Below, one piece after another: positions 1-64,000 of a stretch of DNA of 64,000 bases (its first letter is position 1; each line of letters begins with the position of its first letter). The position numbers were made by a program, and so were the translations under genes. A model generated the notes under the pieces. That model did not search any database and was not told where the DNA came from. It saw only the letters and a program-made list of their open reading frames with translations. The stretch is taken from the IMG/VR virus record IMGVR_UViG_3300033182_000581, positions 1 through 64,000 of that record; one strand, written 5' to 3'. This stretch comes from a virus.

Positions 1-1
1 A

Positions 2-1273
2 TTAGCAAGAATAATTCCGTTTGTACCAAATCAATCTAAATCATATGTTCAGAAAAGAGGATTAGAAATTTACGATGAACTTGAAAAAGATGAATCAGTA
101 AACGAAGGTAAGCACGATGCTATGTTAGACAAACTTGCTGACATCGTGAAAAGTGCTAAATCATTTATGGACATTGGTAAAGAATTGAAAAAGAATGGAA
201 TCAAGTATTCATTCGGTACTAATATGATACCAATGTATATAATTGATAAACCAGCTAAGATTGCAATTCTAAATAACAAATACGCAGATGGTGCTGAGAG
301 AGTTGTTGGTACTACCGCAATTGGTTTGATGGAAGGTATGGTTGCTGAAGTAACTAATGTTGATAAGGATGATAAAGAGAACGCAAAGAAGTTTACAAAA
401 GAATCAATGAAGTTAAGTGATATGATTAAGAAACCATCAGTAAACGAAGATACCAAAAAAAGATTTGATGTAGATTTCTATAAAGGTAATGGAGATAGAC
501 AAACATCACATGAAGAAATAATTAGAGGAGATAAATTTTCTGATGTAGTTTCTCAAGCAACTAAAGTTGCAAAATCAAAAGGAATGAATTATGTTGAATT
601 TTATTATAAAAATTCATTCATTGGTTCTATTGATAAGAGAAACAACTACACATTTAAAAAAGGTAGAGATTATCAAAAATCACCGTTATCAGTAAATGAA
701 GCTAAATACGATATTGGAATGGCTCGTAAAGGAAATGGATTAACCATTTACAACAAAGCAGAAGAAGAAGCAGGTGATTACAAAAACATCGCTCACGTTG
801 ATAACAAAGGTAAAATCAAATTCTACGATAAGAAACTTCCATCTAAGATTAAAAAACAAATCGAAGATGAAGCTAGGAAAATGATTGAATCAATGAATGA
901 AAATAAATCAACAAAACTAAAATCATTGTTGAACGAATCATTCGGAATTGGTGAACTACCATCATCTAAATTGATTAAGATGAAAGTATCTTTTTCAGAG
1001 ATTATGAATGAAGGAAGAGCATCTGCTAAGAAACTATTACAATCAGTAGTTAATGGTGAAACTGATAGAGTGGAAGGTATTAAACTTTCAAAAGAAATGG
1101 CACAATCATTTTTAGATTGGCAGAGATTATCACCTTATGGTAAGAAGTATGGTGATTTACCATTCAATATGTTATTCAAAGCAGCATTCAATTGGGGATT
1201 ACATAGACACGCTGATAAAAAATCCAAAGAGTACAAAGAGTTGGAAGCAAAAGCCAAAACGATGAAAAAATAA
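2..1273 (+). CDS. 5'-truncated modular protein, probable head-internal (prohead-protease-processed) protein
   Basis: Frame is open from base 2 (LARIIPF...KDESVNEGKHDAM) into the 122..1273 ORF. Lys-rich modules are separated by SVNE/SMNE/LLNE/IMNE motifs. Lies just upstream of the head genes. Confidence 0.6.
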   Translation, partial: LARIIPFVPNQSKSYVQKRGLEIYDELEKDESVNEGKHDAMLDKLADIVKSAKSFMDIGKELKKNGIKYSFGTNMIPMYIIDKPAKIAILNNKYADGAERVVGTTAIGLMEGMVAEVTNVDKDDKENAKKFTKESMKLSDMIKKPSVNEDTKKRFDVDFYKGNGDRQTSHEEIIRGDKFSDVVSQATKVAKSKGMNYVEFYYKNSFIGSIDKRNNYTFKKGRDYQKSPLSVNEAKYDIGMARKGNGLTIYNKAEEEAGDYKNIAHVDNKGKIKFYDKKLPSKIKKQIEDEARKMIESMNENKSTKLKSLLNESFGIGELPSSKLIKMKVSFSEIMNEGRASAKKLLQSVVNGETDRVEGIKLSKEMAQSFLDWQRLSPYGKKYGDLPFNMLFKAAFNWGLHRHADKKSKEYKELEAKAKTMKK

Positions 1274-1283
1274 GGATACGATT

Positions 1284-1577
1284 ATGAGTGATATGGATAG
1301 AATGCAAGAGATAAATGTTGATTTTTCAGCATTCATCAAAAAGAACCTTAAAAAGATTAAAATGTTACCTAAAGATAAACAAAAAGAATTTGGTAGACTC
1401 TTAGGTGATTTCAAAGAAGGCTTGGATAACTTATCAGAAGGAACTTATGAATCAGTAAGCGAAATGCAAATGATAAATAAAAAGACTGGTAAAGATGTTA
1501 CGAGACACGTTTTAGATTTGTTACAGGGTAAGATTAGTAAAAAAGAATTCGAAAAACTTACAGGTCTAAAAAAATAA
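1284..1577 (+). CDS. hypothetical protein (head region)
   Basis: 97-aa ORF with AAGGA upstream; contains NLSE/SVSE motifs like its neighbour. Confidence 0.7.
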   Translation: MSDMDRMQEINVDFSAFIKKNLKKIKMLPKDKQKEFGRLLGDFKEGLDNLSEGTYESVSEMQMINKKTGKDVTRHVLDLLQGKISKKEFEKLTGLKK

Positions 1578-1602
1578 AACATTTTAATTAAATTTATTTA
1601 GA

Positions 1603-1610
1603 TATTTATA
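1603..1610 (+). promoter_or_regulatory. putative late promoter box TATTTATA upstream of bS21
   Basis: The same TATTTAT(A) box recurs in about 16 gene-boundary positions, mostly before virion genes. Confidence 0.6.
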
Positions 1611-1646
1611 TACACCTATCATAAGTTTGGTAGGTGTATTTTTTTT
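1610..1646 (+). terminator. intrinsic terminator
   Basis: 12-bp stem ATACACCTATCA/TGGTAGGTGTAT (one G-U), loop TAAGTT, then an 8-nt T run. Confidence 0.75.
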
Positions 1647-1658
1647 AATATAGATTAT

Positions 1659-1919
1659 ATGCAAGAACAAAACAAAAAACGTTACAAAAAAGTGAGAAGA
1701 GAAGATATGGAAATTCCCGGTGCTCCATTAGGTGTAAAAGTTGTAAACAATCAGATTGAACCGGCTTTAAGACTTTGGAAAAGAAAAGTAAAAGATAGTG
1801 GTCATTTGGATGAGTTGAAAGAAAGACAACAATACACAAAACCAGCTGCTAAGAGAAGAAGGCAAAAACAATTGGCTGTTAGAGCTGAGTGGGTTCGTAG
1901 ACAAATAGAAAACTATTAA
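1659..1919 (+). CDS. rpsU: phage-encoded 30S ribosomal protein bS21
   Basis: GVKVVNNQIEPALRLWKRKVKDSGHLDELKERQQYTKPAAKRRRQK matches the S21 pattern (IE.ALR.FKR...G...E.K.R..Y.KP). Has an N-terminal extension of about 22 aa. Confidence 0.9.
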   Translation: MQEQNKKRYKKVRREDMEIPGAPLGVKVVNNQIEPALRLWKRKVKDSGHLDELKERQQYTKPAAKRRRQKQLAVRAEWVRRQIENY

Positions 1920-2068
1920 ACACTTTTTTAGTGTTTTCAATTTTAGTACACTATTTATTAGAAATCAAAATACTATCTCTCCAATAGATAGTCAAAGATT
2001 ATTTGTATAAAATTCTATTAAGATTCCCAATAATCTTATTTCCGCAAGAAAATTTAAGGAGAACGAAA

Positions 2069-3106
2069 ATGGCAAGAAAAGACTTGTTATCAGAAGCAAT
2101 CGCTGATGCGAAAGCCGTTAAAGAAACTGCTCTAGCAAATGCGAAGTTGGCTTTGGAAGAAGCATTCACTCCAAAACTTCAATCAATGATTTCTGCTAAG
2201 TTAGCTGAAGAGGCTGATGAGGAAGAGGTTGACGAAGAATTAGATTCATCAGATTTAGGTGCTGGCGATAACGCTCAACCTGATGCAGATGCTGCTAGTT
2301 CATCTGATATTGAAAACGATGATGAATTGACTGAAGAAGAGGATGAGGAAGTTTCTGAAGAAGAAACAACTGAAGAAGGTTGGAACGAAGAAGAAGAAGT
2401 ATCCGAAGAAGATGATATGGAAGAAACTTACGAAGGTGAGGAAGAAGTATCTGAAGAAGATGATATGGAAGATTCTGAAGAAGAAGATGAGTACGAAGAA
2501 GATGATGAAGATGATTTAGATTTAGAATCTGTAATCGCTGAATTAGAAGCTGAGTTAGAAGAAGAGGATGATGAAGAAGTATCTGAAGAAGAAGATGAAG
2601 TATCTGAAGAAGAAGATGAAGTATCTGAAGAAGAAGATATGGATGACGAAGAAGAAATCGACTTGGATGAAGTTATCAGAACTCTGAAAGAAATGGAAGG
2701 TGAAGAAGAGGTAGCTGAAGAAGAAGAGATGGACGAAGAAGAAGATACTGCTGCCGAGTTAGAAGAAGCTTATAAGACTATCAACTCTTTGAGAAAAACA
2801 ATCAATGAAGTTAATTTGTTGAATGCTAAACTTCTTTACACTAACAAATTGTTCAGAACATTTGACTTGAACGAAAATCAGAAAGTTAAAGTTCTTGAAA
2901 ACTTTGATAGAACATCTTCAGTTCGTGAAGTAAAATTAGTTTTCTCTACATTGGCTGAGAACTTAAACGTAGCTAAGAAGAGAAAAGCAGTTGTAAAAGA
3001 GGGATACGCCTCTAAGGCAACAAAAAGTTCTGCACCTAAGAAACAAATTATTTCTGAAGGTAACGAAATGGCTGCAAGATGGAAAAAACTTGCGGGTTTA
3101 AAATAA
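2069..3106 (+). CDS. prohead core/scaffolding protein (T4 gp22-like)
   Basis: Very acidic, coiled-coil-like protein directly upstream of the major capsid gene. ATG 2069 follows AAGGAG, so the TTG start at 2003 is unlikely. Confidence 0.75.
   Translation: MARKDLLSEAIADAKAVKETALANAKLALEEAFTPKLQSMISAKLAEEADEEEVDEELDSSDLGAGDNAQPDADAASSSDIENDDELTEEEDEEVSEEETTEEGWNEEEEVSEEDDMEETYEGEEEVSEEDDMEDSEEEDEYEEDDEDDLDLESVIAELEAELEEEDDEEVSEEEDEVSEEEDEVSEEEDMDDEEEIDLDEVIRTLKEMEGEEEVAEEEEMDEEEDTAAELEEAYKTINSLRKTINEVNLLNAKLLYTNKLFRTFDLNENQKVKVLENFDRTSSVREVKLVFSTLAENLNVAKKRKAVVKEGYASKATKSSAPKKQIISEGNEMAARWKKLAGLK
2576..2638 (+). repeat. 3 x 21-bp perfect tandem repeat GAAGTATCTGAAGAAGAAGAT (EVSEEED)
   Basis: Read directly from the sequence; degenerate copies occur upstream in the same acidic region. 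Confidence 0.9.
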
Positions 3107-3131
3107 TATTATAAGGAAACGGAGAATAAAA

Positions 3132-4769
3132 ATGAATTTAAAAAACATTCTTAATGAAGGCGCTTCCCACCAGACACGTTTGAGTGAAGCAACTCGCGAG
3201 TTGGCTTCAAAGTGGGAAAAGACTGGTCTTTTAGAAGGAATCGACAACGAAATCGAAAGAGCCGGTGTTGCAACCCTTTTAGAAAACCAAGCACGTCAGT
3301 TAGTAAAAGAGGCATCAGCTACTGGTACTTCTGCTAACTCTGAAGAGTGGGCTGGTGTAGCTCTACCTTTGGTAAGACGTATTTTTAGTGAAATCGTAGC
3401 AAAAGACTTTGTAAGTGTTCAACCAATGAACCTTCCTTCAGGTCTTGTATTCTACTTAGATTTCAAATATGGAACAGGACAACCTGGTTTCACTACTGGT
3501 TCTGGAAAAGATTCACAAGCTGATTCTGTATTCGGTATCACCGAAACTACTTCAGACCCTTCTGGTGGTTTGTATGGTGCTGGTAGATTTGGATACTCAG
3601 TAAACGACCAAGTATCTGCTGCTCAAACTTTGGGTACTGCTGGTGCTAACAAATTCGTAACTGGTTCTGTATCTGCTGCTGATTACAACTACGATACTAA
3701 CTTCTCTCAATCTTACGCAAGTGAGATTGCAAGTGGTGAAGTATTTACTGCAGCTGTACCTACTGCATCTATCTCTGGATACGATGATAAAGGTATCAGA
3801 GCGTTCAGAGTAACATCTGCTGATGTAACTGACCAATTCCCACAATTTACTAAGTTGAGTGGTGGTGATGTTGTGTTCGTATTGCAAGGTACTTTAGATG
3901 CTACTAATGACTTGAGAGTTAAGTATCACAAACAACCAACTGATACTTCAAGAGGTGATTTCGAAGCAACTGGAACTTCATTGAGTGCTAATCCAGAAGT
4001 AGATATCGATATTCCTGAATTGAACGTAGAAATGAAGTCTTTACCAATCGTGGCTAAGACTCGTAAGTTGAAAGCACAATGGACTCCTGAATTCGCACAA
4101 GATTTGAATGCTTACCATTCAATCGATGCTGAAGCTGAATTGACTTCAATGTTATCTGAGTACATCTCACAAGAGATTGATTTCGAAATCTTAGATATGT
4201 TGATTCAAGATGCTAAGAGCACTGGTTACTGGTCAACTCAAGTTGGACGTGAGTGGAATGGTTCAGCATTTGCTGATTACTCTACTACTGGAGCTCAAGC
4301 TTCTGCATTCACTCAACAAGCATGGTTCCAGACTTTGGGTACTGTGATTGCTGGTGTATCTAACAAAATTCACCAAAAAACACTTCGTGGTGGTGCTAAC
4401 TTCTTAGTAGTATCTCCTGATGTTGCAACTATCATCGAATCTATCCCTGGATACGCTTCAACTGCCGATAATGGTGATGCTCAGTTCGCATTTGGTGTAA
4501 CTAAGATTGGTGCATTGAATAGTAGATTCCAAGTGTACAAAAACCCTTATATGAAAGAGAACGTAATCCTTATGGGTTATAGAGGAACTCAGTTCTTAGA
4601 GACTGGTGCAGTTTACTCTCCATACATCCCATTGATTATGACTCCATTAGTATATGACCCTAAGAACTTCACTCCAAGAAAAGGTGTAATGACTCGTTAC
4701 GCTAAGAAAATGTTGAGAGGTGAATTCTACGGTAAGGTATATGTAGATGGACTTCACAAAATTCAGTAA
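3132..4769 (+). CDS. gp23: major capsid protein (T4 gp23 family)
   Basis: Motifs LPLVRR, VSVQPM, AKTRKLKAQWTPEFAQDL.AYH.IDAEAEL, YSPYIPL, TPRKGVMTRYA. Confidence 0.96.
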   Translation: MNLKNILNEGASHQTRLSEATRELASKWEKTGLLEGIDNEIERAGVATLLENQARQLVKEASATGTSANSEEWAGVALPLVRRIFSEIVAKDFVSVQPMNLPSGLVFYLDFKYGTGQPGFTTGSGKDSQADSVFGITETTSDPSGGLYGAGRFGYSVNDQVSAAQTLGTAGANKFVTGSVSAADYNYDTNFSQSYASEIASGEVFTAAVPTASISGYDDKGIRAFRVTSADVTDQFPQFTKLSGGDVVFVLQGTLDATNDLRVKYHKQPTDTSRGDFEATGTSLSANPEVDIDIPELNVEMKSLPIVAKTRKLKAQWTPEFAQDLNAYHSIDAEAELTSMLSEYISQEIDFEILDMLIQDAKSTGYWSTQVGREWNGSAFADYSTTGAQASAFTQQAWFQTLGTVIAGVSNKIHQKTLRGGANFLVVSPDVATIIESIPGYASTADNGDAQFAFGVTKIGALNSRFQVYKNPYMKENVILMGYRGTQFLETGAVYSPYIPLIMTPLVYDPKNFTPRKGVMTRYAKKMLRGEFYGKVYVDGLHKIQ

Positions 4770-4796
4770 TCATTAGATTATAGAATTTCTTAAATT

Positions 4797-4825
4797 AAGG
4801 GGAGCAGAAATGTTCCCCTTTTTTT
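4797..4825 (+). terminator. intrinsic terminator after capsid gene
   Basis: AAGGGGAGCA-GAAA-TGTTCCCCTT hairpin followed by a T run. Confidence 0.85.
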
Positions 4826-4846
4826 ATGCAATTATATCTGAATCTA

Positions 4847-4865
4847 TATCTTTGTGATATTTATA
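4847..4865 (+). promoter_or_regulatory. adjacent host-type -7 box (TATCTTTG) and late box (TATTTATA) before phoH
   Basis: TATCTTTG at 4847-4854 and TATTTATA at 4858-4865. Confidence 0.5.
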
Positions 4866-4900
4866 CCAAAGGTTCTACAATAACTAAGGAATGGAAATAT

Positions 4901-5560
4901 ATGACGGAGAACAAATCTAAAACCCCGCCAAAAGGTAATGTAAAATTCTCATTAACATTATCTGAAGAACAAAAATTAGCAAAAGCAGAAATTTTAAAAC
5001 ACCCATTTAATTTTGTAGTAGGAAAGGCAGGTAGTGGTAAAACATTACTGGCAGTTCAGATTGCGTTGGATATGTTTTTTAAAAGACAGGTAAATCATAT
5101 TATCATAACAAGACCAACTGTTTCAAATGAAGATAATGGATTCCTTCCAGGTTCATTAGAAGAAAAGATGGAGCCGTGGTTAGTTCCAATTCGTTCAAAT
5201 ATGAGAAAAGTTTACAATAAACCTACCATTTTAGAGAAGATGGAAAGTGATGATAATATAGAATTAGTAAGTTTATCACATTTTAGAGGAAGAACTTTTG
5301 ATGATTCCATAATTATAGTAGATGAGTTCCAAAATCTTACCAAACAACAACTACTTATGGTATTAGGTAGGGTTGGTAAGGGCTCTACAATGATTCTTTG
5401 TGGTGATAAACAACAAATTGATTTAAAATTCGCAAATGATTCAGCAATACATGAAGTTCCGAAATTAAAAGGCTCAGATTGGGTATATGATATTGTATTA
5501 AAAGATAATCATAGACATGAATCTTTGGACGAAATCCTCAGACTCCTAACTGATTACTAA
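4901..5560 (+). CDS. phoH: PhoH family ATPase
   Basis: GKAGSGKT Walker A, TRP, GFLPG, RGRTF, DEFQN and GDKQQID motifs. Start set at ATG 4901 after AAGGAATGGA. Confidence 0.92.
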   Translation: MTENKSKTPPKGNVKFSLTLSEEQKLAKAEILKHPFNFVVGKAGSGKTLLAVQIALDMFFKRQVNHIIITRPTVSNEDNGFLPGSLEEKMEPWLVPIRSNMRKVYNKPTILEKMESDDNIELVSLSHFRGRTFDDSIIIVDEFQNLTKQQLLMVLGRVGKGSTMILCGDKQQIDLKFANDSAIHEVPKLKGSDWVYDIVLKDNHRHESLDEILRLLTDY

Positions 5561-5606
5561 GTTTTGATATATTTATATAAAAGAAAACAATTTCAGGGGA
5601 TAAAAC

Positions 5607-6791
5607 GTGGCAGATTACACAGGTTCATTTAGTGGGTCATTCGAAGGTAGTGGTACTGGGTTAACAAACATAGATTACTACAATCTGAGTAACCTACCTA
5701 CTACGATTACACCATTTCAGAGAAATTCTATATCCGCAAATAATGCGTTTAGAGATAACTTTGCCGTAAACGTAAAGGATAGGTTAAATATTGAAGGTAT
5801 AATTAGCTCATCCGCCCAATTAACAACTGAATTTGATTTAAGATATGGTAACGAAGAGGGTGATAACTTAATTAGTGGTTCATCTCAGGTTGATTTTGAT
5901 GGTATATCAAATGTTCCAAGTGGATTAATATCCTCATCCGCACAAATTACGATTACCGAATCTCAGATTTCTGATTTAACCCATTACACAAACGCAGATG
6001 TACGAAGTGTGATGCGTGATGATTCGGTTGTTAGTTCATCAGCTCAAGTAATTGAACATTTACCTTCTGGTACTATTAGTTCATCGGCTCAGATTACGAT
6101 TACTGAATCTCAGATTTCTGATTTAACACATACTGATGTAAGTTCATTAAATACATTTAGTGGTTCTATTCAATCACAAGTGGATAGTTTAACATCAGTA
6201 ACATCATCATATCTAACCGCATTGCCAGATGTTGGTATTGTTAGTTCATCAAATCAGATTGAATCTGTCATTACAGATACATATATTTCCGAATCTGCCG
6301 CAAGAAGTGGGTTTGGGCCGGGTGGTGGAACATCCGATTATGATGAATTATCAAATGTACCATCTGGTATCATATCATCATCAGCACAAATTACTGCGTT
6401 GGGATATTCAACTACTGATAACGATAATCAAACTTTATCAATATCAGGTCAAATCTTAACAATATCAAATGGTAATAGTGTTACTTTACCTTCTGGTGGT
6501 GGTGGTGGTGGTTCATCAATATGGACAACTGGCTCACAAGACCCATTATCATATAATTGGTTACAAACACAAAATAACTTACAGGTAACTGGTAGTTTTG
6601 ATATTAAAGGTGATTTAACTGTAAATGGAAAATCCATATTTACACAAACATCTGCATCTGATAATGAATCTGCAGTTGTTATTGAAGGTAGAATGAAAAT
6701 AATAGAACAACAAATAGGTGATTATATAGCATCTGCATCTATTCAGATAGGAAATACTAAAGATACCATAGATTGTGGGGGGTTTTTCTAA
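5607..6791 (+). CDS. virion structural/fibre protein with SSSAQI repeats
   Basis: GTG start; Ser/Thr/Gly-rich; repeated ISSSAQITITESQISDL; C-terminal IDCGGFF. Confidence 0.65.
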   Translation: MADYTGSFSGSFEGSGTGLTNIDYYNLSNLPTTITPFQRNSISANNAFRDNFAVNVKDRLNIEGIISSSAQLTTEFDLRYGNEEGDNLISGSSQVDFDGISNVPSGLISSSAQITITESQISDLTHYTNADVRSVMRDDSVVSSSAQVIEHLPSGTISSSAQITITESQISDLTHTDVSSLNTFSGSIQSQVDSLTSVTSSYLTALPDVGIVSSSNQIESVITDTYISESAARSGFGPGGGTSDYDELSNVPSGIISSSAQITALGYSTTDNDNQTLSISGQILTISNGNSVTLPSGGGGGGSSIWTTGSQDPLSYNWLQTQNNLQVTGSFDIKGDLTVNGKSIFTQTSASDNESAVVIEGRMKIIEQQIGDYIASASIQIGNTKDTIDCGGFF

Positions 6792-6840
6792 CAAATAAAT
6801 ATTTATGGATATAATCTTAGATAAGTAATAGGATAAAAGT

Positions 6841-9495
6841 ATGGCTCAAACGATAAAACATAGAAGAGGTTCGATATCCTCAGTTAGAAACATCACATCA
6901 TTTGGTGAAGCTGAAATTGTTATTGGTAGCGGTTCAGTTGACTCAAAAGTAGTAGGACCTGTTGTTTACATCGGTAAACCAGGTGGTACAACTGCGGCAA
7001 ATGATTATGTTCCAATTTCAAAAATGTATGTGGGTAGCGGGTTACCTTCAATAACTCCAGCACAATATGGTACAACATTAGATGGGTTACCATATTATGA
7101 TACAACAAACAAAAAGATTTATATTTTAGGTGCAAATGCGGATGGTACTTCTGGCCATACTGAAATATCTATTACATCTGCATCTATTGAAAACTTTAAT
7201 TCAGTAGTTGTATCTGCACTACCCGATGGAACTGTAAGTGGTTCATCTCAAATATCATTTTTAAGTATAAGTGATATTCCATCTGGAATTGTATCATCTT
7301 CAACACAAATTACCAATGTTATCACCGACTCATACATCTCAGCATCTGCTGCAGCAAGTGGATTCGGGTCAGGCGGTGGTGCTTCAGTTGGTGGAATCTT
7401 TATTCAAACAGGTTCAGTTTACGCAACCACAAATGATTTAGAAGTTACAGGTTCAATAAACGCAACCAATATTAATGCAGGAACTCCTACTTCTAATGCA
7501 TGGCAAACAAACTTAGAAGGTTCTTACTTTAATAACTTTACAAAAGATACTGATGTATCTGAGATTTTAAGATTTGTGGCTGGATTATTATCATCATCGG
7601 CAGCTAACCCAACTGCAAATACAAAAACATATAGTTCAATTAGTGAAAATAAATCTTTGGGTGCAACTTCTAATATTTCAGGTTACATTCCACAAGACCA
7701 GGATATTAATGATGTACAATATCTAATTGATAACGGATTCGCTGCAGTAGGTGGTACAATATTCCCTGGTAAAACAATTTATACATCAACAACACCATTG
7801 ATTTCATATTCATCTGTTGCGGGTGGTTCTACATCCGTACAATCATCAGCAGACTCTCAATTATTTGGGTTAGGTGGTTTAAGTAGTGGTGCTGGTACTG
7901 AGTTTAGAGTGAGTGGTTCACATTCATTTAGTTTTTATCAATCACAAACTGCGATTGATGGTGATACTGCAACTGAAACATCTGAATCATCACAAATATT
8001 AAGTAATTCAACATTAGATACTACATCAAATGGTGTTACACTTGGTAAAATTCAAACAGTCAACCCTGCAGTAATTCCTGCAGCATTCCAAGATGGTAAA
8101 TTTGCAACGGTATTTAGTAAAAACTTAGTAGATTGGACATCGGAATTATTAACATCGGTTTCTGCATCAGGTCAATACAAAATTAGTACAACAATTGGTA
8201 TTGGTACGGGTTCACAATCAGATTACACAACAAAATCAGCTGATGAAACAATTTTTTGGGCACCAATATCAACAATCACTTCAAATTTAGGTTCACAAAC
8301 ATTATCTTACTCTGGTGATACCACAACAGCATTAACTGCAACATCTGGTTCAATCTCTGGAGCACCATATTTAAGTGGTGGTACTTGGAATTTAGTTGTA
8401 ACTATGAGTGGTTTGTTTGAACCATTATATGCGGCATCTACAACATTGGGTGATGTTATCGTTACAAACCCATCTGCAAATGGAAGTATTGTTGTATCAA
8501 ACACATCAGGTGTAGATACATTATCAACCTCTGGTGGGGATGTATCAACCGCAAACGCAGTTTATGGTAGTGATGGTACTGTTAGAAGTACTGGTACTCA
8601 TCCATTTAGAACTGATGATTTTATTGTCGATGCAGTTTATACAATTAGTGGTACGGGAAATACGTTTGATGAAAGTGGTTTTACCGATACTGAGTTTAAT
8701 TTGGCAGTTAAAGGTAGAAATAGATTAGGTTCACAATCTACATTAGTTACTAAGAATGTGGCAATACATACCGCAGGTGATTTTGGTCAAATTGCTGATA
8801 GTGGTTCAATGGGATACTTTGGTGGTGGAACATCTTCACCAACTGGATTGGCAGAGACGTTCTTAACTGAAAGTTATAGAAGAGTAATTGGTTCACCAAC
8901 TGCGTTAACAACAACGTGGGATAAAGAAGCAAGTTTAACATTAGGTAATGGTGGTGATTTACAGGTTAAACCAGGATACTTAGTTAATCCTGAATCTGCA
9001 AATGGATATTGGTATCCTACTGGAAATTATAATTCAGCACATTACAAATGGTATCTAAGAGAATTCACTACTGGAGCAGGTGCAAACGCATCTACATTAA
9101 GAATTGATTTAGACCCTGATACTTCTGCAGATTTAACAACATTTGATGATACCACTGCTAATAAGATTGCAGTAGGGGTGATTTTTGAATCACAATTACC
9201 TGCAAATAGTGGTGATAGTAGAACAACTATATTTGATGTAGTTAAAGGTAACGCATCTTATGGTGGTTCATATGATAACCAATCATCAGATAATCAGTTG
9301 AATCCATTTAGTGGTGCGGTTGATTTACAAGGAGATTTCTCATCTCTAACTAATTCATCTGGTACATTGACAGTGGGATTAACAAACGCAATTGGACAGA
9401 CAATAAACGCAACATATGATAAAGTTTGGGTATTGATAAGATATACAGGAACACCATCTAATACGTTAGAAGGTATAACAGTATCGTTACCATAA
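6841..9495 (+). CDS. large virion structural (fibre/appendage) protein
   Basis: 884-aa Ser/Thr/Gly-rich ORF with N-terminal IKHRRG fibre-type motif, in the late cluster. Confidence 0.6.
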   Translation: MAQTIKHRRGSISSVRNITSFGEAEIVIGSGSVDSKVVGPVVYIGKPGGTTAANDYVPISKMYVGSGLPSITPAQYGTTLDGLPYYDTTNKKIYILGANADGTSGHTEISITSASIENFNSVVVSALPDGTVSGSSQISFLSISDIPSGIVSSSTQITNVITDSYISASAAASGFGSGGGASVGGIFIQTGSVYATTNDLEVTGSINATNINAGTPTSNAWQTNLEGSYFNNFTKDTDVSEILRFVAGLLSSSAANPTANTKTYSSISENKSLGATSNISGYIPQDQDINDVQYLIDNGFAAVGGTIFPGKTIYTSTTPLISYSSVAGGSTSVQSSADSQLFGLGGLSSGAGTEFRVSGSHSFSFYQSQTAIDGDTATETSESSQILSNSTLDTTSNGVTLGKIQTVNPAVIPAAFQDGKFATVFSKNLVDWTSELLTSVSASGQYKISTTIGIGTGSQSDYTTKSADETIFWAPISTITSNLGSQTLSYSGDTTTALTATSGSISGAPYLSGGTWNLVVTMSGLFEPLYAASTTLGDVIVTNPSANGSIVVSNTSGVDTLSTSGGDVSTANAVYGSDGTVRSTGTHPFRTDDFIVDAVYTISGTGNTFDESGFTDTEFNLAVKGRNRLGSQSTLVTKNVAIHTAGDFGQIADSGSMGYFGGGTSSPTGLAETFLTESYRRVIGSPTALTTTWDKEASLTLGNGGDLQVKPGYLVNPESANGYWYPTGNYNSAHYKWYLREFTTGAGANASTLRIDLDPDTSADLTTFDDTTANKIAVGVIFESQLPANSGDSRTTIFDVVKGNASYGGSYDNQSSDNQLNPFSGAVDLQGDFSSLTNSSGTLTVGLTNAIGQTINATYDKVWVLIRYTGTPSNTLEGITVSLP

Positions 9496-9511
9496 TTAAA
9501 AGGATATAAAG

Positions 9512-10807
9512 ATGGCATATAATTCAAATAACAGGTCGGAAAGATTACTACAAAATAGAAGGTTCACAACCGATAATCTTACTTTAAGTCAAGAAGCATT
9601 TACTGATGTATTCGATTTAGGTGCAGGTGAAATTTATACTGATGATGGTCTCATTCCGACCGGGTCATCTCAGTTGCCATATAGTGGTTCATCCCAAAAC
9701 CTTTTAATTGTATCAGCAAGTGTTGTAAACCCTTCAATTGGAACGGATTTACCTATTCTAAAATATTGGTATAGAAAAAAACTAAAACCTGCGGGTGATG
9801 GTAATAGAGAAGTTTATTACTTTACAACTTCAGACCCTGCGGCAGTTGATGATACGGTAACATCTGACCAATTGATTGAAACTGACCAACAAACAAACTT
9901 TGTATCACCAAAATATATTATCGCAGCAAATAGTGTAAATAATACTGAGAGTTCAACTCCTGGTTATAAAGCAGTAGTTTATAAAGATACTGCATCATCT
10001 GCCGGAAGTATAACAAATGCTGCAGCAGACCCATCAACTTACACATTTGATTTTAAAACAGGTGTTTTGAGTTGGAATGATGGTTCGGCACCAGCATCTA
10101 ATGAATATGTTTACATTACGGTGTATCAATATGTTGGTAGAACACTTCGTTCTCAAATTGATGATGGTTCAATTGGTGGTGGCGGTGGTTCTACTGATAT
10201 TTCAGCCCTAAATACATTTACGGGTTCAATTCAAACTGAGGTAGATACTTTAACTGCAGCAACTTCATCGTATTTAACATCTGTACCCGCAGGTACTGTA
10301 AGTGGTTCATCACAAGTAGTTGATTTACTACCATCTGGTGTAATTAGTGGTTCATCTCAGATTACAATTACTGAATCTCAGATTTCAGATTTAGGCCACT
10401 TCACTATTTCAGATTTACCTTCAGGTACTGTAAGTTCATCAGCACAGATTACAATTACTGAATCACAAATTAGTGATTTAACTCATTACACAGATTCTGA
10501 TGTAAAAACAAAACTAAATACTGAAAATGTAATTAGTTCATCGGCACAAATAGTGAGTTCACTACCAGGTGGTCTTGTAAGTGGTTCGGCACAAATAATT
10601 TCTAACTTAGAAGGACAGAGTTTATCAGTTGCAACATTAACCGCTGAGACTTACATTGTAAGTTCATCAGTTACTCATATGACTACATCATTTAGTAGTG
10701 GTTCTACTATATTTGGTGATGATATTAATGATACACACCAGTTTACTGGTTCAATGTTTGTATCTGGTTCTATTTCATTTAGTGAAATCGATGGCGGTAC
10801 ATTCTAA
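9512..10807 (+). CDS. virion structural/fibre protein with SSSAQI repeats
   Basis: Shares ITITESQISDL and LNTF.GSIQ repeats with 5607..6791; C-terminal IDGGTF. Confidence 0.65.
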   Translation: MAYNSNNRSERLLQNRRFTTDNLTLSQEAFTDVFDLGAGEIYTDDGLIPTGSSQLPYSGSSQNLLIVSASVVNPSIGTDLPILKYWYRKKLKPAGDGNREVYYFTTSDPAAVDDTVTSDQLIETDQQTNFVSPKYIIAANSVNNTESSTPGYKAVVYKDTASSAGSITNAAADPSTYTFDFKTGVLSWNDGSAPASNEYVYITVYQYVGRTLRSQIDDGSIGGGGGSTDISALNTFTGSIQTEVDTLTAATSSYLTSVPAGTVSGSSQVVDLLPSGVISGSSQITITESQISDLGHFTISDLPSGTVSSSAQITITESQISDLTHYTDSDVKTKLNTENVISSSAQIVSSLPGGLVSGSAQIISNLEGQSLSVATLTAETYIVSSSVTHMTTSFSSGSTIFGDDINDTHQFTGSMFVSGSISFSEIDGGTF

Positions 10808-10821
10808 GATAGGGGATAGGC

Positions 10822-11214
10822 GTGGCCGAAAACAGAATAAAATTAAAAAGGAGCTCAACCGCTGCAAGAGTACCCAATGTTAGTGATTTAACATTAGGTG
10901 AGTTGGCGGTAAATACTTATGATGGTAAGTTATTCTTTAAAAAGGATAATGGAACTGATTCTATTGAATCAATCGTTACCACCAATGCTCAAATTACAGG
11001 TTCTGTTGAATTAACTGGGGCATTAACCTCATCTCTTTCTTTGATTGAAAACAATACACCATCAACTGATATGTTTTTGGTAAAAATCAATGGAAATGAT
11101 AAAGTAAAAGTAAATTCAGAAGGAACTTTTGTAATAAAAGAATCCCTAACACTACCAACTGGAGAAAAAGGTGCAATAGCCGTTAGTGGAAGTGGATTTT
11201 TTATATATTTATAA
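10822..11214 (+). CDS. small fibre-associated protein (Mtd/hyaluronidase N-terminal-like domain)
   Basis: IKLKRS...P...L..GELAVNTYDGKLFFK motif typical of fibre N-terminal domains. Confidence 0.6.
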   Translation: MAENRIKLKRSSTAARVPNVSDLTLGELAVNTYDGKLFFKKDNGTDSIESIVTTNAQITGSVELTGALTSSLSLIENNTPSTDMFLVKINGNDKVKVNSEGTFVIKESLTLPTGEKGAIAVSGSGFFIYL

Positions 11215-11278
11215 GAAAGTATAAAACAAACATATTTATTTAACACAAACATAAAGCTTAAAAAAAGAGGAAACAAAA

Positions 11279-12700
11279 ATGGCAGAATGGAAAAAAGTAA
11301 TTGTTTCGGGTTCATCACCTGAATTCGCGGCAATAACAGTAGACGGGACGGTAACCGCTAACGCATTTAGTGGTGATGGTTCAGGCCTTACAGGCGTAGC
11401 TGCAGGAAGTATCGATATCGATAACTTTAGTGCAGGAACAGTATTAGACCAAGCAGATGTATTCTTATATTCTGATGGTGGTACTGAAAAGAAAATTACA
11501 TTTAGTAATATCGAAGATGAAATCTTTGGTAACGTAAGTGGTGATGCCACTATCGCAGCAGGTGGTGCATTAACAATCGCAGCAGGTGCTGTTGAAAATT
11601 CAATGTTAGCAGGTTCAATCACTAATGCTAAATTATCAAACTCCGCAATCACAATTGCTGGAAACTCAACTTCATTGGGTGGCTCAATTACACAGGCAGC
11701 TATCTTAGATGGTTCAACTGTAATTTCATCTTCAATGAGTGTTACTAAATTAAGTGATGTAAGTTCAGCTGGTTCTGGTCAAATCATTACATCTGGAGAA
11801 AGAACTAAATTAAGTGGTATCGAAACAGGCGCAGATGTAACCGATGCAACTAACGTACAAGCCGCTGGTGCATTGATGGATTCAGAAGTAACTAACCTTG
11901 CACAAGTTAAAGCGTTTGATTCATCAGATTATGCTACTGCGGGTCAGGGGTCTAAAGCAGATTCTGCTCAACAACCACCATCAGAAGGTGCATTCGTAGA
12001 TGGAGATAAAACCAAATTAGATGGAATTGAATCTGGAGCAGATGTAACTGATACAGCAAATGTAACTGCAGCTGGTGCATTGATGGATACAGAAGTTGAT
12101 GCAGATATCAAAACTTTATCACTTCCAGCAAATACAACAATATCTTCATTCGGTAAAACACTTGTAGATGATGCCAATGCCGCAGCAGCAAGAACAACTT
12201 TAGGATTAGGTTCAATTGCAACTTTATCATCAATTGATATTAGTTCAAATACTAACTTAACTGCTGGTACTGGTGTAACTCTTACTGGAGATACCCTTTC
12301 AATCGGACAGGATGTGGCAACGAATGCAAACGTAACGTTTGCAAACATTACTGCAACTGGTGATTTGACTGTACAAGGTACTTTAACTTCACTTCAAACT
12401 ACAAACTTAAACGTAGAGGACCAATTAATTCTATTAGGTTCTGGTTCGGCTGATGCTAGAGATTTAGGTTTAGTCTTTGGTGGTTCAAACGGTACTGCCG
12501 GTCGCGGAGATGCATTCTTCTACGATATGGATACTGATAGACCCGCTTGGAGTAGTGGTGACGTATCATGGGACGATACTGAGGTCACACCTACTGCATT
12601 TATTCCAAGAGTATATGATGTAGATGGTTCATCTCATATTCCTGTTGCAGAAGTTGGTTCAATTCAAGTTTCAGGTGGAGAAGTATTTATCTACGGATAA
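11279..12700 (+). CDS. tail fibre protein
   Basis: KL.GIE.GADVTD..NV.AAGALMD repeats; N-terminus WKKVIVSGS shared with the 13059 fibre. Confidence 0.7.
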   Translation: MAEWKKVIVSGSSPEFAAITVDGTVTANAFSGDGSGLTGVAAGSIDIDNFSAGTVLDQADVFLYSDGGTEKKITFSNIEDEIFGNVSGDATIAAGGALTIAAGAVENSMLAGSITNAKLSNSAITIAGNSTSLGGSITQAAILDGSTVISSSMSVTKLSDVSSAGSGQIITSGERTKLSGIETGADVTDATNVQAAGALMDSEVTNLAQVKAFDSSDYATAGQGSKADSAQQPPSEGAFVDGDKTKLDGIESGADVTDTANVTAAGALMDTEVDADIKTLSLPANTTISSFGKTLVDDANAAAARTTLGLGSIATLSSIDISSNTNLTAGTGVTLTGDTLSIGQDVATNANVTFANITATGDLTVQGTLTSLQTTNLNVEDQLILLGSGSADARDLGLVFGGSNGTAGRGDAFFYDMDTDRPAWSSGDVSWDDTEVTPTAFIPRVYDVDGSSHIPVAEVGSIQVSGGEVFIYG

Positions 12701-12737
12701 TAATTATTGACTAATGAAATGGTTAAAAAGGTTATAT

Positions 12738-12926
12738 ATGGCAATAATTACTAAAAAGGAAGATACTGAAAAGGTAAGAAATAAAAAATTTGATAATTTG
12801 GACTTGAACAAAGATGAGTTAGAGTTCCTCTTAAATGTAATAGCCAACTCAACTTTTGAAGGAAAGGATGTTCAATTGGTTTATGAAACCGCAGTAAAAA
12901 TTCAAAAACAAATTTTAGAATTGTAA
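12738..12926 (+). CDS. small hypothetical protein (possible fibre chaperone)
   Basis: Short ORF between fibre gene and terminator. ATG 12738 follows AAGG; the alternative start is 12714. Confidence 0.55.
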   Translation: MAIITKKEDTEKVRNKKFDNLDLNKDELEFLLNVIANSTFEGKDVQLVYETAVKIQKQILEL

Positions 12927-12929
12927 TAG

Positions 12930-12955
12930 AAACCCCCCATTTTGGGGGGTTTTTT
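12930..12955 (+). terminator. intrinsic terminator
   Basis: AAACCCCCCA-TTT-TGGGGGGTTT hairpin followed by a T run. Confidence 0.85.
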
Positions 12956-13000
12956 GTTTTAAAATATATTATTCCATATTTATATCAAATGACCCTTAAT

Positions 13001-13038
13001 GTTGGCCCGAAAGGGAAGTGGGCTTTTTAGTAACCAAC
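13001..13038 (+). promoter_or_regulatory. candidate structured RNA leader of the long tail-fibre gene
   Basis: GC-rich island: GTTGG...CCAAC outer stem enclosing a CCC-GAAA-GGG hairpin. Lies downstream of TATTTATA (12977-12984). Confidence 0.45.
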
Positions 13039-13058
13039 CGCAATAAAGGAAAAAGGAT

Positions 13059-16000
13059 ATGCCAAATTGGAAAAAAGTAATTGTATCAGGTAGTGATGCA
13101 TCGTTAAACACATTAAGTGTAAGAAATGGGGCCCATATTACTGGGTCTTTAAATGTTTATAAATCAGGTTCATCTGTATTTAGTATTGATGGTTCTCAAG
13201 GTAGATTATTTGAGATAACTGACCAGCTATCTGGTTCGTTATTTGCGGTAAGTGATATTTCGGGTGTACCATCGTTCGAAGTATTTTCAGATGATACTGT
13301 AAAAATTGGGTCATTTAATTCAGAAGCAATTATTGTAGAAGGTAGTAGTGCTAGAGTAACAGGTTCATTTAGCGGTTCTGCTGAATTCGATACATTAAAG
13401 TTAAAATCATTATCTAACCAAAGTTCAGAAGCAACAGCAGTTGTAATCAATGGTTCAAATGTAGTTGGAACAAGAGAATTAGGTTCAAACGCATTTACCT
13501 CAACTACAATCCCAACTAATAACAACCAATTAACAAATGGTGCTGGATATATTACTTCCTATACAGATACAAACTATTATTTAGACGGTATTACTAAATC
13601 AGGTAATACTTTAACATTTAGTGTTAATGGTACTACTAATCCCACTTATACTTTTGGTTCAAACGCATTTACCTCAACTACAATTCCAACTAACAACAAC
13701 CAATTAACCAATGGTGCGGGTTACATCACAGGATTAAATTGGAGTGAAATTGGTGGTACACAAGATAGCATTAATGTTAGTGGGTTCAACAATGACGCGG
13801 GATACACCAGTAATGTTGGTGATATTACAGGCGTAACTGCCGGAACTGGATTAAGTGGTGGTGGTACTTCAGGTACAGTAACAATCACAAACTCAGATAG
13901 AGGGTCATCTCAAAACATATTTAAAAATGTAGCAGTATCGGGTCAAACATCTATTGTTGCCGATTCAAACAACGATACACTTACATTTGCAGCAGGTGCT
14001 GGAATTGGTCTTACAACCAACGCAACTACTGATACGATTACAATTACCAACTCAATCACTAACAACAACCAATTAACAAATGGAGCAGGTTACATTACTG
14101 ATGGTAATACCAATTGGAACAACTCATATGGATTCATTACGGGTGTTGATTGGGGTGAAATTGGTGGAACACAATCTGATATTAACATTAGTGGGTTCAC
14201 TAATGATAGTGGATTTACATCAAATACAGGTACTGTAACATCGGTAGCAAGTGGAACTGGATTGACAGGTGGTACAATCACAACATCAGGTACTCTTAGT
14301 TTAGCAACCGCAGGAGTGGGTGCTGGTACTTATGGTTCAACTGCAAACGGAACAAAAATCGATACAATTACAGTCGATGCATATGGTAGAATCACCGCAG
14401 TAGCGACTGGTGCTACTGGAACATCTACAACTTCAGGTACTGTAACATCGGTAGCAACAGGTACAGGTCTTACAGGTGGTACGATTACATCAACAGGTAC
14501 AATCTCACTTTCACATTTAGGTTTCCAAAACTTAACTGACCCCAATGATGATAGAATTGCATTCTGGGATGATTCAGCTGGAGCATTTGGATGGTTAGAT
14601 ATTGGTAGTGGATTATCCATTAGTGGAACTACCCTATCAAACACCATTACAAATAATAATCAGCTAACAAATGGAGCAGGTTACATTACTGATGGTAATA
14701 CCAATTGGAACAACTCATATGGATTCATTACGGGTGTTGATTGGAGTGAAATTGGTGGAACACAATCTGATATTAACATTAGTGGATTTACCAATGATGC
14801 AGGATACACTACTAATGTAGGTGATATCACAGGTGTAACCGCAGGAGATGGTTTAACAGGTGGTGGTTCATCGGGTGGAGTAACTCTAAACATTGGTGCT
14901 GGTACTGGTGTAACTGTCAATGCTAATGATATCGCAATTGGACAGGCGGTTGGTACATCGGATGATGTAGAATTTAATAATTTAACTCTTTCTGGTGATT
15001 TGACCGTAAATGGTGCAACCACCACAATTAGTACAACAAACACAGCAATTCAAGATAACTTAATCGAACTTAATAGTGGGGCTACATCAAACTCAAATGA
15101 TAGTGGTATCATTATTGAACGAGGTAGTACTGGTAATAACGCATTATTCATTTGGGATGAGTCAGCAGATAGATTTGCAGTAGGTACAACAACCGCAACC
15201 GCAGATTCGACTGGAAATATTACATTCTCAACTGCTAACTTACAAGCAAACACATTTGTAGGTGCATTGAGTGGAAACGCAACAACTGCAACCTCTGCTG
15301 GAAAATGGTCAACCTCAAGAACACTCACTTTGGGTGGAGATTTAAGTGGTAATGTTACATTTGATGGAAGTGCTAACTTTACACTAACCGCAGCAGTAGC
15401 AAACGATTCACATACTCACGATGGTAGATACTACACCGAATCGGAAGTAGATACTTTACTCGCCGCAAAAGATAATTACGGAAGTTGGACAGTTTCGGAT
15501 GGAACAAACACAACTGATATAAGTTCAGGCGGAACTTTAACTTTTAGTGCAGGTTCTAATGTGGATATTTCAGAGAGTGCGGGTACTGTAACAATCGACT
15601 CTACAAACACAACATATTCGGCTGGAAATGGTATTGGATTAAGTGGAACAACATTCTCAGTTGCAGCGGGTACAGGCCTTTCACAAGATGCAAGTGGTTT
15701 AAGTTTAGCAACCGCTGGTGCTGGTGCAGGAACATATGGTTCAACCGCAAATGGTACTAAGATTGATACAATTACAATTGATGCTTATGGTAGAGTAACT
15801 GCGGTAGCCACAGGAGCGACAGGTACTTCATCAACTTCAGGTACTGTAACTTCCGTTGCTACTGGAACTGGATTGACAGGTGGTACGATTACCTCAACAG
15901 GTACAATCTCACTTTCACATTTAGGTTTGGAATCCCTAACCGACCCTGACGATGATAGAATCTTCTTTTGGGATGATTCAGCTGGAGCGGCTAAATGGTT

Positions 16001-18080
16001 AGATATAGGTTCAGGTCTTTCAATTAGTGGAACAACATTAAGTAATTCAATCACCAACAACAACCAATTAACGAATGGTGCTGGATATATTACCGATGGT
16101 AATACCAATTGGAACAACTCATATGGGTTTATCACTGGAGTTGATTGGGGTGAAATTGGTGGAACACAATCAGATGTAAACATTAGTGGGTTCACTAATG
16201 ATAGTGGATTTACATCAAATACAGGTACTGTAACCTCAGTTGCAACTGGAACTGGACTAACGGGCGGAACAATCACATCGACTGGAACAATTTCCCTTTC
16301 ACATTTAGGTTTCCAAAACTTAACTGACCCGAATGATGATAGAATTGCGTTTTGGGATGATTCAGCTGGAGCATTTGGATGGTTAGATGCGGGTTCAAAC
16401 ATTACAATTAGTGGAACAACCATTTCAGCAACCAATACTACATACTCAGCAGGTTCACTTTTAGATTTAAGTGGTACTACATTTAATGTTGATTTATCAG
16501 AACTTACTGATATGACTCAAGCATGGTCAAACTCCACCGATGAATTTGTAGTATTAGATAGTGGTGTACAAAAAAGAAAGTTAAGTTCTGAGATATTTGG
16601 AAGTAATGCATTCAATAGTACAACAATTCCAACTAATAACAACCAATTAACAAATGGTGCGGGTTACATCACAGGATTAAATTGGAGTGAACTTGGCGGT
16701 GCACAATCTGATATTAACATTAGTGGATTTACTAATGATAGTGGATTCACATCAAATACAGGTACTGTAACCTCAGTAGGTGTAACTGCTGGAACAGGTC
16801 TTAGTGGTGGTGGTACAGTTACCACAACGGGAACTATTTCATTAGCAGTTGATTTATCAGAACTAACCGATATGACGGCAGCTATGGTTGGTACTGATGA
16901 ATTTATTGTATTAGATGCTGGTGCTGATAGAAGAAAAGCTGCAAATGAAATTCCGTTAAGTATATTTAGTAATGATAGTGGATTCATAACGAGTGTTGAT
17001 TGGAATGAGATTGGTGGAGCTCCTACTGATATTAATTTAAGTCAATTCACAAATGATTTAGCAGTTAGTGCATTTACCAATGATGTTGGATACACCACTA
17101 ATGTAGGTGATATCACTGGTGTAACTGCCGGAACTGGATTAAGTGGTGGTGGTACATCAGGTGGTGTAACACTTAACTTAGCAAACACAGCAGTAACTGC
17201 GGGTTCATATACAAACGCTGATATTACGGTAGATGCACAAGGTAGAATCACTGCAGCATCTAATGGTTCAGCAGGTGGGACTGGAGATATTACTTCAGTT
17301 AGATTAACTTCAGATAGTGGTTATGCTCAAGTTTTGTCTGGGGCTGCTAATTTCACTATTAATGGTGGTGGAACTGTTTCAACATCCGCAAGTGGTACAA
17401 CATTAACAATTACTGGCCCATCCAACGTAAGTGAATTAACTAATGATAGTGGTTATTATTCATCAGGAGATGCTGGAGATTTCAATTCACTTGCAGTGGG
17501 TAGTTCAGCTGCTATGAATCCAGGTGGTACTGCAACAAACCCAGCCATACACTTTGCAAATTCCAGTCTAACAACAAATAACGGAATATATAGTGCAAAT
17601 AGTAGTACCATTAATATATCTACCGCAGGTACTCAGAGAGCAACCTTTAATGGTAATGGTTTAAAAATTAATAATGGTGCATTGGGTGTAAGTGTTAATG
17701 CATCAACAACTGATGGTAGAATTGATGCTAGTAATGATATTGTAGCATACTCATCATCAGATAGAAGATGGAAAGAAAATATTAAACCAATTGATAACGC
17801 ATTAAATAAAATATTAAAAATTGGTGGATATGAATTCGATTGGAAAGAACTTTCAGAAGAAGAAAGAAAAACACAACATAGTAACGAAGGGCATGATGTT
17901 GGTGTAATAGCACAAGAAATCGAAGAAGTTCTTCCTGAAGTAGTTACTACGAGAGAAAACGGATTCAAAGGTGTTAAGTACGAAAAGATAGTACCATTAT
18001 TGATTGAAGGTATGAAAGAACAACAATCTCAAATTGAAGAACTTAAATCAGAAATCAGTAAACTTAAAGGAGAAGGATAA
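13059..18080 (+). CDS. long tail fibre with internal repeats and C-terminal intramolecular chaperone (peptidase S74)
   Basis: C-terminal SSDRRWKENI...GVIAQEIEEVLPEVV...YEKIVPLLIEGMKEQQ; many TNNNQLTNGAGYIT and GTGLTGG repeats. Confidence 0.88.
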   Translation: MPNWKKVIVSGSDASLNTLSVRNGAHITGSLNVYKSGSSVFSIDGSQGRLFEITDQLSGSLFAVSDISGVPSFEVFSDDTVKIGSFNSEAIIVEGSSARVTGSFSGSAEFDTLKLKSLSNQSSEATAVVINGSNVVGTRELGSNAFTSTTIPTNNNQLTNGAGYITSYTDTNYYLDGITKSGNTLTFSVNGTTNPTYTFGSNAFTSTTIPTNNNQLTNGAGYITGLNWSEIGGTQDSINVSGFNNDAGYTSNVGDITGVTAGTGLSGGGTSGTVTITNSDRGSSQNIFKNVAVSGQTSIVADSNNDTLTFAAGAGIGLTTNATTDTITITNSITNNNQLTNGAGYITDGNTNWNNSYGFITGVDWGEIGGTQSDINISGFTNDSGFTSNTGTVTSVASGTGLTGGTITTSGTLSLATAGVGAGTYGSTANGTKIDTITVDAYGRITAVATGATGTSTTSGTVTSVATGTGLTGGTITSTGTISLSHLGFQNLTDPNDDRIAFWDDSAGAFGWLDIGSGLSISGTTLSNTITNNNQLTNGAGYITDGNTNWNNSYGFITGVDWSEIGGTQSDINISGFTNDAGYTTNVGDITGVTAGDGLTGGGSSGGVTLNIGAGTGVTVNANDIAIGQAVGTSDDVEFNNLTLSGDLTVNGATTTISTTNTAIQDNLIELNSGATSNSNDSGIIIERGSTGNNALFIWDESADRFAVGTTTATADSTGNITFSTANLQANTFVGALSGNATTATSAGKWSTSRTLTLGGDLSGNVTFDGSANFTLTAAVANDSHTHDGRYYTESEVDTLLAAKDNYGSWTVSDGTNTTDISSGGTLTFSAGSNVDISESAGTVTIDSTNTTYSAGNGIGLSGTTFSVAAGTGLSQDASGLSLATAGAGAGTYGSTANGTKIDTITIDAYGRVTAVATGATGTSSTSGTVTSVATGTGLTGGTITSTGTISLSHLGLESLTDPDDDRIFFWDDSAGAAKWLDIGSGLSISGTTLSNSITNNNQLTNGAGYITDGNTNWNNSYGFITGVDWGEIGGTQSDVNISGFTNDSGFTSNTGTVTSVATGTGLTGGTITSTGTISLSHLGFQNLTDPNDDRIAFWDDSAGAFGWLDAGSNITISGTTISATNTTYSAGSLLDLSGTTFNVDLSELTDMTQAWSNSTDEFVVLDSGVQKRKLSSEIFGSNAFNSTTIPTNNNQLTNGAGYITGLNWSELGGAQSDINISGFTNDSGFTSNTGTVTSVGVTAGTGLSGGGTVTTTGTISLAVDLSELTDMTAAMVGTDEFIVLDAGADRRKAANEIPLSIFSNDSGFITSVDWNEIGGAPTDINLSQFTNDLAVSAFTNDVGYTTNVGDITGVTAGTGLSGGGTSGGVTLNLANTAVTAGSYTNADITVDAQGRITAASNGSAGGTGDITSVRLTSDSGYAQVLSGAANFTINGGGTVSTSASGTTLTITGPSNVSELTNDSGYYSSGDAGDFNSLAVGSSAAMNPGGTATNPAIHFANSSLTTNNGIYSANSSTINISTAGTQRATFNGNGLKINNGALGVSVNASTTDGRIDASNDIVAYSSSDRRWKENIKPIDNALNKILKIGGYEFDWKELSEEERKTQHSNEGHDVGVIAQEIEEVLPEVVTTRENGFKGVKYEKIVPLLIEGMKEQQSQIEELKSEISKLKGEG
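14074..14785 (+). repeat. 121-bp direct repeat (14074-14194 and 14665-14785, 1 mismatch) within the fibre gene
   Basis: Direct comparison of the two segments; a more diverged third copy lies near 16070-16190. Confidence 0.85.
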
Positions 18081-18520
18081 TGGCACTAACAGCATCAGGT
18101 CAATTAAGTTTAGGTGATATTGCAACTGAAATGGGTGTATTATTTCTTTCAAATGTATCTCTCACTACCCAATCTACTACAGGTATCAATACAAACTCAT
18201 CATCATATCCAGATGGTTCAACACCTCATGCGGTATCAGAATTTTATTCGTATGACCATTTAGCAATTGGAACTACTTATAATGAATGGACAGGTGATGG
18301 GCCACATCCTGGTTCAGATGAGGCATGTGAAGTTGAAGAACCTGCAACATCATTCTACCACGATGGTAGTGGTGGAGACCCTACGACCGGTGATACCGTT
18401 TATACGGATAGTAGTGGAAATAATACAGCAGATGCAGGATATTACAGAACAGGTTGTTGTTACATTCAAGTAGATGATTCTGGTGTGGTTACTGATGATG
18501 TTGGAGAATGTGGACGTTAA
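18080..18520 (+). CDS. fibre-tip/adhesin-associated small protein
   Basis: N-terminal MALTASGQLSLGDIATEMG typical of proteins following S74 fibres; Cys-containing C-terminus; start overlaps the fibre stop. Confidence 0.55.
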   Translation: MALTASGQLSLGDIATEMGVLFLSNVSLTTQSTTGINTNSSSYPDGSTPHAVSEFYSYDHLAIGTTYNEWTGDGPHPGSDEACEVEEPATSFYHDGSGGDPTTGDTVYTDSSGNNTADAGYYRTGCCYIQVDDSGVVTDDVGECGR

Positions 18521-18538
18521 TAAAAGAAAATAAAGATT

Positions 18539-18793
18539 ATGTTTGAAAATAGAAATTATATGATTTTATCCACTTCTGAGACTGGAAGTGTTGATTTTAA
18601 TGAAGTATTAGAGACATCATCACAAACTTTAAGACTAAGTGTGGATGGTGCAAAGACATTTGTAAAATGGGAAGGTTCAACACCTTCATCTGTAAATTCT
18701 TTAACATCTAAAGAAGGACCTTACAATCACTCTGAGATTTTAAGTATATTATCTACTTCAGAGTGGACTGAGACTTCTGATTCAATGGTATAA
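18539..18793 (+). CDS. hypothetical virion-associated protein
   Basis: 84-aa ORF within the fibre cluster. Confidence 0.6.
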   Translation: MFENRNYMILSTSETGSVDFNEVLETSSQTLRLSVDGAKTFVKWEGSTPSSVNSLTSKEGPYNHSEILSILSTSEWTETSDSMV

Positions 18794-18796
18794 TAA

Positions 18797-19549
18797 ATGG
18801 GATTTAGTAGAGGGCCAAATATTGTTAGAGATGGTTTAGTCTTAGCATTAGACCCTTCAAATGTTGAAAAACATGGAGCTTCACCATATAAAAACTTAGC
18901 AGGTAATGGTTCTATAACAAATAGTAATTTTACAACAACCGAAAATGTTTTTAGGTCTGATTGTGTAAGTAGCGCTACCGGAACAAGCGAATTCACATTC
19001 TCAGGAATAGAAATAAATACGGGAAGTACTACTGTTCAATGGTTTATGAAAGTCACAAGTAACCCAAATGTCGATGGTAATAATAATTGGAGAAGGTTGA
19101 TTGCACAAACTAGTGGTGTGAGAAGTCCCTTTGGGTTTGTACTTGAACAAAGTATGTACATTAATTTTACCTTACAAACTACAACGGGTAATAAAAGATT
19201 TTTAAACAATAGTTTTACACCATATGCTACAAGTCTAAATGTCTGGCAAATGCACACCTTTACATATAACAAATCAACAGGCACTTCCGCCTGTTATAGA
19301 AATAATACACTTCAACGTAGTGGAGCACAAACCGGAAATACTGGTGGGGCAAATGCTACAATTGCAGGTGAGGGTATGGTAAACCTAACCCCATCCACTA
19401 TTATGGGTATTTCAAATTCTAATGGGAGTAGTGGTGGTGATGCATGCTTACCCGCAGATTTGGGATATTGGTTAATATATGATAAAGCATTAACAGCTGA
19501 TGAAGTTACTCATAATTTTAATTTATTAAGAGGTCGGTATGGGATTTAG
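18797..19549 (+). CDS. LamG/concanavalin-A-like lectin domain protein 1
   Basis: GPNIVRDGLVLALD N-terminus, WQMHTFTY core, IYDKALTADEV..NF C-terminus. Confidence 0.78.
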   Translation: MGFSRGPNIVRDGLVLALDPSNVEKHGASPYKNLAGNGSITNSNFTTTENVFRSDCVSSATGTSEFTFSGIEINTGSTTVQWFMKVTSNPNVDGNNNWRRLIAQTSGVRSPFGFVLEQSMYINFTLQTTTGNKRFLNNSFTPYATSLNVWQMHTFTYNKSTGTSACYRNNTLQRSGAQTGNTGGANATIAGEGMVNLTPSTIMGISNSNGSSGGDACLPADLGYWLIYDKALTADEVTHNFNLLRGRYGI

Positions 19550-20258
19550 TAGAGGACCAAATATTGTTAGAGATGGTTTAGTATTGGCTTTAGATGCAGC
19601 CTCTCCTAAGTCCTATCCCGGTAGTGGTACTACTTGGTATGATATCATAAATGGTAGTTCTTTTTTACCTGATAATGGGACACCTACTTATTTAAGTGGA
19701 ACTATGGTATGGGATTTAGAACGAGATAGTCAAAATAATTTTAAAAGTACAAACTCGGTATCGACTAAAACAGATAGTGAATATACGAGAATTGCATGGT
19801 TCAATCCAGAGACTGTTGTTACAGGAGGTCACCCTTGTTATATATTAGGTAATCGTATTGGGAACAATGGAGATTTAGTATTAGGTATAGCTAATTCTTC
19901 TTTATGTTACCATCAATATACTAATGCTAACTCTACTGGAGATGGTTCTCAAGATTATACTTTAAGTGGAACTGAAGATTTAGTTGCTGGTAACTGGTAT
20001 ATGGGTGCTTTTTCATTCAACCGTTCGACTACAACTTGTAAATTATATGTTAATGGAGTATTAGATACAACACACACAGGTACACGTCCTGTTGGTAATG
20101 GATACTCTGATGAGATTCTAATAGGTGGGGCTGATAGTTATATAGCAGGAAGAACTTTTGATGGTAAAATAGCTATCGCACAGCATTATAATAGAGTCTT
20201 AACAGACTCAGAAATTTCACAACACTATAATGCATTTAAATCAAGATTTGGATTATAA
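19539..20258 (+). CDS. LamG/concanavalin-A-like lectin domain protein 2
   Basis: Same N-terminus; WY.GAFSF...KLYVNG, FDGKI...YNRVLTDSEI. Confidence 0.82.
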   Translation: MGFSRGPNIVRDGLVLALDAASPKSYPGSGTTWYDIINGSSFLPDNGTPTYLSGTMVWDLERDSQNNFKSTNSVSTKTDSEYTRIAWFNPETVVTGGHPCYILGNRIGNNGDLVLGIANSSLCYHQYTNANSTGDGSQDYTLSGTEDLVAGNWYMGAFSFNRSTTTCKLYVNGVLDTTHTGTRPVGNGYSDEILIGGADSYIAGRTFDGKIAIAQHYNRVLTDSEISQHYNAFKSRFGL

Positions 20259-20956
20259 TGTTTGTAGGTCCTAACATAGTAACTGATGGATTGATACTAT
20301 CGATAGACTTTGCATCACATAGGTCATATCCTGGTAGTGGTACTACTGTTTATGATTTAAGTGGCCAAAATTGTAATCTATCACTAAACAACGCACCTAC
20401 TTTCAATAATTCAAATGGAGGTGTCATTGAGTTTGATGGTTCTAATGAGTATTTAGAAGCAACTACAAATGTACCACCTCTTGGTGGTAATCCACGAACT
20501 ATGATGACAATGTTTAATGCAAGTTCATCCATATATGGATGTATGTTTGGGTTTGGTAAGAATCCAGATGGAGTAGGTGGTTCATATAAATCATTTGAAC
20601 TATGGAATTATCATAGTGCAAGTGGGTTACGAGTTCATCTTACCGGGTATAATATGGCACCTGGAACGAATTATGTATTAGCCAACAACACTAATAAATG
20701 GTTGATGGCATCATTACATTATTCAAATAGTACTCTGACCTTTAGAATTATAGATAATGGTACAATATACACAGGAACTGGCTCACCAACCATTGACACT
20801 CAAACGAATTGTATTAGAATAAATAAATCTGCATATGGTACTGAGGCGGGTGGTATGTTGGGTAAGTTTGCAAGTTTTCATACTTACAATAGAGACCTTA
20901 GTGAATCGGAGGTACTTCAAAACTATAACGCACAAAAATCAAGATTCGGATTATAA
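20258..20956 (+). CDS. LamG/concanavalin-A-like lectin domain protein 3
   Basis: GPNIVTDGLIL, FDGSNEY, YNRDLSESEVLQNYNAQKSRFGL. Confidence 0.8.
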   Translation: MFVGPNIVTDGLILSIDFASHRSYPGSGTTVYDLSGQNCNLSLNNAPTFNNSNGGVIEFDGSNEYLEATTNVPPLGGNPRTMMTMFNASSSIYGCMFGFGKNPDGVGGSYKSFELWNYHSASGLRVHLTGYNMAPGTNYVLANNTNKWLMASLHYSNSTLTFRIIDNGTIYTGTGSPTIDTQTNCIRINKSAYGTEAGGMLGKFASFHTYNRDLSESEVLQNYNAQKSRFGL

Positions 20957-20997
20957 GAATCCACCATATTTATATACAAACACTAAGGAGAATATAA

Positions 20998-22161
20998 ATG
21001 GCAGTAAACATTCCAATATGGCCAGGTTCATCATCATTCACATCAGGTGATACACCATTTGGTTATTACGATTCAGATTCAGAGTTCATTACTGATGTTG
21101 ATAATATTGCATCTTGGTGTGCCAAACGATTAGGATATCCTATTGTTGATATTGAATTACAAGATATCAACTTTTATGCTTGTGTTGAAGAAGCAGTTAC
21201 TGAATACTCAACTCAAGTGAATCAATTTAATATTAGAGAGAATCTTTTAAACCTAAAGGGAAGTTCAACTGGTTCAAATCTATCACAAACACAACTAAAC
21301 GCAAACTTAGGTGGATTAATTTCATTAGCTAAAGATTATGGAACTGAAGCAGGTAGTGGTGGCAGAGTAACTTACTATACAGGTTCATTTACACTAACAT
21401 CAGGAAAGCAGGTGTATGATTTAACAGATTCATCAAATGTAACGTTAGAGAGTGGAACTGCCGGCGTTGATGCAATCGAAATCAAAAAGGTATTACACAA
21501 CGCACCACCTGCGATGGTAAGATACTTTGACCCATTCATTGGTACTGGTTTAGGTTCACAACAAATGATGGATACGTTTGGGTGGGGTAACTACTCACCG
21601 GGTGTATCATTTATGATGCAACCACTTTATGATGACCTTCTACGTTTACAAGCCATTGAATTTAACGATATGGTTCGTAAATCTCAATATGGATTCGATA
21701 TTCACAATAATAGAATTAGAATCTTCCCAAGACCAGAATCGGGTGACCACGGATTAAAGGTATATTTTCATTATATTTTAGAATCTGATAGAAGTAACTC
21801 AGTAGTATCTAATTCAGTAGTATCTGATTACTCAAATGCACCATTTGATAGAATTACATACTCACGAATCAACCACGTTGGTAAGAGATGGATTCAAAAA
21901 TACGCATTAGCATTAGCGAAAGAAATGTTGGGTGCAGTAAGGGCTAAATTTAGTTCTATACCAATCCCTAACTCAGATGTAACATTAGATGGTGCAGATT
22001 TAAGAAGCGAAGCTGCATCAGAAAAAGAAATCTTAATCTCAGAATTAAGAGAAAACTTAGAGGCAACCTCACGTAAGGCATTACTACAAGCACAGCAAGA
22101 AGAATCCGAAGCAATGGAACAAACATTGAATAGAGTTCCTCGTGCTATTTATATAGGATAA
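20998..22161 (+). CDS. gp13: neck protein (T4 gp13-like)
   Basis: RLGYPIVDIEL and WIQKYALALAKEMLG..R.KF motifs; first of a gp13-14-15-18-19 gene order. Confidence 0.8.
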   Translation: MAVNIPIWPGSSSFTSGDTPFGYYDSDSEFITDVDNIASWCAKRLGYPIVDIELQDINFYACVEEAVTEYSTQVNQFNIRENLLNLKGSSTGSNLSQTQLNANLGGLISLAKDYGTEAGSGGRVTYYTGSFTLTSGKQVYDLTDSSNVTLESGTAGVDAIEIKKVLHNAPPAMVRYFDPFIGTGLGSQQMMDTFGWGNYSPGVSFMMQPLYDDLLRLQAIEFNDMVRKSQYGFDIHNNRIRIFPRPESGDHGLKVYFHYILESDRSNSVVSNSVVSDYSNAPFDRITYSRINHVGKRWIQKYALALAKEMLGAVRAKFSSIPIPNSDVTLDGADLRSEAASEKEILISELRENLEATSRKALLQAQQEESEAMEQTLNRVPRAIYIG

Positions 22162-22165
22162 AGAA

Positions 22166-22690
22166 ATGGCATTATTTGGTGGAGAAAGAGATGCATCTTT
22201 GTTCAGAAAAATCAACAAAGAACTGATTACTGATATTATTGATACCGAAATCTACTACTATAAGATTATTTTGGATGATACTAAAAGAAATCTTTATGGG
22301 GAAGGTAAGGATAAAGTATTTTATAATCCAGTAAAAATTCCAACATTGGTTGATAGAACAAACGCGGAACAAATCTTTGATGAATTTGGTTCATCTTACA
22401 CCAGAAATGTAAACTTCTATTTTCTAAGAGATACTTTAGTAGAAAAGAATGTATATCCAGAAGTTGGTGATGTAATCGTATGGAATGATGAACAACATAT
22501 TGTAGATGTAACATTCACAAACCAATTCTTCGCAGGAAAGAACCCTGATACGTGGGATGGTGGTGATTCACAAGGTTATAACATATCTATTATATGTGAA
22601 ACTCATGTAACGAGAAAAACACAACTTAAATTAGAAGATGATTTCCGATTTGGGAACAATGATAATAACGATTTACCAGTAGGTGTATAA
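22166..22690 (+). CDS. gp14: neck/head-closure protein (gp14-like)
   Basis: NLYGE and PEVGDVI motifs; synteny. Confidence 0.68.
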   Translation: MALFGGERDASLFRKINKELITDIIDTEIYYYKIILDDTKRNLYGEGKDKVFYNPVKIPTLVDRTNAEQIFDEFGSSYTRNVNFYFLRDTLVEKNVYPEVGDVIVWNDEQHIVDVTFTNQFFAGKNPDTWDGGDSQGYNISIICETHVTRKTQLKLEDDFRFGNNDNNDLPVGV

Positions 22691-23496
22691 TGGCAATAAA
22701 GTATAGACAAAATAGAGATGAAAAGATTGATTTAGGTAGAACTCAGAGTTCTTTCTCAGATGACCCTAAATTAAATAAATCACAACAGATTTCTCGTAGA
22801 AATGATGATGTAAAAAATTCACAAGTCGGTTTATACGATATTGATTTGGCATTTAAAGATTTTTTAGAGAAAGATGTAAGACCTACTATTGAAGAAAGTG
22901 GTAAATATATTGCAGTACCTGTAATGTACGCATCTCCTGAAAATTGGGCATCTGCACAAAAAGATGGGTATCTTAGAGATACAAATGGTAAGGTTTTAAC
23001 TCCACTAATTTCATTTAAAAGAAATTCATTAGATATTAACACCGAATATTCAAAATTGAAGGTGATGACTGATGCGGATACATCAAGAGCGTTTGTAAGA
23101 AAATATACACCTCAAAATAAATACGACCAATTCTCACAATTAATAGATAGTAGAGATTACTACGAATATCACATAGTAGATACACCTGATTATGTAAATA
23201 TTCAGTATGATGTGATTATGTGGTGTGATTATATGGAAGATTTAAACAAATTAGTAGAACAGGTAATATATTTTCAAGGTGGTGCCTTTGGAGAACGATA
23301 TAAATTCCAAATCAAAGGTGAATCTTACTCATTCGAAACTACAAATGGTGTAGGTGAAGAACGATTTGTAAGAAGTAATGTAACTCTTACTGCAAAAGCA
23401 TATATTATACCTGAAGATAGAGGTAAGAGAACGATGAATTCTCAAAAAGTATTCGGTGCATCAAAAATAGTTTGGAATACAGGTTTAGATACCTAA
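22690..23496 (+). CDS. gp15: tail terminator/sheath stabiliser (gp15-like)
   Basis: VPVMYASPE.W and P.YVNIQY motifs; synteny. Confidence 0.68.
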   Translation: MAIKYRQNRDEKIDLGRTQSSFSDDPKLNKSQQISRRNDDVKNSQVGLYDIDLAFKDFLEKDVRPTIEESGKYIAVPVMYASPENWASAQKDGYLRDTNGKVLTPLISFKRNSLDINTEYSKLKVMTDADTSRAFVRKYTPQNKYDQFSQLIDSRDYYEYHIVDTPDYVNIQYDVIMWCDYMEDLNKLVEQVIYFQGGAFGERYKFQIKGESYSFETTNGVGEERFVRSNVTLTAKAYIIPEDRGKRTMNSQKVFGASKIVWNTGLDT

Positions 23497-23560
23497 TGTT
23501 TCTAAATAAATTTTCATATTTATATAAACACTAAGTTTAACTTAATAAAATAAACACGTT

Positions 23561-23860
23561 ATGGCAGAAGTAAAAGAAGTCAAAGAAACAGAAGTAATTA
23601 AATTCGAAAAAGAAGAAATCGAAAAAATTGATAAGTTCAGAACTGAATTTTCAGAAGTTACTGCAAGATTGGGTGAAGTTGAAATTGAACTAACATTAGT
23701 TGAAACTCAAAAAGCAAACATTGAGAATTATAAAGCTCAATTAAAACAAAAATACTTAGAAATGAGAGAGGCTGAAATCAAATTAGCCGGAGAACTTAAA
23801 GAAAAGTATGGTGAAGGTGAGTTCGATATCAACACAGGTATATTTACACCCAACGTATAA
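23561..23860 (+). CDS. small coiled-coil hypothetical protein
   Basis: 99-aa ORF preceded by TATTTATA at 23517. Confidence 0.7.
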   Translation: MAEVKEVKETEVIKFEKEEIEKIDKFRTEFSEVTARLGEVEIELTLVETQKANIENYKAQLKQKYLEMREAEIKLAGELKEKYGEGEFDINTGIFTPNV

Positions 23861-23930
23861 ATATAATCGTTTCTGATTTTTTGGAGTATTTATAGATATA
23901 TAAAACCAAAGAAAATAATAGGAGAAAAAA

Positions 23931-26330
23931 ATGGCAGAAAGAATAGTAAGTCCTGGTGTATTTACAAGAGAAAAGGACTTGTCATTTCTACCTCAAGGGA
24001 TTGGTGAAATTGGAGCAGCGTTAATTGGGTCGACCGTAAAGGGGCCTGCATTCGTTCCAACTCAAGTACAGTCTTTCCAAGAGTTTCAGCAGGTATTTGG
24101 TGGTTTAACGGAAGATTCATACCTACCATACACTGCTCAATCTTATTTGGAAGATGCTGGAACTGCAACAATCGTTAGGGTATTAGGACAAGATGGATAT
24201 ACTCTGGAGAATCCAGTTGGACTAATCATTTCATCATCAGAAGGACAGAAGTTGGCTGCGGTATTACACCCAACTACTGGTATCGTATCTGATACAGATG
24301 TGTTCGATTCAAGTACAGTTGCAGACCAATTCGGCTCATCTGATGTATCGGCATCAATATTTACATTAACAATTACAGGTTCTGAAGCAGCAGAGGCTGT
24401 ATTCTCAGCATCTTTAAATCCAACTAATGCTAACTACTTTACCAAAACGTTTGGATTCTCTGCAAGAGGTTCACAAGATGCGTATGTACAATCAAACTTT
24501 AAAGTATTCCAATCGGCATCATTTGCAACTGGTGAAATTCCTGTTGTAACTTTAGATGTTGCTAAAGATATTGATTACTCAAAAGCTTATACTGAGGCAT
24601 CTACTCCTTGGATTACTTCTCAAAAAGTTGGTGGTAACACTACTAATTTGATTAAGTTCCATACTTTATCACATGGTAACCCAACTAACTACGAATTTAA
24701 GATTGGTATTCAGGATGTTAAACCAGCAGGAACTGTTGCAGGTTCTGAGTATGGTTCATTTACTGTAATTGTAAGAAGAGTAGACCAAGATAAAGTAAAT
24801 GGTTCTCCATTTGTAGGTGTTGTTGATTCTGATATCAGACCTAACTTAGTTGAATCATTCCAAAATGTTAACTTAGACCCTAATTCTCCAAACTTTATCG
24901 CGAGAGTTATTGGTGATAAGTACATTACTGTTGATTCAAATGGTAAATTATCAACAAATGGTGATTATCCAAATAATTCAGCAAATATTAGAGTTGAAGT
25001 ATCTGATGCAGTTAAGAATGAAGCAATTGACCCTTCATTAGTACCTTTCGGATTCGCAGCATTACAAAATCCTTACGGAACTGCGTTTACGTTACCTAAC
25101 CCATCATACGTTGTATCACAATCAATTAACAATTCATATAATCCTAAAAAATTCTATGGATTCGATTTTGATTTTGCAACTACTGATAACTTAAACTATT
25201 TGGCGCCAACACCTGATTCATCAACTGCAACTGCAGGTACTGCGTTCTACTTAGGTGATTACAATCAGAATAGTGGTGCAAACTATCCTTCATCCGATTC
25301 CCCATACACCAGAGCCATTGATTTGAACGATTCTAATACTGCATTAGATTCTCGTAAGTTCTTAGTTCCTTTCCAGGGTGGTTTTGATGGATACAAACCA
25401 AATAGAATTGTAAAAACCGCAGGTGATATCATCGCAGGTAACACTCAAGGATATGATTGTTCATCTAATACCGCAACAGGTACTATTGCGTTTAGAAAAG
25501 CTATTAACGCAGTTTCTAATCCAGATGAATTTGATATCAATATGTTAGTAATTCCTGGTCTTATCCATAGATTACACTCTTCAGTAACCACATTCGCTAA
25601 AGATATGTGTGAGGATAGACAAGATACATTCTATGTAATGGATGCATCTGGGTGGGGTGATTCAATTTCAACGGCAACCAATGCAGTTCAATCATTTGAT
25701 TCAAACTATGTAGCATCTTACTACCCTTGGGTTAAGATTTTGAATACTGATAAGAACAAACCAGTATGGGTGCCACCATCAGTTGTACTACCTGGCGTAA
25801 TCGCATTTACTGACCAAGTTGCCGCAGAGTGGTTCGCTCCAGCAGGTTTGAATAGAGGTGGATTAACTTCAGTAATTGAAGCTAAGACAAGATTGACAAG
25901 AGCGGAAAGAGATACACTTTACGAAGGTAGATTGAATCCTATCGCTACATTCCCTGGACAGGGTGTAACTGTGTTTGGACAGAAAACACTACAAGCAAAA
26001 CCTTCAGCATTGGATAGAATCAATGTAAGAAGATTGTTGATTGCAGTGAAGAAGTTCATCGCATCTTCGACTCGTTACTTAGTGTTCGAAAACAACACAG
26101 CGGCTACGAGAAACAGATTCTTATCAATCGTTAATCCTTATTTGGAATCAATCCAACAAAGACAAGGGTTATATGCATTTAGAGTGATTATGGATGAAAC
26201 CAATAATACTCCAGATGTAATTGATAGAAACATTATGGTAGGTGAAATCTTCTTACAACCAGCTAAGACTGCTGAGTTTATTGTTCTTGATTTCAACGTA
26301 TTACCAACTGGGGCAGCATTCCCAGAATAA
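23931..26330 (+). CDS. gp18: tail sheath protein
   Basis: SPGVFTRE.D N-terminus; WFAPAGLNRG, GQKTLQ, DRINVRRLL, DETNNTP, QPAKTAEFI. Confidence 0.95.
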   Translation: MAERIVSPGVFTREKDLSFLPQGIGEIGAALIGSTVKGPAFVPTQVQSFQEFQQVFGGLTEDSYLPYTAQSYLEDAGTATIVRVLGQDGYTLENPVGLIISSSEGQKLAAVLHPTTGIVSDTDVFDSSTVADQFGSSDVSASIFTLTITGSEAAEAVFSASLNPTNANYFTKTFGFSARGSQDAYVQSNFKVFQSASFATGEIPVVTLDVAKDIDYSKAYTEASTPWITSQKVGGNTTNLIKFHTLSHGNPTNYEFKIGIQDVKPAGTVAGSEYGSFTVIVRRVDQDKVNGSPFVGVVDSDIRPNLVESFQNVNLDPNSPNFIARVIGDKYITVDSNGKLSTNGDYPNNSANIRVEVSDAVKNEAIDPSLVPFGFAALQNPYGTAFTLPNPSYVVSQSINNSYNPKKFYGFDFDFATTDNLNYLAPTPDSSTATAGTAFYLGDYNQNSGANYPSSDSPYTRAIDLNDSNTALDSRKFLVPFQGGFDGYKPNRIVKTAGDIIAGNTQGYDCSSNTATGTIAFRKAINAVSNPDEFDINMLVIPGLIHRLHSSVTTFAKDMCEDRQDTFYVMDASGWGDSISTATNAVQSFDSNYVASYYPWVKILNTDKNKPVWVPPSVVLPGVIAFTDQVAAEWFAPAGLNRGGLTSVIEAKTRLTRAERDTLYEGRLNPIATFPGQGVTVFGQKTLQAKPSALDRINVRRLLIAVKKFIASSTRYLVFENNTAATRNRFLSIVNPYLESIQQRQGLYAFRVIMDETNNTPDVIDRNIMVGEIFLQPAKTAEFIVLDFNVLPTGAAFPE

Positions 26331-26344
26331 TAGATAATTGATTA

Positions 26345-26381
26345 AGTTCCCCATTTCGGTGGGGAACTCAATCTTTTTTTT
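26345..26381 (+). terminator. hairpin/terminator after sheath gene
   Basis: AGTTCCCCA-TTTCGG-TGGGGAACT, then a T run 5 nt later. Confidence 0.7.
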
Positions 26382-26427
26382 AAAAGAACAATATTTATAA
26401 TAAAGAAAAGATAACGGAGTAATATAA

Positions 26428-26916
26428 ATGGCACAATTATTAGACCCAACTGAAGTAATGTTCACATCATTCGAACCGAAGATGTCGAACCGCTTTATTA
26501 TGTATGTAGAGGGTATCCCTGCGTATCTAATCAAAGCAGCCAATAGACCTGAGATAACAAATGGTAAAGTAACTATCGACCATATCAACGTAAGGAGATA
26601 TGTAAAAGGTAGAAGTGAGTGGAGTGATTTAACGATTTCTCTTTACGACCCCGTAGTTCCATCGGCAGCACAAGCTACAATGGAGTGGGTACGTTTACAC
26701 CACGAATCAGTAACTGGTAGAGATGGTTACTCTGACTTCTACAAAAAAGATATCACTTTTAACAGTTTGGGTCCTGTTGGTGATAAAGTAGAAGAATGGA
26801 CACTTAAAGGAGCTTACATCCAAACAGCAAAATTCTCAGATATGGATTACACTGGTGAAGATTTAGCAACTGTTGATTTAACACTTACATACGATTACGC
26901 AATACTACAATACTAA
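26428..26916 (+). CDS. gp19: tail tube protein
   Basis: FEPK..NRF, W..LTISLYD, YKKDI, EEWTLKGA, LTYDYA; follows the sheath gene. Confidence 0.9.
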   Translation: MAQLLDPTEVMFTSFEPKMSNRFIMYVEGIPAYLIKAANRPEITNGKVTIDHINVRRYVKGRSEWSDLTISLYDPVVPSAAQATMEWVRLHHESVTGRDGYSDFYKKDITFNSLGPVGDKVEEWTLKGAYIQTAKFSDMDYTGEDLATVDLTLTYDYAILQY

Positions 26917-26950
26917 TTTCGGATTGTTGTACTACAAAATGAAAATTGAG

Positions 26951-26978
26951 AACCCCAACATTTTTGTTGGGGTTTTTT
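26951..26978 (+). terminator. intrinsic terminator
   Basis: AACCCCAACA-TTTT-TGTTGGGGTT hairpin followed by a T run. Confidence 0.85.
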
Positions 26979-27054
26979 GTTTAATTATTTTTATTTTCAT
27001 ATTTATTGATAGGTTAACCAACAAATACAAGTTTTAAAACAAAAGAGTAATGTT

Positions 27055-27942
27055 ATGAGTACAGACAAACTACAAGATGATTATTCATCGAACATCTCCA
27101 ACGAAGAGATGGTGGAAATTGCTAAACAACAATACGAACAAAAGCAAGTTTCCGATTACAAATTCCCTACTGAAATCGTAGATTTACCATCTAAGGGATT
27201 GATTTATCCTGAAGATAACCCACTTTCATCAGGTAAGGTTGAAATGAAGTATATGACTGCTAAAGAGGAAGATATCCTTACTACACAATCATATATCAAA
27301 GATGGTACTGTGTTGGATAGATTGTTCCAATCACTTATTATTTCAAATGGAGAAGGATTACCAATCAAATATGTTGATTTGGTAACAGGTGATAAAAACG
27401 CAATTATGATTGCTGCAAGAGTATTAGGTTATGGTAAAGATTATGAGGTGGAGATTACCGACCCATTTACTAATAACAAACAAACTGATACAATTGATTT
27501 AACTCAGTTTGAAAACAAAGAGTATGATGGCTCTAATCAAACTGAACTTCATAAAAACGAATTTGAGTTTACTTTACCACGTGCACAGCGTAAAATTACT
27601 TTTATGGCGATGACTGAAAGTAAAGAACGTAAAGTGAAACACCAAATCGAAGAGATGAAGAAAAAGAATCGTAAGTTAAAAGATAATACTTCAAGAGATT
27701 TAACAACCAGATTGAAGAATATGATTCTTTCAGTAGATGGCGAAACAGATGCCAAATACATTAACAACTTTGTGGATAACGAATTGTTTGCATTAGACTC
27801 ACAGGCACTCAGAGCATACATTAACGAATCAATCCCAGATGTTGATATGAGATACGAATTTATATCTGAGGAGACCGGGGAAGGGAGAGAGATGCTACTG
27901 CCGATGGATGTCGGGTTTTTTTGGCCTTCCGCAAAATTATAG
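27055..27942 (+). CDS. baseplate hub assembly/tail assembly chaperone (T4 gp26-like)
   Basis: VDLPSKG..YP and MTAKEEDIL motifs; located between tube and tape measure genes. Confidence 0.75.
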   Translation: MSTDKLQDDYSSNISNEEMVEIAKQQYEQKQVSDYKFPTEIVDLPSKGLIYPEDNPLSSGKVEMKYMTAKEEDILTTQSYIKDGTVLDRLFQSLIISNGEGLPIKYVDLVTGDKNAIMIAARVLGYGKDYEVEITDPFTNNKQTDTIDLTQFENKEYDGSNQTELHKNEFEFTLPRAQRKITFMAMTESKERKVKHQIEEMKKKNRKLKDNTSRDLTTRLKNMILSVDGETDAKYINNFVDNELFALDSQALRAYINESIPDVDMRYEFISEETGEGREMLLPMDVGFFWPSAKL

Positions 27943-28132
27943 AAAGCATCTACACGCCCATATCTTTGACCTCATTTATCATGGAAATGGTGGATTCACT
28001 TTTCAGGATGTTTACAACTTCCCAATTTGGGTTAGAAAATTCTACATCAACAAAATTATAGAATTTAAACAAAACGAAAAGGAAGCTCACGATAAAGAAA
28101 TGAGAAAGGCAAAGGCAAAAGCTAGAAGATAA
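27908..28132 (+). CDS. gp51-like small protein or frameshifted C-terminal extension of the preceding chaperone
   Basis: Overlaps the previous ORF by 35 nt across GGG-T7-GG; motif GGFT..DVYN.P.W.RKFYI. Confidence 0.6.
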   Translation: MSGFFGLPQNYRKHLHAHIFDLIYHGNGGFTFQDVYNFPIWVRKFYINKIIEFKQNEKEAHDKEMRKAKAKARR

Positions 28133-28135
28133 TAG

Positions 28136-28162
28136 AAAACCCAACTTATTTGTTGGGTTTTT
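28136..28162 (+). terminator. intrinsic terminator
   Basis: AAAACCCAAC-TTATTT-GTTGGGTTTT-T. Confidence 0.8.
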
Positions 28163-28196
28163 CTATATTTATACATATAACAATGGAGTAACTACT

Positions 28197-28391
28197 ATGG
28201 CTAAAAAATTATCAATAAAAGAAAGATTAAAAGACCCCATTCTTAGAGAGGGTTTATTTGATGGTATCTTTAAAGCTATCGCTAAAGGTAAATTAAAAGC
28301 AAAGGAAAAAGAAATTAAAGATTTACTTGTAGCAAAGTATGGTTCGTGGGATAAAGTTCCCGATTGGAGAAAAGAATACTTTGGGCTATAA
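28197..28391 (+). CDS. small hypothetical protein
   Basis: Preceded by TATTTATA (28166) and GGAG (28185). Confidence 0.7.
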   Translation: MAKKLSIKERLKDPILREGLFDGIFKAIAKGKLKAKEKEIKDLLVAKYGSWDKVPDWRKEYFGL

Positions 28392-28410
28392 ACTAATAAG
28401 GATACTTTAA

Positions 28411-31400
28411 GTGGCTAAAGAATCAGGTAAAGAAATTAAGAATAATCTTCAGGAAGCTAACAAATTTGCTCGTAATTTAAAAGAGGAATTTTTAGCACTG
28501 GATGGTATTAGTGATGTTACTAAAGGTAAGATGGCTAAAATGACCGATTCCCTTCGAATGCAAGCGGATATCGGAGACCAACTTAATGCCCTAATTCAAG
28601 AAAGACAGGCATTTATTGAAGAGGAAGTTAAAAATGGTCGTATAATTAGCGATAAAGCACTTGAAATCTTAGACACTGAAATTGAATTATTAGAAAAGAG
28701 AAAAGAACAAAAAGACCTTCAAGAAGAAATAAAAGATATAGGTAAGGATTTTGCAACTGATTTAGGTAGTGCGTTGGGTGTATCCAGTGGGTTGGTAGAT
28801 GCATTTATGAAACTATCAGTAGCCGCAATTGGACTTGCGATTCTCAAAGAGGTTGTTGGGTATATTGCAGATGGTGTAGCTAGGGCAAAAGAATTAAAAC
28901 ATGAATTAGGTATAAGTGCCGCAGCAGCAGGTGAATTGGAAGCCAATGTTGCTATGGCCAAAGTTCAAACTGGATTTTTAACATATTCTACTGAAGAACT
29001 CAGAGCAGCAGCAGATGCGGTTGTAGAAGCAACTGGTAGAATAAACGTTTCACCCGAAACTATTGCAAATGTTACTGAAATGGGGCATTTGTTATCAGAC
29101 GGTAATGATGCAGCAGTATCATTAAATAGAACACTTACCAACTCAGGTGTTGATGCAGGTGCACTTACTGAAGAAGTAAAAAGTATGGCCGAAAGTATGG
29201 GTATGGAAGCAGGCCCTGCTATGGATTATTTGGCAGCCAGTCAAAACGAATTGGTTGGTATGACCAAAGAACAAATACTTCTTAAAGCCAAAGAAGGTAT
29301 AGAGATGAAGAAACTCGGTGTCGATATGAAAAAGGCACGAGATATAGCATCTTCGGCATTAGATATAGAACAATCCTTAAAAGATGAAATGAAACTCCGA
29401 ACCATGTTAGGTAAGGAAATTTCGTTTAACGAATTAAGAGCAGCACAAGCATCTGGAGATGCATTAGCAGTAGCACAAGCTCAGAAAAACTTAGTAGACC
29501 AATTAGGCCCATCATTACAAGGTAACCTTCAGGTTCAACGAATGGTTAGTGAAGCGACAGGTATGACTACCGATGAATTACTAAATATTCAGAACGCAAC
29601 TGCAGAAAACACAAAAGCAGCACAGGATGGTAATAAACCAATTGAGGAAGGTAATAAGGCTTTAGGGTTTATGGCACAACATTGGAAGGCAATTTTGGCT
29701 GGTATACTTGTAGTAGTTGGTGCGTTATTCTTAATGGGAAAAATCAAACTACCTGGAATGGGTGGTGGTGGAAACCCAGTAGCAGATTTTATAGGTAAGT
29801 TTGGAACATCTGATGTGTTAAAAGGTGCCGCCGCAATGGTAATGGTGAGTGTTGCTATGTTTGTAATGGCTAAGGCAATATCCGCGATGCCAACTGAGGT
29901 AGGCCCATATGTTGGAATGGCAGTTGGATTAGGATTGATGTTAGGAGCACTTTATCTACTTGCCAAATTCCCAACCGCAGATTTAATCAAAGGAGCTTTA
30001 GCATTAGTATTGGTAGGTGTATCCTTAATTCCATTTGCCTTCGCTATGAGTTTGATTGCAGGTATTGATATACAATCAATCTTAGCGGTTGCAGCAGGTA
30101 TTGTAATATTCGCCGCAGAAATTATGTTATTGGGTGCAATAATGTTTACTGGTATTGGGGCATTGGTATTTGGTGCGGGTATTTTAGCACTGATAGCATT
30201 GGGTGCCGCAATGATTATATTAGGTATTGGTATTGTAATATTTAATAAAGGAATGAGTGGGTTAGGTGATAACATTCAAATCTTTGTTGATTCTATGGCA
30301 GGTATAATTGAAAATGCACCTCAGTTATTAATAGCAGCAGCAGTATTAGGTGCATTTGGAATCGCGTTATTACCATTGGCAGTTGCTCTACTATTAGTTG
30401 GCCCTGCGATGTTCATTTTTGGATTAGGACTCTCGATGGTGGGTACATTCCTACCAATAGTTGCAGAACTATTACCAATACTAATGACGAATTTAATTGA
30501 ATTAGCAGTGTACGCTCCAATGTTATTACTTGCATCAGCAGGTTTACTTGCGTTTGGATTCTCCCTATTACCATTATCATTTGCACTTATACTCGCAACA
30601 CCAGCCATATTGTTATTTAGTATAGCAATGTTGGCGTTAGGAGTGGGATTATCTTTAATAACGGGTAGTATTGATAGGATTGGTGAACAAATTCCTATGT
30701 TAGTAGACCAAATACCTCAATTAGTGGATGCGTTTTCAGGATTTGTAGGAATCTTACCATCATTACTTCTAATAGGCCCTGCATTACTTTTATTTGGGTT
30801 CTCATTACTACCATTATCGTTTTCACTATTACTGGCAACACCAATCATAATGTTGTTTGGTACTGCTATGGCGGTATTGGGTATGGGATTGAATGTAGCC
30901 GCCGATGCTATGGCTAAGATGGGTGCTTCAATTGATATCTTTATTGAAAGTATGTTAAAATTGGCGGTAATAGCACCTATAATAGAGTACTTAACACCAG
31001 TTTTATTTGTTTTAGGATTGGCATTAGGTGTTTTAGGAATTGGTATGACGATGGCATCAATACCAATGATATTCTTTAGTTTTGCATTAGATATTTTGGC
31101 AGAATCACTACCACCTATGATAGTGATGTTACCAATATTTACTGCAAATGTAATTATGTTGGTACAACAATTACCATTCATTGTAGCAACCGCAGCTGCG
31201 TTTAACTACTTAACTGCATCACTCATAGGATTAACTGCTGCTATGGTAATATTTACACCAATATTTTCTTTTGGAACATTGGTAACCGCCGCGTTAGTAC
31301 CTGCTATGTTATTCGCATCATTTGGTACTACAATGTGGGCAGCATCTGTACAATTCTTATCAGCATCGTTTGAAACACTTATACCAAATCTAATGGCGTT

Positions 31401-31794
31401 CTTAACCGCAATCCCAATGATGGGTATGTTAGTAACTCTGATACCTGGACTTGTAGCATTATCAGGTGCATTCTTCTTATTGAGTACATCATTGTTTACT
31501 TTAGGTGCTGGTTTAGGATTTATAGGAGTGTTCCTACCTGTACTTGCAGCGTTGGGTATATTACTTCCAACTGTAGCAGGTGCTTTCGGATTTGGAGATG
31601 ATGAATCAGAATCTTCATCTATTAGTGGTGATAGCGGTGCATCGATGAATGATGTAGTAGAGGAACTTAAAGCATTGAGAGAAGATATTCAACAACAACC
31701 GATACTTATTAAAGTGGATGGTAAAGTTGTATCTGCTATGAGTAAGGTTCAGGCTAGAAAACAAAGTGTTCGTAATAGTGGGTATGGGGGATAA
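28411..31794 (+). CDS. tape measure protein
   Basis: 1127 aa; helical Ala-rich N-half and very long hydrophobic C-half; C-terminal IKVDGKVV; lies after the tube and chaperone genes. Confidence 0.8.
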   Translation: MAKESGKEIKNNLQEANKFARNLKEEFLALDGISDVTKGKMAKMTDSLRMQADIGDQLNALIQERQAFIEEEVKNGRIISDKALEILDTEIELLEKRKEQKDLQEEIKDIGKDFATDLGSALGVSSGLVDAFMKLSVAAIGLAILKEVVGYIADGVARAKELKHELGISAAAAGELEANVAMAKVQTGFLTYSTEELRAAADAVVEATGRINVSPETIANVTEMGHLLSDGNDAAVSLNRTLTNSGVDAGALTEEVKSMAESMGMEAGPAMDYLAASQNELVGMTKEQILLKAKEGIEMKKLGVDMKKARDIASSALDIEQSLKDEMKLRTMLGKEISFNELRAAQASGDALAVAQAQKNLVDQLGPSLQGNLQVQRMVSEATGMTTDELLNIQNATAENTKAAQDGNKPIEEGNKALGFMAQHWKAILAGILVVVGALFLMGKIKLPGMGGGGNPVADFIGKFGTSDVLKGAAAMVMVSVAMFVMAKAISAMPTEVGPYVGMAVGLGLMLGALYLLAKFPTADLIKGALALVLVGVSLIPFAFAMSLIAGIDIQSILAVAAGIVIFAAEIMLLGAIMFTGIGALVFGAGILALIALGAAMIILGIGIVIFNKGMSGLGDNIQIFVDSMAGIIENAPQLLIAAAVLGAFGIALLPLAVALLLVGPAMFIFGLGLSMVGTFLPIVAELLPILMTNLIELAVYAPMLLLASAGLLAFGFSLLPLSFALILATPAILLFSIAMLALGVGLSLITGSIDRIGEQIPMLVDQIPQLVDAFSGFVGILPSLLLIGPALLLFGFSLLPLSFSLLLATPIIMLFGTAMAVLGMGLNVAADAMAKMGASIDIFIESMLKLAVIAPIIEYLTPVLFVLGLALGVLGIGMTMASIPMIFFSFALDILAESLPPMIVMLPIFTANVIMLVQQLPFIVATAAAFNYLTASLIGLTAAMVIFTPIFSFGTLVTAALVPAMLFASFGTTMWAASVQFLSASFETLIPNLMAFLTAIPMMGMLVTLIPGLVALSGAFFLLSTSLFTLGAGLGFIGVFLPVLAALGILLPTVAGAFGFGDDESESSSISGDSGASMNDVVEELKALREDIQQQPILIKVDGKVVSAMSKVQARKQSVRNSGYGG

Positions 31795-31797
31795 TAA

Positions 31798-34700
31798 ATG
31801 GCGTTAAAAGATTTAAAATCAGACCTTTCAAAATTTAGGATGCCAAAGAAAGAACCTTTGGAGGGAAACGCCCGCGTTGATGTTAATAAAAATCAAAATT
31901 TAACACCATTGGATTCTCTTGTAAATGGATTACCAACCCCATCAAAACCTAATAAAACAACTGATAAAAGGGGAGTTGATGTTAATAAAACAAATCAAAC
32001 TCCAATTACACCTAATTATGATGGTTACTACAAACAAACACCACCAGGTTCTCCAAAGATAGAATCTGTAACTAAAATAGAACCATTCAAAGGGGAAACA
32101 ACACCTCCTGAAATAAAACAAGGTGATAAATTCAAAGGTGAAACATCAGTTGAACCAATGAATAGGGAATCTAAGTTCTTAGGTGAAACAACACCAACGA
32201 GAGATAATAATACACCTGTATCACCAAATTGGGAAGGGTATTATACAGACCAAATACCTAATGCAACTGATACATCTAAGATAAAACAAGGTGATAAATT
32301 CAAAGGTGAAACAAATCCAACACCAATGGATAATTCGGAAAAGTTCAAAGGGGAAACAACACCTACTGAAATAAATCAAACCGAAAAGTTCAAAGGTGAA
32401 ACAACACCTACTGAAATAAATCAAACCGAAAAGTTCAAAGGGGAAACAGACCCTAAACCAATGAGCTTAGAGGAAAGATTCTTAGGTGAAACAGAACCTA
32501 ATAAAATGGATAACTCACCAAATTATTTAGGCCAAACCGAACCTAACAAAATGGATAATTCCGAAAAGTTCTTAGGAGAAACAAATCCAACTCAAATGGA
32601 TAATTCCGAAAAGTTCTTAGGAGAAACAACTCCTAAGAGTGAGAACAATACTGGTCAATTCTTAGGTGAAACAAACCCAACTCCTATGAGTTTGGAAGAA
32701 CGATTTTTAGGTGAAACAACACCAAACGAAGTAAATCAGAATGAAAAGTTCAAAGGAGAAACTGAACCTACTGAAGTAACACAAGGTGATAAGTTCAAAG
32801 GTAGTGTTGAAGTTGAAAAAGTAACACAAGGTGATAAGTTCAAAGGTGAAACTGAACCTACTGAATTTAATAATACATCAAACTTTGTTAGGTTTAGTAA
32901 TGAAGAGATTTCATCTCCATTTGCTACTGAACCTAATAAGATGAATTTGGATGCTAAGTTCTTAGGTGAAACTGATACTAAACCAATGAGTTTAGAGGAA
33001 AGGTTCTTAGGAGAAACTACACCAACTCATAAAGATAGTACAGGACAATTCTTAGGTGAAACCACTCCTACTGAAGTAGAACAGGGTGATAAGTTTAAAG
33101 GTGAAACTGAGCCTACTGTTATGAGTTTGGGTGATAAGTTTAAAGGTGAAACAACACCTGATAGATTTCCATACATTCTAAGACAAGAGAATCAGGGTAA
33201 AGAGCCAGGTGAAGTTAATTATTTTTCTGATATACATGCAACTGGATTTACATCGAAATTTGAAAGTAAAGAGCAGAGTAAGTTTGTTGGTATCAACCCA
33301 GACAATACTCAGTTTGATGGAGCAACATCTCTATATGGTAAACTTGGTTTAACAAACTTTATTGTTGATGATGACGCGACTGGGTTCACTAAAGATATGT
33401 TCCCAATTGGTAGTTCTAAAAAACCATCACAATTTATAGGTGTTGATTCGGCAGGAACTATTTTTGATGAAAAGGCATCCGATTATAGTAACACTAAAAG
33501 TTTATACGAAGGGTTATCTTATAGACCTGGTTATGGTAGATTTAAGTTTGATAAAGAAACTGGAAACGTACAACGATATTCCGAAAGTAACAAATACTTA
33601 ATAGATAATGAGTTGACACGATTAGGAATTTCTCAACTACAAGAAATGAGAAGTTCACCATCATTCTTAGATAAGATGTATGATAAATACAACCTAAGAG
33701 ATGACTCATTTAATTTAGGAACTGCTGCATTTGCCCATCCACTAATTTTAAGAGGTATCCAAAGACAAGGTATTGATAAAGGTGAACCACAGAAGTGGGG
33801 ATTTGGATTCCCAGTAGACGATGGTTTAGTTAGAGGTGGTATTGTAACTGCAACGGATAGGGCAGTTGTAGATGCAGTACGATTGGGTAAATGGATGATT
33901 TCAGTACAAGGTTTATTGTGGGGAATCAAAAACTTAGGGTTACAACAATCGAATCCAAATGTAGAAACTGTAACTGGTAAACGATTAACAAAAGTTTGGA
34001 CTCCTATAAACACAATCGCATCATCAATTAGTGGATTTATTGGATTACATCCACGTAGACATGGAATCTTACCATTACCAGAATCTGCAAATCCTGAAAA
34101 ATATGAAACTGTACAAAAAGGTAAACGGATTACGCATATTGAAGACCCAGCATTAGCAGCTCCAATTACAGGAAACCGATTGGTTGGGTTATGGGCAGAA
34201 TCATTCATAACAATTAAGGATACTTCAAAATCACAAACATTTAATGGCTCACCATTTGCAAGATTACAATCATTAGGAGGCCCTAATTCATTATATGGGT
34301 TGATTCCAGGTGGTAGAGTTCCTACTCGAAATGAAAATACACGACCTAATGATTTCATTGGATACACTATATTCAATCAATACGCAACGTTTAGATTGGA
34401 GAGTGATGGTAGTAGAGTTGTAGAAGGAAGTACCAAAGCATTAGATGTTTTAAACTTAGGAACATCTGAAGATAATTTTGGTAAGAAAACCAAGTTAGGT
34501 AAGAAAATAAAAAGTTATACAAAGTTTGCACCAAATCAAAAATCAACATCAGACCCTAATTTTGCCATTAACAAAATGGCAGGTAAAAATTATGATGATG
34601 AATCACCATATAACCCAAAAGGAGAACAATTTGACCCTGATAAGACTCCTTTAGGCGTAAAAGCAAACGACCTACCAGCTTCTTTTAAGAATAATACTAA

Positions 34701-35517
34701 AAATACTGAAGGTAAATCACATCCAATAGAAAAGAACGATACTGCAGCCGAAATCATAAAAAATTATGAAACTATGGCGTATGGTAGTATTCCAAAAAGA
34801 GAGGCTGGAAATCCTTCGTTTAATGATTTTAGAAGTTCATTGGCGGGTGATGAAAAGAAAAGAGCCGATAAATCAGATTATACCAATAAACACATCCATA
34901 CAAGAGTTGGGTTTGCAAATTATGGGCCGGGAAGAGATTTAAAAGATTGGTCTGATGGGTTAACCGCCGACCCCATAATTAGGAATGAGATTGGTAAGTT
35001 CGCGCAAAACGATTTAGTGCACTTTTGGGTTCAAGAATATTCAGAAGGTGTTGCATCACAAATACAATTTAGAGGAACAATCACAGGTCTTACTGATACA
35101 TTCTCACCATCGTGGGATGCTATTAAATTTGGTGGTAGAGCAGACCAGGGATACAAATATGGTACATTCGAAAGAAGTGTATCATTTAACTTCCAAGTTT
35201 ATGCAACATCGAGAGATGATATGGCCCCTATGTGGAAGAAGTTAGAAAGATTATCCACTATGACAATGCCACAATACGCAGGTACGGAAGGTTATAATGG
35301 TACTTTGGTTAAGTTTAGAGTCGGTGATTTGTATAAAAGTAAATTAGCATTTATTGATTCACTAACATATACAATTTCAGATGATGCGCCGTGGGATATT
35401 AATTTAGATGGTAAATTAGGTGAACTTCCAATGGGAGTTGAAGTTGCTATCGGATTTAAAGTATTAGATGCTAAAAGACCTCAATACAAACAAACGGTAT
35501 ATGATTGGAGTATTTAA
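31798..35517 (+). CDS. baseplate tube-initiator-like protein (gp48/gp54-type C-terminal domain) with long N-terminal repeat region
   Basis: C-terminal FRGTITGLTDTFSPSW..IKFGGRA...Y..FERSVSFNFQV...PWDI domain, lying before a LysM gene; N-terminal F(K/L)GET repeats. Confidence 0.6.
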   Translation: MALKDLKSDLSKFRMPKKEPLEGNARVDVNKNQNLTPLDSLVNGLPTPSKPNKTTDKRGVDVNKTNQTPITPNYDGYYKQTPPGSPKIESVTKIEPFKGETTPPEIKQGDKFKGETSVEPMNRESKFLGETTPTRDNNTPVSPNWEGYYTDQIPNATDTSKIKQGDKFKGETNPTPMDNSEKFKGETTPTEINQTEKFKGETTPTEINQTEKFKGETDPKPMSLEERFLGETEPNKMDNSPNYLGQTEPNKMDNSEKFLGETNPTQMDNSEKFLGETTPKSENNTGQFLGETNPTPMSLEERFLGETTPNEVNQNEKFKGETEPTEVTQGDKFKGSVEVEKVTQGDKFKGETEPTEFNNTSNFVRFSNEEISSPFATEPNKMNLDAKFLGETDTKPMSLEERFLGETTPTHKDSTGQFLGETTPTEVEQGDKFKGETEPTVMSLGDKFKGETTPDRFPYILRQENQGKEPGEVNYFSDIHATGFTSKFESKEQSKFVGINPDNTQFDGATSLYGKLGLTNFIVDDDATGFTKDMFPIGSSKKPSQFIGVDSAGTIFDEKASDYSNTKSLYEGLSYRPGYGRFKFDKETGNVQRYSESNKYLIDNELTRLGISQLQEMRSSPSFLDKMYDKYNLRDDSFNLGTAAFAHPLILRGIQRQGIDKGEPQKWGFGFPVDDGLVRGGIVTATDRAVVDAVRLGKWMISVQGLLWGIKNLGLQQSNPNVETVTGKRLTKVWTPINTIASSISGFIGLHPRRHGILPLPESANPEKYETVQKGKRITHIEDPALAAPITGNRLVGLWAESFITIKDTSKSQTFNGSPFARLQSLGGPNSLYGLIPGGRVPTRNENTRPNDFIGYTIFNQYATFRLESDGSRVVEGSTKALDVLNLGTSEDNFGKKTKLGKKIKSYTKFAPNQKSTSDPNFAINKMAGKNYDDESPYNPKGEQFDPDKTPLGVKANDLPASFKNNTKNTEGKSHPIEKNDTAAEIIKNYETMAYGSIPKREAGNPSFNDFRSSLAGDEKKRADKSDYTNKHIHTRVGFANYGPGRDLKDWSDGLTADPIIRNEIGKFAQNDLVHFWVQEYSEGVASQIQFRGTITGLTDTFSPSWDAIKFGGRADQGYKYGTFERSVSFNFQVYATSRDDMAPMWKKLERLSTMTMPQYAGTEGYNGTLVKFRVGDLYKSKLAFIDSLTYTISDDAPWDINLDGKLGELPMGVEVAIGFKVLDAKRPQYKQTVYDWSI
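32086..33160 (+). repeat. about 21 copies of a ~15-aa (45-bp) repeat, consensus EKF(K/L)GET(T/E/N)PT.M/I...
   Basis: Counted in the translation, e.g. EKFKGETTPTEINQT twice in tandem. Confidence 0.88.
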
Positions 35518-35520
35518 GAT

Positions 35521-35817
35521 ATGAACAGATACGAAAACATACAGATATTAAAAACTGAATTGGGTAAGAGATATAAAAAAACTATTAAATATCCTATCAT
35601 TGAAAAGAATGAAAATGATATTTATATAGTAGGTTCACAAGGTGATAGATTGGATAATATTGCACACAAATATTATAAAGATAGTACGTTATGGTGGATT
35701 ATAGCTCGAGCTAATAACATTGGTAAGGGTAGTTTATCAGTACCAATCGGAACACAAATAAGAATTCCATATAACTATCTAAACATTATTGATGAATATA
35801 GAAAACTAAACGGATAA
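35521..35817 (+). CDS. LysM-like baseplate wedge protein (gp53/gpX-like)
   Basis: GDRLDNIAHKYY.DSTLWWIIARAN...G.QIRIP. Confidence 0.82.
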   Translation: MNRYENIQILKTELGKRYKKTIKYPIIEKNENDIYIVGSQGDRLDNIAHKYYKDSTLWWIIARANNIGKGSLSVPIGTQIRIPYNYLNIIDEYRKLNG

Positions 35818-35823
35818 TAAGTT

Positions 35824-37662
35824 ATGTCATTTAATTTTACACCTGGATTTGGTATTGCAGGCCCTACTTTAGAGAAAAGGGTAGATAAGATTAAAGGTAG
35901 AGAGGTTAATTGGAATTATCAAAAATACGCATACTTTTATCTAACTACATCAGACTACAGCCCACCATCGGTCGGCGATGCAAAGGATTCGGATTCAGTA
36001 TTTAATTTAATACCACGAAAAGGATTTTCTGTTGGGATTCCACCAACTGGTGGCCACCTATCACTTTATACAAGTCCTGAGGAAAACGCAAGACGATTCA
36101 AAAAACACATAACATCCGCAACTATTACATTAGATGGTGGTGGTGATATCTATAACTCATTTATTAGAGAGTTTGAAATTGAATTTAAAGTATATACACT
36201 TGCTGATTTAGAATTAGTTGAAAACGACCTTTTTAAATTGGGTGCTAAAGCAACCGTAAAATATGGGTGGAAAGGTTCATCGGAAGCGGGTGAATCTGCT
36301 GAGGCCACAATATCAATTTACAATTTTGGGTATTCAATGGATGCGGATGGTTCTTTTAATTGTAATATTAAAGGATTAGAAGGAGATGCATTTGCAGGTG
36401 CTACAAGGGTCGGTGGTACTATAAAACTAACACCCGATGAATCCAAAACCCTAAGTGAAGAAGGTGCAAACCCCGCAAACCTATCTATGGCACTTATCGC
36501 AAAATATAAAACTGCACATGGTTTATCTGCAGATGACGATGCATCGGATTCAAGTGTTGGATGGGGAAGTCTTATAAAGAAAAACCACGATGGTGTTGAT
36601 TATTATATGTTAGGTATCAAAGAAGTTGGCCAGGGTGAAGGTATACTTGGTAGGGTACTTGATGCCCCACTTAGAGTTGCTATGGTAAGATTAGAAGATA
36701 TAGTAAACCTTGCAAATAAGCTAAGTGGTGATTCTGAAGATAAATCATTTCAGTTTCACGGAACACATCATACCATTTCACCATCACGTTCAGAATATGG
36801 CTCTGCAGACCCAAGAAAGTTTATATTACCTGGTGCTATGGCAGATTATGGTAAGGGAGCGGAAGATATCAAACGTAATGCACCTTCGGGTAATAGTATC
36901 AAAAATATTTTAGTTTCAATAACACATCTAACAAAAAAATTTGATTCTTTAAGTACTACTGTAAATGAAAAACAACAACCACCTGTTGTATCAAAATTAT
37001 TAAAGGCAATTGGCGCTGATTTAAAACGTTTAACAGGTGGTTTGGTTGATTTACAAATTGTACCTTTAGACCCCAAAAATCCAGATGGTACATATGAGAT
37101 ATTTAATAATACTGAGATTCAAAAACTACCACCAAAACCACCATTTGTATTTCCGGGAATTGGTGAAGATTCTATCGTAAAAGAAATTAGTATAGATACT
37201 GAATTTGATATGGATACTATGTTAATGATGACAGTTGGTAATGTTAAAAGTGGTGCATTTAATCTGCGACCACTACAAGTAGCATATCCGGAAATACCAA
37301 AAATACCACTATCCCCAAAAAAGAAAGAGGCTAAAAAAGAGGCAAAAGAAGCCCCAACTAAAAAAGGAATTGGTAAAGATGGTATTGATGATGAACGTGC
37401 AAGTTCTATTGCATCGGGTATGGCACAAGTATTGGCAGATGACCCAAATGGTACAATGGTAACAATTCCATTACAAATAAAATTAGGTATCAAAATAGAT
37501 GGTATAGAAGGAATTAACTTTTTAGCACCTGTAAGTGTAGATAGATTACCATCTAGATATAAGGATAATTGTAAGTTTTTAGTTACTGCGTTAGAACATT
37601 CATTTGATGGAGATGGTGGATGGGAAACTGATATTAAAACTGCTATGAAGATAGGTAAGTAA
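35824..37662 (+). CDS. putative baseplate hub protein (gp27/late-control-D-like)
   Basis: Follows the LysM gene; VKYGW, NFGYS..DGSF.C and C-terminal F.VT.LEHSF..GWET motifs. Confidence 0.55.
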   Translation: MSFNFTPGFGIAGPTLEKRVDKIKGREVNWNYQKYAYFYLTTSDYSPPSVGDAKDSDSVFNLIPRKGFSVGIPPTGGHLSLYTSPEENARRFKKHITSATITLDGGGDIYNSFIREFEIEFKVYTLADLELVENDLFKLGAKATVKYGWKGSSEAGESAEATISIYNFGYSMDADGSFNCNIKGLEGDAFAGATRVGGTIKLTPDESKTLSEEGANPANLSMALIAKYKTAHGLSADDDASDSSVGWGSLIKKNHDGVDYYMLGIKEVGQGEGILGRVLDAPLRVAMVRLEDIVNLANKLSGDSEDKSFQFHGTHHTISPSRSEYGSADPRKFILPGAMADYGKGAEDIKRNAPSGNSIKNILVSITHLTKKFDSLSTTVNEKQQPPVVSKLLKAIGADLKRLTGGLVDLQIVPLDPKNPDGTYEIFNNTEIQKLPPKPPFVFPGIGEDSIVKEISIDTEFDMDTMLMMTVGNVKSGAFNLRPLQVAYPEIPKIPLSPKKKEAKKEAKEAPTKKGIGKDGIDDERASSIASGMAQVLADDPNGTMVTIPLQIKLGIKIDGIEGINFLAPVSVDRLPSRYKDNCKFLVTALEHSFDGDGGWETDIKTAMKIGK

Positions 37663-38294
37663 TGGCTGATAAACGAAAAAGAATATATTATACAAAGGCA
37701 CAAATCACTAATGGTTTAAAAACTCCTGGTGGTGAGTGGATGTACACCGATGGTACTGAATATATTGGTCAATACCATAGATATACTACTGGTGAAGTAT
37801 TTACAGATGCATCATATGTAGAGGGTAAGTCCAGAATCCTAATACCATTTGTTAATTTGAAAGAAAAATTTGAAGATAACGAATTGGGTATTGATTTTGC
37901 CAAAAACTTTGAATATGATGGTTTAAAACCAGATTACGTTAAAAAAAGTTTAACACCAAACTCAAAATCAGAACAACCCAAAGATAAAGATTATACTAAT
38001 GGGTATATGATACGATATTTTGCTCATAAACGAAATGATAATCAAATAATAGAACTAAATAGTGAAGGATATGGTCAAGTGGGTACTGAAGATGGATTAG
38101 ATAAAGCAATTTGGGAAAATTTTAAAATCAAATGGAAAATATCAGGTCCTGATAAGGATATATTAGATTCACAAGGTAACATAAAAGAAAGTGGTATTAT
38201 TGATACTAATATCAGAACCATCAATTACGAATCAGAGAAGTATCCTGCAATAAAAGATTATATCACCGATTTTAGGCAATTCTCTAAAGCCTAA
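37662..38294 (+). CDS. hypothetical protein (baseplate region)
   Basis: 210-aa ORF translationally coupled to the previous gene. Confidence 0.65.
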   Translation: MADKRKRIYYTKAQITNGLKTPGGEWMYTDGTEYIGQYHRYTTGEVFTDASYVEGKSRILIPFVNLKEKFEDNELGIDFAKNFEYDGLKPDYVKKSLTPNSKSEQPKDKDYTNGYMIRYFAHKRNDNQIIELNSEGYGQVGTEDGLDKAIWENFKIKWKISGPDKDILDSQGNIKESGIIDTNIRTINYESEKYPAIKDYITDFRQFSKA

Positions 38295-38297
38295 AAC

Positions 38298-38353
38298 TTA
38301 ACGATTTCTTAACATTAGAAATTTGGAAAATCAAAGCACATTTCTTATCTTTA
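38298..38353 (+). promoter_or_regulatory. early promoter with upstream 29-bp conserved element (copy 1)
   Basis: TTAACGATTTCTTAACATTAGAAATTTGG; its TTTG is followed by N20 and TATCTTTA. Confidence 0.7.
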
Positions 38354-38376
38354 CTATGTAATAAAAGAGATAAGTT

Positions 38377-38715
38377 ATGATAGTAAAGAACGAAAGATTC
38401 CAAGTGACCAACGAATTGATTGGTAAGTACATCAACCGAGTGTTGTATTCAGATGTTGACCCTGTGGGTAAGATTGTAGGTATCAAAGGTAAGACCAAGG
38501 TACTGATTCAGCCAGTTTACGCTAGTGAGAACAAAACCAAAACGGAATACATCCCAGGTGGTTTTGCTGGACATTGTACGAATATGTATGACCAATCATA
38601 TGAGTTCTACGAAGATGGTGAGGTCTTTGAGGCCAGTTTGAGTAAGAGTTCTATGAAGAACCGATTTTGGGTTATTGGCGACAATCCTCGTAAATTCTAC
38701 GACTACAACTTCTAA
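38377..38715 (+). CDS. hypothetical early protein
   Basis: 112-aa ORF behind its own promoter. Confidence 0.75.
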   Translation: MIVKNERFQVTNELIGKYINRVLYSDVDPVGKIVGIKGKTKVLIQPVYASENKTKTEYIPGGFAGHCTNMYDQSYEFYEDGEVFEASLSKSSMKNRFWVIGDNPRKFYDYNF

Positions 38716-38719
38716 AAGT

Positions 38720-38774
38720 TTAACAATTTCTTAACATTAGAAATTTGGAAAAGTAAAAAAAAGTGGTACTTTAG
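38720..38774 (+). promoter_or_regulatory. early promoter with upstream 29-bp conserved element (copy 2)
   Basis: TTAACAATTTCTTAACATTAGAAATTTGG; its TTTG is followed by N19 and TACTTTAG. Confidence 0.7.
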
Positions 38775-38813
38775 TACTGTAAGATTGAGAGTTAAACAAT
38801 AAATAAATAAAAA

Positions 38814-39086
38814 ATGACTTACGCAGAATTAAATCAGATGAGTATTGAACAACTACGAGCGTTAAACTCAAAAGTAGTTGAAGTAATTAAGATGAAACGC
38901 AGTGAGGCTGCAATGGACATTAAGGAAGAACTTTATGTTGGTGCTAATGTAAAAGTTAACCATCCCAAGTTGATGGGTAAACAACTCCGAGTCGAGAAAA
39001 TCAACCGAACTAAAGCAGTTCTCAAAGTGTTGAATGGTTACGGAACTTATACTGTTCCAATGAGTATGATTGAAGTAAATAAGTAA
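38814..39086 (+). CDS. hypothetical early protein (SH3-like C-terminus)
   Basis: LYVGANVKV...VEKINRTKAV...YTVPMSMI. Confidence 0.72.
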   Translation: MTYAELNQMSIEQLRALNSKVVEVIKMKRSEAAMDIKEELYVGANVKVNHPKLMGKQLRVEKINRTKAVLKVLNGYGTYTVPMSMIEVNK

Positions 39087-39089
39087 GAT

Positions 39090-39308
39090 ATGGCTATTGT
39101 AAGTAAACCCCAAACAATCGGAATCGAAATAGATTTGACAGGCCCACAAGGTAACGCTTTTTACCTTTTGGGTACTGCTAAGAACCTCGCCAAACAATTA
39201 GGTTTGAATGGTAACCAAATTATGGAAGAAATGATGAGTGGTGATTACGAAAACCTTCTTCAAGTGTTTGATAAGAACTTCGGTTCAATAGTAACCCTTT
39301 ACCGATAA
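39090..39308 (+). CDS. hypothetical phage protein
   Basis: IDLTGPQGNAFYLLG...M.SGDYENL motif, familiar from phage small proteins. Confidence 0.75.
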   Translation: MAIVSKPQTIGIEIDLTGPQGNAFYLLGTAKNLAKQLGLNGNQIMEEMMSGDYENLLQVFDKNFGSIVTLYR

Positions 39309-39311
39309 ATT

Positions 39312-39527
39312 ATGTTAGTAACTAAAAAATCCCCTATTAGTGGAAATTTAAATTCAATGGAGCTTCCAATTACGGAAGCTCAGTTGGAGGCTCACCGAAA
39401 TGGTGAGTTGGTTCAGAATGTGTTCCCAACACTTTCAGTTGAGGAGCGTGAGTTTTTGGCGAGTGGTATCTCTCCAAAAGAGTGGAACGATTTGTTTGGT
39501 AATTATACGGAAGATGAGTTGGTATAA
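39312..39527 (+). CDS. hypothetical phage protein
   Basis: LVQNVFP.LS.EEREFL.SGI.P.EW motif. Confidence 0.72.
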   Translation: MLVTKKSPISGNLNSMELPITEAQLEAHRNGELVQNVFPTLSVEEREFLASGISPKEWNDLFGNYTEDELV

Positions 39528-39726
39528 AGCACCACCCAATACTTCATGGTATTATCGTGAAATGGGTAGTAGGAACAAAAAGACTGGAAAGTTATCTTAC
39601 TATACCGTAAAGGTAACCGATTACAAAATTGTAGATTGTGAATGTAAAGCAAGAGAGTTCAATCGTTACTCACCTTGTAAACATATGAAACGATTACATC
39701 AAAAATTATCACATTTAGATATATGA
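39514..39726 (+). CDS. SWIM zinc-finger protein
   Basis: CECKAREFNRYSPCKH fits CxC-xn-CxH. Likely start ATG 39514 (MSWYK). Confidence 0.75.
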   Translation: MSWYKAPPNTSWYYREMGSRNKKTGKLSYYTVKVTDYKIVDCECKAREFNRYSPCKHMKRLHQKLSHLDI

Positions 39727-39800
39727 GTTGGTATCAATTAGAAATAGAAGCAGATAAGTACGAAGAGTTGCAGGAATTACTTTTGGAATTATCAGAATAA
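39723..39800 (+). CDS. 25-aa acidic micro-ORF MSWYQLEIEADKYEELQELLLELSE
   Basis: ATGA overlap with the SWIM gene stop; fills the gap before the next promoter. Confidence 0.4.
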   Translation: MSWYQLEIEADKYEELQELLLELSE

Positions 39801-39813
39801 TTTCGTATATTTG
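39782..39813 (+). promoter_or_regulatory. Bacteroidota-type sigma promoter (-33 TTTG, -7 TATATTTG)
   Basis: TTTG 39782-85, 20-nt spacer, TATATTTG 39806-13. Confidence 0.8.
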
Positions 39814-39817
39814 TTAG

Positions 39818-41077
39818 ATGATTGAATTTGTAACTGAGGGAAATATCAGTATGGAGAAGATGTATATCCACCCAATATGGGCGGATATCCATTTACATGC
39901 GACTCAGAACAAACTATCATTATTATATATCTATGATATTGAGAAGGGTAGGGAGCTTGTAGTAAACATCGGTAATTTCGATTATCACAAATCATCGTTG
40001 GATGATATCTCTCTAAATTGTGAGGAAGGGTATATATTGGGTAAAAAATCATTCTTAAATCTGGTCGACCTTCCAAACACTTATGATGCCGATTTGGTAA
40101 AGTACCTACAAGTGAATGATGTATTAGAAAGGGGCCAGACTCCCACCCATTCTCATTTTCATAGAAAGTTCCACAATCTAAAGTGGGTAAACAACTTAAT
40201 ACCAATTTCTAAACACATAGAATCTATCAGAGAGACAAGAGATGAATTCCTTCAGTATTACGATTTGGGTGGGGGAATCACCGAAGGTGTGAAGAAATTT
40301 GAAAATTTCTATATCAAGCCATTACATTCCGTAGAAAAGAATGGTCTTTGGACGGAGAGAGGGATGGAGTGGAGTGAGTATTATCCATATACCTTAACAT
40401 CACGTCCTTCAAATAGGTTTGGGGGAGTAAACTATGCCGCACTTAATAAAGATGATGGTAGTAGAGATAGATTTATTAGTAGGTTCGAAGGGGGTAAGTT
40501 GGTACAATTTGATTATGATGGGTATCACCCACGTATCATTGGTAGAATGGTAGGAGAACCTATTCCAAAAGAAGTATCCGCTCACCAAGCCTTAGCAGAT
40601 ATGTATGGGGTATCGTATGAAGAATCCAAAGGAATCACATTCCGTCAATTGTATGGTGGGGTGCAGGAAGAATATAGAAATATTCCTTTTTTTAAGAAAG
40701 TTTCACACCAAATTGATAAAATGTGGATGGAGTTCAATCGTAAGGGTTGGGTAGAAACTCCATTAGGTAGAAAGTTGATGAAATCAAATCTAAAGGATAT
40801 GAATGCTAACAAACTATTCAACTATATGTTACAAGCAACGGAAACGGAGTTGAATATGAATATCCTTTCAAAAGTGGTAAATTATTTAAAAGATAAAGAA
40901 TCAAAAATGGTGTTATATACATATGATTCATATTTATTAGATATACATCCTAATGAGATTAGTGTATTAAATGATTTAAAGATACTTATAGAGGGGAACG
41001 GATTCCCTACGAAAGTAGAAATCGGTGATACCTATTCAGAAATGGAATCGATTAACATAGAAAACACACAAAGGTAA
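39818..41077 (+). CDS. divergent family A DNA polymerase-like protein
   Basis: TSRPSN (cf. TGRLSS), motif A FDYDGYHPR, motif B KGITFRQLYG, NYMLQATE, motif C YDS. Confidence 0.78.
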   Translation: MIEFVTEGNISMEKMYIHPIWADIHLHATQNKLSLLYIYDIEKGRELVVNIGNFDYHKSSLDDISLNCEEGYILGKKSFLNLVDLPNTYDADLVKYLQVNDVLERGQTPTHSHFHRKFHNLKWVNNLIPISKHIESIRETRDEFLQYYDLGGGITEGVKKFENFYIKPLHSVEKNGLWTERGMEWSEYYPYTLTSRPSNRFGGVNYAALNKDDGSRDRFISRFEGGKLVQFDYDGYHPRIIGRMVGEPIPKEVSAHQALADMYGVSYEESKGITFRQLYGGVQEEYRNIPFFKKVSHQIDKMWMEFNRKGWVETPLGRKLMKSNLKDMNANKLFNYMLQATETELNMNILSKVVNYLKDKESKMVLYTYDSYLLDIHPNEISVLNDLKILIEGNGFPTKVEIGDTYSEMESINIENTQR

Positions 41078-41079
41078 AT

Positions 41080-43470
41080 ATGACTAATTTTCTTGATGAG
41101 ATTATAAGAGCGTGGTGGGTTGAAGTAGGTACAGACCTAACAAACCCCACATCTGATGCATCTATCAAAGGTCTAAAAAAAGTTTTGAGAGAGGACTTTG
41201 AATTTGATAACGATGTTATTACATACATAGTTGAAAGTATTGCGAATCGACCTTCAAACTTCTCATTGAAGGTAGGAAAATCTTCTGGGATTGATGTTGG
41301 TAAAAATCAAACAGCGGTATCCGCACAATTACATCCTAATTGGGAAGAAGAAGAGGGTGATATCTATCAGACGGTAGATTTGGCTGAAGAGGATGAAGAG
41401 GATAAGGAAGATGAAAAGAAAGATGGTGATAGACCTGATTCTGGTGATGATAAAAAGAAGGCTGAAAAAGATATTCAAAAGTCGTCATTAACTGCGTTGG
41501 AAAAAGATAAGTTAAAAAAAGAGGCGATTGATGATAAATTGCTAAAAACAAAACTAAAAAACCCAACTACTGGTAATATGAATCAAGTCAACACTTTATT
41601 AGGTAAAAAGAAATCAGACCCTGCAGCATATAAAGTAGGTAGAGATTTTTTAGGTGATAAGGGTGTATCTGATGATGAAATCGAAAAACAGGCAGATGTA
41701 TCAAACGATGATACACCAACTGAATCAGGTGTTGATAGAAGTGGGTTTGATAAAAAAGATAAAACACACAAAGATAATCCCAACGGACCAACTCGTAAAG
41801 AGATTTTAGATAATTTAAATAGTGGGAATCTCGATGTTCTTTCGGAGTATCAAGATGGTGTTGCACAAAACAGAGAAAAGGGTATTGCAGGTGCCGGAGG
41901 GCCAGTTGCGAGTGAAGGTGAATCAAAATATTGTTCAGCGGTAGATACTAATTTTGATAAATGGGAATCTGAAAATGAAGATGCTATAAATGAAACTACA
42001 TCTAAATTTAAAGAGATAAAAAAATCAGCAGATGAAAAACGTACTGCATCACATTTAGGTTTAGACCCCGATAGTGATGAATTTAACAACTATCTTGCTA
42101 AAAGAGAAGTTTGGTCAAATCAACAATTGGATAAATTAAAGGCAGATAAGGATTCTGTTTTTTACAAAAACTTCAAAGGTGATGAAGGTGCGTATAAAGA
42201 TTGGATGAAAGTGGCATATGATGGTGGAAGAACAACACAGCGTGCCATAAAAGAATCTTCAATTGATACAACAAAACCACATAAAACAATTCAATCAACT
42301 TCTGAGGTAGACCAGGCAGTACAGGCACATTTAGAAGATTCCGTTAAGAATGCAAAATCTCCAGAGGATAAGAAACACGCAGAAACCCAACTAAAAAACT
42401 TTAATAAGTTCAAAGGGTATCATGATACATATGTTATTGGTAAGGATGAGAATGGTAGAACAACCTATATGGGTATCTCAAACAAAAAAGATGACCAGCT
42501 AAGAGACCCTCAGAACAATACAACACCTGCAGCACGATTTGAATCATTAAAAAAGAGTTATGGTAAAGATGTTGCAGATGGTGTAACAAATTCTTTAAAT
42601 AAAAACATAGATAGAGTTTCCAACGTACAACAAAATACTGTCAAAGCAGCAAGTAATATGGAAGTTACTGATGATTTTGTAGCAGTATGTGAAACTAAGG
42701 AAATGAAAAAATATATGAATGGTCTTAGAGGTAGAAAAGATATGAAAAAGTATCTTGAATCTAAAGGGATGGATATTACTAAAGTGAGTAATAAAGAACT
42801 TTTAGTTGAGATGAATAATAAGGCCAAAGAATTAATTGATGAGGGAAAACCAGTACCTTACAACCCATATGGTAAGATTGCAATTAAAGTTGGTGAGTTT
42901 TCTAAAGTTGATAAATTTAAAAAACAATATCCAGATATTAACTTTGATGATTCTTCAGTAACAGGTTCAATTGATATAAAACAAAAAGAACAAAGTGTAG
43001 TTACCGATTCTCACAAATCATTGGTATCTGATTTAACAGATGCAGATAAACCAGATGGTTATTCTGAAGATAACCCTAATGCAGATAATGGAAAACACCA
43101 ACAAGCATACATTAGTGGTGTATTAGATGCATGTCATATTGATACATACATAGATATGGATTCAGATGATGGTATGTTACTTCAAATGGGTATCAATGGT
43201 GTAAAACCATCTATGATTAGAAATTGTGTTGCTGAAAGAAGTGGATTCAAAGGTGATACATCAACACCCGAAGGTAAGGCCGCATTAAAAAGTCATTTAA
43301 GAAAAAGATGTAGAGTTACTCCAGGTGAATCTTCTGTAAAAATTATGGATAATGGTAAAGAAGTAGATTTATTTGAAGATACTTGGAGAACTGCAGGAAC
43401 TTCTCAGAAAGTTGCTACTCACTTTGGTGGTGCTATGAGAAAATGTTTACAGAAAAAAGCAGCCAGATAA
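41080..43470 (+). CDS. large hypothetical protein
   Basis: 796-aa charged ORF with an acidic linker; no recognised domain. Confidence 0.7.
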   Translation: MTNFLDEIIRAWWVEVGTDLTNPTSDASIKGLKKVLREDFEFDNDVITYIVESIANRPSNFSLKVGKSSGIDVGKNQTAVSAQLHPNWEEEEGDIYQTVDLAEEDEEDKEDEKKDGDRPDSGDDKKKAEKDIQKSSLTALEKDKLKKEAIDDKLLKTKLKNPTTGNMNQVNTLLGKKKSDPAAYKVGRDFLGDKGVSDDEIEKQADVSNDDTPTESGVDRSGFDKKDKTHKDNPNGPTRKEILDNLNSGNLDVLSEYQDGVAQNREKGIAGAGGPVASEGESKYCSAVDTNFDKWESENEDAINETTSKFKEIKKSADEKRTASHLGLDPDSDEFNNYLAKREVWSNQQLDKLKADKDSVFYKNFKGDEGAYKDWMKVAYDGGRTTQRAIKESSIDTTKPHKTIQSTSEVDQAVQAHLEDSVKNAKSPEDKKHAETQLKNFNKFKGYHDTYVIGKDENGRTTYMGISNKKDDQLRDPQNNTTPAARFESLKKSYGKDVADGVTNSLNKNIDRVSNVQQNTVKAASNMEVTDDFVAVCETKEMKKYMNGLRGRKDMKKYLESKGMDITKVSNKELLVEMNNKAKELIDEGKPVPYNPYGKIAIKVGEFSKVDKFKKQYPDINFDDSSVTGSIDIKQKEQSVVTDSHKSLVSDLTDADKPDGYSEDNPNADNGKHQQAYISGVLDACHIDTYIDMDSDDGMLLQMGINGVKPSMIRNCVAERSGFKGDTSTPEGKAALKSHLRKRCRVTPGESSVKIMDNGKEVDLFEDTWRTAGTSQKVATHFGGAMRKCLQKKAAR

Positions 43471-43484
43471 TACGGAGAAAATGA

Positions 43485-43874
43485 GTGAGAACACAACTAT
43501 TATGTACCTTCACAACTGAAGATTTGTTTGAGGGGATACTTAAAAATATATTTAATTCCTATGAATTGTTCAGCAGGAAGATATTCATACTTAAATTAGA
43601 CCCATCCAAAGAGTTGGTGATAAGCTATAACATTATACCAAATAGAGAGACCAGATTTTTATCATCTACTATAATGGTACATAGAAAAAAAGAAAGTAAT
43701 ACGATATATACCATCAACGCATTGAATCGTTTGATTGAGAATTTGAATGGTGGTGTATTGGATAAATCATATCAGATAGAGTGGAATGATTACCGCAATT
43801 CTATGATTCTAACTGATGGTGATGGGTATAAGATTATGAAAACGAATTTGTTTAGAATAATTGATGTTAATTAA
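43485..43874 (+). CDS. hypothetical protein
   Basis: GTG start after GGAG; HRKKESNTIYTINALN. Confidence 0.7.
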   Translation: MRTQLLCTFTTEDLFEGILKNIFNSYELFSRKIFILKLDPSKELVISYNIIPNRETRFLSSTIMVHRKKESNTIYTINALNRLIENLNGGVLDKSYQIEWNDYRNSMILTDGDGYKIMKTNLFRIIDVN

Positions 43875-43884
43875 AAAATTTTGA

Positions 43885-44023
43885 TATTTATATAGGAGAA
43901 AGGTTTGGTAATCCCAAATCTTTTTCGTATATTTGTAACCATATCAACACATGGGAGTAAATGCGTGTTGAGAATAAAAAGTGAAATATAATTTGGATAA
44001 TTGAAAAATTATTCGTATATTTG
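43885..44023 (+). promoter_or_regulatory. triple promoter region of SSB gene: late box plus two Bacteroidota-type promoters
   Basis: TATTTATA at 43885; TTTG-N20-TATATTTG at 43904-43935 and 43992-44023. Confidence 0.75.
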
Positions 44024-44061
44024 TATCAATATAAGTTTAACAATTAAAAAATGGAGTAATT

Positions 44062-44856
44062 ATGGCAATCGATTTGAATGCAATCCGAAACCGTCTGGAC
44101 AGTCTGCAGACGAAAACTACAAAGACTGACAATTTATGGAAGCCAAAACCTGGCAAACAACAAGTAAGAATCGTTCCTTACGTTCACAATCCATCAAACC
44201 CTTTTATTGAATTGTTTTTCCACTACAACTTTGGTGGTAAAAACATCCTATCACCTCAAACGCATGGTGAGGCAGACCCATTAGTGGAGTTTGCTGACCA
44301 ATTGAAAGCAACTGGTGATAGAAATGATTGGAATCTATCAAAACAATTAACACCTAAGATGAGAACTTACGTTCCTGTATTGGTTCGTGGTGAAGAATCA
44401 GAGGGAGTTAAGTTTTGGGGATTTGGTAAGACAGTGTATCAAGAACTTCTTGCCTTCTTTGCTGACCCAGATTATGGTGATTTAACTGACCCAACAAGTG
44501 GTAGAGATATTACAGTTGAGTTTAAAACCGCTAAAGAGTTGGGTAAGAATTATCCTGAAACTTACATCAGAGTAAAACCTAACCAAACACCAATTACTGA
44601 AGATAGTAACGTGTTGAATCGGTTGAAAGAACAAATTGAACTACCTAATATGTTCAAAAAGTATTCTTATGATGAAATGAAATCGTTGTTGGAAACTTGG
44701 TTGGAAACTGGTCAGGTAGGTGATTCTGAAGAAGAGGAAACTCAACCAACTCAATCACAATCAAATGATTCACCATTCAATGATGAACCACAGGCAGTAT
44801 CTAACGCAACCACTGCTAATGTAAAAGATGCGTTTGACGATTTATTTAACAACTAA
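44062..44856 (+). CDS. gp32: single-stranded DNA-binding protein (gp32-like)
   Basis: LWKP..G...VRIVP, PF.E..FHY, VKFWGFGK.VY, D.TDP..GRDI; acidic tail ending DAFDDLF. Confidence 0.85.
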   Translation: MAIDLNAIRNRLDSLQTKTTKTDNLWKPKPGKQQVRIVPYVHNPSNPFIELFFHYNFGGKNILSPQTHGEADPLVEFADQLKATGDRNDWNLSKQLTPKMRTYVPVLVRGEESEGVKFWGFGKTVYQELLAFFADPDYGDLTDPTSGRDITVEFKTAKELGKNYPETYIRVKPNQTPITEDSNVLNRLKEQIELPNMFKKYSYDEMKSLLETWLETGQVGDSEEEETQPTQSQSNDSPFNDEPQAVSNATTANVKDAFDDLFNN

Positions 44857-44868
44857 TATTAGGGTATA

Positions 44869-45990
44869 ATGGCTAAAACAAATAGAGATGAATTATCTTC
44901 ACTTCTAGCCGATAACCTTAATAAGAAGTTCAAAGGACAACAAAAAGTTGCATATTTCTTAGATGGCTCCGAGCAGACACCCACCGACCTTACTGAGTGG
45001 GTGTCCACCGGAGATGATATGTTAGATTTAGCAATTTCAAATCGACCTAATGGTGGATTTCCCGTTGGAAGAATTGTTGAAGTTACAGGTTTAGAAGCGA
45101 GTGGAAAATCACTCCTATCAGCACATACATTGGCAAATACACAAAAGAAGGGTGGATTGGCAGTGTACATTGATACGGAGAACGCAATTAATCAAGAATT
45201 CTTAGAGGCATTAGGTGTTGATACCAAAAAGTTACTTTATGTACCTTTGGAAACAGTTGAAGATATCTTCGATGCAATGGATTCTATTATCGAATCTATC
45301 CGAAAATCTGATAAGGATAGATTGGTAACTATCGTAGTTGATTCAGTAGCAGCAGCAACCACTAAAGTGGAACTATCTGCCGATTACGACCAAGCAGGTT
45401 ACGCAACTCAAAAGGCGATTATCATTTCAAAGGCAATGAGAAAGATTACAAATCTTATTGGTAGAGAAAGAATTTTGGTGGTATTTACGAACCAACTAAG
45501 AGTTAGAATGGGTGTATCATTTGGAGACCCCTACACTACATCAGGTGGTAAAGCATTAGGTTTCCACGCTAGTTGTAGATTGAGAATGAAACAAATGGGT
45601 AAACTCAATTCTAAAGTGGGTGGTGTTGACCAGACAGTTGGTATCAAAACCAGAGTTCAGGTCATTAAGAACCGAATGGGCCCACCACTCAGAGCAGTAG
45701 ATTTTGATATCTACTTTGATAGAGGTATTGATAGATATGGTTCATGGTTAAGTACTATGAAAACATATAAGTTGGTAACTCAGGCAGGTGCATGGTACAC
45801 ATGGACTGATGAAGGAACTGGTGAGGTGATTAAATTCCAAGCCAAAGACTTCTCAGACCTTTTGGAAGAACGACCAGAAATCAAAGAATCGATGTATAAC
45901 CAAATATGTGATACATATATTTTAGGTTATAAGGAAGCGGAAAGTAATGCAAACATAGACTCAACAGAATTTGATGATACAATCGACTAA
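44869..45990 (+). CDS. uvsX: RecA/UvsX recombinase
   Basis: GRIVEVTGLEASGKS, YIDTENA, IVVDSVAA, TNQLR, GGKAL.FHAS.RL, KNR.GPP. Confidence 0.94.
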   Translation: MAKTNRDELSSLLADNLNKKFKGQQKVAYFLDGSEQTPTDLTEWVSTGDDMLDLAISNRPNGGFPVGRIVEVTGLEASGKSLLSAHTLANTQKKGGLAVYIDTENAINQEFLEALGVDTKKLLYVPLETVEDIFDAMDSIIESIRKSDKDRLVTIVVDSVAAATTKVELSADYDQAGYATQKAIIISKAMRKITNLIGRERILVVFTNQLRVRMGVSFGDPYTTSGGKALGFHASCRLRMKQMGKLNSKVGGVDQTVGIKTRVQVIKNRMGPPLRAVDFDIYFDRGIDRYGSWLSTMKTYKLVTQAGAWYTWTDEGTGEVIKFQAKDFSDLLEERPEIKESMYNQICDTYILGYKEAESNANIDSTEFDDTID

Positions 45991-47011
45991 TTACAAAGAA
46001 ATGTTAAATAACTTATCAAATACATCCAATGGTAATGTGAATGATAAAGTTATGATTGTTGATGGCCTCAACCTATTTATTCGCGTTTTTGGGGCTGTGC
46101 CAACATTAAATGATGATGGAGAGCACGTTGGGGGGATAACAGGGTTTCTGTTATCTCTCGGTGCTCTTATCAGAAAGAACAAACCTACAAGAGTTTTGGT
46201 GGTTTTTGATGGTAAGGGTGGTTCTCATCGTAGAAAGAAGTTGTGGAAGGGATACAAAGAAGGTAGAACTGGTCTTACTAAGGTAAATAGATTGGCAGGT
46301 TATGAAGATTTAGAGGACCAGGCCGAATCTATGAAACGTAATTTTAATACCTTAATAAAATACTTAGAATTTCTACCTATCGATTTGTGTTACATAGACC
46401 ACATTGAGGCAGATGATGTGATGGCGTATGCCGCAAAACACATCTTCCAAAAAGAAGTTTTGATAGTATCTTCTGATAAAGATTTTTTACAATTAGTTGA
46501 TGATAGAATTTCAGTATATCTACCAACTAAAAAGAAATGGATGGGCAAAGATGATGTAAAAGAGTTATTTGGAGTTCCACCACACAATTTAGTTTATTAT
46601 AGAATATTCGATGGTGATAAATCCGATAATATTCCCGGTGTAAGGGGTATTGGGCCAAAAACCTTAGTAAATAAATTAGATTTTCTTCAATCAGATGAAC
46701 TTACATTAGATACCCTATTTGAAAAGGTATCTCAGATGGATGATGAAAAACTAAAGAACAAAATTTTAGAGAATAAAGATATTCTTCAGTTAAATTATGA
46801 TTTAATGCAGCTATCCAATCCTATTATGGGTTCTGCCATCACATCTAATGTTAGAAATATCATAAATTCACCTATCAATGGGTTGAATTCTTTTCAATTC
46901 AAAAAAGAGTTTATGATTGATAAATTGTACACCGCATTTAAGAACGTAGAAACGTGGTTGGTGAACACATGGGGTGATTTAGATAGGTATTCAAAACAAA
47001 CCAGAAAATAG
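45971..47011 (+). CDS. rnh: 5'-3' exonuclease / T4 RNase H (FEN family)
   Basis: IVDGLN, VFDG, YKEGR, EADD, SSDKDFLQL, GDKSDNIPGV.GIGPKT. Confidence 0.92.
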   Translation: MMIQSTNYKEMLNNLSNTSNGNVNDKVMIVDGLNLFIRVFGAVPTLNDDGEHVGGITGFLLSLGALIRKNKPTRVLVVFDGKGGSHRRKKLWKGYKEGRTGLTKVNRLAGYEDLEDQAESMKRNFNTLIKYLEFLPIDLCYIDHIEADDVMAYAAKHIFQKEVLIVSSDKDFLQLVDDRISVYLPTKKKWMGKDDVKELFGVPPHNLVYYRIFDGDKSDNIPGVRGIGPKTLVNKLDFLQSDELTLDTLFEKVSQMDDEKLKNKILENKDILQLNYDLMQLSNPIMGSAITSNVRNIINSPINGLNSFQFKKEFMIDKLYTAFKNVETWLVNTWGDLDRYSKQTRK

Positions 47012-47012
47012 G

Positions 47013-47044
47013 TTTGTTTATTTAAAATAAAATTCGTATATTTG
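47013..47044 (+). promoter_or_regulatory. Bacteroidota-type promoter
   Basis: TTTG-N20-TATATTTG. Confidence 0.8.
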
Positions 47045-47050
47045 TATCCT

Positions 47051-48409
47051 ATGGATAAATTTGGAAATAAGTTTGGAACAAGCTTTCAGATTAAGATAAT
47101 CTCAGCGCTACTATCTGATAGGATATTCCTTCAGACAGTTTACGATATTATCAAACCTGAATACTTTGATTCAGAATCTAATGAGTGGATTGTAAAGAAG
47201 ATTCTATCTCATTTTGATGGATATAATGAACTTCCAACATTAGATGTATTCAAAGTTGAGGTATCTAAGATTGAGAGAGATGTTCTAAAACAATCCATTG
47301 TAGATAATCTAAAGCAGATTTGGAATGGGTTGGAATCTGATGATTTAGATTATGTAAAAGAGAAAACCTTAGAATTTTGTAAAAATCAAGAGGTTAAGAA
47401 CGCAATCTTAGAATCAGTTACTCTTTTAGAGGAAGGTAAGTTCGATATCATCAAATCAAAGATTGATGATGCGATGAAAGCCGGACAGGATACTGATGTA
47501 GGGCATGAATACAAAGTTCATGTCAAAGAAAGATATGAATCTACTGTTAGGGATGTGATTCCAACGGGATGGGATGTGATTGATGAGTTAGCAGATGGTG
47601 GTTTTGGTAAAGGTGAGTTGATAATGTTTGCAGCACCACCGGGTATTGGTAAGTCTTGGGCATTGATAAATGTAGGAATGGCTGCGGCGAAGAAAGGTAA
47701 GACCGTAGTACATTATACATTAGAATTGAATGAAGGTTATGTAGGTCAAAGATATGATGCGGTTCTGACTGGTACGGCAGTTCCGAATCTAAAGTACAAC
47801 ATTGAAGATGTACAACAACAGGTTAGTAATCTGAGTGGTGAGTTGATTATTAAATACTGGCCTACCAAAACCGCCTCTATTAACGCATTAAGGGCATCTT
47901 TGGATAAATTGAAACTGCAGGGTAAACAACCTGATGTAATCATTGTGGATTATGCAGATTTGATTAAAGGTAATAGTAGAAAAGAAAGACACGAAGAATT
48001 AGAAGAGATTGTAGAATCACTCAGAGGTATTGCGGGTGAGTATGAATGTCCTCTATTTACAGCATCTCAAATTAACCGAAGTGGGGCTGATGATGATATT
48101 ATCACAGGTACTAAAATTGCAGGTTCATTCTCCAAATTGATGACTGCTGATTTTGTTGTTTCACTAAGTAGAAAGATTGAAGATAAGTTGGCTGGGACTG
48201 GTAGATGGCACGTTATCAAAAATCGATTTGGGCCTGATGGTATGACTTTACCATCTAAAGCGAATATGAGTAATGGTAGAATTAACATATATTCAGATGA
48301 TTCCATTGATGGTAAAAAGACCCAAAGTGATATGTTAAAGGGGGAGAGTTTAGTAAGAAAGAATTTGTTACAAAAATACAACGAAATGAAGGGTGATATT
48401 GATGTTTAA
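47051..48409 (+). CDS. gp41: replicative DnaB-like helicase (gp41)
   Basis: APPGIGKS, YTLEL, IIVDYADL, TASQINR, KNRFG. Confidence 0.92.
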   Translation: MDKFGNKFGTSFQIKIISALLSDRIFLQTVYDIIKPEYFDSESNEWIVKKILSHFDGYNELPTLDVFKVEVSKIERDVLKQSIVDNLKQIWNGLESDDLDYVKEKTLEFCKNQEVKNAILESVTLLEEGKFDIIKSKIDDAMKAGQDTDVGHEYKVHVKERYESTVRDVIPTGWDVIDELADGGFGKGELIMFAAPPGIGKSWALINVGMAAAKKGKTVVHYTLELNEGYVGQRYDAVLTGTAVPNLKYNIEDVQQQVSNLSGELIIKYWPTKTASINALRASLDKLKLQGKQPDVIIVDYADLIKGNSRKERHEELEEIVESLRGIAGEYECPLFTASQINRSGADDDIITGTKIAGSFSKLMTADFVVSLSRKIEDKLAGTGRWHVIKNRFGPDGMTLPSKANMSNGRINIYSDDSIDGKKTQSDMLKGESLVRKNLLQKYNEMKGDIDV

Positions 48410-48465
48410 TCAGTATTTATAATCACTCAATAAAAGTTTAATAGAAGTAAAATCAGGAAAAAGTA

Positions 48466-49458
48466 ATGGCAATATTTAAGGAAAGAGTACCCTTCAAACC
48501 TTTCGAATATCCAGTATATTATACTGAGGGCTGGTTGAAACAAGCACAAGCCTTTTGGTTACATACTGAGATTCCGATGCAAGGTGATGTGAAGGATTGG
48601 AATGAGAACCTAAACGAATCAGAAAAGAATTTAGTAGGAAATATCCTATTAGGATTTGCACAAACTGAATGTGCAGTATCCGATTATTGGACAACTATGG
48701 TAACACAATGGTTTCCAAAGCATGAGATTAAACAAATGGCTATGATGTTTGGTTCACAGGAAACAATTCACGCAACAGCATACTCTTACCTTAATGAAAC
48801 ATTGGGTTTAGAAGATTTTGAAGCATTCCTACACGAACCTGCGATTGCAGAAAAGTTTGAATATTTAACGGCAGTATCATCTAATTGGACACATAAAGAT
48901 TTAGAGTCAAATCCAATAGCAAGAAAGGAAGTAGCACGTTCGTTAGCAATATTCTCAGCATTTGCAGAAGGTGTATCTCTATATAGTTCTTTTGCTGTAC
49001 TGTATTCCTTCCAAATGAGAAATCTTTTGAAAGGAATTGGTCAGCAGATGAAATGGAGTGTAAGAGATGAATCTCTACATTCTAAAATGGGATGTCAATT
49101 ATTCCGACATATGTGTGATGAATATCCTGAATTGTTGGAAGAAGTTAAAGATGATGTACTCCAAGCAGCACAATATATGGTTGAGATGGAACACAACTTT
49201 ATCGATAAGATGTTTGAGATGGGTGATTTAGAAAATATGAAATCAGCTGATTTAAAACACTTTATCTCAAAAAGAGGAAATGAAAAGTTAAAAGAGTTAG
49301 GATACGAACCTACATTTGAATATAATGATAAGAAAGCATCTGAATTGGATTGGTTCTATCATTTAACAGGAGGAACAACACATACCGATTTCTTTGCAGT
49401 AAGACCTACGGATTACTCTAAAGCAAATGAGGGTGAAGATTTTAACGATATTTGGTAA
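48466..49458 (+). CDS. nrdB: ribonucleotide reductase class I beta subunit
   Basis: FW...E, ETIH..AY, EGV..YSSF, RDESLH, TDFFA.RPTDYSK. TATTTATA at 48414 upstream. Confidence 0.94.
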   Translation: MAIFKERVPFKPFEYPVYYTEGWLKQAQAFWLHTEIPMQGDVKDWNENLNESEKNLVGNILLGFAQTECAVSDYWTTMVTQWFPKHEIKQMAMMFGSQETIHATAYSYLNETLGLEDFEAFLHEPAIAEKFEYLTAVSSNWTHKDLESNPIARKEVARSLAIFSAFAEGVSLYSSFAVLYSFQMRNLLKGIGQQMKWSVRDESLHSKMGCQLFRHMCDEYPELLEEVKDDVLQAAQYMVEMEHNFIDKMFEMGDLENMKSADLKHFISKRGNEKLKELGYEPTFEYNDKKASELDWFYHLTGGTTHTDFFAVRPTDYSKANEGEDFNDIW

Positions 49459-49464
49459 AAAGTT

Positions 49465-51237
49465 ATGAAGAATTACGGAGAAGAATTAGGCTGGGAACTC
49501 GGAGTAGATTTTCCAGATTGGGCTAATACGGAAATATATGTAAAAACAATCTCAAAAGGTTATCTATTGGCGGGTGAAACTCCTAAAGATGCATATTGGA
49601 GAGTATCAACATCAGTTGCCCGTAGATTAGGTAAACCACAAATGGCATCTAAGTTTTTTGATTATATTTGGAGAGGTTGGTTAAATCTTGCAACACCTGT
49701 ATTATCAAACACTGGTACTGATAGAGGATTACCAATTAGTTGTTTTGGTATTGATGTGGGTGATTCAATTCAAGAGATAGGTAATAAGAACTTAGAGATG
49801 ATGTTACTCGCCAAACATGGGGGTGGTGTAGGTATTGGCATCAATCAAATCAGACCTGCCGGGAGTAAGATTACACAAAATGGTACATCTGATGGTGTAG
49901 TTCCATTTGCTAAGATTTATGATTCCACAATCCTTGCAACAAATCAGGGTTCAGTTCGTAGAGGTGCCGCATCGGTGAATCTAAACATCGAACATGGTGA
50001 TTTTGATGAGTGGATTGAAATCAGAGAACCTAAAGGTGATGTGAATCGACAATGTTTGAATTTACATCAATGTGTTATCGTTGGTGATAAGTTTATGAGA
50101 AGATTGGAAGATGGTGATGAAGAGGCTCGTAGAAGATGGGGTAAAGTACTTCAGAAGAGAAAGGCAACTGGCGAACCTTACATTATGTATAAGGGTAATG
50201 TAAACAAACAAAACCCAGAAGCATACAAACAAAATGGATTGAAAGTGTTTATGACGAACATTTGTTCTGAGATTGCACTTCATACTGATGAATCACATTC
50301 ATTTGTATGCTGTTTATCATCTCTTAACCTATCTAAGTATGATGAGTGGAAACATACAGACCTTATCTATACGGCAACTTGGTTCTTAGATGGTGTATTG
50401 GAAGAGTTCATCCAACGGGCGAAAAATATGAGAGGGTTTGAAAACTCAGTTCGTTCTGCTGAAAAAGGTAGAGCATTGGGCTTGGGTGTATTAGGATGGC
50501 ATACCTACCTACAACAAAAAGGTATTCCATTTGATTCACTTCCAGCCCAATTTGAAACTCGTAGAATCTTTTCTCAACTAAAGATTGAATCAGAAAGGGC
50601 GAGTAGAGATATGGCGTTGGAATATGGTGAACCACTATGGTGTGTTGGTACAGGTATGAGAAACACTCACCTAAGAGCAGTTGCACCAACGGTATCAAAC
50701 TCTAAGTTGGCTGGTAATGTATCACCAGGTATTGAACCTTGGGCAGCCAATGTATTCACCGAACAAACTGCAAAGGGTACATTTATTCGTAAAAACAAAG
50801 AGTTAGAGAAAGTTCTCAGAAAGGTTGGTATCAACAACAAAGAAACGTGGGATAAGATTCTTACCGACGGTGGCTCAATTCAGGGGATTGATGAATTAGA
50901 TAATTGGGTATATTGTGATGGTAGAGTTATGAATGTATCCGATTGTGAAGAGGGTAAAGAGGTCGATAGAGTTAAAGATGTATTTAAAACCTTTAAAGAA
51001 ATCAATCAGTTAGAGTTGGTTAGACAGGCAGGTGTAAGACAACAATACATCGACCAATCAGTATCGTTGAATTTGGCATTCCCATCGGTGGCAACTCCAA
51101 AGTGGATGAACCAAGTTCATATGGAAGCGTGGAAACAAGGTGTAAAAACCTTATATTATACCAGAACTGAATCAGTTTTGAGAGGTGATATTGCAGCACA
51201 GGCGATGAACCCAGATTGTATCAGTTGTGATGGATAA
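49465..51237 (+). CDS. nrdA: ribonucleotide reductase class I alpha subunit (short, no ATP-cone apparent)
   Basis: ATPVLSN, ISCF, GGGVG, RRGA, TNICSEI, APTVSNS, DQSVS.N, KTLYY, C-terminal CISCDG. Confidence 0.95.
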   Translation: MKNYGEELGWELGVDFPDWANTEIYVKTISKGYLLAGETPKDAYWRVSTSVARRLGKPQMASKFFDYIWRGWLNLATPVLSNTGTDRGLPISCFGIDVGDSIQEIGNKNLEMMLLAKHGGGVGIGINQIRPAGSKITQNGTSDGVVPFAKIYDSTILATNQGSVRRGAASVNLNIEHGDFDEWIEIREPKGDVNRQCLNLHQCVIVGDKFMRRLEDGDEEARRRWGKVLQKRKATGEPYIMYKGNVNKQNPEAYKQNGLKVFMTNICSEIALHTDESHSFVCCLSSLNLSKYDEWKHTDLIYTATWFLDGVLEEFIQRAKNMRGFENSVRSAEKGRALGLGVLGWHTYLQQKGIPFDSLPAQFETRRIFSQLKIESERASRDMALEYGEPLWCVGTGMRNTHLRAVAPTVSNSKLAGNVSPGIEPWAANVFTEQTAKGTFIRKNKELEKVLRKVGINNKETWDKILTDGGSIQGIDELDNWVYCDGRVMNVSDCEEGKEVDRVKDVFKTFKEINQLELVRQAGVRQQYIDQSVSLNLAFPSVATPKWMNQVHMEAWKQGVKTLYYTRTESVLRGDIAAQAMNPDCISCDG

Positions 51238-51282
51238 AGAAGTTATTTAAGATATGTTTAAAATTTTAATGAAGGTAAAAGA

Positions 51283-51522
51283 ATGAAGTATTTGTATTTT
51301 TCAGCAGCATGGTGTGGCCCTTGTAGAACATTAGGCCCGATTATGAATCAGGTTTCATCAGAAGTTCCTGTACAAAAAGTAGATGTTGATTCTGAGTATG
51401 AGTTAGCACAAAAGTTTAACGTAAGAAACATCCCAACTGTGGTGTTGGTAAATGGTGATTCTGAATTGAAACGATTTGTTGGAGTACAAAGTAAAGATAC
51501 CTACATAAACGCAGTAAAATAA
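51283..51522 (+). CDS. trxA: thioredoxin
   Basis: WCGPC active site and IPT motif. Confidence 0.93.
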   Translation: MKYLYFSAAWCGPCRTLGPIMNQVSSEVPVQKVDVDSEYELAQKFNVRNIPTVVLVNGDSELKRFVGVQSKDTYINAVK

Positions 51523-51523
51523 A

Positions 51524-51555
51524 TTTGGATAATTAAAAAATTATTCGTATATTAG
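51524..51555 (+). promoter_or_regulatory. Bacteroidota-type promoter heading the nucleotide-modification operon
   Basis: TTTG-N20-TATATTAG; nearly identical to the 43992 promoter. Confidence 0.75.
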
Positions 51556-51560
51556 TAGTT

Positions 51561-51983
51561 ATGAAAAAGCAATTACAACAATTATTGGAATTCCAAAGAG
51601 CGTATAATTCTACGAGAAACACCAAACCAACCTTAATCTCAGAAGATGATTATGTACTAAGATATAAGTTGGGTAAAGAGGAACTGATAGAATATTTTGA
51701 TGCGTGTAAAGATGGAAACTTAACTGAGGTGGCAGATGCACTCGCAGACCAATTGTACATCCTTTTGGGTACAATGATTTCCCACGGTATGCAAGATGTA
51801 ATCGAAGATATCTTTGATGAAGTACATCGTTCAAATATGAGTAAGTTAGGTTCAGATGGTAAACCCATTTATAGAGAAGATGGTAAGATTCTCAAAGGGC
51901 CTAACTTTTCACCACCTAATATATCTAAGTATCTTTCAAATAATGGTCAAATAGAAATCCCATTGGATGAAAAGGTACATTAA
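51561..51983 (+). CDS. MazG-like all-alpha NTP pyrophosphohydrolase (DR2231/PRA-PH type)
   Basis: EELIEY, EVADALAD..Y, EVHRSNMSKL, DGKILKG. Confidence 0.88.
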   Translation: MKKQLQQLLEFQRAYNSTRNTKPTLISEDDYVLRYKLGKEELIEYFDACKDGNLTEVADALADQLYILLGTMISHGMQDVIEDIFDEVHRSNMSKLGSDGKPIYREDGKILKGPNFSPPNISKYLSNNGQIEIPLDEKVH

Positions 51984-52188
51984 GATGGTAGGTAAGGCCG
52001 CGTGGATGTTTGATAATAGGTTGAGGGGCGAAAATCATCCCAACGCTAAACTATCATCTGAAGATGTAGTTAAGATTAGAGAATTGCATTCCAAAGGGTT
52101 CTCAGTAAGAGTTATTGCAAAAAACTTTAAAGTATCCAATTGGAATATCAAACGTATAGTAGATAGAAAAACGTGGGTTCACATTTAA
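51967..52188 (+). CDS. stand-alone HTH protein resembling the C-terminal DNA-binding domain of HNH homing endonucleases
   Basis: RGENHPNAKL...DV..IR......IAK.F.VS...I..I..RKTW.HI; no nuclease motif. Confidence 0.7.
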   Translation: MKRYIKMVGKAAWMFDNRLRGENHPNAKLSSEDVVKIRELHSKGFSVRVIAKNFKVSNWNIKRIVDRKTWVHI

Positions 52189-52204
52189 TAGAAATAAATA
52201 AGTT

Positions 52205-52903
52205 ATGACATTAATAGAAGCAACTTCTCCAGGTGATGCATGGGTAAAAGTATCAAAACATCTTTTAGAAAATGGAGTTAGAGTAGGTAACCTAACTGAA
52301 GAACTAAATGTAATGACAGAAATCACCGAATTCAAATCGGATGATTGGTTCGATGGCCATTTTAGAGAAGTTATGGGTGATGATAGAATTGATTTTGCCA
52401 AAACGGTAACATTCCTTAAACCAGAACCTAAAAAATCAGATAATGCATTCTTTGAAGCAGAAGAAGGGTTGGATTATAAATTTATCAAAGACCACTATCA
52501 CCAATCTTATTGGGGTAGAATGGTTAGTTGGAGAGGTGAATTCAATCAGATTGAGAATGTAATAAAAATTCTTTCGACTGGGAAGGCAGTTAAACGTTGT
52601 GAGTTGATTATATTCGACCCCACAAAAGATGCACGAAACCCATACTCACAACCTTGTATGGTTATGATTGATTTAAAACCAAGAGATGGTAAGTTATATC
52701 TAACATCCGTTCTTCGTTCAAATAGAGTATCTAAATCTGGTTATGCAGATTATACCGCATTAGTAGAGATGGGTAATTTCCTTTCTGAGCAGAGTGGTTT
52801 GGAATTGGGTAAGGTAAGTGTACTTGCGTGTTCTTGTCATATTGGTGATATGAATGAAGAAAAAAAGAAAACCATTAAATTACTAGAAATTTTAGGTAAG
52901 TAA
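52205..52903 (+). CDS. thymidylate-synthase-fold enzyme, dCMP-hydroxymethylase-like
   Basis: Catalytic PC (QPC), GKLYLTSVLRSN, Asp at RS+11 (GYADY), SCHI. Confidence 0.75.
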   Translation: MTLIEATSPGDAWVKVSKHLLENGVRVGNLTEELNVMTEITEFKSDDWFDGHFREVMGDDRIDFAKTVTFLKPEPKKSDNAFFEAEEGLDYKFIKDHYHQSYWGRMVSWRGEFNQIENVIKILSTGKAVKRCELIIFDPTKDARNPYSQPCMVMIDLKPRDGKLYLTSVLRSNRVSKSGYADYTALVEMGNFLSEQSGLELGKVSVLACSCHIGDMNEEKKKTIKLLEILGK

Positions 52904-52904
52904 T

Positions 52905-54410
52905 ATGTGTGGTATAGTTACAACAATAGGTTACGATACATCAGATGTAAATGTGATGTTAGATGCAATTGAGCATAGAGGTAGAGATTATAGAGGTATC
53001 AATGAATTTGAAGTAAATGGTAAAAAGGTAGTTTTAGGACATAACCGATTATCCATCAATGATACATCTTCTGCCGGAAATCAACCTATGGAGTACGATG
53101 GTGTTTGGTTAGTAGTTAATGGTGAAATTTGGAACTATCCACAACTTCGAAAAGAATATGAAGAGAGAGGGTATAAATTCAAATCAAATTCAGATTCAGA
53201 GATTATTTTATTCTTATATAAAGAGGGTGAGTTAAAACGTCTGAATGGTATGTTTTCATTTGTTATTTTTGACGGAAGTAAACTAATCGTATCTCGCGAT
53301 TGGGTTGGTAAAATTCCATTGTATATCCACAACACTAACAAATACATTATTGCGAGTGAGATTAAGGCTATACAAACTCAAAACGGAATCAATGATATTA
53401 AGATAGTTCCTAAAAACACCTTAATTGAGATTGATTTGAATACAGATGAGTTTATTGTACATAAAGATTACTACTTTAACTTTTCATCAGAAGTTACTCA
53501 TGTAACATCACATGAAGATGTGGCAGAAACAACATTTAAATTATTAGAATCTGCAGTTGATAAAAGGTTAATATCAGATGTACCTATTGCAACATCTCTA
53601 AGTGGTGGTATTGATTCAGCAATCATTACTTACCTATTGGCACAGAGAATTCCAAATATAAAAGCATATACTATTGCGTTTGACCAGGAATCAAAAGATT
53701 TACAAAAGGCAAGGGTTTGTGCAGAATCAATAGGAATTGAATTAGTTGAGGTGTTTGTACCTCGCGATGAAAAGATTATCAAACAAAGATTTATGGAATC
53801 TATCAAAGTGATTGAGTTTCCATCAACCGTTCAAATGGAAGTTGGTATCCTACAATCATTCATAGCTGAAGAAATGGCCAAAGATGGTATCAAAGTAGCA
53901 TTTAGTGGTGAGGGTTCTGATGAATCATATGGTTCTTACGGAACGTTCAGAATGTTCAGTAAGAAACCAGATTGGAGTGGTGTTAGAAAAAAACTATTTG
54001 AAAAACAACACTATGGTAATCTACTCAGAGGTAATACTATTTTTATGAATTATGGTACTATCGAATTGAGGTGTCCATTCTTTGATACGGATTTCTTAGA
54101 TTATACCACCAACCTTACCGATGAGTTCTTATCTCACAAAGGACAGTGGAAATTACCACTTGCAAATGCGTTTAGAGGTAAATTACCAGATGAGATATTA
54201 GACCAGGAGAAACGTGCGTTTCAGAAAGGCACTAACTTTAAACAATACATAGAGGATATTATTCTTAATGATGCTGAGATAAACTTCAATAACCGAAAAA
54301 ATATGATTCACGTTATTGGTGATAATTTCAAAAGAATACATGGGTTTCCACATAAAAAACTAAGAGAAGAAGTAACATCAAATAATATTGGTATCTATCA
54401 ATGGGTTTAA
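52905..54410 (+). CDS. asnB: asparagine-synthetase-B-like glutamine amidotransferase/amide ligase
   Basis: N-terminal MCGI, HRG, GHNRLSI, QPM, NGEI.NY, SDSE, LSGGIDS, SGEGSDE, ELR.PF.D. Confidence 0.92.
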   Translation: MCGIVTTIGYDTSDVNVMLDAIEHRGRDYRGINEFEVNGKKVVLGHNRLSINDTSSAGNQPMEYDGVWLVVNGEIWNYPQLRKEYEERGYKFKSNSDSEIILFLYKEGELKRLNGMFSFVIFDGSKLIVSRDWVGKIPLYIHNTNKYIIASEIKAIQTQNGINDIKIVPKNTLIEIDLNTDEFIVHKDYYFNFSSEVTHVTSHEDVAETTFKLLESAVDKRLISDVPIATSLSGGIDSAIITYLLAQRIPNIKAYTIAFDQESKDLQKARVCAESIGIELVEVFVPRDEKIIKQRFMESIKVIEFPSTVQMEVGILQSFIAEEMAKDGIKVAFSGEGSDESYGSYGTFRMFSKKPDWSGVRKKLFEKQHYGNLLRGNTIFMNYGTIELRCPFFDTDFLDYTTNLTDEFLSHKGQWKLPLANAFRGKLPDEILDQEKRAFQKGTNFKQYIEDIILNDAEINFNNRKNMIHVIGDNFKRIHGFPHKKLREEVTSNNIGIYQWV

Positions 54411-55237
54411 AAGGATTTAACGAAGAAACTCCATTAGAGGAGTACAAAGTAAAAGGTCGTTCTGTTTGGGTAAAGAGAGATGACCTAATGGGTGATGGTG
54501 TTAGTTTACCGCCGTGGGGTAAGATTGGCGCAGTTTATGAACTTGTTAAAAAGTATGTAGATAGAAATAGACCATTAACTCACTTATCAGTAGATGGTTC
54601 TTGGACAGGTTGGGTTCTTGCAGCAATATGTGAAGATTTAGGAATTGAGTTCCACGTTTCGTATCCAGACTCTAAAAAGATTAGTAGAGTTTATTTGGAT
54701 ATGATACAAGAAATGTATCCATCAGTACATATGAATCCCATCAAACCAAATATGATGCAGATTATGTATAACTCTTTAAAAAGTACAGCTAAAGAGAATG
54801 GTTGGCAGATGTTACCATATGCGTTTGACCACGAATTTTATAGAGAATACCTTAAAGAAAGAATACAACCATATAAACATTTTAAAAATTTAGTTGTATC
54901 TTCGGGTAGTGGTGTAACTCTTTCTGGTCTTATGATGGGGTATTATGATGAAGAGTTAAAACAATTTTTTGTTAAGACTGATAAAAAAGTATGGACAACG
55001 TGCGTATCATCTGAAAGTTCAATTCGAAAAATGTTATTAAAAAGTGGTGTTGGGCAAGTACCGATTGATATTAGAAAATCAGAGTATGGTTTTGATGATA
55101 GATTAGAAGGTTATGAAGCACCATTCCCATGTAATCAGTTTTGGGATATTAAACAATGGCATTGGTTAGAAAACAACATTGATTCTTTAGAAGGTGATAT
55201 CCTTTTTTGGAACATCGGTGGCCTTTACAAATTTTAA
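54401..55237 (+). CDS. PLP-dependent fold-type II enzyme (ACC deaminase/D-Cys desulfhydrase-like)
   Basis: TPLE...VWVKRDDL...GK, SSGSGVTLSG, LFWNIGG. Confidence 0.8.
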   Translation: MGLKGFNEETPLEEYKVKGRSVWVKRDDLMGDGVSLPPWGKIGAVYELVKKYVDRNRPLTHLSVDGSWTGWVLAAICEDLGIEFHVSYPDSKKISRVYLDMIQEMYPSVHMNPIKPNMMQIMYNSLKSTAKENGWQMLPYAFDHEFYREYLKERIQPYKHFKNLVVSSGSGVTLSGLMMGYYDEELKQFFVKTDKKVWTTCVSSESSIRKMLLKSGVGQVPIDIRKSEYGFDDRLEGYEAPFPCNQFWDIKQWHWLENNIDSLEGDILFWNIGGLYKF

Positions 55238-55289
55238 CAATTTCTTAACATTAGAAATTTGGATATTACAAAAACTTTTTGTATATTAA
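55234..55289 (+). promoter_or_regulatory. early promoter with upstream 29-bp conserved element (copy 3)
   Basis: TTAACAATTTCTTAACATTAGAAATTTGG; its TTTG is followed by N20 and TATATTAA. Confidence 0.7.
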
Positions 55290-55318
55290 CACTGTATTAA
55301 GAAATTAAAAATTGAAAT

Positions 55319-56950
55319 ATGAAGTTAATAAAGGAACATAACTGTGAGAGTATGGTTTGGACTCTGCAGGGTCAACCATTGGAACATGGTTTCGATGGTC
55401 AAAACTTCCTCATGGAGTGGGATGATAACTCGATTGGTTACGGTGGTAACTCCGTTATAAATAAGTTATTTAAAGATTCTAATGGTAGATGGTCTATTAT
55501 TAGGGGACAACAAGGTGGTTCTTGTACCGATGAAAGATTTATCTACGGATTTATCGATAAGAAAAAAAGAAACAACGAAGAGCGAAATAGAAGTGAATCC
55601 AGTGGTTTAGCCGAGATGGGTGGTTCAGTTTCAACTCATAACTTTAGTACTAACGAAGTAGTTGGTTATGTAACTCCTGATAGGAAATTTAGAATAGCGA
55701 AATTCGAATACGGATTTCCAAATGGTTTAGAAACATCGGAAGTAACCCCTTCCGATTTTGTAAAACTACAATCATTAAAGGTTAGTATTTACGAAGTTTC
55801 AAAAGAAGAATATTTGAATGAACATGGTCTTGGAAAATCGTTCAACGGATGGTTTAATAAATCTCTCCTTTTTAAAGGAACACGATTAAGACCTGATTTT
55901 TACGGATTGGTTGATTTTTCATCAATGAGATATCAGTTTAGAACTGGTAAGAAGTTGAAGTATGAACTTCATGTTGAAGGTGAAGAACCAATTTCACTTC
56001 CAACTAAAAGATTTTACTTCCCATGTAATTCAGGTGAGCCAGTAACTCACTACTCTCAAATGTTAGAAGTTGAGGATACTGAAGGTGAAACACTCCACAC
56101 AATCCATTGTGGTTCTGATGTGTACGAAGGAACTTTACATAGTTATGAAACAATCAGAGCATCTCAGACTGATAAGTTGATGAAGTTAGAGAATATGGCA
56201 GGTGGTCAACACATGATTCACCCAACTCACTCTAAGAAGTTAGATTTTCCAACCATCGATGTAATCGACGCGAGTGGTACTTATATTACTACCGTTCCAT
56301 TGTTTACTACGAGTAGATGGGATGAGTTCTACAACAATAGAAAGTGGTTCTTTGTTCTCACATCCGATTCAGCAGTACCATTCGCAAGAATGAAGAATCA
56401 GTTCTCTAATATGGAGTTTCCAATTGAGTTAAGAGCATATGTTAAGAGATTGGCTAAAAAACTTGATTTAGGTCATACAGGCTCTAAAAAGATGCTAAAG
56501 AAGATTGAGGATGCAGAGGTTCAAAATTATGTAGATTGTTTAAAAGATGAAAATAACCCATCACATGCTACAGTTCTCCTTAATACTGAAAAGATTATTG
56601 GTGGTAAGATTGAAGTTAATAACATCGTTAGAGAGTGTACTACATATTCATTCAACACCGATTTAATTTTTAATTCAAATCACGAACACTTAGTTGAGTG
56701 GCAGAAAGATGGAATGGATGATGAACACATCACAGAGTTTATTGCCAGATTGGTGATGCCACGACATAAGTTCAAAACACTAACATGGGTTCATGGTGGT
56801 GAATCATCCAATTTGATTGGTAAGTTAAAAGAAGTAATAGAGGGTGGTAGAGTTAACCTTAATGGTATTGAGAAAATTCAAACAGTTAATAAGAAAGATT
56901 TCTATACTACTAAAGGTTATCAAAACGTAACAATCATTTATCAGAAATAA
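55319..56950 (+). CDS. hypothetical protein, possibly degenerate GHKL ATPase plus C-terminal PD-(D/E)XK-like nuclease
   Basis: 543-aa ORF is solid. Domain call is weak: LMEWDDNSIG, SGLAEMGG, TDLI...LVEWQK..MDDEHI. Confidence 0.45.
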   Translation: MKLIKEHNCESMVWTLQGQPLEHGFDGQNFLMEWDDNSIGYGGNSVINKLFKDSNGRWSIIRGQQGGSCTDERFIYGFIDKKKRNNEERNRSESSGLAEMGGSVSTHNFSTNEVVGYVTPDRKFRIAKFEYGFPNGLETSEVTPSDFVKLQSLKVSIYEVSKEEYLNEHGLGKSFNGWFNKSLLFKGTRLRPDFYGLVDFSSMRYQFRTGKKLKYELHVEGEEPISLPTKRFYFPCNSGEPVTHYSQMLEVEDTEGETLHTIHCGSDVYEGTLHSYETIRASQTDKLMKLENMAGGQHMIHPTHSKKLDFPTIDVIDASGTYITTVPLFTTSRWDEFYNNRKWFFVLTSDSAVPFARMKNQFSNMEFPIELRAYVKRLAKKLDLGHTGSKKMLKKIEDAEVQNYVDCLKDENNPSHATVLLNTEKIIGGKIEVNNIVRECTTYSFNTDLIFNSNHEHLVEWQKDGMDDEHITEFIARLVMPRHKFKTLTWVHGGESSNLIGKLKEVIEGGRVNLNGIEKIQTVNKKDFYTTKGYQNVTIIYQK

Positions 56951-56974
56951 ATGTACAAAATTGATATATAAAAT

Positions 56975-58204
56975 ATGACAGAAATACAACAATATTTTGA
57001 GAAGTTTAAAGATATGGAGCCATACTTAGAAATCAATGAAGAAGAATGGTCTTACATAAAAGAAACTTTCCCAAAAGATGAGGTAAAAGAAGTATTGGCG
57101 GATATTCTTATGGATTATCCACTACCAACTTCTGAAATAAGTGAAGTTGATGCATATAATGATTTTATGAAACTAAAAGGAATTCGTTGGAATGAACTTT
57201 TAGTAGAAGATGAGTGGTTTCCACGAAAAGCATCCGAATCAAAATATCCACTAATCTTCAGAGGTAAACCACAATATATTCGTAGATTAAATACAGGTAA
57301 TAATGCATCAAATCATTTTCAACAAGAAAATCGTTGGGGTGTAGATGGAACTGTATCACCTGGCCCAAAACGAACATGGGAAACGAGAAAGTTTATGGTT
57401 ACTCTAATCGGTGGGTTATACACTCTTAAATTTCCAAAGGTTACCCGAAACGAATTGAGAGTTTGTTTAAGTTTAAGAAAATACATTTGTTCACAATTCA
57501 AACCAAATGTTGCAAAGGTATTCTATGAAATGATGGGTTCTGAGAACGTATTAGATTTTAGTGCAGGGTGGGGTGATAGATTCGCTGGATTTATGGCAGC
57601 AACAAACACCAAACATTATGTAGGGTTAGACCCTCGTAAAGAAAACCATCCTTACTATCATATGCAAGGTGAGTTCTATGATAAACACTTAGGGTTCTTT
57701 GAAGGTAACAAAGATTGGGAGTTTCATATCACTGCAGCAGAAGATTTTGATTTTACTCCTTATGATAATCATTTCGATATGGTGTTTACATCACCACCTT
57801 ACTTTTCAGTAGAGAGGTATTCATATGATGATAATCAGAGTTGGGTTCGATACAAAACGATTGATGATTGGAACAAAAACTTCCTACATAAAACTATTGA
57901 AAAGCTTTGGCCATCGATTAAGAAGGGTGGTTACATCGCAGTTAACATCGCTGATGTATATGCATCATCTGGCGGTGAGAGAAAGTATATGGAAATAACA
58001 AACCCAATGAATGATTTTATTAAATCGTTAGGTGGTACTTATGAAGGGTGTTTAGGTATGGAAATGGCTAAACGACCAGGTTCAGTTGGTGCAGGATTGG
58101 TAATCGAAGAGGATAGAGATAGATATACTGAAGAAGAATTAAGAAAGCATGATGAAAATGTTGGTAAAACATTTTGTGAACCAATTTGGATTTGGAAGAA
58201 GTAG
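56975..58204 (+). CDS. SAM-dependent amino-methyltransferase (SPPY, m4C/m6A type) paralogue 1
   Basis: SQFKP, VLDFSAGWGDR (motif I), FTSPPYF (motif IV). Confidence 0.85.
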   Translation: MTEIQQYFEKFKDMEPYLEINEEEWSYIKETFPKDEVKEVLADILMDYPLPTSEISEVDAYNDFMKLKGIRWNELLVEDEWFPRKASESKYPLIFRGKPQYIRRLNTGNNASNHFQQENRWGVDGTVSPGPKRTWETRKFMVTLIGGLYTLKFPKVTRNELRVCLSLRKYICSQFKPNVAKVFYEMMGSENVLDFSAGWGDRFAGFMAATNTKHYVGLDPRKENHPYYHMQGEFYDKHLGFFEGNKDWEFHITAAEDFDFTPYDNHFDMVFTSPPYFSVERYSYDDNQSWVRYKTIDDWNKNFLHKTIEKLWPSIKKGGYIAVNIADVYASSGGERKYMEITNPMNDFIKSLGGTYEGCLGMEMAKRPGSVGAGLVIEEDRDRYTEEELRKHDENVGKTFCEPIWIWKK

Positions 58205-59409
58205 TGGATATTAAAGAAGTTTTTAAGAAATATTATAATATGAAACCATATCTTCAGATTGAAGAAGATGAGTGGCAACATATTATTACTACTTATGAAA
58301 AAGATGAGGTGGTTGATGAACTCGCCAAATGTTTACATACATACCCATGTCCAATACCAGAAATATCTGAAGAAGAAACTCTTAAATCTTTAAAGTTATT
58401 AAAAGGTGTAAAGTGGCCTAAATTACTTATTGAAAAGGAGTGGTTTCCTCGAAATGAGAGAAAATCAAAATACCCTTTAACCGAAAAATACTTTAAAAGA
58501 GATAATAGCGGAAACAACGCATCAAACCCATTTCACATTGAAAATAGATGGAAGGTGGATTGGACACGTAGTCCATCTGGTTGGAGAACCTGGCAGACGG
58601 TAGATGGTATCAAAACAATTGTTCGTGCATTTTGGAGTTTAGAGCAGGTTTTAACAAAAGTAGATTTACAATCAATTAGAATGGCAACCACTCTACGCAA
58701 GTATGTGGCTTCTCAATTTAAACCATCGATTGCAAAAGTATTTTATGATTATTTTAAATCAGAAAATGTATTAGATTTTTCAGCAGGTTGGGGTGATAGG
58801 TTGGCCGGGTTCTATTGTGGTGAAACTACAAAACATTATGTTGGTATTGACCCCAATACATTAAATCATCCAAATTATAAAAAACAGATTGAGTTCTATA
58901 AGAAACATCAAACTTTTTTTGAAGAACCAAAGCAGGTGGATTTAATTTGTATGCCCGCAGAAGATGTAGATTTTTCTAAGTACGAAAACCACTTTGATAC
59001 TGTATTTACATCCCCACCATATTTCGATGTTGAACGATATTCGGATGAGGATACACAAAGTTGGGTAAGGTATAAAAATATAGATGATTGGAATAAAAAC
59101 TTTTTACATAAAACACTTGGTAATATCATTCCAGCTGTAAAAAAAGGTGGTATATTGGCAATCAATATTGCGGATGTTTGGTCTGCAAAAGATAAGGATT
59201 ACTTTGAGATTTGTAATCCTATGAATGAGTTTTTAGAATCACAAGGATTAACATATTATGGTTGTATCGGAATGGAGATGACAAAGAGATTTAATTCAGG
59301 TGGTGCAGGAAATGCTAAGAGTGAGTATTTTGAGGAACATTTAAAAGAAACAACTGAAGAGAAAAAAGATGTTGCTTTTGGTGAACCGATTTGGATTTTT
59401 AAAAAATAA
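58204..59409 (+). CDS. SAM-dependent amino-methyltransferase paralogue 2
   Basis: Same motifs, co-linear with paralogue 1. GTG 58204 overlaps the previous TAG and aligns the two N-termini. Confidence 0.85.
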   Translation: MDIKEVFKKYYNMKPYLQIEEDEWQHIITTYEKDEVVDELAKCLHTYPCPIPEISEEETLKSLKLLKGVKWPKLLIEKEWFPRNERKSKYPLTEKYFKRDNSGNNASNPFHIENRWKVDWTRSPSGWRTWQTVDGIKTIVRAFWSLEQVLTKVDLQSIRMATTLRKYVASQFKPSIAKVFYDYFKSENVLDFSAGWGDRLAGFYCGETTKHYVGIDPNTLNHPNYKKQIEFYKKHQTFFEEPKQVDLICMPAEDVDFSKYENHFDTVFTSPPYFDVERYSDEDTQSWVRYKNIDDWNKNFLHKTLGNIIPAVKKGGILAINIADVWSAKDKDYFEICNPMNEFLESQGLTYYGCIGMEMTKRFNSGGAGNAKSEYFEEHLKETTEEKKDVAFGEPIWIFKK

Positions 59410-59421
59410 TTTGTATATTTA
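59390..59421 (+). promoter_or_regulatory. Bacteroidota-type promoter before polB
   Basis: TTTG-N20-TATATTTA. Confidence 0.7.
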
Positions 59422-59425
59422 ACGT

Positions 59426-61933
59426 ATGTATCAAAATGTGTATTGGGAAAAAGAGGGGGGAATCGTCCATTGTTGGGATGATGAGAAAGGTTACTTTACA
59501 AAGAAGTATAGAAATTATGCTTATGTAAGGGATGGTAATGGTTCTTATCAATCCATTTATGGTGAAAGATTAAAGAAAATCAACTTTTGGAAAAAGGAAG
59601 ATAATCTGAAACTTTACGAATCAGATGTAAATGAGATGACCCGTTTCCTAATTGATGAGTATGGTGATTCTGATGAAGTATCAAACGGACATGTAATTAT
59701 GACATTTGATATTGAGGTAGAAATGAATTCAGGCCTACCAGATACCAATGAAGCCCAAAACACAATGACATCAGTTGCGTTCCACGACTCTGCAACAAAT
59801 GATTACTTTGTATATGTTGTAAATGAAGGTGAAGAGATAAATAAAACCATTAAGGGTGCAAAGGTTCGTTCATTCCGTTCTGAAGAAGATATGTTAATTG
59901 CATTCTTAAACAGTTGGGAAGAGATTTCACCCACTATCATCACCGGGTGGAACATTGATTTCTTTGATGTTACTTATCTATACAATCGATTGAAGAGATT
60001 GTTTGGTACATCAACTGCAAACAGATTATCACCAATCAAAAAAGTACATTGGAATAAGTATCGTAATAGATATATCATTGCAGGTGTATCTGCATTAGAT
60101 TATATTGCGTTGTATAAAAACTTCACATATACAGAACTACCTAATTACCGATTAGACACTGTCGCAAGAGAAGAACTAAACAGAGGTAAGGTTGAGTACG
60201 ATGGGAACTTAGACCAACTATTTAGAGATGATTTAGAAAAGTTTATTGAGTATAACTTAGTGGATGTGGAGTTGGTTGTTGATATGGATAAGAAACTTCA
60301 GTTCATTGATTTGGCACGTGCAATTTGCCATGCAGGACACGTATTCTATGAAGATTTCCTATTCTCATCAAAGTGGTTAGAAGGTGCGATTCTAACATTC
60401 CTAAGAAGAAGTGGTAGGGTGGCACCTGATAAACCGCAAAGGAAACAATCAACTGATGGTGGTTCGGATTCATTTGCTGGTGCGTATGTAAAAGAACCAA
60501 AACCTGGTCTTTACAAATGGATATATGATTTGGATTTAACATCACTATACCCATCTATTATTATGACAATAAACATATCACCCGAAACAAAGGTGGGTAA
60601 AGTAAAGGGATATTCTGTTGATTCTCATATGAAATCCCAAATAGAATCATATAGTATTGTTGAAGATAGTGGTAGAGAATTACCAGCTATGGAAAAATCA
60701 AAGTTTGAAGATTTTATTTCTAATACAAACCTATCCATAGCATCAAATGGTGTACTATATACGCAGGATAAGGTAGGTGTAATACCTGAGATTCTTAACG
60801 TATGGTTTGATAAGAGGGTTGAGTATAAAGACCTGATGAAGAAATATGGTAAAGAGGGTAATACCAAATTGTACAACTTCTATTCCCAAAGACAGTTAGT
60901 TCAAAAGATTATGTTGAACTCACTTTATGGAGTATTGGGATTACCATCATTTAGATTCTATGATGTGGATAACGCAGAGGCCGTAACACTTACAGGTCAA
61001 ACTGTAATTAAAACAACTGAGTTGATTGCAAACCAATATTATAGTCAAAATATTGGAGAAACAAAAGATTACAACATATATGTTGATACTGATTCTGTAT
61101 TCTATGAGGCAGCACCATTGGTTAAATCGAGAAATCCAAACATAGATGTAAACTCAGATGAACAAATGATTCCTGCAATTCTATCGGTTGCTAAGGAAGT
61201 ACAAGACCACATTAATAAAACTTATGATGTGATGTCAAAACGTATGTTCAATGTGGCTAATCATAGATTTGATATTAAGCAGGAAACTATTGCAAAGGGT
61301 GGTTTTTGGGTATCAAAGAAAAGATACGCTCAATGGATTATCAACGATAATACTGTGAATTGTGATAAGTTGGATGTGAAAGGGTTGGATGTTAAACGTA
61401 GTTCATTCCCAACTTATTTCAAAGAAGTGATGAGTACCGTACTGATGGATATTCTAAAGGATGAGGATAAAGATAAAATTGATGATTATATTCTATCTAA
61501 GAGAGATGAAATGAAAACTATCAACTTTATCGATATAGCAAAGAACTCAGCAGTTAAGGATATGAGTAAGTACCAATTTAAGAATCAGGCAATTGGTGAG
61601 TTTATGAAAGGAACACCTGCACACGTTAAGGCAGCACTTACATATAACCAATTACTGAAGTATTATAATGCACCTTACAAATACGAACCGATGAAAGATG
61701 GTGATAAGATTAAGTGGGTGTATTTAAAAAACAACCCATTAGGATTAGGTTCTGTTGGGTTAACGGGTTATAACGACCCAAAAGAGATTTTGGATTTGGT
61801 GGAACAATACATTGATTATGACTTAATCTGGCAAAAAGAATTAGAAAATAAGTTAGATGATTTCTACAATGCAATGGATTGGGAGAAACCAAATCCAAAT
61901 ATGGCTAAAGCATCAAAGTTTTTTGGATTTTAA
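59426..61933 (+). CDS. gp43: family B DNA polymerase
   Basis: Exonuclease motifs FDIE, GWN..FFD, YN..DV; polymerase motifs DLTSLYPS, K..LNSLYG, YVDTDS, KKRY. Confidence 0.96.
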   Translation: MYQNVYWEKEGGIVHCWDDEKGYFTKKYRNYAYVRDGNGSYQSIYGERLKKINFWKKEDNLKLYESDVNEMTRFLIDEYGDSDEVSNGHVIMTFDIEVEMNSGLPDTNEAQNTMTSVAFHDSATNDYFVYVVNEGEEINKTIKGAKVRSFRSEEDMLIAFLNSWEEISPTIITGWNIDFFDVTYLYNRLKRLFGTSTANRLSPIKKVHWNKYRNRYIIAGVSALDYIALYKNFTYTELPNYRLDTVAREELNRGKVEYDGNLDQLFRDDLEKFIEYNLVDVELVVDMDKKLQFIDLARAICHAGHVFYEDFLFSSKWLEGAILTFLRRSGRVAPDKPQRKQSTDGGSDSFAGAYVKEPKPGLYKWIYDLDLTSLYPSIIMTINISPETKVGKVKGYSVDSHMKSQIESYSIVEDSGRELPAMEKSKFEDFISNTNLSIASNGVLYTQDKVGVIPEILNVWFDKRVEYKDLMKKYGKEGNTKLYNFYSQRQLVQKIMLNSLYGVLGLPSFRFYDVDNAEAVTLTGQTVIKTTELIANQYYSQNIGETKDYNIYVDTDSVFYEAAPLVKSRNPNIDVNSDEQMIPAILSVAKEVQDHINKTYDVMSKRMFNVANHRFDIKQETIAKGGFWVSKKRYAQWIINDNTVNCDKLDVKGLDVKRSSFPTYFKEVMSTVLMDILKDEDKDKIDDYILSKRDEMKTINFIDIAKNSAVKDMSKYQFKNQAIGEFMKGTPAHVKAALTYNQLLKYYNAPYKYEPMKDGDKIKWVYLKNNPLGLGSVGLTGYNDPKEILDLVEQYIDYDLIWQKELENKLDDFYNAMDWEKPNPNMAKASKFFGF

Positions 61934-61965
61934 TTTGGATAGTTCAAAAAGTTTTTGTATATTTG
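61934..61965 (+). promoter_or_regulatory. Bacteroidota-type promoter before clamp gene
   Basis: TTTG-N20-TATATTTG. Confidence 0.8.
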
Positions 61966-61995
61966 TATCAATTAATTATTTAAAAGTTTAAAATT

Positions 61996-62709
61996 ATGGA
62001 AAAAGTTCGTGTAAACCGATTTATTCAGAAGTACAACCTTGCTGGGTTAATCGAATCTGTGAAGTGGGGTGTCGAGGGAGACACATTAACCACGCAATTT
62101 ATTTCAGATGACAAATCCGTGCTAGGTAATGTTACTATGACAGGTTTTGATTTTGAAGATGGTGAGTATGGTATTTACGATACCACAAAGTTCACCAAAA
62201 TGTTATCAGTATTATCAAATGATGTAGATATCACTCCATCTAAGTTTGATGGTAAGGTAACTGCCATTGATTTATCTGATAAAGGTACATCGGCAACTTA
62301 TATGTTGGCAGACCTCTCAGTTATTCCAGTTGTTCCTGATTTGAAACAACTACCACCATTCGATGTTCAAATTGATATCGATTCTACATTTGTAGATAGA
62401 TTCAATAAGGCAAAGAGTGCTCTTTCTGATGAGAAAAACTTTACATTCCAATGTAAGGGTGGTAATGGTAAAATCATCATTGGTTATTCTAAAACCAATA
62501 CTAACAGAATCTCTATTGATGTAAATTGTAAATGTGAAAACGATGTAGATGGTATTTCATTCTCAGCAGATTTCTTAAAAGAAATTCTAAATGCAAATAG
62601 AGATGCATCTTCGGCATCATTAAAGATTTCAACACAAGGATTGGCTAACCTAAAATTCGATGTAGACAATTATACATCTGAATATTACTTAGTAGAGGTA
62701 CAATCATAA
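61996..62709 (+). CDS. gp45: sliding clamp (gp45/PCNA-like)
   Basis: GIYD...F..MLS motif, two-domain clamp size (237 aa), adjacent to PolB. Confidence 0.75.
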   Translation: MEKVRVNRFIQKYNLAGLIESVKWGVEGDTLTTQFISDDKSVLGNVTMTGFDFEDGEYGIYDTTKFTKMLSVLSNDVDITPSKFDGKVTAIDLSDKGTSATYMLADLSVIPVVPDLKQLPPFDVQIDIDSTFVDRFNKAKSALSDEKNFTFQCKGGNGKIIIGYSKTNTNRISIDVNCKCENDVDGISFSADFLKEILNANRDASSASLKISTQGLANLKFDVDNYTSEYYLVEVQS

Positions 62710-64000
62710 TGAATCATTTTTACGAACGTTCACAGTTTTCCACATTTAAATCCAATACAACTTATCATCAGTTACTACAAATGACTGATGATGAGTTTGT
62801 GGATTGGGCTCGTACGCTTCGTAAAGAGGTTACAGAGCAGTGGGATGAAAGAGGTACTCCACCTGTTATAGGTAAGAATGAGAAAGGTATCATAACTTCT
62901 ATGAAAAAACTTAAATCCAACTCTGCAGATTATTGGGAGAAAGATTTGAGTGGAGATAGTGGTTCATTGGGTATCATCAAAAATTTCAATAAAGATGCAT
63001 CAGTTGTAAATCAGTTTTTCCCAACAATGTTAAAAACTAAGATTTCAATTGGTAAATCTGCAGATGGTGGGTTGAGTATTTATGACCATTTCTCAGACCC
63101 CGATATGGAAGATAAGTTCGTAAAGATTATGAAACGGTCTGTAAAAAGGGATTCAATGTATTCCTGGTCGCGTTCTATTGTTAATAAGAGGGATGAGAAC
63201 CCATTTTGGAATGGTCAAACTGGATATGATTTTGTAAAAGAAGTACATGATGGTAAAATATTCAATGGGAAATATTCTAATTACTCAATAGTTCTTGCAA
63301 AGGTAAAAGAAGATACTTTAGAGAATTATGGAACTTTCAACGCAGAGTATGTTGGGTTTAGTAATCTTTATTTATCTGCAGATGAAGTTAATGAACTAAA
63401 AGATGGTGGGTATCTGAACCAAACCCAATTATCAAACATCGATAAAATAGAACCATCATATGAACTAAAAGATGGTACTAAGAAGAATTATCACTATTTA
63501 ATTCGATGGTATGATAAGACAGTTGGTATATTCCCTAAAATACTTCAGGTATTTAGATTAGGATGTGGACAACCCGCAGTTAACTTCCCGGCCCTTACTG
63601 CTAAATGGATTTATGAAAACTATACATCACATATTGAGCAAGATGAACCATTAAACATTTATGATTCATCTGCAGGTTGGGGTGGTAGAATTATGGGTGC
63701 TATGAGTAGTAGAAAGAAAATCCACTACATTGGAACTGACCCAAATCCCGATAACTTTATTGATGAATTAGGTATCACACGATATGAATATCTTGCAGAT
63801 TTCTACAATAAAAATTGTGTTGATGATTTCTCAGATAAACTAACAACATTCTTTAATGTAGAAAAACAATCTAATACATATGATGTTTATCAAGAGGGTT
63901 CTGAATTAATTCAACATAATCCAAACTTTCAGAAGTATAAAGGTAAGTTGGATTTGGCGTTCACATCACCGCCGTACTTTAATAGAGAACAATATTCACA
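62709..64000 (+). CDS. third SPPY-type methyltransferase (3'-truncated; absent from the ORF track)
   Basis: ATG 62709 overlaps the clamp stop. Reads MNHFYERS...AVNFPALTAK...IYDSSAGWGGR...YIGTDPN...LAFTSPPYFNREQYS to the window end. Confidence 0.85.
   Translation, partial: MNHFYERSQFSTFKSNTTYHQLLQMTDDEFVDWARTLRKEVTEQWDERGTPPVIGKNEKGIITSMKKLKSNSADYWEKDLSGDSGSLGIIKNFNKDASVVNQFFPTMLKTKISIGKSADGGLSIYDHFSDPDMEDKFVKIMKRSVKRDSMYSWSRSIVNKRDENPFWNGQTGYDFVKEVHDGKIFNGKYSNYSIVLAKVKEDTLENYGTFNAEYVGFSNLYLSADEVNELKDGGYLNQTQLSNIDKIEPSYELKDGTKKNYHYLIRWYDKTVGIFPKILQVFRLGCGQPAVNFPALTAKWIYENYTSHIEQDEPLNIYDSSAGWGGRIMGAMSSRKKIHYIGTDPNPDNFIDELGITRYEYLADFYNKNCVDDFSDKLTTFFNVEKQSNTYDVYQEGSELIQHNPNFQKYKGKLDLAFTSPPYFNREQYS

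Follow-up and report, generated by a model that had tools for sequence, protein, structure and literature searches.

Among the relatives of the phage described here, the presence of a phage-encoded ribosomal protein bS21, and not the residue at its position 54, tracks late genes led by Shine-Dalgarno (SD) sites, the co-occurrence being nearly exceptionless. No other ribosomal protein turns up in phage genomes as often as bS21. More than 600 IMG/VR contigs matched the capsid clade. Two scans of IMG/VR returned 156 distinct loci encoding relatives of the phage capsid protein, and the 110 with at least seven genes and coverage of the zone where bS21 would sit were used for comparison. In the 56 loci with bS21 the mean SD pairing energy (dG) was -4.29 kcal/mol and 49% of genes lay at or below -5.5, as opposed to -0.53 kcal/mol and 6% of genes in the 54 loci without it (P=3e-19). 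A preliminary description of this DNA had called for SD pairing to be compared between related phages with and without bS21, and the comparison supports its model on this point.

Genomic context and identity of the phage bS21

The record is that of a T4-like phage whose host, by promoter type, belongs to the Bacteroidota. In full it comprises 169,380 bp (GC 34%, CheckV completeness 93%), with about 200 of its 213 ORF calls on the plus strand; the window, as the whole stretch of DNA analysed here is termed, is its first 64 kb (Table 1). Both ends of the record are cut, the first ORF being open at its 5' end (window positions 1-1273) and the other end lying at positions 163485-169380 of the present genome (G000). 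No match to the TerL, portal and prohead protease of Flavobacterium phage immuto was found in this end-cut record, and these three genes are left out of its late class.

The ORF at 1659-1919 had been read as bS21, an assignment corroborated by above-cut-off matches to Pfam Ribosomal_S21 (PF01165; 1.5e-12, 47.5 bits against a cut-off of 27) and NCBIfam TIGR00030 (48.3 bits against 28.95), and by a match to PHROG 21469. The protein also matched PDB bS21 chains at 1e-6. Its AlphaFold model (pLDDT 80.5) is of a small, basic protein with helices at residues 33-47, 49-55 and 62-85, and a Foldseek search against the PDB returned only a weak mitoribosomal bS21 match (E 0.57), isolated extended helices being a poor query. 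The N-terminal extension, of the form MQE.NKK.YKKVRREDMEIPG, is common to the homologues, and its conservation indicates that ATG 1659 is the true start of the gene. Searches of the GenBank phage collection gave no match, either by megablast with the first 12 kb or by tblastn with the phage bS21, and no homologues of bS18 or bS6 are encoded in the present genome.

The bS21 gene lies inside the structural block, 1.2 kb upstream of the capsid gene, and in all 57 relatives that carry bS21 it is found 1.3-2.9 kb upstream of that gene. Its leader consists of A and T only and has a dG of +0.4, in agreement with the earlier view that this gene has no SD. The late box ahead of it directly abuts a strong terminator-like hairpin, the 3' arm and T-run of which are kept in relatives. 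As judged from this arrangement, a late transcript from the 1603 box would begin within the 5' arm of the hairpin, escaping termination, and read-through arriving from upstream would stop there.

Other features of the record include a long acidic repeat region of EEVSEEED-type units in the scaffold protein (window 2230-2760) and a PhoH-like gene (window 4826-5560) whose start is probably ATG 4901, not 4826, since the longer ORF would enclose both an AAGGAA site and the late box at 4858. Beyond the window, four tRNA genes are clustered at 117185-118251 of the genome, namely Leu-TAA, Arg-TCT, Ser-TGA and Leu-TAG.

Table 1. Coordinates of the features discussed in the text, as positions in the window.
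Feature	Position	Strand	Remarks
Late-promoter-like box TATTTATA ahead of bS21	1603..1610	+	One of 30 plus-strand copies
Terminator-like hairpin, 12 pairs, plus T-run, between box and bS21	1610..1648	+	
bS21 gene, 86 aa, basic 21-residue N-terminal extension, no SD	1659..1919	+	
Arg75 codon, column of Bacteroidia bS21 Tyr54	1881..1883	+	Alignment with nine Bacteroidota bS21
Trp78 codon, conserved aromatic three residues past Arg75	1890..1892	+	
SD AAGGAG, 7 nt before scaffold start	2056..2061	+	dG -8.2
Acidic scaffold protein gene	2069..3106	+	52% identity to immuto gene adjoining capsid gene
SD GGAG, 7 nt before capsid start	3121..3124	+	dG -6.6
gp23-like major capsid protein gene	3132..4769	+	Pfam Gp23 6e-78
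SD AAGGAG, operon-internal late gene (start 18080)	18067..18072	+	dG -8.8
SD AAGGAG, head-completion/adaptor gene (start 20998)	20985..20990	+	
SD AGGAG, tail sheath gene (start 23931), 6 nt before ATG	23920..23924	+	
SD GGAG, tail tube gene (start 26428)	26416..26419	+	
SD GGAG	28185..28188		
Host-type -7 box TATATTTG, 4 nt before ATG 39818	39806..39813	+	SD-less early gene, probably leaderless
Host-type -7 box, 6 nt before DnaB-like helicase start 47051	47037..47044	+	
Host-type -7 box TATATTAG, 5 nt before MazG-like gene start 51561	51548..51555	+	

SD sites are concentrated on late genes

Gene starts were chosen without reference to SD, and positions -20 to -4 were paired with CACCUCCUUU using ViennaRNA duplexfold; in the window, SD cores were counted at -16 to -5. 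An SD-like motif complementary to the 16S rRNA 3' tail, 5-10 nt before the start, is enriched over background. In the window, late genes presented a mean dG of -4.78 and an SD core in 18 of 31 cases, against a mean of -2.38 and 5 of 23 cases for early genes (Mann-Whitney P=0.004, Fisher P=0.012), and a core precedes 7% of the 1534 internal ATGs. Across the genome, the 54 genes of the structural regions (baseplate, sheath, tube, fibre and capsid genes) averaged -4.28, with 44% at or below -5.5, as compared with -2.21 and 18% for the 158 remaining genes (late versus rest, P=5e-6). The remaining genes did not differ from the background of 4176 internal ATGs (mean -2.19, 15% at or below -5.5; P=0.95). 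The frequency of G reaches 34-45% at -11 to -8, against about 11% in the flanks, and a clear SD is present in just 44-58% of late genes, most sites spanning 4-6 nt. The contrast in pairing energy between late and early genes anticipated by the preliminary description is thus seen in the window, and the concentration of SD sites on late genes that it had reported holds both there and genome-wide, the remaining genes of the genome being at background level. Every SD coordinate that it had listed was correct on re-check.

Late boxes and host-type promoters define two classes of units

The TATTTATA box occurs 30 times on the plus strand and 6 times on the minus strand, and 24 of its copies are located at most 110 nt upstream of a gene start, where 3.9 would be expected. 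Copies at 43885, upstream of the gene for the single-stranded DNA-binding protein (SSB), and at 48414, at nrdB, accompany the one at 1603, confirming that these two replication genes carry the late box. Every relative examined has kept the box, Flavobacterium phage immuto among them.

A second motif, TTTGG-N16-20-TAT[AT]TT[TA]G, was found in its strict form 21 times on the plus strand and never on the minus strand; 21 occurrences precede genes, where 3.5 would be expected. It has the -33/-7 form of Bacteroidota promoters, the consensus of which (-33 TTTG, -7 TAnnTTTG) is regarded as specific to this phylum. Its presence ahead of early genes bears out the assumption of a Bacteroidota host. The 20 genes proximal to these early promoters (19 non-structural and one structural) have a median dG of +0.5, and in about ten early genes only 2-8 nt separate the end of the -7 box from the ATG, indicating that their mRNAs are probably leaderless. 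Besides the three of Table 1, such boxes, at 2-7 nt from the ATG, were observed at 65406, 68169, 92281, 97573, 111842 and 116232 of the present genome, and likewise in the related genomes G001 (10 genes) and G002 (12 genes).

When each gene was assigned to a unit by the last promoter upstream of it, late-box units presented stronger SD sites than early-promoter units in the present genome (P=1.4e-5), also within the non-structural region alone (P=0.006), and this was repeated in two related complete genomes (P=0.03 and 3e-4). Within the non-structural region, genes with a late box at most 110 nt from their start showed no significant difference in SD, this group comprising eight genes and several boxes lying too near the ATG.

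Co-occurrence of bS21 and SD-led late genes across relatives

The pooled leader profile of the bS21-encoding loci displays a G peak of 35-41% at -11 to -8. In the pooled profile of the loci lacking bS21, G is flat (7-12%) and A is enriched at -14 to -11 and at -3, a host-like pattern. Exceptions on the bS21-lacking side consist of some SD sites in L197, L235/L237 and L251. In L197, positions 7371-9351 hold a block of very strong SD sites (dG -7.6 to -10.9) that follows SD-less head genes and may reflect either mosaicism of the module or chimeric assembly. Among complete genomes with bS21, no late SD enrichment was seen in G004, whose bS21 is the most host-like.

Capsid trees were inferred with IQ-TREE (quick mode) and with FastTree. 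Clades without bS21 nest among clades with bS21 on the same structural-module tree, and the presence of bS21 maps to four parsimony changes, with two independent pairs on well-supported branches; with these two pairs, a phylogenetically independent pair test was underpowered.

The capsid protein of the present phage is 60% identical to that of Mel-JY01, the nearest named relative, recorded on Microcystis, whose bS21 has Lys at position 54 and whose late genes are SD-enriched. The bS21 gene itself has no SD in the present type or in the types with Tyr, and carries AAGGA in the Mel-JY01-like type. In G000, G001 and G002, Bacteroidota-type early promoters occur together with SD-led late genes; several relatives show this promoter motif only weakly. 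Three short contigs (L005, L006 and L007) bearing differing phage-type bS21 genes belong to a single metagenome-assembled genome (MAG) labelled 'uncultured Flavobacterium sp.'; they are probably phage DNA binned with that of a host, which would give a weak hint as to host identity. The host rpsU genes of Flavobacteriales and Bacteroidales MAGs (L032, L040) have AAGGAG upstream, as described by Jha 2020 (PMC7797042), the reverse of what is seen in the present phage, whose bS21 gene is SD-less.

Residue 54 and its neighbours

In Flavobacterium johnsoniae, the 16S 3' tail bends towards bS18 and bS6 at A1534, on which Tyr54 of bS21 is stacked; Ile55 also touches the tail, and Tyr54 is conserved across the phylum (Jha 2020, PMC7797042). 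Mutation Y54A or loss of the bS21 C-terminus raises the output of SD reporters 3- to 5-fold in this species (McNutt 2023, PMC9976891). The phage bS21 was aligned with nine Bacteroidota sequences, including those of Prevotella, Galbibacter, Tenacibaculum and Robertkochia. In all nine, a Tyr lies 14 residues past the Lys of the KP motif, and the phage protein presents Arg75 in this column and Ala76 in that of Ile55. The PDB match to F. johnsoniae bS21 (7jil_z; phage residues 31-83 against 10-62) is in the same register, so that both lines of evidence agree with the earlier alignment from which Arg had been proposed to replace Tyr54. An SD-using bacterium has Lys at position 54. From KP to its end the phage protein has a net charge of +7, a value equalled by one of five host proteins, the other four having +2 to +3. 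The Bacteroidia-type features associated with anti-SD sequestration (Tyr54, an Ile55-type contact and a weakly basic C-terminal part) are hence absent from the phage protein.

Arg75 is nearly invariant in the present bS21 type, with Tyr found in a single close relative (L072), and nearly all members of the type have Trp or Tyr three residues further on. Arg75 and Trp78 both fall within the last predicted helix, where Trp78 would lie roughly on the same face as Arg75 and may still stack on the 16S rRNA as an aromatic contact.

The proposal that loss of Tyr54 constitutes the switch was not upheld. The 19 related loci whose bS21 has Tyr or Phe at position 54 also have SD-rich late genes, with a mean dG of -3.90 kcal/mol as against -4.50 kcal/mol in the 36 loci with Arg, Lys or Val (P=0.04), and loss of Tyr54 was therefore rejected as sole determinant. 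Given that relatives keeping Tyr54 have SD-led late genes, no defined residue explains unmasking. The determinant, which is not Tyr54 alone, may reside in the extension at the N-terminus and in the C-terminal helix, which is more basic.

Discussion

These observations can be arranged into a model of phage translation in which host-type -33/-7 promoters would drive the early genes, whose translation would not involve SD and many of whose mRNAs are probably leaderless. Since the anti-SD of the host is locked by bS21, bS18 and bS6, such SD-less genes would suit host ribosomes. Late units would start at the TATTTATA boxes and encode bS21 alongside virion genes, and the bS21 mRNA, having no SD, would be readable by unmodified ribosomes. 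Phage bS21 would then take the bS21 site on the 30S subunit, the 16S 3' tail would not be held in the platform pocket, and ribosomes with a freed anti-SD would favour SD-led late mRNAs. Incorporation into the ribosome, unmasking of the anti-SD and the translational advantage are all three steps that we infer. We regard it as evenly balanced whether phage bS21 does replace host bS21 and leave the anti-SD usable for late mRNAs. That it acts as a general late switch, turning SD-blind Bacteroidota ribosomes into SD-reading ones, so that early leaderless or A-rich mRNAs and those of the host lose to SD-led virion mRNAs, is a tentative reading to which we give somewhat less than even weight.

The same association could have arisen by common ancestry, with no causal link, if lineages with bS21 infect hosts, or host states, that already read SD and lineages without it infect SD-blind Bacteroidia. 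As bS21 changes only two to four times independently on the capsid tree, a host shift could lie behind the pattern. The weak Bacteroidota promoter motif in several relatives would agree with this, as would the record of Mel-JY01 on Microcystis and the AAGGA that precedes the bS21 gene in its clade. We nevertheless consider this explanation unlikely, because three genomes, the present one among them, pair Bacteroidota-type early promoters with SD-led late genes, and because clades lacking bS21 are nested among those encoding it on the structural-module tree. Furthermore, non-late genes at background level and SD depletion in the 20 early-promoter-proximal genes would be unexpected in an SD-reading host.

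It is also conceivable, if improbable in our view, that the late SD sites are used by bS21-free 30S subunits, with a free anti-SD, that accumulate once infection has shut off or destroyed the host protein, phage bS21 only supplying the essential N-terminal function or restoring normal ribosomes. Such a scenario fits the faster translation of SD-led rpsU by ribosomes without bS21 and the essential nature of the N-terminal part of this protein (PMC9976891), as well as the fact that phage bS21 proteins keeping Tyr54 still accompany SD-led late genes. However, it leaves the near-absence of SD in relatives without bS21 unexplained, and nothing in the present genome was identified as a protease or another factor directed against host bS21. 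The purine-rich motifs might, finally, not be SD sites at all, representing signals that govern RNA processing or stability, or else relics of a structural module acquired from a phage whose host uses SD. Many of the sites are just 4 nt long and about half of the late genes lack one, yet the sharp G peak at -11 to -8 in 900 genes of 56 loci, complementary to CCUCC, makes this very unlikely. The motif is, moreover, also found before operon-internal genes and is kept down to 56% capsid identity, and interleaved clades lacking bS21 are depleted below background. As to the switch by bS21 exchange, the general model is plausible on this comparative sequence evidence, and the Tyr54 mechanism is insufficient.

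The closest precedent among viruses is provided by the bS21-encoding freshwater myoviruses assigned to Bacteroidetes hosts, in which position 54 is aromatic in all 61 bS21 proteins and phage bS21 was concluded to keep the anti-SD blocked (Chen 2022, PMC9723584). The present phage resembles them in having bS21 close to the capsid gene within the structural block, in a late programme (here with a late box upstream), in its Bacteroidota host and in the N-terminal extension, but differs from them in having Arg at position 54. In the main text of Chen 2022 (PMC9723584), SD appears in the introduction, in a short passage on Bacteroidetes hosts and in the references only, and no analysis of SD in phage genes was found. 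A link between phage bS21 and the SD of phage genes is likewise absent from Al-Shayeb 2020, McNutt 2023 and two 2026 F. johnsoniae anti-SD papers, as it is from Chen 2022, and our literature search found no report tying phage bS21 to SD-led late genes.

The autoregulation of rpsU in F. johnsoniae (PMC7797042, PMC9976891) involves the same pocket and the same logic of Tyr54 and C-terminal helix, a free anti-SD favouring SD-led mRNA. It differs in that the host rpsU has a strong SD, standing out among ribosomal-protein genes, whereas in the phage the SD sites are on late genes and bS21 has none. The bS21 of Pelagibacter phage HTVC008M, a marine phage that is also T4-like and bS21-encoding, enters E. 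coli ribosomes in vivo (Mizuno 2019, PMC6375957, as cited in PMC9976891); its host belongs to another phylum, and it is not known to have been linked to SD use. In Francisella tularensis, bS21 paralogues shift which mRNAs the ribosome prefers (PMC9578407); these paralogues are cellular, not viral, and are not known to act through anti-SD unmasking. Flavobacterium phage vB_FspM_immuto (MW353176) shares with the present phage its capsid clade (55% identity), gene order and the TATTTATA late box, but is devoid of bS21 and SD-depleted in all of its genes, which average -0.3 where the background is -2.4. Cellulophaga phages have also been described as being without SD signals (2021 preprint).

Late genes led by an SD although the host ignores such sites, the near-absence of these sites from relatives lacking bS21 and a bS21 gene without an SD point in the opposite direction to the published conclusion that phage bS21 blocks the anti-SD. 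Their co-occurrence suggests a testable role for phage bS21 in retuning the ribosome. If true, this would amount to a temporal translational switch operated through the exchange of a single ribosomal protein. Were the general-switch reading also to hold, control over access to the anti-SD would be the reason why phages encode bS21 more often than any other ribosomal protein.

Follow-up and report, generated by a model that had tools for sequence, protein, structure and literature searches.

The window analysed here, a 64,000-nucleotide stretch of the genome of a marine phage (IMG/VR record IMGVR_UViG_3300033182_000581), encodes a divergent enzyme of the TS superfamily in which the aspartate that binds the pterin of folate is replaced by arginine. 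With moderate confidence, we read this TS-like protein as the entry step of a conserved phage hypermodification cassette, one that would use a non-folate, anionic donor or co-nucleophile. The non-canonical pyrimidine from which whole hypermodification pathways proceed owes its chemistry to phage TS homologues, all of which, to our knowledge, were thought until 2025–26 to use folate. The clade of the window protein presents a third state at residue 169 (E. coli numbering), after the Asp of the folate enzymes and the Asn that marks the flavin enzymes. More tentatively, the superfamily may have, besides its folate and flavin enzymes, a third cofactor class formed by this clade, in which a mobile active-site Arg would hold a non-folate donor bearing a carboxylate; the outcome would be a new hypermodified cytosine widespread in marine phages. 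This wider proposal is possible, and we do not press it.

Table 1 The TS-like gene, its motif codons and the neighbouring genes in the window
Feature	Position	Strand	Basis or remark
MazG/PRA-PH-type NTP pyrophosphohydrolase	51561..51983	+	PF01503, E 1.2e-12; head of the gene run
Helix-turn-helix small protein, 73 aa	51967..52188	+	HTH_38, E 7e-6
TS-superfamily enzyme, 232 aa	52205-52903	+	Subject gene
QPC151 catalytic Cys codon	52655-52657	+	Direct translation
RSNR (R171-S172-N173-R174)	52715-52726	+	Direct translation; alignments
D182 codon, 11 residues after the RS arginine	52748-52750	+	Direct translation
H212-I-G214 (E. coli H207-L-Y209)	52838-52846	+	Direct translation
AsnB-like glutamine-dependent amidotransferase, 501 aa	52905..54410	+	GATase_7, E 2e-32; Asn_synthase, E 9e-42
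Fold-type II PLP enzyme, 278 aa, phage M6 gp52 homologue	54401..55237	+	tblastn to gp52
543-aa ORF	55319..56950	+	Accessory insertion, outside the cassette core
SPPY amino-methyltransferase-like paralogue 1, 409 aa	56975..58204	+	N6_N4_Mtase, E 1.3e-5, below cut-off
SPPY amino-methyltransferase-like paralogue 2, 407 aa	58186..59409	+	N6_N4_Mtase, E 1.3e-3

Fold and catalytic residues of the TS-like protein

According to the AlphaFold (AF2) model, predicted with a pLDDT of 95.6, the protein has the TS alpha/beta fold, and Foldseek matches the model to the AfhB, MilA and ThyA structures with a probability of 1.0 and TM of 0.55–0.72. The PF00303 score of 21.7 bits falls under the cut-off of 24.3, with a precomputed PF00303 match present in some homologues. 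Methanogen-type TS (TIGR03283), of similar short architecture, is the nearest curated sequence family at 72.2 bits against an equivalog cut-off of 174.55; unlike the window protein, it keeps RSxD, Asn177 and HxY. No cultured relative above 28% identity was found by tblastn in 50,697 phage records. About 200 metagenomic homologues share 72–94% identity with the protein, all with intact catalytic residues, and one 90%-identity cluster holds 334 member sequences on 111 contigs, Tara samples included.

The key residues are Pro150-Cys151, Tyr102, Arg171-Ser172, Arg174, Lys177, Asp182, His212 and Gly214, of which Arg174, Asp182 and Gly214 replace E. coli Asp169, Asn177 and Tyr209, respectively. The motif codons listed for the gene in Table 1 all fall within 52610-52860 by direct translation. 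In the clade alignment PC151, Y102, R171-S172, D182 and H212 are conserved throughout and K177 is invariant; P150-C151 and R171-S172, likewise invariant, match their equivalents in MilA, TS and AfhB, and Arg171-Ser172 are the predicted binders of the nucleotide phosphate. Asp182, also invariant, has the same spacing from the RS pair as the cytosine-type Asp of MilA and AfhB. Translation and alignment thus uphold the claim of the preliminary description that the catalytic Cys of QPC and a dCMP-type Asp are kept (C151 and D182). The same set links the protein to the CMP 5-hydroxymethylase MilA (5b6d/5jnh) and to T4 gp42, which have in common with it the TS fold, the catalytic Cys, the RS phosphate pair and, for recognising cytosine, an Asp placed 11 residues beyond the RS arginine.

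Loss of the pterin-binding aspartate

Four independent alignments place Arg174 at the position of E. coli D169, which bears out the substitution of RSNR for RSxD first noted from the DNA. HMMER pairs RSNR with the 'RAND' of MilA and the 'RSAD' of E. faecalis TS, and the clade profile pairs it with the 'RSQN' of AfhB; hhalign against the single T4 gp42 sequence puts the 'RSND' of T4 dCH in the same register, at a probability of only 4.8%. The preliminary description had allowed that a shifted register might bring another Asp into the site. No indel separates the RS pair from D182 and no other acidic residue occurs at positions 173–181, and therefore a register shift cannot place an Asp there.

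RSNR is invariant among 36 unique close homologues, and across the 72 unique sequences of the clade the motif takes the states RS[NQMC][RA], with R or A and never Asp at 174 (0/72), as against more distant short TS homologues, 74% of which keep the Asp169 equivalent. By this distribution, loss of the pterin-binding Asp is not a matter of chance. The Tyr209 of the folate enzymes (HxY) is likewise never found in the clade, where residue 214 is G, H, T, F, S, K or R. MilA and T4 gp42, which use CH2-THF, keep both the RxxD Asp and the HxY Tyr, whereas the window protein, with Arg174 and Gly214, lies below the Pfam TS cut-off. A precedent for such a change is found in the flavin-dependent 5-hydroxy-dCMP synthases, in which D169N marks a switch of cofactor from folate to flavin; this signature is consistent in all verified enzymes of the type, and loss of Asp169 is treated as diagnostic of a cofactor change (PMC13326640).

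The arginine at 174, whose conservation across homologues the preliminary description had proposed to check, is itself not invariant. In 59 of the 72 unique sequences R174 is combined with a residue other than Arg at 214, and the remaining 13 have Ala174, all with Arg214; none has Arg at both positions or at neither. In T4 dCH the residues corresponding to 174 and 214, Asp171 and Tyr218, both belong to the lining of the pterin pocket (PMC6400193), which suggests by analogy that the two residues are close together in the clade. Only two phylogenetically independent pairs underlie the swap, and a single clade is compatible with the AU test (p = 0.157). Judged from the sequences, it represents just one or two evolutionary switches, and on these grounds we rejected the Arg174/Arg214 covariation as statistical proof and kept it as a pattern. 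Arg214 may predate loss of the Asp, because it is already present in some outgroup members (P0140 and P0145) that keep Asp. Further basic residues specific to the clade are R54, R61 and K177.

A conserved cassette around the TS-like gene

In the window the TS-like gene sits in a run of genes on the same strand (Table 1). The MazG-like protein at its head, which would turn canonical dCTP into dCMP, is encoded only in the closest relatives (L015 and L018-L021) and shows no similarity to the S-B43 pyrophosphatase; in most close relatives the helix-turn-helix gene immediately precedes the TS-like gene. The AsnB-like protein combines an N-terminal class II GATase domain, with Cys2, and a PP-loop Asn-synthase domain. 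It matches E. coli AsnB (1ct9, E 3e-38) and passes the generic asparagine-synthase threshold of TIGR01536 (292.9 bits vs 267.1), while reaching 255 bits vs a cut-off of 499 for NF006949 (AsnB). The PLP enzyme matches M6 gp52 (YP_001294560; tblastn E 1e-14) and phrog_7093 (E 3.6e-24), with conservation of the Lys aligned with M6 K36 and of the C-terminal PFPCN...FWN[IL]G block; experiments have shown that gp52 decarboxylates an amino acid linked to a base in DNA (PMC8989533). The 543-aa ORF has no Pfam, PHROG or NCBIfam match, and we count it as an accessory insertion because it is present only in L011, L012, L018, L035 and L049.

The association holds across related loci (n=77), 70 of which have enough flanking DNA for linkage to be counted at a distance of 5 kb. 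Inside this distance, 69/70 loci carry an Asn-synthase-type gene (encoding a short ligase or an AsnB-like amidotransferase), 65 a gp52-type PLP gene and 62 an SPPY methyltransferase-like gene. These loci come from very different phage backgrounds, on contigs of 6 to 376 kb and with TS-like identity down to 37%. In close phages whose TS-like proteins are 91% identical to that of the window, the same slot holds either the 501-aa GATase form or a 308-aa CmoY-like form. The short ligase is homologous to S-B43 CmoY along its full length (227 columns; hhalign probability 99.6, E 3e-24), a result computed on the short ligases of related cassettes, the window's own ligase being the GATase-bearing long form. 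Two clusters of CmoY-type ligases, the GATase-bearing form included, have been described (PMC12783734), and by analogy the alternation in this slot mirrors them. One sequence (P0126) is a genuine fusion of the TS-like protein to a B12-radical-SAM enzyme; no radical SAM gene was found in the window's own genome.

Two described systems resemble parts of the cassette. CmoA-CmoX-CmoY of Synechococcus phage S-B43 also targets cytosine C5 and also has an Asn-synthase-type, ATP-dependent ligase beside the C5 enzyme, CmoY forming an amide by ligating glycine to 5-carboxymethylcytosine in DNA (PMC12783734). CmoX, however, has a DNA C5-methyltransferase fold and acts on DNA (SPPC, Arg350), whereas the TS-like protein, of TS fold, presumably takes dCMP as its substrate; the present cassette moreover adds the gp52-type PLP enzyme and the SPPY genes and lacks homologues of CmoA and CmoX. 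In the thymidine hypermodifications of M6 and ViI (5-NedU and 5-NeOmdU) the modified pyrimidine nucleotide comes from a TS-family enzyme, as it would here, and the gene clusters share with the cassette the gp52-homologous fold-II PLP enzyme and its conserved catalytic Lys. The base there is uracil, whereas here it is probably cytosine, and the cassette is without 5-HMUDK, aGPT-Pplase and the M6-type radical SAM isomerase. As a whole, the gene set of amide ligase, PLP enzyme, B12-radical SAM and SPPY genes matches no described pathway.

Proposed function

The TS-like gene probably starts a hypermodification of DNA cytosine, for which we infer what the enzyme acts on, what kind of donor it uses and in which order the steps run. 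The TS-like protein would act at the nucleotide level, as the entry step of a cassette made up of itself, an AsnB-/CmoY-like amide-former, a gp52-type PLP and/or B12-radical-SAM enzyme and the SPPY genes; Cys151 would activate C5 of dCMP and Asp182 would select cytosine. Loss of the Asp, a guanidinium supplied from 174 or 214 and the basic R54, R61 and K177 together suggest an electrophile other than methylene-tetrahydrofolate bound in the canonical way, and the donor or co-nucleophile would be anionic and carboxylate-bearing. The donor could be SAM-derived (a 3-amino-3-carboxypropyl or carboxymethyl group) or a 2-oxo acid, glyoxylate for example; alternatively, an amino acid might trap the exocyclic methylene. 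Consistent with the proposal, the source genome has no ThyX, DHFR or dCMP deaminase, and an MTA/SAH-nucleosidase-like gene lies just past the window. The resulting C5 carboxylate or amine would give the ligase a handle to amidate and the PLP enzyme one to process, probably once the nucleotide is in DNA. This pathway logic is incomplete: one carboxylate on the product cannot suffice for an amidating enzyme and a decarboxylase alike.

The preliminary description had proposed a non-folate, possibly anionic co-substrate, whose carboxylate the adjacent AsnB-like enzyme could amidate. The first part is plausible by analogy, with the D169N flavin enzymes and the key Arg by which CmoX binds the carboxylate of its donor (PMC12783734) as precedents; clade-wide loss of Asp and the Arg at 174 or 214 speak for it, while the imperfect conservation of Arg174 and the missing CmoA and CmoX speak against it. 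The second part gains from the linkage of the ligase and from the CmoY homology of its short form, and is weakened in that no donor gene was found. A carboxy-SAM route was rejected on the absence of CmoA and CmoX from the genome and the 77 loci: TIGR00740 (CmoA) gave nothing in the genome at E <= 1, and tblastn with SpCmoA and SpCmoX gave nothing in the 169-kb, 93%-complete source genome or in the loci. The host may supply carboxy-SAM.

Should the donor prove new, the catalytic range of a textbook fold would be widened and a new DNA base would be predicted, with effects on restriction, CRISPR and marine virome sequencing; RS-x-[RA], SK[SA]GY[AG]D and H-x-[R or non-R] would then provide a signature for mining.

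Alternative readings

It is unlikely, in our view, that the enzyme simply works with folate, as a dCMP hydroxymethylase or methylase whose pterin pocket has been remodelled and whose one-carbon donor is unchanged. It would then yield 5-hm-dCMP or 5-methyl-dCMP, and the neighbouring enzymes would tailor either this C5 substituent or an amino acid that had trapped the exocyclic methylene. Retention of the general TS catalytic set (Cys151, Tyr102, Arg171/Ser172 and His212) is consistent with such an enzyme, as is the use of folate by all C1-transferring members of the superfamily so far characterised, and the folate enzyme MilA is likewise basic (Arg) at the K177 position in the HMMER alignment. 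In T4 dCH the pterin contacts run largely via water, and Asp171 reaches the pterin only in this indirect way (PMC6400193); folate use without the Asp is therefore conceivable. The Asp is nevertheless kept by every aligned characterised folate member (MilA, E. faecalis TS and T4 dCH), and its loss is the change read as diagnostic of a new cofactor (PMC13326640). The phage is also without DHFR. In known pathways, elaboration of a hydroxymethyl group calls on the 5-HMUDK kinase and aGPT-Pplase, neither of which was found, nor an M6-type radical SAM, in the genome or the 77 loci by tblastn with M6 gp51, gp53 and gp54, a search that could miss very distant homologues. On the absence of all three, an M6-type route was rejected.

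We consider it quite improbable that the protein is a flavin-dependent dCMP C5-hydroxylase of the AfhB/RB69 gp48 type, with Arg or Ala for the signature Asn and 5-hydroxy-dCMP as the handle. The closest solved structures are indeed the flavin-dependent dCMP hydroxylase HY126 AfhB and MilA, the AfhB entries 9iqc and 9iqu giving the best structural and profile matches (Foldseek E 4e-12, profile E 2e-8), but MilA scores almost equally. The flavin 5-hydroxy-dCMP synthases (HY126 AfhB, RB69 gp48 and DLP3 gp80) come from phages and start cytosine hypermodification at the level of the mononucleotide (PMC13326640). The window protein shares their short TS fold of ~230 aa, the catalytic Cys, an Asp at N177 and the loss of Asp169 and Tyr209. 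They have Asn169 and Glu143, whereas the clade has Arg at 169 (or Ala with Arg at 209) in place of D169N, and lacks L143E: residue 148, three before Cys151, is Ser in the window protein and S, G, K, R or L across the clade. Their partners are glycosyltransferases, of which no locus has any within 8 kb of the TS-like gene, while the partners here are amide-forming, PLP and methyltransferase-like enzymes, to the first two of which a bare hydroxyl would be of no obvious use.

That the linkage is metabolic, with AsnB a true asparagine synthetase (an auxiliary metabolic gene) and the TS-like protein a degenerate or regulatory nucleotide-binding relic, is very improbable: the AsnB-like protein does exceed the TIGR01536 cut-off and a truncated ThyA remnant carried by the same phage shows TS genes decaying in this genome, but the TS-like protein persists with intact catalytic residues over its ~200 homologues, the cassette is found again and again in widely differing phage backgrounds, a CmoY-type DNA-modification ligase replaces AsnB in close relatives and the PLP partner comes from a family known to act on modified DNA.

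Additional observations

A 710-aa TS::AsnB fusion in one locus (L056) was considered as Rosetta-stone evidence and rejected. At its junction ~15 residues are missing from the end of TS and ~14 from the start of AsnB, where the obligatory N-terminal Cys is lost with them; it is probably an in-frame deletion and was therefore left unused. The apparent fusion in L064/P0270 was also discarded, the upstream part being a GIY-YIG/NUMOD3 homing-endonuclease ORF in frame and no functional partner; a search for longer fused TS-like forms, weak as evidence, returned P0270 only. Isoelectric points were uninformative as a hint of DNA binding.

Loss of the pterin-binding aspartate

Direct translation of the TS-like gene gives QPC151, R171-S172-N173-R174, D182 and H212-I-G214. 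The preliminary description had read a thymidylate synthase (TS) homologue with Arg at the folate-Asp position, RSNR in place of RSxD, and with the catalytic Cys and the dCMP-type Asp kept; the translation and four alignments agree with it. By HMMER, the 'RAND...D' of MilA and the 'RSAD' of E. faecalis TS pair with the 'RSNR...D' of the TS-like protein, the profile of its clade pairs the 'RSQN...D' of AfhB in the same register, and hhalign places the 'RSND' of T4 gp42 over 'RSNR', with low probability and an identical register. Because the RS pair connects to D182 without a gap at the canonical spacing of RS + 11, and positions 173-181 hold no further acidic residue, no register shift at the sequence level brings another Asp into the site.

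With 87 homologues as input, AlphaFold gave a high-confidence model (pLDDT 95.6, pTM 0.92). Its best Foldseek match is AfhB of phage HY126, a flavin-dependent dCMP hydroxylase (9iqc/9iqu, E 4e-12), with MilA (E 2e-11), ThyA structures and T4 dCH among the further top matches. To curated sequence models the protein appears as an outlier, reaching 21.7 bits on PF00303 against a cut-off of 24.3, and 72 bits on TIGR03283 against 174.6. When 1.84 billion representatives were searched exhaustively without a profile, only 14 clusters appeared at E <= 1e-30. A word-indexed search yielded ~200 close homologues from metagenomes, marine ones included; a single 90% cluster comprises 334 members from 111 contigs, Tara samples among them. 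No close relative was present among 50,697 cultured phage records, and our literature search found no published description of the clade.

The motif reads RS[NQMC][RA] over 72 unique sequences of the clade, and Asp is found at 174 in none. Arg174 occurs with a residue other than Arg at 214 in 59 sequences and Ala174 with Arg214 in 13, every A174 sequence having Arg214; both Arg or neither is seen in 0 of 72. Arg174 is therefore not invariant, though every sequence has Arg at one of the two positions. In the structure of T4 dCH with dCMP and THF, Asp171 and Tyr218, the equivalents of 174 and 214 (D169 and Y209 in E. coli TS), both lie in the pterin pocket (PMC6400193), from which we infer the spatial relation of the two positions in the TS-like protein. 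Together with the mutual exclusivity of Arg174 and Arg214, this suggests that a single guanidinium is required and that either wall of what was the pterin site can provide it. The A174/R214 state falls in four places on the maximum-likelihood tree, which provide only two independent contrasts; a single A174/R214 clade is not rejected by the AU test (p 0.157), and Arg214 is already found in two outgroup proteins that keep Asp. Other charged residues peculiar to the clade are R54, D59-E60-R61 and the invariant K177, whose aligned counterpart in T4 dCH is the PABA-binding Phe174. K177 by itself is no argument against folate, since the folate enzyme MilA has Arg there. As a rival reading, a folate enzyme whose pocket has been remodelled is in our estimate rather unlikely.

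Genomic context and linkage of the cassette

The parent IMG/VR viral record is 169,380 bp and ~93% complete, and the window, in which every large ORF lies on the + strand, is its first 64 kb. The TS-like gene is part of a replication and nucleotide-metabolism block that encodes, in order, gp32-like and RecA-like proteins, a 5'-3' exonuclease, a DnaB-like helicase, NrdB, NrdA, thioredoxin, a MazG-like pyrophosphatase, a small HTH protein, the TS-like protein, the AsnB-like enzyme, a fold-II PLP enzyme, a 543-aa ORF of no recognised family, two SPPY methyltransferase-like proteins and PolB. The 543-aa ORF, between the PLP and methyltransferase-like genes, gave no family match, and since few relatives (L011, L012, L018, L035 and L049) have homologues we regard it as an accessory insertion outside the core cassette. 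ThyX, DHFR, dCMP deaminase and the C-terminal half of ThyA were found nowhere in the 169-kb record, and the sole canonical ThyA is an N-terminal remnant ending in a stop. Just past the window end, downstream of the third SPPY gene, is an MTA/SAH-nucleosidase-like ORF that would fit heavy consumption of SAM or a SAM derivative.

Features of the record and of related viral loci (G000, whole record; L numbers, loci)
Feature	Location	Strand	Length
TS-like ORF	window 52205-52903	+	232 aa
AsnB-like gene (ligase slot)	window 52905-54410	+	501 aa
Fold-II PLP enzyme		+	278 aa
ORF of no recognised family	window 55319-56950	+	543 aa
SPPY paralogue 1	window 56975-58204	+	
SPPY paralogue 2	window 58186-59409	+	
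SPPY paralogue 3	window 62709-63998	+	
PNP_UDP_1 (MTA/SAH-nucleosidase-like) ORF	G000 64905-65324		
ThyA remnant	G000 120087-120299 (L001:1486-1698)		70 aa
CmoY-like ligase	L013:8696-9622		308 aa
TS-like::B12-radical-SAM fusion (P0126)	L003:7088-9118		
TS-like/AsnB ORF	L056:8001-10133		710 aa
Pyridoxamine-5'-phosphate-oxidase-family gene	L007:10402-11013		
GIY-YIG/NUMOD3 homing-endonuclease ORF (P0270)	L064:7233-8687		
IS605 OrfB/TnpB-type gene	L008:6766-7944		

A scan of IMG/VR gave 77 loci with TS-like identities of 37% to 94%, annotated through BLAST comparison with the genes of the window and of four metagenomic contigs; linkage was counted in the 70 that extend 2.5 kb or more past the TS-like gene on its downstream side. 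An Asn-synthase-type gene lies within 5 kb of the TS-like gene in 69 of the 70 (54 of the long GATase form and 15 of the short form, ~300 aa), a PLP gene is present in 65, an SPPY methyltransferase-like gene in 62 and a B12-type radical SAM gene in 7, the 70 loci not being independent because many are close relatives. Coincidental linkage is, in our estimate, very improbable.

Characterised systems and the possible co-substrate

With hhalign, the short ligase family matches CmoY from Synechococcus phage S-B43 across 227 columns at probability 99.6 (E 3e-24), and the matching S-B43 gene sits between an annotated methyltransferase-domain gene (CmoA) and a DNA-cytosine methyltransferase (CmoX). 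There, CmoA produces carboxy-SAM, CmoX moves the carboxymethyl group onto C5 of cytosine and uses a key Arg to bind its carboxylate, CmoY ligates glycine to that carboxylate, and a second ligase cluster bears a glutamine-hydrolysing domain (PMC12783734). The PLP enzyme of the window retains the Lys aligned with gp52 K36 and is a full-length homologue of M6 gp52 (YP_001294560), an enzyme that, on DNA, decarboxylates an amino acid linked to a base (PMC8989533). Homologues of the M6 kinase, aGPT-Pplase and M6 radical SAM were absent from the genome and the loci.

We class the TS-like protein with the known TS-superfamily enzymes that act at the entry to phage hypermodification clusters; very probably it is active, modifies C5 of dCMP and opens a DNA hypermodification pathway that is conserved. 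The chance that its clade represents a new cofactor class is substantial. A non-canonical, carboxylate-bearing co-substrate, in line with the non-folate, possibly carboxylate one proposed earlier, is the best single reading and commands about half of our confidence, because the pterin Asp is lost clade-wide, Arg is constant at 174 or 214, machinery elaborating hydroxymethyl handles is absent, and the gene is tightly linked to enzymes of the CmoY/AsnB type, which need a carboxylate, or of the gp52 type, which need an alpha-amino acid; against it, no CmoA or CmoX homologue was found in the genome or loci. Where residue 169 of a TS homologue is Asn, the protein is an FMN-associated 5-hydroxy-dCMP synthase, and this residue has been put forward as diagnostic of cofactor change (PMC13326640). 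An AfhB-like flavin hydroxylase would agree with the best structural match and would need a variant signature, Arg or Ala for Asn; we judge it improbable, more so than a folate enzyme. For a carboxylate-bearing co-substrate, the donor might be a SAM-derived aminocarboxypropyl or carboxymethyl group (compare the MTA/SAH-nucleosidase-like gene) or a 2-oxo acid such as glyoxylate, by Baylis-Hillman-type addition; an amino acid trapping a folate-derived exocyclic methylene is another candidate. The pathway logic has a gap, as an amidating enzyme and a decarboxylase cannot both draw on a product that has one carboxylate.

Variation among cassettes

Where the encoded TS-like protein is 91% identical to that of the window, the same slot holds either the 501-aa GATase form (L016) or the 308-aa short ligase (L013), and this exchange suggests diversification of the amine that is joined to the modification. 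P0126 is a genuine fusion with its linker intact, a CxxxCxxC motif and a TS-like domain of the RSNA / HIR type; stand-alone ~450-aa radical SAM genes of the same type, PhpK-like class B, adjoin the TS-like gene in L008, L010, L050, L058, L059, L062, L063 and L065. The L056 ORF was rejected as a working TS::AsnB fusion: its TS-like part lacks the last helix and its AsnB part the first ~14 residues, among them the catalytic N-terminal Cys, and it is probably an in-frame deletion. Up to five SPPY copies (amino- or amide-N methyltransferase-type) surround the TS-like gene (L082). All SPPY paralogues score under the Pfam N6_N4_Mtase cut-off, and they may act on a DNA base or on the amide that the AsnB-like enzyme would form. 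In one distant cassette (L007), an oxidase-family gene directly follows the PLP-enzyme gene, which suggests that the phage provides its own PLP. Mobile elements adjoin the TS-like gene in two loci, as a homing-endonuclease ORF running in frame into it (L064) and as a TnpB-type gene just upstream (L008).
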